Assembly: GCA_014236755.1 (NCBI GenBank)
Contig: JACCKY010000011.1
Location: 6,467 to 30,466 of the forward strand
DNA length: 24,000 nt
Source of the DNA: Candidatus Petromonas tenebris
GTDB lineage: Bacteria; Bacillota; Clostridia; Peptostreptococcales; Caminicellaceae
Reading direction: 5' to 3'
Shown: piece by piece, positions 1 to 24,000 of the stretch
Layout: the number at the start of each line of letters is the position of its first letter
How positions within the stretch are numbered: the stretch's first letter is position 1
Translations under genes and position numbers: made by a program
The notes under the pieces: model-generated
The model's database searches: none
The model's input: only the letters and a program-made list of their open reading frames with translations
What the model was told of the DNA's origin: nothing

Positions 1-1
1 T

Positions 2-2338
2 GCTGCCTTTTATATAGCAGATGGGGCCATTGAAGAAGCACTATCTGAAATAAAAAAGATGACGCATGATGCAGAAGCAGCAGCCAATGACTGGATAAAT
101 AATCCAGATACTGTAAGTCGTATCAGAGCAGAAATAGAATTAGATCTAGAAGGGGAATTTATTTCACAAGATGATGTGGAGAAAGAACTTGAGAAGAGAC
201 TTCAGGAAGAATTTGAAAACAGATACTTTGGATATCTCTTGGGATACGATGAAGTCAAAATCCCGGTAGAGGGGGACAGCTTGAAGTCTGATTTTATAAT
301 GGATTTAGAGACTATAGAATTTACTCCCGATTTTAATAATTATAAAGAGACTTCAAAGACTTTAACGGTTCAGGAAGCTAAGTACTACACGAGTCCCTCT
401 AAAAGAATCGAAATTTCCGTAGTGACTGATGGAAGCTATAATGAATATGATAAAAGCATTGAACTGAAGGTAAATATTATTCCTCCTGAATATCACTATA
501 TTATTAGTTCAAGTACAATCGAGAAGGAAGTACACCTAAATGATATATATAAGGATAAAGCCATCAGTGCTGGAGGTGATTTGATTGTTACAGGGGGAAA
601 GGTAGAGATAGGTGGGGTAGAAGAAAATAACGGAAATATATATGCTTATGGTACTTATCCTGAGAAAGTTAGACCAGGGACTTATCAAATGGGTGGAATA
701 GTATCGGGTTATGAAAAAAACTGGTCTGATGATTTTATTGTCAGTGCTAATAACGTACATTTTCTAAATAGAAATATTGATTTACTATCTTTAGAAGATT
801 CAGGAAATTTAATCGTTCATGGTGATGTAGCAACGAGGGCAAATATCAAGACAATGGCCCAGAATTCCAGAATAAGTATAGATGGAAATGCATACTGTGA
901 TTCTCTTATGATTGAAAGCAATTCCAGCAATTCTACAATACATGTTAGAAAGAATCTTATTATGTATGATGATTTGGAAATAAATGGACTAAATGGGACG
1001 GTTTATATTGGGGAAGAAGGAAGCTTGATCAATGGAGAAATATGGGGAGTTTTAGATGGCGATCCTGCAGGATTGTACAATGACAGGAGTAGCAGTATAA
1101 TTATTAACAGCTATGAAGGAAGTGAAGAACTTAGGGCCAATAAAGTTTTCATAGGAGGAACTGCTTATATAAAGGCATATAGATACTTAGGAGAAAGTAA
1201 AAATGAAGAAAATAAGAAATATTATCAAACTGGAGAAAGTGTTTCACTAAAAAAATATTCATATATTTATCAAAACAAATTACCCTTTGAAACATATGCT
1301 GAACTTGTAGAATATGAGGATGACGAAAAAAATAAATATTACTTAGTAGAAATAACTGACGATGAGAGTTCAGGGAGTATAAGTAAAGCACAATTTAAAG
1401 CAAACCATTTTTTTGCATATGCCTATGAAAATAGAGAAACATTTGAAAATGATGACGATAGAAATAAGGTAAAGATAAATGAGCTAAGTGAAGAAACTTT
1501 AGATCAAAATTATTCATTAGGAGTAATTACTGCAAATAATAAATTTTACAATCCAGAATATTCAATGAGCCCTGAGGTTTTCTTATATGATGAGATAAAG
1601 GGAAGACCCTCAAAACTCGATGCCCTAGATAAAAATACTAATTTATTTTATAGACGGGATTACGGAGCCAATAAAAATGTAGATGAACAATTCGATCACC
1701 TTTATAAAGAGGTTCCAAACATTAAAACCGTAAATGAAACGGAAGACAAGAAAAATTTTATTTTTATTGAAACAGATAAAGTTGTAGAAGAAGATGATAT
1801 GTATAAGGATATCTTTATTAATCCTCCTGAGACATTAGATATTAAGGCTATATACGGCGTAGAAAGTAAAGAGGAGCTTGAGAACTATTGTACTATTGTC
1901 AACTTTGACGAAGATGAAGAACATGTGATTGAAGGGATAATATTTACAAAGGGGAACGTATTTATCTACGAAGAGGAAAATAATGAACTTCAATTCAATG
2001 GAACTATCATAGCTAAGGGAAATGTGGTATTTTATGGAGAAGGGAAAAAAAATCTAAGGTATGATGAGAATAAGGTGCTAACCTTAATTGCTAAAAATGA
2101 AAAATTGTACGATTTTTTTTATGGAAATATAGGTAAAAAAATAAATATAACAAATAACAGTATTGACTATTATCCAGATAACCCTGAAAATTCATTTGAT
2201 ATCTACACTGAAAATAATGACGTTTCCAGAACAGTAATAGTAAAGGAAGATATTCCTAAGTTTGAAGGTTCTAATAAAAAGAAGACAGTAAGGACCTTTG
2301 AAATAATTTCGTGGAAAGAAATTGTGGAGGGAAGTTGA
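2..2338 (+). CDS. Large secreted/pilus-associated protein, 5' end outside the window (possible PilX-like minor-pilin/tip protein)
   Basis: The frame of the 59..2338 ORF stays open back to nt 2 (AAFYIADGAIEEALSEIKK precedes the listed Met), so the gene starts upstream. The A-x-Y-x-A-(D/E)-G-x-I-E string at the edge resembles the conserved motif of PilX-N/ComGG-type minor pilins. G-rich, beta-helix-like repeats are present (GGDLIVTGGKVEIGG, GNLIVHGDV, IEGIIFTKGNVFIY..FNGTIIAKGNVVFYG). The CDS is solid; the product call is tentative. Confidence 0.6.
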   Translation, partial: AAFYIADGAIEEALSEIKKMTHDAEAAANDWINNPDTVSRIRAEIELDLEGEFISQDDVEKELEKRLQEEFENRYFGYLLGYDEVKIPVEGDSLKSDFIMDLETIEFTPDFNNYKETSKTLTVQEAKYYTSPSKRIEISVVTDGSYNEYDKSIELKVNIIPPEYHYIISSSTIEKEVHLNDIYKDKAISAGGDLIVTGGKVEIGGVEENNGNIYAYGTYPEKVRPGTYQMGGIVSGYEKNWSDDFIVSANNVHFLNRNIDLLSLEDSGNLIVHGDVATRANIKTMAQNSRISIDGNAYCDSLMIESNSSNSTIHVRKNLIMYDDLEINGLNGTVYIGEEGSLINGEIWGVLDGDPAGLYNDRSSSIIINSYEGSEELRANKVFIGGTAYIKAYRYLGESKNEENKKYYQTGESVSLKKYSYIYQNKLPFETYAELVEYEDDEKNKYYLVEITDDESSGSISKAQFKANHFFAYAYENRETFENDDDRNKVKINELSEETLDQNYSLGVITANNKFYNPEYSMSPEVFLYDEIKGRPSKLDALDKNTNLFYRRDYGANKNVDEQFDHLYKEVPNIKTVNETEDKKNFIFIETDKVVEEDDMYKDIFINPPETLDIKAIYGVESKEELENYCTIVNFDEDEEHVIEGIIFTKGNVFIYEEENNELQFNGTIIAKGNVVFYGEGKKNLRYDENKVLTLIAKNEKLYDFFYGNIGKKINITNNSIDYYPDNPENSFDIYTENNDVSRTVIVKEDIPKFEGSNKKKTVRTFEIISWKEIVEGS

Positions 2339-2343
2339 TTAAT

Positions 2344-3195
2344 ATGAAGCAGAAATATCTGATTATTATTTTTATATTATTAATAGGTTTTACAGGTAGT
2401 TCCATGGCGGTAGCTGATAATTATGAGGAGCTTATAAAAAATAAGGTTATTATTATAGTAAATGGAGAAGAGTTAAACACCTTTGATCAAGTGCAAAAAG
2501 TGGATATGCCGGCATTTATATATAACGACAGGACATTACTTCCTTTAAGGACCATGTTTAGGATATTTGATATAGTTCCCAAATGGAATCCTAAGAACAG
2601 GTCAATTACAGCTGAAGGACAAAACAAAAAAATTTGGCTTCAGATAGATAATGAGAATGTAAAGGTTAATGAGCAAAATATGAAAATAGATGTGCCAGCT
2701 AAAATATTTAATAACAGGACCTACGTACCCGTAAGATTTATTTCAGAAACCTTTGGGATTCAGCCAATTTGGGATGGGGTAAAGAGAAGAGTAATAATTA
2801 ATACTTTAGAAAAGAACATTTTTTTAAAAGATTTTAATGTAAGTTTCAAGGCAAAAGACGAAGTGGACTTTGGTCAGCCTGTAAAATTAAGGGATTCTAT
2901 GTATCAGATCATGTCAAAAAGTCGACCTGGCACTAAGATATATATTGTCAAACATAGTGAAAAAATAGATAAAACATTATTGAAGATAACTGCTGAAATC
3001 CCTTTAAAGACAGAAGACTTCACTGAAATCAGTAAAATAGATAATAGAAATATTTACTACGGCGAATATTTGAACAGGCTGGAAAATACAAAAACAGGTA
3101 TATTTTTAACAGCTCTAGATAAAAGCACATTGATATGGTACTTTTATGGAATGGATTTTGATTCAGCTAAGGAAATAGTAGAAAGTATTTATTAA
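2344..3195 (+). CDS. Secreted copper amine oxidase N-terminal (stalk) domain protein
   Basis: ATG at 2344 is preferred over 2311. It sits behind GGAGGG (about 2326-2331), avoids overlap with the previous CDS and gives a signal peptide, MKQKYLIIIFILLIGFTGSSMA. Two copies of the CuAO-N-like motif are present: NDRTLLPLRTMFRIFDIVPKW and NNRTYVPVRFISETFGIQPIW. Confidence 0.75.
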   Translation: MKQKYLIIIFILLIGFTGSSMAVADNYEELIKNKVIIIVNGEELNTFDQVQKVDMPAFIYNDRTLLPLRTMFRIFDIVPKWNPKNRSITAEGQNKKIWLQIDNENVKVNEQNMKIDVPAKIFNNRTYVPVRFISETFGIQPIWDGVKRRVIINTLEKNIFLKDFNVSFKAKDEVDFGQPVKLRDSMYQIMSKSRPGTKIYIVKHSEKIDKTLLKITAEIPLKTEDFTEISKIDNRNIYYGEYLNRLENTKTGIFLTALDKSTLIWYFYGMDFDSAKEIVESIY

Positions 3196-3212
3196 AAGAA
3201 AGGAGGGGTACT

Positions 3213-5717
3213 GTGAAAGAGCTTAAGGTAAGAAAGTCGATGAGGTTAATAATTGTTGCAGTGACGCTACCATTAATATTTAATTTGTTTTTTATAACAG
3301 TAAATGCAAATAAAAATGGTAAAGAACTGGAAATTAAGGACGATTTTAATGATGATCGAATAGATAAAAGTCTGTGGAACATTGTTTTCGGTTCTTGGAT
3401 AGAAGAAAATCATTTAATTCATTCTGAGGATTATTGGCTTCTTAATCCTAAATATCTTAAACTAAAGGAAAATTTATCAAATTATTCTAAATATGAAATT
3501 TCCCTGGACATTGTACCTACTCCTATTGACTACAATAATGAATACACCGATGGAGGCGTTATTTTCGGACAGAATATAAACAAGGGATATGGAATATATT
3601 TGGATACTGTAGACAAAAGTTTAGTTCTTTATGAAAGGGACAATTTATGGGAAGAGAATTATTTAATAGATAAAACTATAGATGAAATGAAGAAAGATGG
3701 AAGTTACAGGTTAAAGCTTGAACTCAATAAAAATAAAAAGGATAAATATGACCTTGAATTAAAAGTAATAGACCTATCCGACAATAATGTGATTTATTGG
3801 CAGATAAAGGAAAACTTAGATTTACATTTTAATGATCTGTTTCTTTATAGCACGTGGGGTAGATGGTCTTCCTTTGATAACTTCCAGTTAAAAGCTGATA
3901 GAGAAGATGCTTCAGTGTATCCCCCAGCTGATTTTACCGTGATTCAGGAGGGTGATGAGCTTAAACTGACCTGGAAGATAGACGATAGTAAAGTAACGGG
4001 ATTTGAAATTTTTTATTCCGATGATGGATCAATTGATGAAGAGGACATAATTCGTGTAGTTAATAAACATGAAAGAAGTTATAATATTGATGTTAGTGAT
4101 GAAATGATAGAATCAGAAAATATAATATTGGGCATAAGGTCGAAAAAAGGAAATGACAGAAGTAAGATAGTAACTGACTCGATTTTTTTAATGGAAAAAC
4201 CCAAGGAGTTTAAATATATAAACTATGGGGATTTTGTAGAGTTTAGATGGGAACACGTTGAGGGAGCAGTTAAATATATTTTGTATGATGAAAATGGGAA
4301 TCCTCTAACTGATGAAAATGGAAATGTCATTGAGACATTAGAAAACAAAATAAATTATAAAAGTATGAGAGAAAATTTAGACTTCTCCAAGTTTACTGTG
4401 GTGGCTTATAATGTAAATAATGGATACAGCCCACCTTCGGATTACCCGGAAGAAATAGTCCTTGAAAGGGTCGAAAACTTTGAAGTTGTTCAAGAAGGGA
4501 GCCTGTATAGTCTCCAATGGAATAGTTTGCCTTTATCACTTGGATATGAATTATACAGTGGAATAACAGAGGAATCTATGGTAAAGCTCAACCAAGACTT
4601 GATTATTGGAACCAGTTACCAATATAACATTTCAGAGGATGATTACGACAGTACTAGATATTTTAAGATAAGGGCTAAGCTTATTCCGGAGACAGATATA
4701 GAGTATTCGGGCTATTCTGAGGTAATTGGGTTTAGACCTATAAAGAAACCTGAAATAATACAGTCTCCTGGTGATTATGAAGCTGAGTCCGGCGAAACCC
4801 TGATTTATCAAATAAAGGTTTACAAGTCTGATTTACCGGCAGACCTGATCATTGAAGCAGGCGACAATTTAGAACTCACAAATGTTTATTATAATGATAC
4901 ACAACTTCAATTCACAACAGAAGGTCACAAATATAAAATTGATTTGTCAAGAATAGATACGGAGGTACTAGAAGTACAATTAGAAATCAAAGCCGTAAAT
5001 ATGACAGAAGATAATATTAATACGAGTTTTAAAATCTATACTGTAGGATATAAAGATAGTGGAGATAAATTTGTCTATAGAACCGCAACCGTATCATCGA
5101 ATATAACAATAGAGGCTTTAGAAGATGTAGGTAATATTGAACTGGGATTAATAGATAGAGAAGACCAAAGTTTCATTACAGATTCTGAACAGTCAATTTT
5201 TTACGGAGAAGAGTTAGGACTGAAATCAATATTTAATTTTAACTCCGGTAATATATATAATCCTATTATTAAATTTACGCTAGGCTATAATCAACTATTT
5301 AAATTCAAATTTCCGGAACCAGTTATAGTAGATGAAACTGGAAATGGGTTGAATTATAGTGCAGTTTATATAAAAAATGATGATAGCTTGGTGATTTTAA
5401 TAAAACCTGCTCTTAGCGATGATAGATTTTTAAAAAATACTGATTACGAAGTAAAACTTCTGACAAATGTGATATCAATAAGTAAAGATGAGATTAGAGA
5501 TATAGCAGATTCGAAAGGTAAACCATTGTGGAAAATTCCTTATATAATTAGAGATATAATCGAAGATGAAGACAAATTATCTTTAAATATTAAAATGCAG
5601 TTATTATGGAATGCTACTCCGAAAATGACAAATGCCAATGACAGGGACCGCTCATCTCAAATAAGAGAGATTAAGCTAAAGCTTGAAAATATGGATGAAT
5701 TACCTGGAGCCTTTTAA
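3213..5717 (+). CDS. Large secreted multidomain protein: N-terminal anchor/signal, LamG/DUF1080-like lectin fold, three FN3-like modules, unknown C-terminal half
   Basis: GTG start 6 nt after AGGAGG (3201-3206). Hydrophobic N-terminus RLIIVAVTLPLIFNLFFITVNA. DFNDDRIDKSLWNIVFGSW...FDNFQL is typical of concanavalin-like domains (about 3330-3896). Three about 90-aa modules carry the FN3 signature: ..L.W....V.G(F/Y)E(I/L)(F/Y).. at PPADFTVIQEGDELKLTWK..GFEIFYS, FKYINYGDFVEFRWEHVEGAVKYILY and FEVVQEGSLYSLQWNSLPLSLGYELYS (about 3918-4742). Confidence 0.7.
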   Translation: MKELKVRKSMRLIIVAVTLPLIFNLFFITVNANKNGKELEIKDDFNDDRIDKSLWNIVFGSWIEENHLIHSEDYWLLNPKYLKLKENLSNYSKYEISLDIVPTPIDYNNEYTDGGVIFGQNINKGYGIYLDTVDKSLVLYERDNLWEENYLIDKTIDEMKKDGSYRLKLELNKNKKDKYDLELKVIDLSDNNVIYWQIKENLDLHFNDLFLYSTWGRWSSFDNFQLKADREDASVYPPADFTVIQEGDELKLTWKIDDSKVTGFEIFYSDDGSIDEEDIIRVVNKHERSYNIDVSDEMIESENIILGIRSKKGNDRSKIVTDSIFLMEKPKEFKYINYGDFVEFRWEHVEGAVKYILYDENGNPLTDENGNVIETLENKINYKSMRENLDFSKFTVVAYNVNNGYSPPSDYPEEIVLERVENFEVVQEGSLYSLQWNSLPLSLGYELYSGITEESMVKLNQDLIIGTSYQYNISEDDYDSTRYFKIRAKLIPETDIEYSGYSEVIGFRPIKKPEIIQSPGDYEAESGETLIYQIKVYKSDLPADLIIEAGDNLELTNVYYNDTQLQFTTEGHKYKIDLSRIDTEVLEVQLEIKAVNMTEDNINTSFKIYTVGYKDSGDKFVYRTATVSSNITIEALEDVGNIELGLIDREDQSFITDSEQSIFYGEELGLKSIFNFNSGNIYNPIIKFTLGYNQLFKFKFPEPVIVDETGNGLNYSAVYIKNDDSLVILIKPALSDDRFLKNTDYEVKLLTNVISISKDEIRDIADSKGKPLWKIPYIIRDIIEDEDKLSLNIKMQLLWNATPKMTNANDRDRSSQIREIKLKLENMDELPGAF

Positions 5718-5748
5718 GCTAAAAATCATTATCAAAGGATGTGGTTAA

Positions 5749-6012
5749 GTGTTTCTAAAAAATTATATGGAAGTAGCTGTAGAGCATGTACTGCCTAACC
5801 TACTAAAGGCATTTGGTAAAATATGTACCTGTGATAAATGTATTATGGATATAAAAGCCATAGCTCTGAATAACTTAAAACCACATTATGTAGTTACTGA
5901 TAAGGGAGAGCTATACTCAAAAGTCAATGAAATGGAAGTACAGTTTCAAACTGATGTAATGAAGGCATTGATAGATGCTATAGCAATAGTATCACAAAAT
6001 CCTAGACATTAG
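5749..6012 (+). CDS. ComFB-family (late competence development protein ComFB-like) small protein
   Basis: 87 aa. The N-terminal (M)FLKNYMEVAVEHVL and the Cys motif CTCDKCIMDIKAIALNNLKPHYV match the ComFB family pattern (NYME..V...L...C.C..C..D..A.ALN.L.P.Y). GTG start 9 nt after AAAGGA. Confidence 0.7.
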   Translation: MFLKNYMEVAVEHVLPNLLKAFGKICTCDKCIMDIKAIALNNLKPHYVVTDKGELYSKVNEMEVQFQTDVMKALIDAIAIVSQNPRH

Positions 6013-6027
6013 AATAAGGTGGAAAAG

Positions 6028-6543
6028 ATGAAAAAAAACATTGTGCTTATAGGGTTTATGGGGACTGGAAAGACTACAGTAGGTAAAAAAGTAGCAGAAA
6101 AAATAAGTTTAAGCTTTATTGATTCCGACGAGGAAATAGTAAAAAAGTCTGGAATGTCAATCAATGAAATATTTAATAGGTTTGGGGAAGAATACTTTAG
6201 AAAAATTGAAGGAGAAGTAATTGAAGAATTATCGAACCTAGAAGGATATGTGATATCTACTGGAGGAGGTATAGTAAAAAATCAAGAGAATATTTTGAAT
6301 TTAAAAGGAAAAGGAGCAATTATTTATCTTAATGGCAGTGCAAAAAAAATCGAAGAAAACATAAAAAAGGATGCTGATAACAGACCTTTACTTAAGACTG
6401 ATAATGTTTTAAATAAAATTATTTCTCTACTAGAGGAAAGAAAAGATTTGTACAGAAAAGCTATGGATTTTGAAATAATTATTGATAGTCTTTCAGTTGA
6501 TGAGGTTGCTGAAAAAGTTATAGATATATACAGAAGTATATGA
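6028..6543 (+). CDS. aroK: Shikimate kinase
   Basis: Walker A motif GFMGTGKTTVGK, about 170 aa, with SxGGG (ISTGGGIV). ATG at 6028 is preferred because AGGTGG lies 6 nt upstream. The in-frame GTG at 6019 sits inside that RBS. Confidence 0.9.
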   Translation: MKKNIVLIGFMGTGKTTVGKKVAEKISLSFIDSDEEIVKKSGMSINEIFNRFGEEYFRKIEGEVIEELSNLEGYVISTGGGIVKNQENILNLKGKGAIIYLNGSAKKIEENIKKDADNRPLLKTDNVLNKIISLLEERKDLYRKAMDFEIIIDSLSVDEVAEKVIDIYRSI

Positions 6544-6550
6544 TCTACTA

Positions 6551-6585
6551 TATAGAGTACTCATGTACTCTATAATTTTGTGTTT
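6551..6585 (+). terminator. Rho-independent terminator after aroK
   Basis: Perfect 10-bp inverted repeat TATAGAGTAC (6551-6560) / GTACTCTATA (6565-6574) with loop TCAT, followed by ATTTTGTGTTT. Confidence 0.55.
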
Positions 6586-6737
6586 AATGAACAAAAACAT
6601 GAAAATAATATAACTTAGAATAAATTGTATTCAAAAGCGTGTTTTTATGTTATGATATTATTGTAATTTTTTAGTAGGAAGTGAAAAATACTAATGAAAA
6701 GATATAAAATACTTGTTTTAAACGGCCCAAATCTTAA

Positions 6738-6753
6738 TATGCTTGTATGCTTG
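6738..6753 (+). repeat. Perfect 8-bp tandem duplication TATGCTTG x2 inside aroQ
   Basis: Copy 1 is 6738-6745 and copy 2 is 6746-6753. Removing one copy restores ..NLNMLGIRE.., the conserved LG.RE motif. Confidence 0.95.
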
Positions 6754-6876
6754 GCATAAGAGAAAAAACATCTATGGAAGGACTACACTTGCTGATATCA
6801 ACTACATGATTGAATGTGAAGCAGAAAGATTAAACATTGAAATCGATTTTTTCCAATCATACGTTGAAGGGAAGTT

Positions 6877-6892
6877 TATAGATCTATAGATC
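6877..6892 (+). repeat. Perfect 8-bp tandem duplication TATAGATC x2 inside aroQ
   Basis: Copy 1 is 6877-6884 and copy 2 is 6885-6892. Removing one copy restores ..GKFIDRIHGA... Confidence 0.95.
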
Positions 6893-7167
6893 GTATACAT
6901 GGAGCTATAAATAGATATCACGGAATCATAATTAATCCCGGGGCTTATACCCATTACAGTATAGCGATAAGGGATGCAATTTCTTCTATAAATTTACCAG
7001 TTACAGAAGTGCATTTATCAAATGTTCATAGCAGAGAAGAATTTAGAAAAAAATCTGTAATTGCTCCTGTATGCATAGGTCAGATAAGTGGATTTAAAGA
7101 GTACAGTTACATACTTGGACTATATGCTCTTCATAATATTTTGAATGATAAAAATGGGGGTATGTAA

Positions 7168-8229
7168 GTGAAGAATAATTTGGATAGATTTAGAGAAAAG
7201 CTGATACAGGAAGGATTAGACGGTGCCGTAGTATATAAACCTGAAAATAGGAGATACCTAAGCGGGTTTACCGGTTCATCGGGATATGTGGTAGTTACTA
7301 GAGATAAAAATTTATTTATTACTGATTTTAGATATGTAGAACAGGCCTCAAAACAGTGTGAAGGTTTTGAAGTATTAAAGCATACTGAAGATAGGACAGT
7401 TTATGATATTCTCAATGAATTGAATGTAGACAAGCTTGGATTTGAGGAAGAGTTTGTAACCTTTATGCAATATGAAAAATTCAATAATAAATTACAGGAT
7501 ATGGAGCTTGTTCCCCTAAAAGGAATTATAAACAAGCTCAGAATGATTAAATCTGATGATGAAATAAAAAAAATTGAGAAAGCAGCTAATATTGCAGATG
7601 AGGCATTTAAACATATATTAGACATAATAAAACCTGGCATTACTGAGTGGGAAGTTTCTCTAGAACTTGAAGGTTTTATGAAAAAAAGTGGTGCTACAGG
7701 AACTTCCTTTGAGAGTATTGTTGCATCCGGGAAGCGATCCTCACTGCCCCATGGTGTAGCGTCTCAAAAAGTCATTGAAAAGGGAGATTTTGTTACTTTA
7801 GATTTTGGATGTGTATATGATGGATATTGCTCCGACATGACGCGAACCATTGTTATAGGTAAGGCCTCCGATAAACAAAAGGAAATATATGAGATAGTTT
7901 TAGAGGCACAGGAATCTGCATTAAAATATATTAAATCAGGCATAAAAGGATTTGAGGCAGACAAGATTGCTAGAGAAATAATTAATGATGAAGGATATGG
8001 AGAATATTTTGGACACGGACTGGGTCACGGAGTTGGCTTGGAAGTCCATGAAGCTCCAAGACTATCACCTATAGGTAAAGATACACTTGAAACTAACATG
8101 GTAGTTACTGATGAGCCAGGAATTTACATACATGATTTTGGTGGAGTAAGAATCGAGGATTTAGTAGTAGTTACAAAGGATGGGTGCAAAGTTTTATCGA
8201 AGTCGCCTAAGAATTTAATTGAACTTTAA
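7168..8229 (+). CDS. M24-family Xaa-Pro aminopeptidase/dipeptidase (B. subtilis YqhT-like)
   Basis: Creatinase-like N-domain plus the M24 metal-ligand motifs DFGCVYDGYCSDMTRT, HGLGHGVGLEVHE and EPGIY..GGVRIED. GTG start directly after the aroQ stop. Conserved position upstream of efp. Confidence 0.9.
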   Translation: MKNNLDRFREKLIQEGLDGAVVYKPENRRYLSGFTGSSGYVVVTRDKNLFITDFRYVEQASKQCEGFEVLKHTEDRTVYDILNELNVDKLGFEEEFVTFMQYEKFNNKLQDMELVPLKGIINKLRMIKSDDEIKKIEKAANIADEAFKHILDIIKPGITEWEVSLELEGFMKKSGATGTSFESIVASGKRSSLPHGVASQKVIEKGDFVTLDFGCVYDGYCSDMTRTIVIGKASDKQKEIYEIVLEAQESALKYIKSGIKGFEADKIAREIINDEGYGEYFGHGLGHGVGLEVHEAPRLSPIGKDTLETNMVVTDEPGIYIHDFGGVRIEDLVVVTKDGCKVLSKSPKNLIEL

Positions 8230-8291
8230 ATCAATATATCAATTATAATTTAATCAATTTAACAATTATCAAAAATTTGGAGGGATATTAA

Positions 8292-8849
8292 ATGATTTCA
8301 GCAGGAGATTTTAGAAAGGGAGTAACCTTTGAAATTGATGGAGAACCATTTGTAGTTGTTGACTTTCAGCATGTAAAACCTGGAAAGGGAGCGGCCTTTG
8401 TGAGAACAAAGTATAAAAGCTTGATTTCAGGAACTATCAGAGAACAGGCATTTAATCCAAATGATAAGTTTCCAAGAGCCCATATAGAGACAAAGGAAAT
8501 GCAGTATTTATATAATGATGGTCAACTTTACTATTTTATGGATAACGAAACTTATGAACAAATACCTCTTACTTATGAGCAGGTAGAGGATGCGATAAAG
8601 TATATCAGAGAAAACGATAGTGCTACCGTTAAGTTTTATAAAGGAAGATGTTTTCAAGTGGAAGCTCCAAACTTTGTTGAGCTGGAGGTTGTGGAAACAG
8701 AGCCTGGAGTAAAGGGAGATACTGCCACTAACGTAACTAAAAGAGCAAAACTTGAAACTGGAGCAGAGGTACAGGTACCTTTATTTGTAAATGAAGGCGA
8801 TAAAATCAAAGTAGATACTAGAACAGGTGAGTATTTATCTAGGGCATAA
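8292..8849 (+). CDS. efp: Elongation factor P
   Basis: 185 aa. [38 protein letters not shown] is the canonical EF-P N-terminus, including the KPGKG loop. GGAGGG RBS. Confidence 0.95.
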
Positions 8850-8889
8850 TGGTAATAATATAAAAGATTAAAAACAAAGGAGGGTTCTT

Positions 8890-9309
8890 ATGAGTTATCT
8901 AAATGAAAGGGTTTCTTATCTAAAAGGCTTGGCAGAGGGTATGGAACTGGATTCTAATACAAAAGAAGGCAAGCTTCTGCTACATATAATAGAAGTGCTT
9001 GGAGATTTTGCCGATACTATTGAGGCCATGGATGAGGAATTAGGCGAAATGGATGAATACGTTGAAGCAATAGACGAAGACTTGTCAGATTTAGAAGATG
9101 AAGTTTATTCAGAATATGATGAATTTGATGATGATTATGATGATTTTCAAGAAGTTGAATGTCCAGAATGTGGAGAAACGATTTTTATAGATGATGATGT
9201 GTTTTTAGATGATGAAGATTGTAATGAGATTGAAATTAGCTGTCCCAATTGTGATAAGACAATTTATTTAACAAGTGACTGTCATTGTGGGTGTGACGAA
9301 GAAGAATAA
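8890..9309 (+). CDS. Acidic zinc-ribbon protein (resembles the clostridial 'CD1247 N-terminal domain' family)
   Basis: 139 aa with a helical N-terminus (RVSYLKGLAEGMELD..KLLLHIIEVLGDFADTIEAMDEEL) and a very acidic linker. Two CxxC pairs (CPECGETIF, CPNCDKTIY) are followed by a C-terminal CHCGC. AAGGAGGG RBS. Confidence 0.7.
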   Translation: MSYLNERVSYLKGLAEGMELDSNTKEGKLLLHIIEVLGDFADTIEAMDEELGEMDEYVEAIDEDLSDLEDEVYSEYDEFDDDYDDFQEVECPECGETIFIDDDVFLDDEDCNEIEISCPNCDKTIYLTSDCHCGCDEEE

Positions 9310-9333
9310 GAAATTAAAATGAATATACTTATC

Positions 9334-9371
9334 AAATCCGGTACATTGTGTATCGGATTTTTCTTTTTTTG
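9334..9371 (+). terminator. Rho-independent terminator ending the efp unit
   Basis: 12-bp stem AAATCCGGTACA (9334-9345) / TGTATCGGATTT (9349-9360, one G-U pair), 3-nt loop, then TTTTCTTTTTTT. Confidence 0.7.
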
Positions 9372-9436
9372 ACAAAAAAAACAAGCATAAATTTAAAAAA
9401 CAAAAATAATATTTAATAACAAGGGAGGGACATGTC

Positions 9437-10495
9437 GTGGAAAAACTAAAAGATGAAAAAATTACTTTTAAGAAAAACAATAGAATAAATCTTAGAGAAG
9501 TAAATTTCAATGAAATATTGGAGATTTTACCAATCAAACTAAGAAATTTATTAAAGAATATTTCACCTGACCTAATTAATGAAATAGAAGAAATTAGATT
9601 AAGAGTTGACAAGCCATTGATAATTAATGCAAGGGGACAAGATTATTTTGTTACAAATGATGGGAAGGCTACTAGAATACAACATAAAATAATTATGGTA
9701 AACAAATTTGACGTTGATACTAGTTTCCAACTAGTTACCAATTATTCAGCCTATGCACTTGAAGAAGAAATTAAAAATGGATTTATAACCATAAAAGGAG
9801 GACATAGAATCGGTATATCAGGTAAGACAATTATAGAAAAGGGAAGTGTAAAGACCATTAAGGATGTATCAGGATTAAATGTCCGAATTTCTCGAGAAAA
9901 AATAGGATGCGGAGAGAAGATAATAAAGTACTTGATTGAATCAAGTGATTCTATATACAATACCTTAATAATTTCACCACCACAATGCGGCAAAACAACG
10001 ATTTTACGAGATATTATAAGGCTTATTAGTAATGGAGTTCCTCAATATAATTTTAAAGGTATTAATGTTGCAGTTGTAGATGAAAGATCTGAAATAGGGG
10101 GATGTTACAATGGTGTTCCTCAAAAAGATATTGGAATCAGAACGGATATATTGGATGGTTGTCCCAAGGCTCAGGGAATGATAATGTTAATTAGATCTAT
10201 GTCACCAAGGGTAATTGCCACTGATGAAATTGGAAGAGATGAAGACATATACGCCTTAAAGGAAGCTATAAATGCAGGTGTTAAGTTTATTACAACTATA
10301 CATGGTGACAGTATTGAAGAGGTATGCAGGAGAAATAATATATCAGAACTTATTGAAAACAAGGCATTTGAAAGGATAATAGTGTTATCAAACAGGCCTA
10401 AAGTTGGAACAGTTAGAAAGATCATAGATTATAAAAGGAATAGAGTTCTGAATGATATGCTCCTATTTGATAGGGGGGATTTCTTTGCAACTTAA
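9437..10495 (+). CDS. spoIIIAA: Stage III sporulation protein AA (AAA-type ATPase)
   Basis: Walker A motif PPQCGKTTILRD and Walker B-like VIATDEIG, about 350 aa, first gene of an eight-gene spoIIIA-type block. GTG start 7 nt after AAGGGAGGGA. Confidence 0.9.
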   Translation: MEKLKDEKITFKKNNRINLREVNFNEILEILPIKLRNLLKNISPDLINEIEEIRLRVDKPLIINARGQDYFVTNDGKATRIQHKIIMVNKFDVDTSFQLVTNYSAYALEEEIKNGFITIKGGHRIGISGKTIIEKGSVKTIKDVSGLNVRISREKIGCGEKIIKYLIESSDSIYNTLIISPPQCGKTTILRDIIRLISNGVPQYNFKGINVAVVDERSEIGGCYNGVPQKDIGIRTDILDGCPKAQGMIMLIRSMSPRVIATDEIGRDEDIYALKEAINAGVKFITTIHGDSIEEVCRRNNISELIENKAFERIIVLSNRPKVGTVRKIIDYKRNRVLNDMLLFDRGDFFAT

Positions 10496-11006
10496 GATTG
10501 TTATTTGTGGAATTTTGCTATTTTCTTCCAGTGTTGTAGGATATCTTTTTTCATTACGATATAGTTTAAGAGTCAAACAGATAAGTTACCTTCAAAACTC
10601 CCTAAAGGGTTTAGAAACTGAAATATTATACTACTCTACACCTTTGCCTATGGCAATGCAAAAAACAGCTTGTAGATGCAACAAAAGCATATCGGGTATT
10701 TTCGATGAAACATTTAGACTACTTAACAGTAGGAACGGATACAGTATAGAGGAAGCATGGAAAAGTGCTGTTTTAAAACAAATCAATAATACTTCCCTAA
10801 CCAAAGAAGATGCTGAGATTATTATTGGATTTGGAAAGGACCTAGGGGTAGGAGATAAAGAGGTTCAAAAAAGTCACTTTAGATTTATTAATATACTTTT
10901 GGATGAACAAAAGAACAAGGCAGTATATGAGCAAAATAAGAATGGGAAGATGTGTAATAGATTAGGAATTTTACTTGGTTTAGCAATAGTAATAATATTG
11001 ATTTAA
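10485..11006 (+). CDS. spoIIIAB: Stage III sporulation protein AB
   Basis: N-terminal TM segment (LKIVICGILLFSSSVVGYLF) followed by a soluble helical domain, about 170 aa, second position in the operon. TTG at 10485 lies behind GGGGGG (10473-10478) and is preferred. The upstream in-frame ATG at 10452 would add 11 non-hydrophobic residues and overlap spoIIIAA further. Confidence 0.75.
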   Translation: MQLKIVICGILLFSSSVVGYLFSLRYSLRVKQISYLQNSLKGLETEILYYSTPLPMAMQKTACRCNKSISGIFDETFRLLNSRNGYSIEEAWKSAVLKQINNTSLTKEDAEIIIGFGKDLGVGDKEVQKSHFRFINILLDEQKNKAVYEQNKNGKMCNRLGILLGLAIVIILI

Positions 11007-11020
11007 TTAGGAGGGGTATT

Positions 11021-11224
11021 ATGGCAATTGACATAAATATGATTTTCAAAATTGCAGCTATAGGAATATTAGTTTCAGTACTGAACATGGTTTTAAAGCA
11101 TTCAGGAAGAGAAGAAATGGCTATGATGACTACAATAGCTGGATTGATAATAGTGCTCTTTATGATTATAAATATTATTAATAATTTATTTTCAACGGTG
11201 AGAACAATGTTTGAAATTTACTAA
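11021..11224 (+). CDS. spoIIIAC: Stage III sporulation protein AC
   Basis: 67-aa two-TM protein. INMIFKIAAIGILVSVLNMVLKHSGREE closely parallels B. subtilis SpoIIIAC. AGGAGGGG RBS. Confidence 0.85.
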   Translation: MAIDINMIFKIAAIGILVSVLNMVLKHSGREEMAMMTTIAGLIIVLFMIINIINNLFSTVRTMFEIY

Positions 11225-11240
11225 TAAAAGGTGTGGTCAT

Positions 11241-11627
11241 ATGGAAATTTTCAAGATCGTTGGACTTGGAATTACAGCAACTATATTATCAGTGATAATA
11301 AAACAATATAAACCCGAATACGGAATACATATAAGTATTGCAACAGGAGTAATAATTTTTTTGCTGATTGTTGGAAAGTTAGCATCAATTTTAAAAGTAA
11401 TGGAACAGTTAACAAATAAAATGGAAATCGATCTTATATATGTAAAGTCTATTTTTAAAATAATAGGTATAGCATATATTTCTGAGTTTGGAGCCCAGGT
11501 TTGTAGAGATTCAGGTGAAGAATCAATAGCTTTAAAAATAGAGTTTGCAGGTAAAATATTAATAATGGTATTAGCCTTGCCAATTTTATTGTCTGTTTTA
11601 AATTTAATAGTCAAATTGATCCCTTAG
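11241..11627 (+). CDS. spoIIIAD: Stage III sporulation protein AD
   Basis: MEIFKIVGLGITATILSVIIKQYKPEY parallels the B. subtilis SpoIIIAD N-terminus. About 128 aa, multi-TM. ATG at 11241 lies behind AAAGGTG; the listed 11211 start overlaps spoIIIAC. Confidence 0.85.
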   Translation: MEIFKIVGLGITATILSVIIKQYKPEYGIHISIATGVIIFLLIVGKLASILKVMEQLTNKMEIDLIYVKSIFKIIGIAYISEFGAQVCRDSGEESIALKIEFAGKILIMVLALPILLSVLNLIVKLIP

Positions 11628-11638
11628 GATGTGAGCTA

Positions 11639-12829
11639 ATGAAAAAGAAGGTATTAATTTTATTAATTTCCATTGTATCTATGATATTATCTAGCACGGC
11701 TTATGGACTTGAAAAAGATAGCAAAATAGAAAAAGTGACTGATGAATTAATCCTGCAGCAGCTAGACTCCTTAGATATATCGGAGATTGAAGGGCTTATA
11801 GATAAAATGAATAATGATAAGTTGGTAAGTATGCCAAAGATTGACATAAAGTCTATGATAATTTCTTTTGTAAAGGGAGAAGCCGATTTTACGGTAAAGA
11901 GTGTTCTGGCAAGTATAGTTAAAAGACTTTTTAAAGAAATAGTAATAAATTCAAAACTACTATCTCAGTTGATGTTTATTTCGATATTATGTGCTATTTT
12001 AAATAATTTAAGCAATTCTTTTGGAAATAGTGTAACGGGAGAAATAGCCTTTTACGGATGCTATTTAATCATAGTTGGAATAGCTATAAAAAGTTTCATA
12101 GTTGCAATGAATATAGGTCAAGTAGCTATAGATAACATGGTTAGTTTTATGCAGGCTTTGATACCGGTTTTACTTACACTTTTAATAGCAGTTGGAAGCA
12201 TAACGGCCTCGGCAATATTCAAACCGATAATTGTAGCTTCAATAGGAATAACAAGTACCATAATAAAGGACATAATAATACCACTTATCTTATTTACGGC
12301 TGTATTGTCAATAATTAATAACTTCACATCAAAAATTCAAATTTCAAAGCTTGCCACATTATTAAAACAAATTAGTATAGGGCTAATAGGTTTAATATTG
12401 ACTTCTTTCTTAGGCGTAATATCAATTCAGGGCGTATTAGCATCAAGTGTCGATGGAGTAACTTTAAGAACTGCCAGATTTGCAATGGATAGATTCATTC
12501 CCATAGTAGGAGGGTTTATGTCAGAAGCAATAGATGCAGTTTTTGGCTGTTCACTGCTTTTGAAAAATGCAATTGGGGTAGTAGGGTTAATACTTATATT
12601 GATGATAATATCATTACCAATTTTAAAAATATTGTCATTAATTTTTATATATAAAATTACAGCAGCGTTAATTGAACCTATAACAGATAAAAAAATAGTA
12701 GATTGTCTAAATGATATGAGTAGTTTACTGACCGTTCTATGTGCAACCGTTGTTTCAGTAGCCATAATGTTTTTTATTGCAGTAACTGCAGTAGTAGGGG
12801 CAGGTAACATTACTGCAATGATAAGGTAG
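11639..12829 (+). CDS. spoIIIAE: Stage III sporulation protein AE (polytopic membrane protein)
   Basis: 396 aa with a signal peptide, a soluble N-domain and then about 7 TM segments. Fifth position in the spoIIIA block. Confidence 0.85.
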   Translation: MKKKVLILLISIVSMILSSTAYGLEKDSKIEKVTDELILQQLDSLDISEIEGLIDKMNNDKLVSMPKIDIKSMIISFVKGEADFTVKSVLASIVKRLFKEIVINSKLLSQLMFISILCAILNNLSNSFGNSVTGEIAFYGCYLIIVGIAIKSFIVAMNIGQVAIDNMVSFMQALIPVLLTLLIAVGSITASAIFKPIIVASIGITSTIIKDIIIPLILFTAVLSIINNFTSKIQISKLATLLKQISIGLIGLILTSFLGVISIQGVLASSVDGVTLRTARFAMDRFIPIVGGFMSEAIDAVFGCSLLLKNAIGVVGLILILMIISLPILKILSLIFIYKITAALIEPITDKKIVDCLNDMSSLLTVLCATVVSVAIMFFIAVTAVVGAGNITAMIR

Positions 12830-12837
12830 GTGAGTGT

Positions 12838-13422
12838 ATGATAGAAATATTAAAGATTTGGATTATAAATATTATTACAATAATAGTATTTATTAGTTTT
12901 ATAGAGATACTTATGCCAAATAGCAAGATGAAAAAATATCTAAATCTAGTACTGGGTTTTATAGTAATGCTTGTCATATTAAATCCTTTAATAAATATTA
13001 TTAATAGTAAGGTAGATCTAGAGGATGAGTTTTACAAGATTTCTAGAGATTTAAAAAAAGAAGAATATGTTTTTGTATCAAATAATATTGAAAACAAACA
13101 AAAACAACAGTTGATTTCACTATATGAAGATAGGCTTAAGACCGATGTAGTAAACAGGATAGAAAGCAAATATGATGTGAATGTTCTAGAAATAGACATA
13201 AATTTGGAAAAAAGCGAAGAAAATCTTGGAGAAATAAAAAAGCTTAAGCTGTCGGTAATAGAAAAAGAAAAAGTAATACCTATAGTAAAAATAGATATTT
13301 TTAAAGATGAAAATGATGAAGAGTCTGAAAAACACGGAGTAGATATGGAGCTAAAGGAAAAAATAAGAAAAGATATTTCAAATATATACAATGTTAAAAA
13401 CACTAGAATAATAGTCAATTAA
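12838..13422 (+). CDS. spoIIIAF: Stage III sporulation protein AF
   Basis: The N-terminal two-TM region (WIINIITIIVFISFIEILMPNSKMKKYLNLVLGFIVMLVIL) parallels B. subtilis SpoIIIAF, followed by a charged C-domain. Operon position fits. Confidence 0.75.
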   Translation: MIEILKIWIINIITIIVFISFIEILMPNSKMKKYLNLVLGFIVMLVILNPLINIINSKVDLEDEFYKISRDLKKEEYVFVSNNIENKQKQQLISLYEDRLKTDVVNRIESKYDVNVLEIDINLEKSEENLGEIKKLKLSVIEKEKVIPIVKIDIFKDENDEESEKHGVDMELKEKIRKDISNIYNVKNTRIIVN

Positions 13423-13449
13423 ACAATCAAATGGCAAAGGGGGATTATA

Positions 13450-14049
13450 ATGGATTTTTTTAATAAAATAAAGAAAATGTTAACTGATGGCGATATTAAA
13501 AAAACTATTTCTAATTTTATTGCAATTATAATTGTCTGTATTATTTTATTAATTTCATGGGGTGTATTTTTCCCTGAAAAAAAAGAAGCGGAGACGGCAG
13601 TAGAAAATGAAAATATAAAAAACATATCAATGGAAAAAAGTGAAAATAGCATTAACTATAATGAAAGTTTAGATCGAAGATTAGAAGAAATATTAGGACA
13701 TATAAGTGGAGTAGGAGAAGTAGAAGTTATGATTACATACGAGACTAGTGAAGAGGTTGTTCCAGCTTTAAACGTTACGAAATCTCAGCAGACTACCCAA
13801 GAAAGTGATAAACAAGGAGGAACGAGAACTATAAAGCAGGAAAATATTTCTGAGAACGTTGTTACTATAAACAGTGAAAATTATAAAAATTCTCCAATAG
13901 TAATAAAGGAAATTAAGCCGGTTGTAAGGGGGGTAATAGTTGTTGCTGAGGGAGCAGGAAATCCGGAGGTTAAAAATCAATTAATAGAAGCTGTAACAAC
14001 AATCTTTCAAATTAAAAGTCATAAAGTAAAGGTATATGATCGAAACTAA
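13450..14049 (+). CDS. spoIIIAG: Stage III sporulation protein AG (ring-forming)
   Basis: One N-terminal TM segment. C-terminal EVMITYETSEEVVPA...PVVRGVIVVAEGAGNPEVKNQLIEAVTTIFQIKSHKVKVY matches the conserved SpoIIIAG ring-building domain (GV.VVAEGA). Confidence 0.8.
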   Translation: MDFFNKIKKMLTDGDIKKTISNFIAIIIVCIILLISWGVFFPEKKEAETAVENENIKNISMEKSENSINYNESLDRRLEEILGHISGVGEVEVMITYETSEEVVPALNVTKSQQTTQESDKQGGTRTIKQENISENVVTINSENYKNSPIVIKEIKPVVRGVIVVAEGAGNPEVKNQLIEAVTTIFQIKSHKVKVYDRN

Positions 14050-14063
14050 AGGAGGAAGGAATA

Positions 14064-14759
14064 ATGTTCAATATGAAATTTGATAAAAGAAAAATAATAA
14101 TATTGTCATTGGTATTTGTTCTAATTTCAATCAGCTATTTGAATTATATGATTAATAAGCAATCTATACTGGAAACATCTTCAGAATTCACAGAATATGA
14201 AGAAAATAAATTATCGACTATGGAAGCTAAAGAAAAATCAGATGATATTATAATTCAGCAAAATATTTCTGAGGATGGAAAAGATACATCATCAATTACT
14301 ATGGTTGCTGATGACTCTAGCATAGTAGATAGCAAAGAGAACAATTTAAGTGACATAGTTGCAGCATCTAACTCTAATATAGAAGAAACTCTTTTAAATG
14401 ATGAAATGAGCAAATCCGCATACTTTCTACAGGCAAAAATAGATGTAGAAATGGAAAGGGAGAAAACTATTGAAAGATTCGATGAGATAATTAATAATAA
14501 AATGGTAGATGAACAATCCAGAAAAAACGCTGTCCAAAGGAAAATGAGCTTAATTGATACAATGAATAAAGAAAAGATTATAGAAAGTCTTATCAAAGGA
14601 AAAGGGTTTGAGGATGCAGTTGTTTTTATTACAAATGAAAGTGTATATGTCACTGTTCTTTCAGAAAAACTAAGTAATGTAGACGTTGCAAAAATATTGG
14701 ATATTGTAACTAGAGAAACAGATGTTTCAATTGACAATATAAAAATCCAAAATAAATAA
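14064..14759 (+). CDS. spoIIIAH: Stage III sporulation protein AH
   Basis: N-terminal TM segment (IIILSLVFVLISISYLNYM), a low-complexity acidic linker and a C-terminal YscJ/FliF-like domain (..GFEDAVVFITNESVYVTVLSEKLSNVDVAKILDIV..). Last gene of the block; GGAGG RBS. Confidence 0.75.
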   Translation: MFNMKFDKRKIIILSLVFVLISISYLNYMINKQSILETSSEFTEYEENKLSTMEAKEKSDDIIIQQNISEDGKDTSSITMVADDSSIVDSKENNLSDIVAASNSNIEETLLNDEMSKSAYFLQAKIDVEMEREKTIERFDEIINNKMVDEQSRKNAVQRKMSLIDTMNKEKIIESLIKGKGFEDAVVFITNESVYVTVLSEKLSNVDVAKILDIVTRETDVSIDNIKIQNK

Positions 14760-14768
14760 TGGATTTAA

Positions 14769-14797
14769 TTGTAAACAAAAAAGCATTTTGATATAAT
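14769..14797 (+). promoter_or_regulatory. Candidate sigma-A promoter with extended -10 upstream of asp23
   Basis: -35 TTGTAA (14769-14774), 17-nt spacer ending in TGa, -10 TATAAT (14792-14797), i.e. TGnTATAAT. It lies 33 nt upstream of the asp23 ATG. Confidence 0.45.
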
Positions 14798-14829
14798 ATT
14801 CATTAATAAAGGAAAATGGAGGTAATAAT

Positions 14830-15222
14830 ATGGAAAATAATCCACAAATAGATAATTCAGAATATGGACAAGTAAAAATATCGGACGAAGTTGTCGGTAT
14901 TATAGCAGGTCTAGCCGCTTCTGAAGTGGAAGAAATAACTGAAATGAGCGGAGGTTTTGCCGGTAATATTTCCGAGATACTGGGAAGAAAAAGCCATTCG
15001 AAAGGTGTAAAGGTTGAGGTAGACGAAGAAGAGGCTGCTATAGATTTATATGTTATTGTAGATTATGGCGTAAAGATACCGGAGGTAGCCTGGAAAGTTC
15101 AGGAAAAGGTAAAGAATGCCATCGAAAATATGACGGGACTTAAAGTTGTGGAAGTAAATATACATGTACAGGGCGTTAACATTCCAAAGAAGGAAAAAGA
15201 GGAAGCAGAAAACGAAGAATAA
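14830..15222 (+). CDS. asp23: Asp23/Gls24-family alkaline-shock/envelope stress protein
   Basis: GQVKISDEVVGIIAGLAASEVEEI...IDLYVIVDYGVKIPEVAWKVQEKVKNAIENMTGLKVVEVNIHVQGV is the family signature. Same position as yqhY in B. subtilis. Confidence 0.85.
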   Translation: MENNPQIDNSEYGQVKISDEVVGIIAGLAASEVEEITEMSGGFAGNISEILGRKSHSKGVKVEVDEEEAAIDLYVIVDYGVKIPEVAWKVQEKVKNAIENMTGLKVVEVNIHVQGVNIPKKEKEEAENEE

Positions 15223-15247
15223 ATAAACATAAGAGTGACACTTAGAA

Positions 15248-15286
15248 CTAACTCTCTTAAAGTAGAGGGTTAGTTTATGTTTTTTA
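15248..15286 (+). terminator. Rho-independent terminator after asp23
   Basis: 9-bp stem CTAACTCTC (15248-15256) / GAGGGTTAG (15265-15273, one G-U pair), 8-nt loop, then TTTATGTTTTTTA. Confidence 0.6.
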
Positions 15287-15389
15287 TTACTGTAAATACA
15301 TTTTATAATGGGATTAGTAAAAAATAAATGGTAAGTTTATTAAAATACAATTATCAGCAAAGTAAAAAGTAGTTACTAGGAGGATCTGA

Positions 15390-15791
15390 ATGAGTAGAAG
15401 AATTGCTAGAGAAACTGTTATGCAGGTTTTTTATCAGATGGAAATTCAAAAGAGTTTTGATTCCCAAATAGCCCAAAATTTTGTTGATGGAGTAATAGTG
15501 GACGAAAAGGATAGACAATATGTTGATGATATTGTAAAATTTTTTTTGCAAAACAAAAGTATTATTGATGGAAATATTTCTCACAACTTAAAGGATTGGG
15601 ATATAGATAGAATTTCAAAGGTAGACCTTTCGATATTACGGGTAGCAGCAACAGAAATACTTTTTAAGGAAGATATTCCCGAGAAAGTGTCAATTAATGA
15701 AGCTGTTGAACTTGCTAAAAGATATGGTTCTGATGATTCACCGGCATTTATCAATGGGGTATTAGATGCGCTGTCTAAAACTAAAGGTTAA
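15390..15791 (+). CDS. nusB: Transcription antitermination factor NusB
   Basis: 133 aa. SRRIARETVMQVFYQMEI.. and ..AVELAKRYGSDDSPAFINGVLD are canonical NusB motifs. AGGAGG RBS. Confidence 0.9.
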   Translation: MSRRIARETVMQVFYQMEIQKSFDSQIAQNFVDGVIVDEKDRQYVDDIVKFFLQNKSIIDGNISHNLKDWDIDRISKVDLSILRVAATEILFKEDIPEKVSINEAVELAKRYGSDDSPAFINGVLDALSKTKG

Positions 15792-15794
15792 ATA

Positions 15795-16736
15795 ATGTAC
15801 ACATATTCATTAGGTGTTGATACTAGTTGTTATACCACATCTATCGCTGTATTGGATAATAATAGAAAGTTAATTGTGGATAGAAGAAAGCTTCTGGAAG
15901 TAAAAAAGGGAAAGCGAGGTCTAAGACAGTCGGAAGCCCTATTTCAACATATAAATAATCTGCCGGTGTTTTTTAAAGAACTGTCTGATGAAGTTGATAT
16001 TACTAGGATAAGGAAGATTTGCTGTACAAATAAACCAAGAAATGTAGAAAATTCGTATATGCCTGTTTTTACAGCAGGAGTTTCCTTTGCTAAAACTATT
16101 TCTTCTATTTTAGATGTTGAATATGAAGAATATAGTCATCAGGAAGGACATATTGAAGCCGCTAGGTGGTCAGCTCAAACATTGGATAGCGATAACTTTT
16201 TAGCCCTTCACATTTCCGGTGGAACTACAGAGATTGTAATGGCAAGGAAAAATAACAATAGATATAATATAGATATCATTGGAGGCACTAAGGATATTAG
16301 CGCAGGTCAACTCATAGATAGGTCAGGGGTGGCTATGGGATTGAGTTTTCCATCTGGAAAGGAAATGGAAAAAATTTCCCAAAGAGGGACCTTGGGTAAA
16401 ATCAAACTGCCTATAAGTACTGATGATACCTATATTAATTTTTCCGGTGTTGAAACTTTTGTAAAGAGAATGATTCAAAGAGGAAATGAAAACAATGGTG
16501 ACATAGCAATAGCTTTATTCGAATGTATATGCAAGTCTTTATATTACATTATTTATAAGGCCTGTATAAAAACCGAAATTAATGAAGTTTTATTAGCAGG
16601 AGGAGTTGCATCAAATAAATTTATAAGAGATAATTTATATAGGGATTTAAGCTCAAAGGGTATTAATTTGCATTTTGGTGAAGAAAAATTTTGTACTGAT
16701 AATGCAGTAGGTACTGCTCTATTAGGTATATATTAA
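15795..16736 (+). CDS. Short TsaD/Kae1-like (peptidase M22 / ASKHA-fold) paralog
   Basis: GVDTSCYTTSIAV (cf. TsaD GIETSCDET), HQEGHIEAA (HxxGH metal motif), ALHISGGTTEIV, LLAGGVASNKFIR and FCTDNAVGTA all align in order with TsaD/Kae1. At 313 aa the protein is shorter and divergent. Confidence 0.7.
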   Translation: MYTYSLGVDTSCYTTSIAVLDNNRKLIVDRRKLLEVKKGKRGLRQSEALFQHINNLPVFFKELSDEVDITRIRKICCTNKPRNVENSYMPVFTAGVSFAKTISSILDVEYEEYSHQEGHIEAARWSAQTLDSDNFLALHISGGTTEIVMARKNNNRYNIDIIGGTKDISAGQLIDRSGVAMGLSFPSGKEMEKISQRGTLGKIKLPISTDDTYINFSGVETFVKRMIQRGNENNGDIAIALFECICKSLYYIIYKACIKTEINEVLLAGGVASNKFIRDNLYRDLSSKGINLHFGEEKFCTDNAVGTALLGIY

Positions 16737-16749
16737 ACTGGAGGTTATT

Positions 16750-17610
16750 ATGAAGGGAAAAATAATTGATGGAAGAAAAATTTCTAAGGACTTATTAAAT
16801 GAAATAAAAGAAAAAATAAATACTCTGTCAAGTAATCAAGGTATCGTTCCCGGACTGGCAGTCATATATGTAGGTGATGATAAGGCATCTAATATTTATG
16901 TCGAAAGTATTATAAAGAAGTGTAAAAAAGTAGGACTATATAGTGAAAAATATAATCTTCCTAAGGATACCAAGGAAAGGGAAGTTTTAAGTATAATTGA
17001 ATCATTAAATAGAAACAAAAAAATTAATGGCATAATAGTACAGTTTCCTATAGCTGAGGGAATTGATGAAAATAAGATCAAGTGGGCTGTTTCCGAACAA
17101 AAGGATGTAGACTGTATTAATCCCATAAATGTAGGACGTTTATATACTAATTCCGTTGGATTTATTCCCTGTACACCTAAAGGAGTAATAAAGCTTATAA
17201 AAAGTACAGGTGAAAATTTGGCAGGTAAAAAGGCAGTTGTTGTGGGTCGAAGTAATATAGTAGGGAAGCCCGTTGGAGAACTTTTATTAAAAGAAGATCT
17301 TACAGTTTCCATATGCCATTCAAAAACTAGAAATCTAGAGGAATATTTGTTAAAAGCAGATGTAGTTGTTGCCGCAGCAGGGCGACCAAATCTGGTTAAA
17401 GGACGTATGATAAAAGAAGGTTCAATAGTGATAGATGTAGGGACTAACGTAGTAGATGGCAAATTGGTGGGCGATGTTGAGTTTGAAAAAGCTGCAGACA
17501 AAGCAGCGTTTATCACGCCCGTACCTGGTGGCGTTGGACCTATGACTATAGCTATGTTGTTAGAAAATACCTTGGAGGCATGTTTAAGACAATGCGAATT
17601 AAAACTTTAA
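16750..17610 (+). CDS. folD: Bifunctional methylenetetrahydrofolate dehydrogenase/cyclohydrolase
   Basis: 286 aa with the motifs VGDDKASNIYV, IVQFP, PCTPKG, VVGRSNIVGKP and PVPGGVGPMTIAML. Confidence 0.95.
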   Translation: MKGKIIDGRKISKDLLNEIKEKINTLSSNQGIVPGLAVIYVGDDKASNIYVESIIKKCKKVGLYSEKYNLPKDTKEREVLSIIESLNRNKKINGIIVQFPIAEGIDENKIKWAVSEQKDVDCINPINVGRLYTNSVGFIPCTPKGVIKLIKSTGENLAGKKAVVVGRSNIVGKPVGELLLKEDLTVSICHSKTRNLEEYLLKADVVVAAAGRPNLVKGRMIKEGSIVIDVGTNVVDGKLVGDVEFEKAADKAAFITPVPGGVGPMTIAMLLENTLEACLRQCELKL

Positions 17611-18818
17611 CCGTAACAGAACTAAGCAGTTATTTAAAAAGGATACTGATAAACGATCCTATATTAAATAACCTATCTATAAAAGGAGAAATATCAAATT
17701 TTAAACTTCACAATAGTGGTCATGCTTATTTTTCAATAAAGGACTCAGACAGTAAACTGAAATGTGTAATGTTTCATAGTGATTTTAAAAAGTTAGCTTT
17801 CCTGCCCCAGAATGGGATGAAGGTAATAGTTAAAGGCTATATATCTATATATGAAAGAAACGGTGAGTATCAATTATATGTAAGCGATTTAAAGGAAGAA
17901 GGAATTGGGGATTTGTATTTAGCTTTTACAAAGTTAAAAGACAAGCTTGGCAAGGAAGGATATTTCGATGAGGAAAATAAGAAAAGAATACCTTTTTTTC
18001 CAAAGAAAATTGGAGTAATAACTTCACCAACAGGAGCAGCAATAAGAGACGTTATTTCGGTAATTACCAGAAGAAATAATTATGTTGATATTTTAGTTTA
18101 TCCTGTTTTAGTCCAAGGTGATAGGGCAAGTATTCAAATTGCTGAAGGAATACGTAAATTAAATAGTATAGATGATATAGATTTGATTATTTTGACAAGA
18201 GGTGGGGGGGCTATAGAAGAACTTTGGCCATTTAATGAAGAAATAGTAGCCAAAAGCATCTTTCTTTCACGAAAGCCTGTTATTTCAGCAGTTGGACATG
18301 AAACAGACTTTACCATATCAGATTTTGTAGCAGATTTAAGGGCTCCTACGCCATCTGCTGCCGGGGAGCTGGCGGTTCCGACTATCCATGAAATCAAAGA
18401 TACTTTAGAGTATATGCAAAACAGTCTTAAAACTAATCTAATAAGTCAAGTAAGAAATTATCAAAGCATATTAAATAACTATGGTGAAAATAGGATGAAA
18501 AAATATTTGCTTTTTAAAATAAAGAAAGAGCAGCAAACGATAGACTACTTGCATACTAACATGAGTAGAACGTTGAATAAAAAAACAGAAATATTAAAGG
18601 AAATGCTACATGCTTTAGGTGATAATCTAAACAGTTTAAGTCCTCTTTCAACAATTTCAAGAGGTTATGCCATATTACAAAATGAAAAGCGAGATACAAC
18701 TATAACCGATATTGAAGAGGTGAAATTAGGAGATAAGGTTAATGTATTGCTTAAAAATGGATTATTAAAATGTAATGTTGAAAATATAGAGAAAGGGGAA
18801 GGATTATTTGGTAGATAA
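17592..18818 (+). CDS. xseA: Exodeoxyribonuclease VII large subunit
   Basis: N-terminal OB fold (LTVTELSSYLKRIL..L..L.IKGEISNFK.H.SGH.YFSIKD) and catalytic core GVITSPTGAAIRD. ATG at 17592 gives the typical N-terminus. The upstream in-frame ATG at 17580 lies only 1 nt after GGAGG, so it is less likely. Confidence 0.88.
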   Translation: MRIKTLTVTELSSYLKRILINDPILNNLSIKGEISNFKLHNSGHAYFSIKDSDSKLKCVMFHSDFKKLAFLPQNGMKVIVKGYISIYERNGEYQLYVSDLKEEGIGDLYLAFTKLKDKLGKEGYFDEENKKRIPFFPKKIGVITSPTGAAIRDVISVITRRNNYVDILVYPVLVQGDRASIQIAEGIRKLNSIDDIDLIILTRGGGAIEELWPFNEEIVAKSIFLSRKPVISAVGHETDFTISDFVADLRAPTPSAAGELAVPTIHEIKDTLEYMQNSLKTNLISQVRNYQSILNNYGENRMKKYLLFKIKKEQQTIDYLHTNMSRTLNKKTEILKEMLHALGDNLNSLSPLSTISRGYAILQNEKRDTTITDIEEVKLGDKVNVLLKNGLLKCNVENIEKGEGLFGR

Positions 18819-19062
18819 CAAAGAGCCAGCTGGAGAAAAGACCTTTGAATCCAATCTGAATAGATTAAAAGAACTTGTGAGTGTCCTTGAAGAGGGAAAT
18901 CTTTCCTTAGAGGAGTCCCTAAAATTTTTTGAAGAAGGAATCAGGATTTATAGAGAGTGCAATGAAGTTTTAAATAAAGCTGAACAAAAAATTACACTGT
19001 TATTATCTGAAGATAATGATGTGGCAAGAGAAGTGCCCTTTAGCATAGAAGAGGAGGAGTAG
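18808..19062 (+). CDS. xseB: Exodeoxyribonuclease VII small subunit
   Basis: 84 aa. FESNLNRLKELVSVLEEGNLSLEESLKFFEEGIRIYRECNEVL is the XseB signature. TTG start overlaps the xseA end by 11 nt. Confidence 0.85.
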   Translation: MVDNKEPAGEKTFESNLNRLKELVSVLEEGNLSLEESLKFFEEGIRIYRECNEVLNKAEQKITLLLSEDNDVAREVPFSIEEEE

Positions 19063-19063
19063 T

Positions 19064-19954
19064 ATGGATTTCAAAAATAAACTTTTGACAAAAAAGAAAA
19101 AAGTTGATGAGGTATTAAAACAGTACTTTCCTCCCAAAACTAGTTTGCATAAGACCATATTTGAATCTATGTCTTATAGTATCAATGCAGGCGGCAAAAG
19201 ATTGAGACCTATACTGGCATTGGAAGTATGTGAAATGTTAGGAGGAAAAACTGAAGATGTGATGCCTTTTGCATGTGCTATAGAAATGATTCATACATAT
19301 TCTTTGATTCATGACGATTTGCCTGCTATGGATGACGATGACTATAGAAGGGGTAAACCCACAAATCACAGGGTGTATGGTGAAGGAATTGCTGTCTTAG
19401 CAGGAGATGCTTTGCTTAACTTGGCATTTGAAATTATGCTGGGTAAAATAATCAGCTATGATTTTGGAGACAACAGAGGGATAAGGGCTGCATATGAGAT
19501 TGCCAAGGCTGCAGGAGTCAACGGGATGATTGGTGGACAGGTAGTAGATTTAGAGTCCGAGGGAAAAAAGGTTTCCAAAGAAACTTTAGAATTCATACAT
19601 TTACACAAGACTTCTGCACTGATAGAAGCTTCGGTAAAAGCAGGAGCAATAATAGGAGGGGCATCGAAAGAGGAGTACAAGGCCTTAGAAGATTATGCCA
19701 GATCTATAGGGTTAGCTTTTCAGGTGGTAGATGATATACTTGATGTAATAGGAAATGAAGAAAAACTTGGGAAAAAGGTAGGCAGTGATATGCAAAAGGA
19801 TAAATCTACCTATCCTTCATTATATGGGATAGAAAAATCAAAAGAAATAGCAAAGAATTTAATAACTCGAAGTTTGGAGGTATTGGAAGTATTTGATGAT
19901 AGAGCGAACTTTTTAAGGGAATTATCAAAGTATCTAGCAATTAGAGAAAATTAA
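19064..19954 (+). CDS. ispA: Farnesyl/geranyl diphosphate synthase (short-chain polyprenyl synthase)
   Basis: GGKRLRP, first Asp-rich motif LIHDDLPAMDDDDYRRGKPT and second motif FQVVDDILD. Confidence 0.9.
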   Translation: MDFKNKLLTKKKKVDEVLKQYFPPKTSLHKTIFESMSYSINAGGKRLRPILALEVCEMLGGKTEDVMPFACAIEMIHTYSLIHDDLPAMDDDDYRRGKPTNHRVYGEGIAVLAGDALLNLAFEIMLGKIISYDFGDNRGIRAAYEIAKAAGVNGMIGGQVVDLESEGKKVSKETLEFIHLHKTSALIEASVKAGAIIGGASKEEYKALEDYARSIGLAFQVVDDILDVIGNEEKLGKKVGSDMQKDKSTYPSLYGIEKSKEIAKNLITRSLEVLEVFDDRANFLRELSKYLAIREN

Positions 19955-19971
19955 ATTAAGGAGGAAATTAA

Positions 19972-20415
19972 GTGACATACTTAAAAGAGGTTTTTAACAA
20001 TGATGTTTTTAATGTATCGCTTACCTCCTGGTTTATAGCACAGACATTAAAGGTAATTATTACACTGCTAACTCAAAAGAAGCTAAACTTATATAGATTC
20101 GTAGGTTCTGGTGGAATGCCTAGTTCTCATTCTTCTATGGTAATGGGACTATCTACCGCTGTAGGCCTTAAAACTGGATGGTCATCTATACAATACGGTT
20201 TATCTTTAGTTTTTGCACTAATTGTTATGTATGATGCTTCTGGAGTAAGACGTGCAGTAGGAAAACAGGCAATTATATTAAATAAAATATTAGAGGACAA
20301 GCAAAAGCATAAACATATTGGAGAGGGGCGTCTCAAGGAACTAGTAGGTCATACCCCTGTTGAGGTATTTGCTGGTGCATTGCTGGGCATATTAATTGCC
20401 AATATTATGATTTGA
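19972..20415 (+). CDS. Divergent PAP2-family membrane protein (DUF212/YuiD-like, acid phosphatase/haloperoxidase-related)
   Basis: 147 aa, multi-TM. GGMPSSHSSMV and YDASGVRR..G...L..L.GHTP.EV..GA.LG are the family motifs. GTG start after AGGAGG. Confidence 0.75.
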   Translation: MTYLKEVFNNDVFNVSLTSWFIAQTLKVIITLLTQKKLNLYRFVGSGGMPSSHSSMVMGLSTAVGLKTGWSSIQYGLSLVFALIVMYDASGVRRAVGKQAIILNKILEDKQKHKHIGEGRLKELVGHTPVEVFAGALLGILIANIMI

Positions 20416-20440
20416 AAAACCAATTAATATATGTTATAAT
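20412..20440 (+). promoter_or_regulatory. Near-consensus sigma-A promoter with extended -10, driving the structured RNA
   Basis: -35 TTGAAA (20412-20417, overlapping the PAP2 stop codon TGA), exact 17-nt spacer, TGt + TATAAT (20432-20440). Predicted start at about 20447. Confidence 0.6.
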
Positions 20441-20746
20441 ATCTTTCACACTTGAGGGGTGCAGTATTCTAGTCAGAGCTGCTAATTCTGAAGGCGGGGC
20501 TAAAAATCCGTCAAAGGGCACATCGATGAAGTTCCTGGTACTGGCTTGTGACGCCCAGTCAGGGGTTGGTGCTGGGAGTAAGGATTAGGGGGCGATCCAC
20601 AATGGCATGTGGGCGATGACCCTCTATCCGTGGAGACCTAAATTAACATCAGCTGTTGATTTAGGATTAACCTGCAGTGTGGTGGTTCGTCTGCTACATG
20701 CAGTGTAGCCTGCCTTGAGTGGAATAGGTGGATGAATAAGATTCTG

Positions 20747-20776
20747 CTTTTATACTATGGGCCCATAGTATAAAAG
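20747..20776. repeat. Perfect 30-nt palindrome (15-bp arms, GGGCCC centre) inside the RNA
   Basis: CTTTTATACTATGGG|CCCATAGTATAAAAG. The second half is the exact reverse complement of the first. Confidence 0.95.
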
Positions 20777-21036
20777 TATTGCTATTCTAAACCTATTCTG
20801 CAAAAGAGGCTAGGAATTAGCGTGCCTGTCGAGGAAAACTCCTAGACTGTTCCATTATGGAGGTATATTAAGGATTACAGTGCGGACTTAGTGGTAATCT
20901 AGTTTTATATTTGGCGACAATATAAATACGGGTTTAAAGGGAAACCGCTGATCTGGCGACAGAACAGTACTCGTATGGGAAATCCTACTAGACCTAAGCC
21001 GCAAAGTTTACTTAATATACTACCCTCGAGTGAGAT

Positions 21037-21067
21037 ATACTGATGGCTTTTGCTATCAGTATTTTTA
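21037..21067 (+). terminator. Terminator-like hairpin at the 3' end of the structured RNA
   Basis: ATACTGATGGC (21037-21047) / GCTATCAGTAT (21052-21062) forms 11 bp with one G-U pair, loop TTTT, then TTTTTA. The short U-tract suggests a partial terminator or processing/stability hairpin. Confidence 0.5.
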
Positions 21068-21121
21068 TAATATAGGGAAACTTTACTTCCTATAACTATA
21101 AAGAAATAGACTAAGGTGTGT

Positions 21122-21769
21122 ATGAACTTGAAAGAAAATGACCGAAAAAATAATAGAATAATTAGGTTTATAAAAAATTTTAAAAGGTATAATACTAAAT
21201 GGGTCATTAATATAACAATATTAACATTTGGATTAGCAATAGCTATAAGCTTTATTTCTGAAGCATTACTCAGAAATGTTTCAATATATATAGCCTTTGT
21301 AGTTTTAATTGTTATAGTGTTTATAGGAATACTATTTGATTTGATTGGAATTGCTGTAGCTACAGCTAAAGAAAAACCTTTTAACGCAATGGCATCAAAG
21401 AAAATTCATGGTGCCAGGTATGCAATAAAGCTGATTAAAAATGCTGGTCCCGTATCAAATTTCTGCAATGATGTTATTGGAGACATAGCCGGTATAATTA
21501 GTGGAGCTGCGGGAGCAATAATATTAATACAAATAAGTGAGATTTATGATAATATTAATACAGCTGTATTTAGTATAATACTGAGCGGGATAGTAGCTGC
21601 CATAACTGTTGGAGGGAAGGCTTTAGGAAAGGAAATAGCCTTAAGAAATTCCAAGGAAATAGTTTTTTTTGTAGCTAAAATATTATTTTGGCTTAATGCG
21701 AAACTAAGAATAGACATACTTCCTGAAATTAAAAGAAAGCAGAAATTTGGAAAAGATAAAAGAAAGTGA
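21122..21769 (+). CDS. oapA: OLE-associated membrane protein OapA candidate
   Basis: About 215 aa with a basic N-terminus, four hydrophobic segments (about aa 31-52, 56-82, 120-140 and 148-168 of the listed ORF) and a lysine-rich tail. A DxxxD motif (NDVIGD, 21470-21484) lies at the start of TM3. The gene is immediately downstream of the RNA and upstream of dxs. ATG at 21122 lies behind AAGG; the in-frame GTG at 21116 is the alternative. Confidence 0.7.
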   Translation: MNLKENDRKNNRIIRFIKNFKRYNTKWVINITILTFGLAIAISFISEALLRNVSIYIAFVVLIVIVFIGILFDLIGIAVATAKEKPFNAMASKKIHGARYAIKLIKNAGPVSNFCNDVIGDIAGIISGAAGAIILIQISEIYDNINTAVFSIILSGIVAAITVGGKALGKEIALRNSKEIVFFVAKILFWLNAKLRIDILPEIKRKQKFGKDKRK

Positions 21770-21780
21770 GATGAATACAC

Positions 21781-23667
21781 TTGGATAATTTACTTTCAAA
21801 AATTAATGGACCATATGATTTAAAAAACATGAGTCATATAGAACTAAGAAGGCTAGCCAGGGAGATCAGACAGTTTTTGATAGAAAATGTTTCTATTACC
21901 GGTGGACATATAGCTTCAAATTTAGGAGTAGTTGAGTTAACCTTGGCACTTCATAGTGTATTTGATAGTCCAAAGGATAAAATTATATGGGATGTCGGAC
22001 ATCAATGCTATGTACATAAAATTTTAACAGGAAGGCGGAATAAGTTTGACTCTTTAAGGCAGTTTAAAGGATTGAGTGGGTTTCCAAAACGTAAGGAAAG
22101 TGATCATGATGTTTTTGAAACGGGACACAGTAGTACGTCAATTTCTGCAGGATTAGGTATGGCTGTTGCAAGAGACTTAAAGGGTGAAAAGTACTCAGTT
22201 ATATCTGTTATTGGAGACGGAGCCTTAACAGGAGGTATGGCCTTCGAAGCAATGAACCATGCAGGACATTCTAAAACGGATCTTATAGTAATTTTAAACG
22301 ATAATGAGATGTCTATATCTCAAAATGTTGGGGGGCTGTCAAAGTATTTAAATAGACTTCGAACAGATCCAACATATTTTAGAGTAAAGGATGATGTAGA
22401 GGCTATTCTCAGTAGAATTCCTGCCATAGGAAAGTCAGTAGTTAAGACTGCCCATAGGGCAAAGGATACAATAAAATATTTTTTTGTGTCTGGAATAATA
22501 TTTGAGGAAATAGGATTTACTTATTTAGGACCAGTGGATGGTCATAATATCAAGGAAGTGACAGAGATATTAAATAGAGCTAAGAAGATTAAGGGTCCTG
22601 TTTTAATCCATGCAATCACAAAGAAAGGAAAAGGTTATTGGTTTGCGGAAAAATATCCTGATAAGTTTCATGGAATAGGACCATTTGATATTGAAACAGG
22701 TGAAAAGTTAAAAAACAGAAAAAATAAAACCTACTCTCAAATTTTTGGAGAAACTTTGGTTGAGTTGGCATCCGATAATCCGGATATTGTTGCAATAACG
22801 GCAGCTATGCCTTTAGGGACGGGTTTAAATGAATTTGCTGAAAAATTTCCTGAAAGATTTTTTGATGTAGGAATAGCAGAACAGCATGCTGTAACCTTTG
22901 CGGCAGGTTTGGCTGCAAATGGACTTCGACCTGTTTTTGCAGTATATTCTACTTTTTTGCAGCGGGGATTTGACCAAGTCATTCATGATGTATGTTTGCA
23001 GAATTTACCTGTTGTCTTTGCAATTGATAGAGCAGGAATAGTCGGGCAGGATGGGGAAACACATCATGGAATTTTTGATCTTTCATATTTAGGTTGTATA
23101 CCGAATTTAAAAATTCTTGCTCCAAAGGATGGAAATGAGTTAAAGAAAATGATTAAGTATGCTTTTGATCAAAATAGTCCTATAGCAATAAGGTATCCTC
23201 GCGGAGAAAGTGAAAATATAAATTCAGGAAAAAATTTAACTGATATATGTAATGAGAAAGCAGAAATAATATTATCTAAAGGACAGGATTTATGTATTAT
23301 TGCTGCAGGTAAAATGGTTTCAGAAGCAATTAAAATAGCTGATATTTTGTTAGGACAAAATATTAAGAGCACGGTGTTAAATGCGAGATTTTTAAAACCA
23401 ATAGATGAGGAGACTATATTATCTAGTATAAAAGATATTGAAAACATAGTAACATTAGAGGATAATGTTACTATAGGAGGATTTGGCAGTAGAATTCTAG
23501 AAGTTTTAAATAAAAATAATATTAAAAATAAAAAAATTAAGATCTTTGGTTTTCCAGACAAGTTTATTGAACATGGAAATACGAAAATACTGTTTAAATA
23601 TCATAACTTGGATGTGAAAGCTATAGCGGAAGAAATTTTAAAACTAATAGACAAACAAGGAGAATAA
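21781..23667 (+). CDS. dxs: 1-deoxy-D-xylulose-5-phosphate synthase
   Basis: 628 aa with GGH.ASNLGVVELT.ALH, WDVGHQCY.HK, the TPP motif GDGALTGGMAFEA..H and IAEQHAVTFAAGLA. TTG start gives the typical (M)..LL.KI..P.DLK N-terminus. Confidence 0.95.
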   Translation: MDNLLSKINGPYDLKNMSHIELRRLAREIRQFLIENVSITGGHIASNLGVVELTLALHSVFDSPKDKIIWDVGHQCYVHKILTGRRNKFDSLRQFKGLSGFPKRKESDHDVFETGHSSTSISAGLGMAVARDLKGEKYSVISVIGDGALTGGMAFEAMNHAGHSKTDLIVILNDNEMSISQNVGGLSKYLNRLRTDPTYFRVKDDVEAILSRIPAIGKSVVKTAHRAKDTIKYFFVSGIIFEEIGFTYLGPVDGHNIKEVTEILNRAKKIKGPVLIHAITKKGKGYWFAEKYPDKFHGIGPFDIETGEKLKNRKNKTYSQIFGETLVELASDNPDIVAITAAMPLGTGLNEFAEKFPERFFDVGIAEQHAVTFAAGLAANGLRPVFAVYSTFLQRGFDQVIHDVCLQNLPVVFAIDRAGIVGQDGETHHGIFDLSYLGCIPNLKILAPKDGNELKKMIKYAFDQNSPIAIRYPRGESENINSGKNLTDICNEKAEIILSKGQDLCIIAAGKMVSEAIKIADILLGQNIKSTVLNARFLKPIDEETILSSIKDIENIVTLEDNVTIGGFGSRILEVLNKNNIKNKKIKIFGFPDKFIEHGNTKILFKYHNLDVKAIAEEILKLIDKQGE

Positions 23668-23668
23668 T

Positions 23669-24000
23669 ATGAGTGGCAAACAGAGAATAGATTTATTGTT
23701 GGTTCAAAAGGGCTTTTTCGATTCGCGGGAGAAAGCTAAAAAGGCCCTTATGTCAGGAATGGTATTTGTTGATAATAATTTAATAGATAAGCCAGGTACA
23801 AAGGTTGAAACTAATGCAAATATTAAAATAAAAGGAGGAATACCCTACGTAAGCAGGGGAGGGTTTAAGCTGGAAAAAGCAATTGAAAATTTTAAATTGG
23901 ATTTATCAGGTAAGATCACCATGGATGTAGGTGCTTCTACAGGGGGTTTTACAGATTGTATGCTGCAAAATGGAGCTAAAAAAGTGTATGCTATTGATGT
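23669..24000 (+). CDS. tlyA: TlyA-family rRNA 2'-O-methyltransferase (S4 domain + FtsJ-like), 3' end outside the window
   Basis: [36 protein letters not shown].. (S4-like), [12 protein letters not shown] and the SAM motif [26 protein letters not shown]. ATG lies 1 nt after the dxs stop, and the frame is open to the window end. Confidence 0.85.
   Translation, partial: [110 protein letters not shown]

Follow-up and report, generated by a model that had tools for sequence, protein, structure and literature searches.

Dehydroquinases (DHQases) catalyse step 3 of the shikimate pathway, and the enzymes encoded by aroD (type I) and aroQ (type II) are a classic textbook pair of analogous enzymes. 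The two types differ in both phylogeny and mechanism (PMC3931744, PMC10772564). In type II DHQases the residues R19, Y24, H81 and R112 are essential (PMC10772564), and type-selective inhibitors are a context in which the DHQase type of an organism matters (PMC3931744).

Here we analysed a 24,000-nt stretch of DNA from Candidatus Petromonas tenebris, referred to below as the window, whose genome carries the handle G000. We put the probability at roughly 85% that its positions 6694-7167 hold a species-wide fixed aroQ pseudogene, the product of non-orthologous displacement by aroD, in which the indels most likely arose as independent errors.

From its start ATG at 6694 to its final TAA at 7165-7167, the aroQ locus spans 474 nt, which corresponds to an ancestral gene of 459 nt (152 codons plus stop) lengthened by 15 nt through three indels (net +8 -1 +8; Table 1). 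The first, a doubling of TATGCTTG, lies in codons of the catalytic lid loop, after Leu17, and its unit forms the 5′ arm and loop of a small hairpin, TATGC-TTG-GCATA. The second is a shortened A run: only with A7 does the frame give ...REKNIYG..., including the catalytic Arg and Tyr. Both this lesion and the first lie in the lid loop, where these two essential residues are found. The third, a doubling of TATAGATC, generates overlapping 12-bp palindromes, TATAGATCTATA and GATCTATAGATC, as well as a TAG at 6887-6889 that terminates the shifted frame. All three lesions fall in the first 62 codons, within 155 bp, and none occurs in the other 275 bp.

Table 1. Features in and around the aroQ locus, with positions in the window.
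Feature	Position	Strand	Basis or remark
aroK (shikimate kinase), intact, upstream of aroQ	6019..6543	+	Pfam SKI, 155 bits
Intrinsic-terminator-like hairpin and T tract after aroK	6551..6574	+	sole terminator-like site in 5900-8400
TGTTATGAT, extended -10-like promoter element upstream of aroQ	6648..6656	+	read in sequence
aroQ pseudogene (type II 3-dehydroquinate dehydratase)	6694..7167	+	PF01220 match through internal stops
Lesion 1: TATGCTTG doubled head to tail, +8	6738..6753 (6738-6745, 6746-6753)	+	period-8 run
Premature TAA, closes the ATG frame after 21 codons	6757..6759	+	
Lesion 2: A6 run, ancestrally A7 (-1)	6763..6768	+	orthologues read GIRE/DxxxYG
Lesion 3: TATAGATC doubled head to tail, +8	6877..6892 (6877-6884, 6885-6892)	+	after codon Asp61
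Last 92 aroQ codons (R62 to stop), ATG frame regained	6893..7167	+	REEFR motif intact
pepP (Xaa-Pro aminopeptidase, M24)	7168..8229	+	Pfam Peptidase_M24, Creatinase_N
efp (elongation factor P)	8292..8849	+	EFP Pfam domains in gene calls on L027-L029

When the lesions were removed in silico, the locus encoded a 152-aa type II DHQase with every catalytic motif present. This read-through sequence matched PF01220 (DHquinase_II) with 130.4 bits against a cut-off of 23.3, over profile positions 1-137 of 138, and its best homologue in a search of 5.8 billion proteins scored 234 bits. The catalytic and binding residues are all kept, including the lid Arg and Tyr, the His of NPGAYTH, the Glu-x-His of EVHLSN and the Arg of REEFR. 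The intact orthologues of the two nearest genera (G005, G001) run straight across all three sites, where they read ...NGPNLNLLGIR... and ...EGQIIDKIH... or ...EGNIIDIIQ..., indicating that the lesions are real indels relative to the ancestral gene. An uninterrupted ORF of about 140-160 codons is absent at the locus, and three frame changes are needed to recover one. As read from its sequence, then, the locus is a pseudogene of the type II DHQase family rather than a functional member.

An earlier note, made from the letters alone, had described much of this damage. Both exact octamer duplications lie where it placed them, right to the base, and its proposal that the A6 run should be A7 agrees with the orthologues across the site. 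Reading the frames likewise bore out the net gain of 15 nt, the return of the last 92 codons to the ATG frame and the stops at 6757 and 6887, and the read-through sequence confirmed that the remainder of the gene is intact with its catalytic motifs.

To compare strains, we retrieved independent contigs (L027-L029 and L049-L055) through exact matches to the neighbouring proteins. They come from one ENA analysis and eight Logan run assemblies, and represent at least nine samples besides the window's (ERZ27245788, SRR13298156, ERR14750235, SRR35175347, SRR23823826, SRR11805452, SRR12611921, SRR13298155 and SRR13298159). Over 3.6-7 kb, the identity of the ten contigs to the window is 99.85-100% (0-8 SNPs per 5.3 kb); one strain has a synonymous-type change at 7015, inside the pseudogene. 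Both doubled octamers and the A6 run are present in every contig covering the sites, in a sampled population that is nearly clonal (≤0.15% divergence). On the strength of these independent assemblies, we conclude that the lesions are genuine and that the whole sampled range of the species is fixed for them. No intact allele emerged: among the 5.8 billion proteins, none matched the read-through AroQ at more than 70% identity, the nearest named match being that of Caminicella sporogenes (G005), at 68%. Pattern scans of JGI metagenomes, for either allele state and with a lesion-independent anchor, gave 0 matches for both patterns. Phase variation of aroQ was considered and rejected, as the lesions consist of two copies, are not repetitive and do not vary from strain to strain.

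The earlier note had suggested a search for a second DHQase, and the genome indeed contains exactly one other, an intact type I aroD on contig C115. Its product matches PF01487 with 255 bits over profile positions 1-229 of 230, without stops, and aligns end to end with the solved type I DHQases 3JS3 and 2YR1. The SSHDF His and SKIAVMP Lys motifs are conserved; we take these to be His143 (the general base) and Lys170 (the Schiff base), respectively. On longer contigs of the same species, aroD is the final gene of a trpDCFBA-aroF-tyrA-aroB-aroA-pheA-aroD operon, which the window's genome tiles with contigs C27-C115-C116. Intact copies of aroC, aroE and aroK are present, and no other step of the shikimate pathway is missing. 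Because a complete pathway needs one dehydroquinase and aroD is intact, loss of aroQ would be tolerated.

Several features set this aroD apart from its surroundings. Its GC3 is 21.5%, against 30-35% in its operon neighbours, and its product shares only 39-45% identity with the AroD of same-order relatives. The best database matches reach 60-70% identity, and the named ones include Anaerovirgula and Alkaliphilus; the nearest homologue adjoins an IclR regulator and a transporter, outside any aro operon. An IS630-type transposase lies directly downstream of aroD. Judging by GC3, identity and neighbourhood, aroD was probably acquired horizontally. Elsewhere in the same operon, at the aroB/aroA junction, C27:17862-18588 of the window's genome and L031:7213-7940 are 94.9% identical within flanks of 99.5-99.9%, and the assembly breaks there; this divergence may come from recombination with imported DNA, or from a metagenome-derived assembly that mixes strains.

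We compared the distribution of the two types across 30 relatives, relative to which the window's genome sits on a long branch, with the nearest genus only about 70% identical. Within the same family, aroQ is found in 9/9 relatives and aroD in 0/9, while families f3, f8 and f12 have aroD alone, and across the order the two genes are almost mutually exclusive. Where a relative has a PF01220 match (n=25), aroQ reads uninterrupted over the full profile in 23; the gene is split over two contig ends in G008 and is a truncated C-terminal relic in G029. In the large-genome relative G003, aroQ itself ends the aro operon, in the order pheA-aroE-aroK-aroQ.

G029 is the only other genome with both types. 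Its aroQ relic, of 87 C-terminal codons, lies directly after aroB (L030:1280-1540; G029:C1:139779-140039) and carries a degraded motif, NAGVYTHTS instead of NPGAYTHYS. We interpret G029 as an independent, later stage of the same displacement. In the window's own lineage, aroQ and aroD may have coexisted long before aroQ was lost. That aroD was gained, and when, is suggested by these 30 relatives.

The read-through sequence also bears on when aroQ died. Across 36 columns that are ≥98% conserved, it deviates at only 1 (QSN to QSY), which is within the spread of functional homologues. Its identity to the G005 and G001 proteins is 69-71%, equal to the value between G005 and G001 themselves and similar to that of the neighbouring pepP. 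Accelerated evolution of a dead aroQ frame is rejected by this single deviation and by the equal distance to the relatives, and its absence indicates that inactivation was recent relative to the genus split. Purifying selection appears to have acted on the gene along almost the entire long branch to the species; the gene appears to have died recently relative to the genus split, yet earlier than the ancestor shared by all the sampled strains. The 'recent decay' read in the earlier note thus holds relative to the relatives; as a strain-level or laboratory event it does not, since the lesions are fixed in all sampled strains. Much heavier decay can be seen elsewhere in the genome, where a relic of an IS256-family transposase (C75:66242-67324) has 13 internal stops and is far more decayed than aroQ.

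The layout of the neighbouring genes offers a reason for the survival of the dead copy. The hairpin after aroK sets that gene apart from the aroQ-pepP unit, and a scan of 5900-8400 placed no terminator between aroQ and pepP. The GTG start of pepP abuts the aroQ stop, and its ribosome-binding site (GGGGG) lies inside the aroQ 3′ end. The extended -10 noticed earlier upstream of aroQ is present as read (TGTTATGAT); a consensus promoter scan passed over it, since a -35 hexamer is required there. With a terminator after aroK, none before pepP and the pepP ribosome-binding site within aroQ, the aroQ region probably still serves pepP and efp: pepP is probably co-transcribed with it, and the TGTTATGAT element probably drives pepP as well. 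Dead aroQ would then probably have been kept because its promoter and 3′ end still serve pepP(-efp). The aroQ-pepP-efp arrangement is probably conserved, and the nearest genera show the orders aroK-aroQ-pepP (G005) and aroQ-pepP (G001). Further upstream in the window, Pfam gave no match for either of two large ORFs (59-2338, 759 aa; 3213-5717, 834 aa). The latter carries most of the strain-distinguishing SNPs (9 sites in about 2.5 kb) and may encode a fast-evolving surface protein.

Together, these observations suggest the following course of events. An aroD gene, taken up horizontally as its composition and context suggest, would have joined the end of the trp-aro operon, in this lineage alone within the sampled family. 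The redundancy that it brought would have freed aroQ from selection, and the indels would most likely be separate errors of replication or repair in an aroQ that selection no longer maintained. With three frameshifting indels in the first 62 codons, translation of aroQ would end after 21 residues, leaving a displaced gene that is, at the current stage, dead but not yet deleted. One point counts against this reading: three indels with almost no substitutions make a somewhat more indel-rich pattern than usual neutral decay.

That pattern could instead stem from one clustered event, such as an error-prone repair patch, that made all three indels and killed an aroQ still under selection, followed by drift or hitch-hiking. 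The confinement of the lesions to a short 5′ stretch, the near lack of substitution decay and the nearly clonal population would all fit such an event. The protein and metagenome searches, however, gave no direct evidence for it and no intermediate alleles. Moreover, once a first frameshift has occurred further indels are neutral, so clustering within a 474-bp gene is weak evidence. We consider a single clustered event unlikely, and favour displacement by aroD with independent errors in an aroQ already free of selection.

The octamer duplications themselves invite a more specific explanation. In the 2.94-Mb genome we counted 118 tandem duplications of 8 bp that are perfect and non-trivial, whereas a shuffle gave 72; lengths of 6, 7, 9 and 10 bp show the same modest excess. 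At this frequency, 0.019 would be expected per 474 bp, and the probability of two or more is about 2e-4; both of those in aroQ sit at frame breaks. Neither site shows flanking microhomology, the period-8 match being exactly 8 at each. Both octamers overlap small palindromes (TATGC-TTG-GCATA and TATAGATCTATA), which may, speculatively, favour hairpin-associated errors.

To look for similar damage elsewhere, we collapsed every exact tandem duplication of 4-20 bp in the genome and sought restored ORFs. Most hits of this screen were ordinary boundaries between genes (valS+folC and thiE+thiC, for example), and the 8-bp duplications in ORF-free gaps lie mostly in AT-rich intergenic sequence. A third exact 8-bp case was found outside aroQ, where two copies of TTAATTTC (C92:7220-7235) frameshift a relic of an IS4-type DDE transposase. 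With the duplication collapsed, the Pfam DDE_Tnp_1 domain runs on without a break. An independent JGI metagenome strain (L056) carries the duplication too, and the period-8 match at this site is 9, with a single flanking base. Genome-wide, frame-breaking exact tandem duplications of at least 7 bp number three, each of 8 bp, and the collapse screen gave none of 7, 10, 11, 13 or 14 bp. This uniform length is suggestive and statistically thin. A genome-wide 8-bp mutational signature was rejected as a strong claim, as C92 is the only further real case; the wider search for 8-bp duplications proposed earlier gave no excess of gene-breaking ones.

An exact 8-bp length recalls the target-site duplications (TSDs) that the IS256 and ISL3 families make, and the earlier note had likened the octamers to TSD footprints or, alternatively, to products of slippage or microhomology repair. 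Elements of the right kind are present, namely one intact IS256-family transposase together with IS256 and ISL3 relics; the note had suggested a search for IS families with 8-bp TSDs. The octamers could then be footprints of an inserted and later excised element, a reading favoured by the exact length of both duplications without flanking microhomology, by this transposase complement, by the third case at C92 and by the lack of frame-breaking duplications of other lengths from 7 to 14 bp among those screened (7, 10, 11, 13 and 14 bp).

Several observations argue against such footprints. First, Ku (PF02735) is absent from the 99.95% complete genome (the control search was positive in B. subtilis), and without Ku-dependent end joining it is hard to see how a donor site could be resealed after excision. 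Second, IS256 and ISL3 move by copy-out-paste-in, and the rare excision of an IS removes one target copy. TSD footprints are known chiefly from cut-and-paste transposons of the eukaryotic hAT and Tc1/mariner groups, and bacterial IS elements are not known to leave them routinely. Third, no transposon remnant lies between the octamer copies in aroQ, which abut directly, and the three sites (TATGCTTG, TATAGATC and TTAATTTC) share no target motif, being alike only in a leading T. Fourth, clean terminal inverted repeats or a target duplication could not be defined for the intact IS256 copy. Finally, the 8-bp excess over the shuffle is no greater than that of neighbouring lengths, and two cycles of insertion and excision in one 474-bp gene would be unparsimonious. 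We regard this origin as quite improbable, and as the earlier note put them, neither TSD footprints nor slippage and microhomology repair find support here, with flanking microhomology and Ku-dependent end joining both absent.

A related possibility is that this Ku-less lineage has a process that makes exact 8-bp duplications by filling in 8-bp staggered cuts. Candidate sources of such cuts would be abortive or reversed attack by a transposase with 8-bp TSDs, or another nuclease. We give this idea similarly low odds, and return to independent replication or repair errors as the most likely source of the indels.

Other decayed genes and repeats were seen in the same genome. A phosphofructokinase gene (pfkA; C119, about 5660-6020, minus strand) lacks some 40 codons between RHCGD and KxHSIIxxAEG, where the frame also changes, and is a probable pseudogene. 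The feoB gene (C61:47947, minus strand) is split at a AATGAATG site (AATG×2) inside the FeoB_Cyto domain; with a good ribosome-binding site (GAGGTG) and an ATG available to its second half, it may be a viable two-gene split rather than a dead gene. A repeat of about 110 bp, dispersed through the genome and with a hairpin at its end (GAAGAGCTGTTTT...AAAACAGCTCTTC; e.g. L031:19370-19480), has 113 matches on the contigs of the genome and 0 in the window (the nearest is at C69:44883-44992), which is very abundant for 2.9 Mb; it resembles elements of the MITE or REP type. More than 30 intergenic gaps (e.g. C13:3711, C15:16946 and C53:85841) contain a 7-bp tandem motif, GCTCTTG/GCCAAGA, which often lies about 50 bp from GTCACCT and is probably a second dispersed element distinct from the 110-bp repeat.

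The lesions could in principle be an assembly or consensus artefact, the true genome having each octamer once and seven As in the run. In favour of this reading, the window's genome is a draft of 120 contigs, with breaks where strains vary. Against this, the ten contigs were produced by different pipelines (MEGAHIT-style ENA, Logan) and share the three lesions while differing by SNPs elsewhere, and a 152-aa product of the species is absent from the 5.8-billion-protein collection built from those assemblies. Identical lesions in independently assembled contigs from at least nine other samples exclude an assembly error for practical purposes, in line with the earlier note's remark that repeated 8-bp duplications are not typical sequencing errors, and we rate the chance of an artefact as minute.

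Recoding, in which ribosomes would hop 8 nt between octamer copies (CUU to CUU and GAU to GAU) and slip -1 on the A run to make a little AroQ, could draw on the matching take-off and landing codons, the in-frame 3′ part (net +15), the hairpin UAUGC-UUG-GCAUA after the first take-off codon and the nearly undamaged coding sequence, yet we find it scarcely credible: a tandem duplication supplies such codons automatically, an in-frame net change has a 1 in 3 chance, three low-efficiency events in series would give negligible yield, no stimulatory elements are known for 8-nt hops, no Rfam element matches the aroQ region at E≤1, none of the relatives shows any of the interruptions (G005 and G001, of the nearest genera, read straight through), so that no recoding signal is conserved, and aroD makes the product unnecessary.

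A broken aroQ alongside aroD is expected biology, an ordinary gene replacement, in which the damage pattern is the unusual part. Its value lies in offering a snapshot of non-orthologous gene displacement in a core pathway, with aroD at the end of the operon and aroQ dead yet hardly decayed. For annotation, the species should be scored as type I-dependent for shikimate step 3. The repeated exact 8-bp duplications without microhomology are a small curiosity concerning indel mechanisms, not a new biological system.

The octamer sites resemble hAT and Tc1/mariner footprints in being exact, short, fixed-length duplications without microhomology; they differ in having no remnant, no end joining and no shared motif. 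Like slippage frameshift pseudogenes, aroQ carries exact head-to-tail copies of short native sequence that shift the frame and are fixed in all strains; two duplications of equal length (8 bp) in one small gene, without microhomology, distinguish it from them. With the AroQ of Caminicella sporogenes DSM 14501 and the nearest orthologues, the locus is homologous over profile positions 1-137, about 68-71% identical in read-through and alike in its catalytic motifs. The Caminicella gene is intact, whereas the window copy has the +8, -1 and +8 changes and two premature stops, and would yield only 21 N-terminal residues. As in other cases of non-orthologous DHQase displacement, there is one working type per organism; here, in contrast, the displaced aroQ is still present and barely decayed, which suggests a displacement caught at an intermediate stage.

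Follow-up and report, generated by a model that had tools for sequence, protein, structure and literature searches.

The window, a 24,000-nt stretch of DNA from a MAG of Candidatus Petromonas (Bacillota, Clostridia, Peptostreptococcales, Caminicellaceae), carries a gene cluster in the order nusB, a tsaD-like gene, folD, xseA, xseB, ispA, a DUF212/PAP2 gene, ole, oapA, dxs and tlyA. Downstream of tlyA lie argR, recN and spo0A. The neighbouring genes were identified by Pfam and NCBIfam. The arrangement is that of the typical OLE gene cluster (nusB, folD, xseA, xseB and ispA on one side, dxs and tlyA on the other, with yqhY/Asp23 nearby), and the host belongs to the Bacillota, as is expected for carriers of OLE, which are typically anaerobic or extremophilic. 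The original prediction, which was made from the letters and open reading frames, had given this synteny correctly (xseA, xseB and ispA upstream; oapA, dxs and tlyA downstream) and had also placed the DUF212/PAP2 gene between ispA and ole. This gene lies directly upstream of ole, outside the RNA, and is part of a conserved Clostridia neighbourhood; it occupies the same place in 21 related loci, all of them in Clostridia. The spoIIIA operon and spo0A are present in the locus. The genes oapB (ybzG) and oapC (ybxF) were found neither in the window nor in the 20-kb locus, which together cover about 31 kb of the genome, and neither is expected in the ole cluster.

The RNA lies in a gap that had been described as the only long ORF-free stretch of the window. 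Positions 20416-21115 indeed contain no plus-strand ORF of 60 or more amino acids, but the gap is not the only one of its kind, as a second (6544-7167, 624 nt) holds an aroQ gene with two apparent frameshifts, near 6745 and 6885. The sole ORF overlapping 20416-21115 runs on the minus strand (20905-21207, 100 aa); it had no Pfam match at E values up to 0.1 and was rejected as a gene. The predicted rise in G+C content is real, with 45% in the RNA interval compared with 32% in the window and 30-36% in the two flanking genes, and the hand count for positions 20521-20580 (34/60) was exact.

OLE RNA is a large membrane-associated bacterial non-coding RNA, among the largest and best-conserved, and is said to have been first described in 2006. 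According to a recent proposal, it forms a dimer that spans the membrane. The suggestion that the interval encodes an OLE homolog was borne out by the Rfam OLE covariance model (RF01071), which matched with 558.4 bits (E 1.9e-161), the curated gathering score that serves as cut-off being 50 bits. The match spans model positions 1-616 of 616, end to end and not truncated, and its score lies beside the 514-555 bits of OLEs from cultured species scored likewise. OLE RNAs are about 600 nt long, and the present one measures 603 nt by the model and about 620 nt by its promoter and terminator. About a quarter of the positions in the class are highly conserved; 240 of the 249 such positions (upper-case in the consensus) are identical here. 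Among the alignable consensus base pairs, 148/154 are canonical and six are not, and in 59 of the canonical pairs both partners are altered relative to the consensus. These pairs and the alignment described below agree with the ornate structure of the class, with its roughly 25 covarying helices. The predicted 623-nt transcript folds with -248.6 kcal/mol (shuffles -175.7 +/- 5.9; z = -12.3). We conclude that the interval is almost certainly the ole gene of a Candidatus Petromonas species, coding for a full-length OLE RNA. Its features are listed in Table 1.

Table 1. Features of the ole-oapA region, in window coordinates
Feature	Position	Strand	Basis or remark
DUF212 (divergent PAP2) gene	19972-20415	+	Pfam PF02681, E 8e-50
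ole promoter, extended -10 (predicted)	20412-20440	+	consensus match at 11/12 positions plus TG
ole -35, TTGAAA	20412-20417	+	overlaps TGA stop of DUF212 gene
ole promoter spacer, 17 nt, with TG	TG 20432-20433	+	precedes -10
ole -10, TATAAT	20435-20440	+	
OLE RNA, full-length type	20440-21042	+	RF01071 match
P1, 5' strand GAGGGGU	20454-20460	+	partner 21022-21028
P2, 5' strands GCAGU and CUAG	20461-20465, 20469-20472	+	partner 20842-20850
P3.1, 5' strand CAG	20474-20476	+	partner 20826-20828
P3, 5' strand GCUAAUUCU	20481-20489	+	partner 20813-20821
P4 hairpin, A-rich loop CUAAAAAU (20500-20507; putative dimer bridge L4)	20493-20512	+	Rfam alignment
P4a/J4a-5 segment AAAGGGCACAUCGAUGAAGUU	20513-20531	+	identical to Rfam consensus
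CAUCGAUG palindrome, reported OapA site	20521-20528	+	within P4a/J4a-5
P5/P5.1, 19 bp, loop GCCCA (20553-20557)	20532-20578	+	Rfam alignment
P6/P6.1, loop with UGGC (20603-20606)	20582-20629	+	Rfam alignment
P7, about 11-12 bp, 5-nt loop	20637-20665	+	shortened relative to Rfam consensus (about 17 bp)
P8, 13 bp	20672-20703	+	Rfam alignment
P9 long arm, 33 bp in four segments	20712-20810	+	Rfam alignment
P9 palindromic loop GGGCCC	20759-20764	+	putative self-kissing dimer contact
P3, 3' strand	20813-20821	+	
P3.1, 3' strand	20826-20828	+	
Small GAG/CUC hairpin	20831-20841	+	between 3' strands of P3.1 and P2
P2, 3' strand	20842-20850	+	
Domain 2	20851-21021	+	Rfam alignment
Domain 2 hairpin	20851-20861	+	
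Domain 2 nested long-range stems	20862-20872/21011-21021, 20881-20885/20999-21003, 20898-20903/20987-20992	+	
P13, predicted OapB-binding hairpin, 8-bp stem, bulged U 20910, GNRA loop GCGA (20914-20917)	20905-20925	+	
P14/P14.1	20926-20976	+	in domain 2
GGGAAAUCC	20977-20985	+	in domain 2
P1, 3' strand ACCCUCG	21022-21028	+	helix 1, 75-OLE alignment
Intrinsic-terminator-like hairpin AUACUGAUGGC-UUUU-GCUAUCAGUAU (21037-21062), then UUUUUAU	21037-21069	+	
oapA, OLE-associated membrane protein	21116-21769	+	215/217 aa; public annotation from ATG 21122 gives 215 aa

Covariation was assessed on a MAFFT alignment of 75 OLE sequences that was not structure-fitted, with slid helices and 500 shuffles as controls. 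The helices of the Rfam model were strongly supported. Overall, 85.1% of the cells were paired (41-46% in the slid controls), the covariation score was 0.467 against 0.11-0.15 in the controls with none of the 500 shuffles as high, and 129 of 164 pairs were altered on both sides. The same alignment independently backs four long-range helices that are absent from the Rfam model, namely P1, P2, P3.1 and P3. P1 is paired in 95% of the cells, and six of its seven pairs have changes on both sides; in the window five of the seven pairs are formed in the consensus register. The pair G20457-C21025 replaces the usual U-A in P1. This accounts for two seeming mismatches at conserved positions, so that two of the nine differing positions are one compensatory pair. 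In the segment that forms P2 and P3.1 (20461-20476), 97.9% of the cells are paired, compared with 22-47% in the slid controls, and five pairs are altered on both sides. P3 is 89% paired with changes on both sides in 6/7 pairs; in the literature model it encloses domain 1, and the helix itself is proposed to cross the membrane (PMC12265935).

Eight hairpins had been listed in the original prediction, and six of them fall on helices that are conserved or part of the consensus: 20597-20612 is P6.1, 20637-20665 is P7, 20672-20703 is P8, 20721-20799 lies inside P9, 20904-20926 is P13 and 21037-21062 is the terminator. The other two were wrong. The pairing at 20534-20563 is in the wrong register, because in the consensus the partner of 20532-20552 is 20558-20578, with GCCCA as the loop, and the free-energy fold recovers this P5/P5.1 register. 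The CTAGGA/TCCTAG hairpin at 20810-20845 was rejected because one position is unpaired in 43 of the 75 sequences and its covariation is no better than that of shuffles (its score was reached by 53/500). It is nevertheless 85% paired because CUAG is invariant and palindromic. Its arms are strands of P3 and P2, two long-range helices for which covariation is seen.

An extended -10 promoter precedes the RNA, with a predicted transcription start at about 20447-20448. In the clade of the window the stop codon of the DUF212/PAP2 gene overlaps the -35 element of this promoter. A TATAAT-like box (at least 5/6) with TG was found in 57 of 78 related loci, mostly 8-20 nt before P1; the background frequency of TGnTATAAT is 0.1 per kb. 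The promoter prediction agrees with the proximal ole promoter of B. halodurans, which was shown experimentally to raise OLE expression more than 100-fold (PMC3413148). At the other end, the hairpin downstream of P1 has 11 pairs (4 G-C) followed by an interrupted U-tract (dG -18.2 kcal/mol, z = -6.4) and is predicted to mark the 3' end. The promoter and the terminator would thus delimit an RNA of about 620 nt, and the originally proposed interval (20447-21067) is this promoter-to-terminator unit almost exactly. Direct pattern search with manual stem extraction found the stem sequence of the hairpin kept in 21 Clostridia loci, with varying loops, G-U wobbles and compensatory changes, and a T-rich tail followed it in 20 of the 21. 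The cultured relative Caminicella sporogenes has the same 20-nt hairpin core (CUGAUGGC-UUUU-GCUAUCAG), and the pattern of the clade reads (G/A)CUGAU(A/G)GC, loop, GCUAUCAG(C/U), then a U-tract.

It has to be considered whether OLE is merely cut from a long nusB-to-tlyA polycistronic RNA, the 3' hairpin being an element for processing, stability or protein binding. The cluster of H. halodurans also yields a single polycistronic transcript, no terminator lies between the DUF212 gene and ole, and the conserved stem sequence is unusual for a plain terminator. In addition, no convincing promoter for oapA was found in 21063-21115, and some read-through is therefore needed. However, the near-consensus extended -10 promoter keeps a constant spacing to P1 in most relatives, the equivalent promoter of B. 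halodurans has the strong effect described above, and the T-rich tails speak for termination. We consider this explanation unlikely, and a unit with its own promoter is in any case compatible with polycistronic transcription.

The conserved terminator stem in the 21 Clostridia loci is one mildly new point of this study. It is conceivable, though we regard it as doubtful, that the hairpin after OLE in Clostridia of the Peptostreptococcales/Tissierellales type is a clade-specific, sequence-constrained 3' module that goes beyond a terminator, and that DUF212/PAP2, ispA and dxs link OLE to polyprenyl-phosphate metabolism. Such a module might bind a protein or stabilise the RNA, or it might set the OLE:oapA ratio by regulated attenuation. 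The idea that the arms of the hairpin are kept because they can pair alternatively with P14.1 (GCUGAUC) was not supported, as only GCUG is conserved there on inspection of the alignment. In a metagenome scan for the hairpin pattern, OLE was in none of the at least 120 matches listed, a result that is uninformative on exclusivity given the very many chance matches estimated from the information content of the pattern. When the ole 3' flank was compared with Rfam at a permissive threshold, all matches were at chance level (17 bits or less). Literature searches on OLE with DUF212, PAP2, yuiD or an OLE terminator returned nothing relevant, the 2006 discovery paper being outside their scope.

The loop and palindrome sequences through which other OLE RNAs are reported to contact each other and OapA are preserved. 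P4 is 97% paired in the 75-sequence alignment. P5/P5.1 (helices 5-6) is 94% paired, with both sides altered in 12 pairs, and P6.1 is 99.7% paired. The UGGC of L6 is complementary to the GCCA/GCCCA loop of L5. In the published OLE dimers, L4 forms an A-A contact, L5 and L6 form an inter-molecular kissing contact and the palindromic L9 forms a self-kissing contact (PMC12265935). All of these loop sequences (A-rich L4, complementary L5/L6 and palindromic L9) are present in the window OLE. Palindromic OapA sites have been described (PMC12265935), and the k-turn and OapA sites are treated in PMC9723947, PMC12286853 and PMC12265935. A reported OapA contact of this kind, the palindrome UCUAGU, lies within 20461-20476. 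The P4a/J4a-5 segment contains one putative strand of the k-turn that is bound by OapC in other OLEs. The putative k-turn strands J4a/5 (20513-20531) and J6/7 (20630-20636), mapped by segment only, equal the consensus, while J5/6 is one U short, as it is in many Clostridia relatives. In domain 2, pairing in helices 20-26 reaches 87-100%, and many of their pairs are altered on both sides. The determinants of OapB recognition are a GNRA loop and a single-nucleotide bulge (PMC7936274), and P13 carries both. P14.1 has a second GCGA loop.

The shortening of P7, part of which is deleted relative to the model, raises the question of whether the RNA is a reduced OLE. Variant 1 has shorter P7, P8 and P9 and has lost the OapB site, variant 2 lacks P7 and P8 entirely, and both occur in genome-reduced lineages. 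The window OLE shares conserved core nucleotides with these variants, and its P7 is somewhat shortened as in variant 1. However, P7 is the only helix shortened, and a similarly short P7 is the norm in related free-living Clostridia. P8 and P9 are complete, P8 (helix 11) being 85% paired with 11 pairs altered on both sides in the 75 sequences, and nearly all pairs of P9 differing on both sides from the G+C-rich consensus. The GNRA loop and bulged U of P13 are retained, and the whole model was matched. The host is apparently spore-forming, has a normal gene complement and is not a genome-reduced gut symbiont. A reduced variant is thus very improbable, and the RNA is of the full-length type.

It is hardly credible that the interval holds an OLE in decay that no longer functions, or an overlooked protein-coding region. 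The frameshifted aroQ nearby and the minus-strand ORF might suggest it, but 96% of the consensus pairs, 59 of them compensatory, and 96% of the conserved nucleotides are intact, as are the promoter, the terminator and oapA. The sequence under the ORF varies by paired substitutions and not by codon position, and the window OLE sequence was found identical in four independent assemblies.

The gene that follows after a 73-nt spacer with the terminator hairpin encodes a protein 100% identical to MDK2918930.1 of a Candidatus Petromonas sp. MAG, and OLE lay directly upstream of oapA in all 78 related loci with upstream sequence. OapA is a four-helix membrane protein with Lys/Arg-rich termini and without CBS and CorC domains; its one Pfam domain is the CNNM transmembrane domain PF01595 (31 bits, cut-off 28.4). 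The AlphaFold model consists of long helices (pLDDT 79.5). Its six best PDB matches were all CNNM/CorB/CorC transmembrane domains (MtCorB, CorC) with probabilities of 0.96-1.0, although the matches were weak (E 0.007-0.4, TM-score 0.38-0.51). The profile of OapA had no match among PDB sequences, so that among the PDB comparisons the apparent link to CNNM/CorB is visible in the modelled structure only. The protein thus shares the transmembrane domain of the MpfA/CorB/CNNM divalent-cation transporters, its fold being nearest to the MtCorB and CorC transmembrane domains, but lacks their CBS pair and CorC domain. It has been suggested in the literature that OLE RNA supplies the role of the CBS/CorC domains, and MpfA/CorB/CNNM proteins are proposed as all-protein counterparts of OLE-OapA.

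The closest experimental model is the OLE of Halalkalibacterium (Bacillus) halodurans C-125, which belongs to the same family and shares all named helices and conserved nucleotides with the window OLE. Both loci have ispA upstream, oapA immediately downstream and dxs and tlyA further downstream. A proximal promoter, predicted in the window, lies a few nucleotides ahead of P1 in each. Also common to both are the palindromic OapA sites and, for OapB, the GNRA loop and bulge of P13, and the window has putative counterparts of the k-turn strands for OapC. On the other hand, the present host is of an anaerobic Clostridia lineage and H. halodurans is an alkaliphilic Bacillus relative. The window OLE has A+U-rich stems with compensatory changes in all parts, a shorter P7 and a J5/6 that lacks one U. 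The window also differs in having DUF212/PAP2 between ispA and ole, and a terminator hairpin of conserved sequence with the 73-nt spacer before oapA. The Bacilli loci sampled have a UACAUA motif instead of the terminator hairpin, and usually a short spacer. The OLEs of Clostridium acetobutylicum and C. botulinum, for which cryo-EM dimer structures were reported in 2025, are of the same RNA class and also from Clostridia. Their dimer-bridge elements (A-rich L4, GCCCA in L5, UGGC in L6 and the palindromic L9) are all found in the window as sequence elements only, and we infer by analogy that the window OLE dimerises.

From these comparisons, a working model can be proposed. Transcription would begin at the dedicated extended -10 promoter near 20447 and mostly stop at 21037-21069, giving the RNA of about 620 nt. 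A share of the polymerases would pass the terminator and so express oapA. Transcription of the upstream operon may also continue into ole, since the ole promoter has no terminator ahead of it. By analogy with the RNAs of Halalkalibacterium halodurans and Clostridium, OLE would fold into domain 1 (P3-P9) and domain 2 (P1, P2, P10-P15) and would dimerise through the A-rich L4 loop, L5-L6 kissing and the palindromic L9 loop. OapA would anchor the RNA at the membrane, OapB would bind P13 and OapC the k-turn. With moderate confidence, we regard OLE RNA as most likely a regulatory and scaffolding partner of OapA, which would bring a CNNM/CorB-type transmembrane domain without the CBS/CorC regulatory domains into the proposed partnership. 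Together, the two would adjust how the cell handles divalent cations and adapts to stress (alcohol, cold, Mg2+ and carbon source).

The RNA belongs to a known class, of which it is an ordinary and intact member, and little that is new comes from this copy. Its occurrence in Caminicellaceae agrees with the published spread of about 2,800 OLE genes across Bacillota and leaves the open questions on OLE unchanged. The OLE-sized empty gap of about 700 nt deserves to be annotated as ole, and the conserved promoter, the terminator with its conserved stem and the DUF212 neighbour may be of help in annotation too. The finding means that a complete canonical OLE-OapA unit occurs in a lineage of Caminicellaceae known from MAGs and metagenome assemblies.

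The original prediction, read from the sequence by itself, that an OLE homolog lies between ispA and dxs is supported by a full-length model match, a conserved structure, the OapA partner and the expected operon. We conclude that the window element is a canonical and apparently functional gene for OLE RNA, accompanied by its partner oapA, in an expected lineage and the expected operon. The Rfam covariance model of OLE (RF01071; gathering score, 50 bits) matches 20440-21042 (+) over model positions 1-616 at 558.4 bits (E 1.9e-161). The same scoring gave 514-555 bits for OLEs from cultured species (Caminicella sporogenes, Maledivibacter halophilus, Wukongibacter baidiensis, a Caloranaerobacter, Halalkalibacter wakoensis and a Paenibacillus). 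Standard pairs are formed at 148 of the 154 consensus pairs with letters on both sides; 76 of them are the consensus pairs, 13 are changed on one side and 59 on both. Identity at the highly conserved (upper-case) consensus positions is 240/249, and two of the nine "mismatches" are accounted for by G20457-C21025 in helix P1, in place of the usual U-A. The A+U-rich host has rewritten the OLE stems but kept their pairing. Although P7 is shorter than in the consensus, P8, P9 and P13 are complete, and the window OLE is therefore of the full-length type and not one of the reduced types, variant 1 or variant 2.

The flagged interval is real and no chance feature. As had been claimed, it lacks long co-directional ORFs: from the DUF212 stop (20415) to the next gene start (21116), the + strand has none of at least 60 aa. 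G+C rises to 45% in the RNA interval versus a window average of 32%, and the hand count of 34 G+C in 20521-20580 was exact on recount. Folded as a single RNA, 20447-21069 reaches -248.6 kcal/mol versus -175.7 +/- 5.9 for dinucleotide-preserving shuffles (z = -12.3). It had been proposed that no other long stretch of the window lacks ORFs, but a second such gap of 624 nt lies at 6544-7167. This gap holds aroQ (class II 3-dehydroquinase), with an ATG at 6694 and frameshifts at about 6745 and 6885, whose frame-corrected translation matches PF01220 (E 3e-56). The broken aroQ is either a pseudogene or a MAG assembly error.

An alignment of 20 OapA homologues was used as the query for related loci and gave 80, from GTDB species genomes of Clostridia and Bacilli. 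In 78 of these, nhmmer with the window RNA as query placed an OLE immediately before oapA; the other two start at a contig end. We aligned 74 full-length OLEs and that of the window with MAFFT and projected the Rfam structure through the window row. Standard pairs made up 85.1% of cells versus 41-46% with the 3' partners slid by 1-3 columns. In this 75-sequence alignment, 129 of 164 pairs were changed on both sides and the covariation score was 0.467 (0.11-0.15 in slid controls); none of 500 shuffles reached any observed measure of pairing or covariation. MAFFT is blind to structure and therefore misaligns parts of the variable stems P7 and distal P9, which lowers their scores, a bias against structure and not for it. 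Typical ole-oapA loci were also seen in records titled Pseudomonas sp. ISL-84 (L041) and MAG: Actinomycetota bacterium (L069). In the former, the neighbours xseB, ispA and dxs are of Bacillota type, and the locus is much like that of Bacillus sp. J33 (L031). Mislabelling or contamination is the probable explanation for both assemblies; it has been remarked in print that the few OLE hits outside Bacillota look like transfer or assembly errors.

The Rfam model leaves the 5' 53 nt unpaired, and the alignment shows four long-range helices there. P2 and P3.1 are jointly 97.9% paired versus 22-47% in slid controls, with five pairs changed on both sides. In the published architecture, P3 encloses P4-P9 (domain 1), and P1, P2 and P10-P15 make up domain 2 (PMC12265935). 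The long-range helices P1, P2, P3.1 and P3, named from the published text descriptions without use of the figures, match this division. Six of the eight hairpins first picked out by eye correspond to P6.1, P7, P8, part of P9, P13 and the terminator; the other two did not stand. The CTAGGA/TCCTAG hairpin (20810-20845) shows no covariation, its two arms being strands of P3 and P2, and the pairing at 20534-20563 differs in register from P5/P5.1.

Predicted promoter, terminator-like hairpin and long-range helices of the window ole gene
Feature	Position	Strand	Description
ole promoter	ends 20440	+	TTGAAA, 17 nt, TATAAT; 11/12 consensus positions, TG extension
P1	20454-20460 with 21022-21028	+	95% paired, covariation in 6/7 pairs
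P2	20461-20465 with 20846-20850; 20469-20472 with 20842-20845	+	GCAGU with ACUGU; invariant CUAG with CUAG
P3.1	20474-20476 with 20826-20828	+	CAG with CUG
P3	20481-20489 with 20813-20821	+	89% paired, covariation in 6/7 pairs
Terminator-like hairpin	21037-21062	+	eight nt after P1; 11 bp, -18.2 kcal/mol, z = -6.4, then UUUUUAU

The -35 box (20412-20417) and the DUF212 stop codon overlap. A perfect TATAAT is present in 54 of 78 independent loci, and TG with a box of at least 5/6 in 57 of 78, mostly 8-20 nt upstream of P1; the background rate of TGnTATAAT is 0.1 per kb. In B. halodurans, a proximal ole promoter has been shown experimentally and 5' ends were mapped at the start of P1 (PMC3413148), with which the predicted window promoter agrees. 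Promoter and terminator together predict an RNA of about 620 nt, essentially the originally proposed 20447-21067. No convincing promoter was found between the hairpin and oapA, and we therefore infer partial read-through, which would set an excess of OLE RNA over oapA mRNA.

Genes in the window run aroK, broken aroQ, pepP, efp, spoIIIAA to spoIIIAH, an Asp23/yqhY-family gene, nusB, a TsaD/Kae1-like paralogue, folD, xseA, xseB, ispA, DUF212 (divergent PAP2), the RNA, oapA, dxs and tlyA. Pfam and NCBIfam thus bear out the originally stated synteny of xseA, xseB and ispA upstream and oapA, dxs and tlyA downstream. This locus is also present in an NCBI MAG, in JGI metagenomes and in a Logan assembly, where it extends to argR, recN, spoIVB and spo0A. 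The DUF212 gene (19972-20415) lies between ispA and ole, likewise in 21 related loci, all Clostridia, and in none of the Bacilli loci sampled. Our literature search found no link of OLE with DUF212, PAP2 or yuiD. In the nusB-folD gap, the 313-aa TsaD/Kae1-like protein (15795-16736) scores 156 bits, well under the NCBIfam TsaD cut-off of 296, which makes it a probable divergent paralogue rather than the t6A enzyme. At its default threshold Pfam assigns no family to two large ORFs, 59-2338 (759 aa) and 3213-5717 (834 aa), the latter giving only a weak DUF3048_C match (E 0.0014); between them lies a gene with a copper amine oxidase N-terminal-like domain.

The membrane protein downstream of ole (215/217 aa), the OapA partner, has 100% identity to MDK2918930.1 from a Candidatus Petromonas sp. 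MAG (Bacillota, Clostridia, Peptostreptococcales, Caminicellaceae) and matches the CNNM transmembrane domain (31 bits versus a cut-off of 28.4). A sequence search of the PDB gave no match. In its AlphaFold model (from 20 homologues; mean pLDDT 79.5), the six best PDB fold matches were all CNNM/CorB/CorC transmembrane domains (Foldseek probability 0.96-1.0), with weak E-values and TM-scores (0.38-0.51). The oapA start is ambiguous between GTG 21116 (ORF table, 217 aa) and ATG 21122 (public annotation, 215 aa). ATG 21122 is only 3 nt past an AAGGUG Shine-Dalgarno-like sequence, and TTG 21128 is better spaced.

The window OLE carries, as sequences, the elements that experiments in other species have defined. 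P13 (20905-20925) combines a stem of 8 bp and a single bulged U with a GCGA tetraloop; such a stem, bulge and GNRA-type loop are OapB-binding determinants in other species (PMC7936274), and P13 is a predicted OapB site. A second GCGA loop is on P14.1. At the predicted OapC site, the k-turn strand J4a/5 and J6/7 are identical to the consensus, and J5/6 lacks one U, a difference shared by many Clostridia relatives. Both palindromes reported as OapA contacts were found, UCUAGU in P2 and CAUCGAUG at 20521-20528 (PMC12265935), as were the cryo-EM dimer-bridge sequences L4 CUAAAAAU, L5 GCCCA with L6 UGGC, and palindromic L9 GGGCCC.

With about 2,800 OLE genes already catalogued in Bacillota, the window OLE is of a known kind; its locus gives no better test of the biochemical function of OLE. 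The only mildly new point is the conserved stem of the terminator hairpin. Its sequence (CUGAUAGC/GCUAUCAG type) is conserved on the same strand just 3' of OLE in 21 Clostridia loci counting the window (the others being L001, L003, L004, L006-L010, L012, L014-L019, L046, L078 and L085-L087), in Caminicella, Wukongibacter, Maledivibacter, Anaerosolibacter, Alkaliphilus, Anaeromonas, Caloranaerobacter, Dethiothermospora, Anaerosalibacter, Geosporobacter, and Tissierellaceae and other MAGs. The form is (G/A)CUGAU(A/G)G(C/U), a variable 3-7-nt loop and (G/A)CUAUCAG(C/U), with CUGAUGG…CCAUCAG in L015; compensatory changes and G-U wobbles preserve the pairing. Identity per position is 67-100% across the core arms versus 29-57% in the upstream flank, and elsewhere in about 660 kb of sequence the motif had only three loose matches. 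No Rfam family covers the hairpin, and our literature search found no description of a conserved post-OLE hairpin. A metagenome scan for the hairpin pattern gave at least 120 matches, with no OLE at any of those listed; by our estimate from the information content of the pattern, chance alone would give very many matches in so large a collection, and the scan therefore does not bear on whether the hairpin is exclusive to OLE. In two Anaeromonas loci, L004 (about 3855-3930) and L007 (about 3862-3935), an extra copy of the 5' arm (AAAGCUGAUAG) lies ~25 nt past the U-tract; it could pair with the hairpin 3' arm and U-tract as a possible alternative structure.

The hairpin is absent from the Bacilli loci sampled. 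Bacilli have a recurrent UACAUA(A/U) motif 5-15 nt after P1 (for example in L029, L030, L032, L039, L044, L047, L055, L062, L067, L074, L076, L077 and L079) and a usually short spacer to oapA (often 30-60 nt), and a terminator hairpin was not seen in most of these UACAUA loci. This suggests that the ole-oapA junction of Bacilli differs from that of the Clostridia clade. The hairpin may simply be a clade-inherited terminator; the constraint on its sequence hints at a second role.
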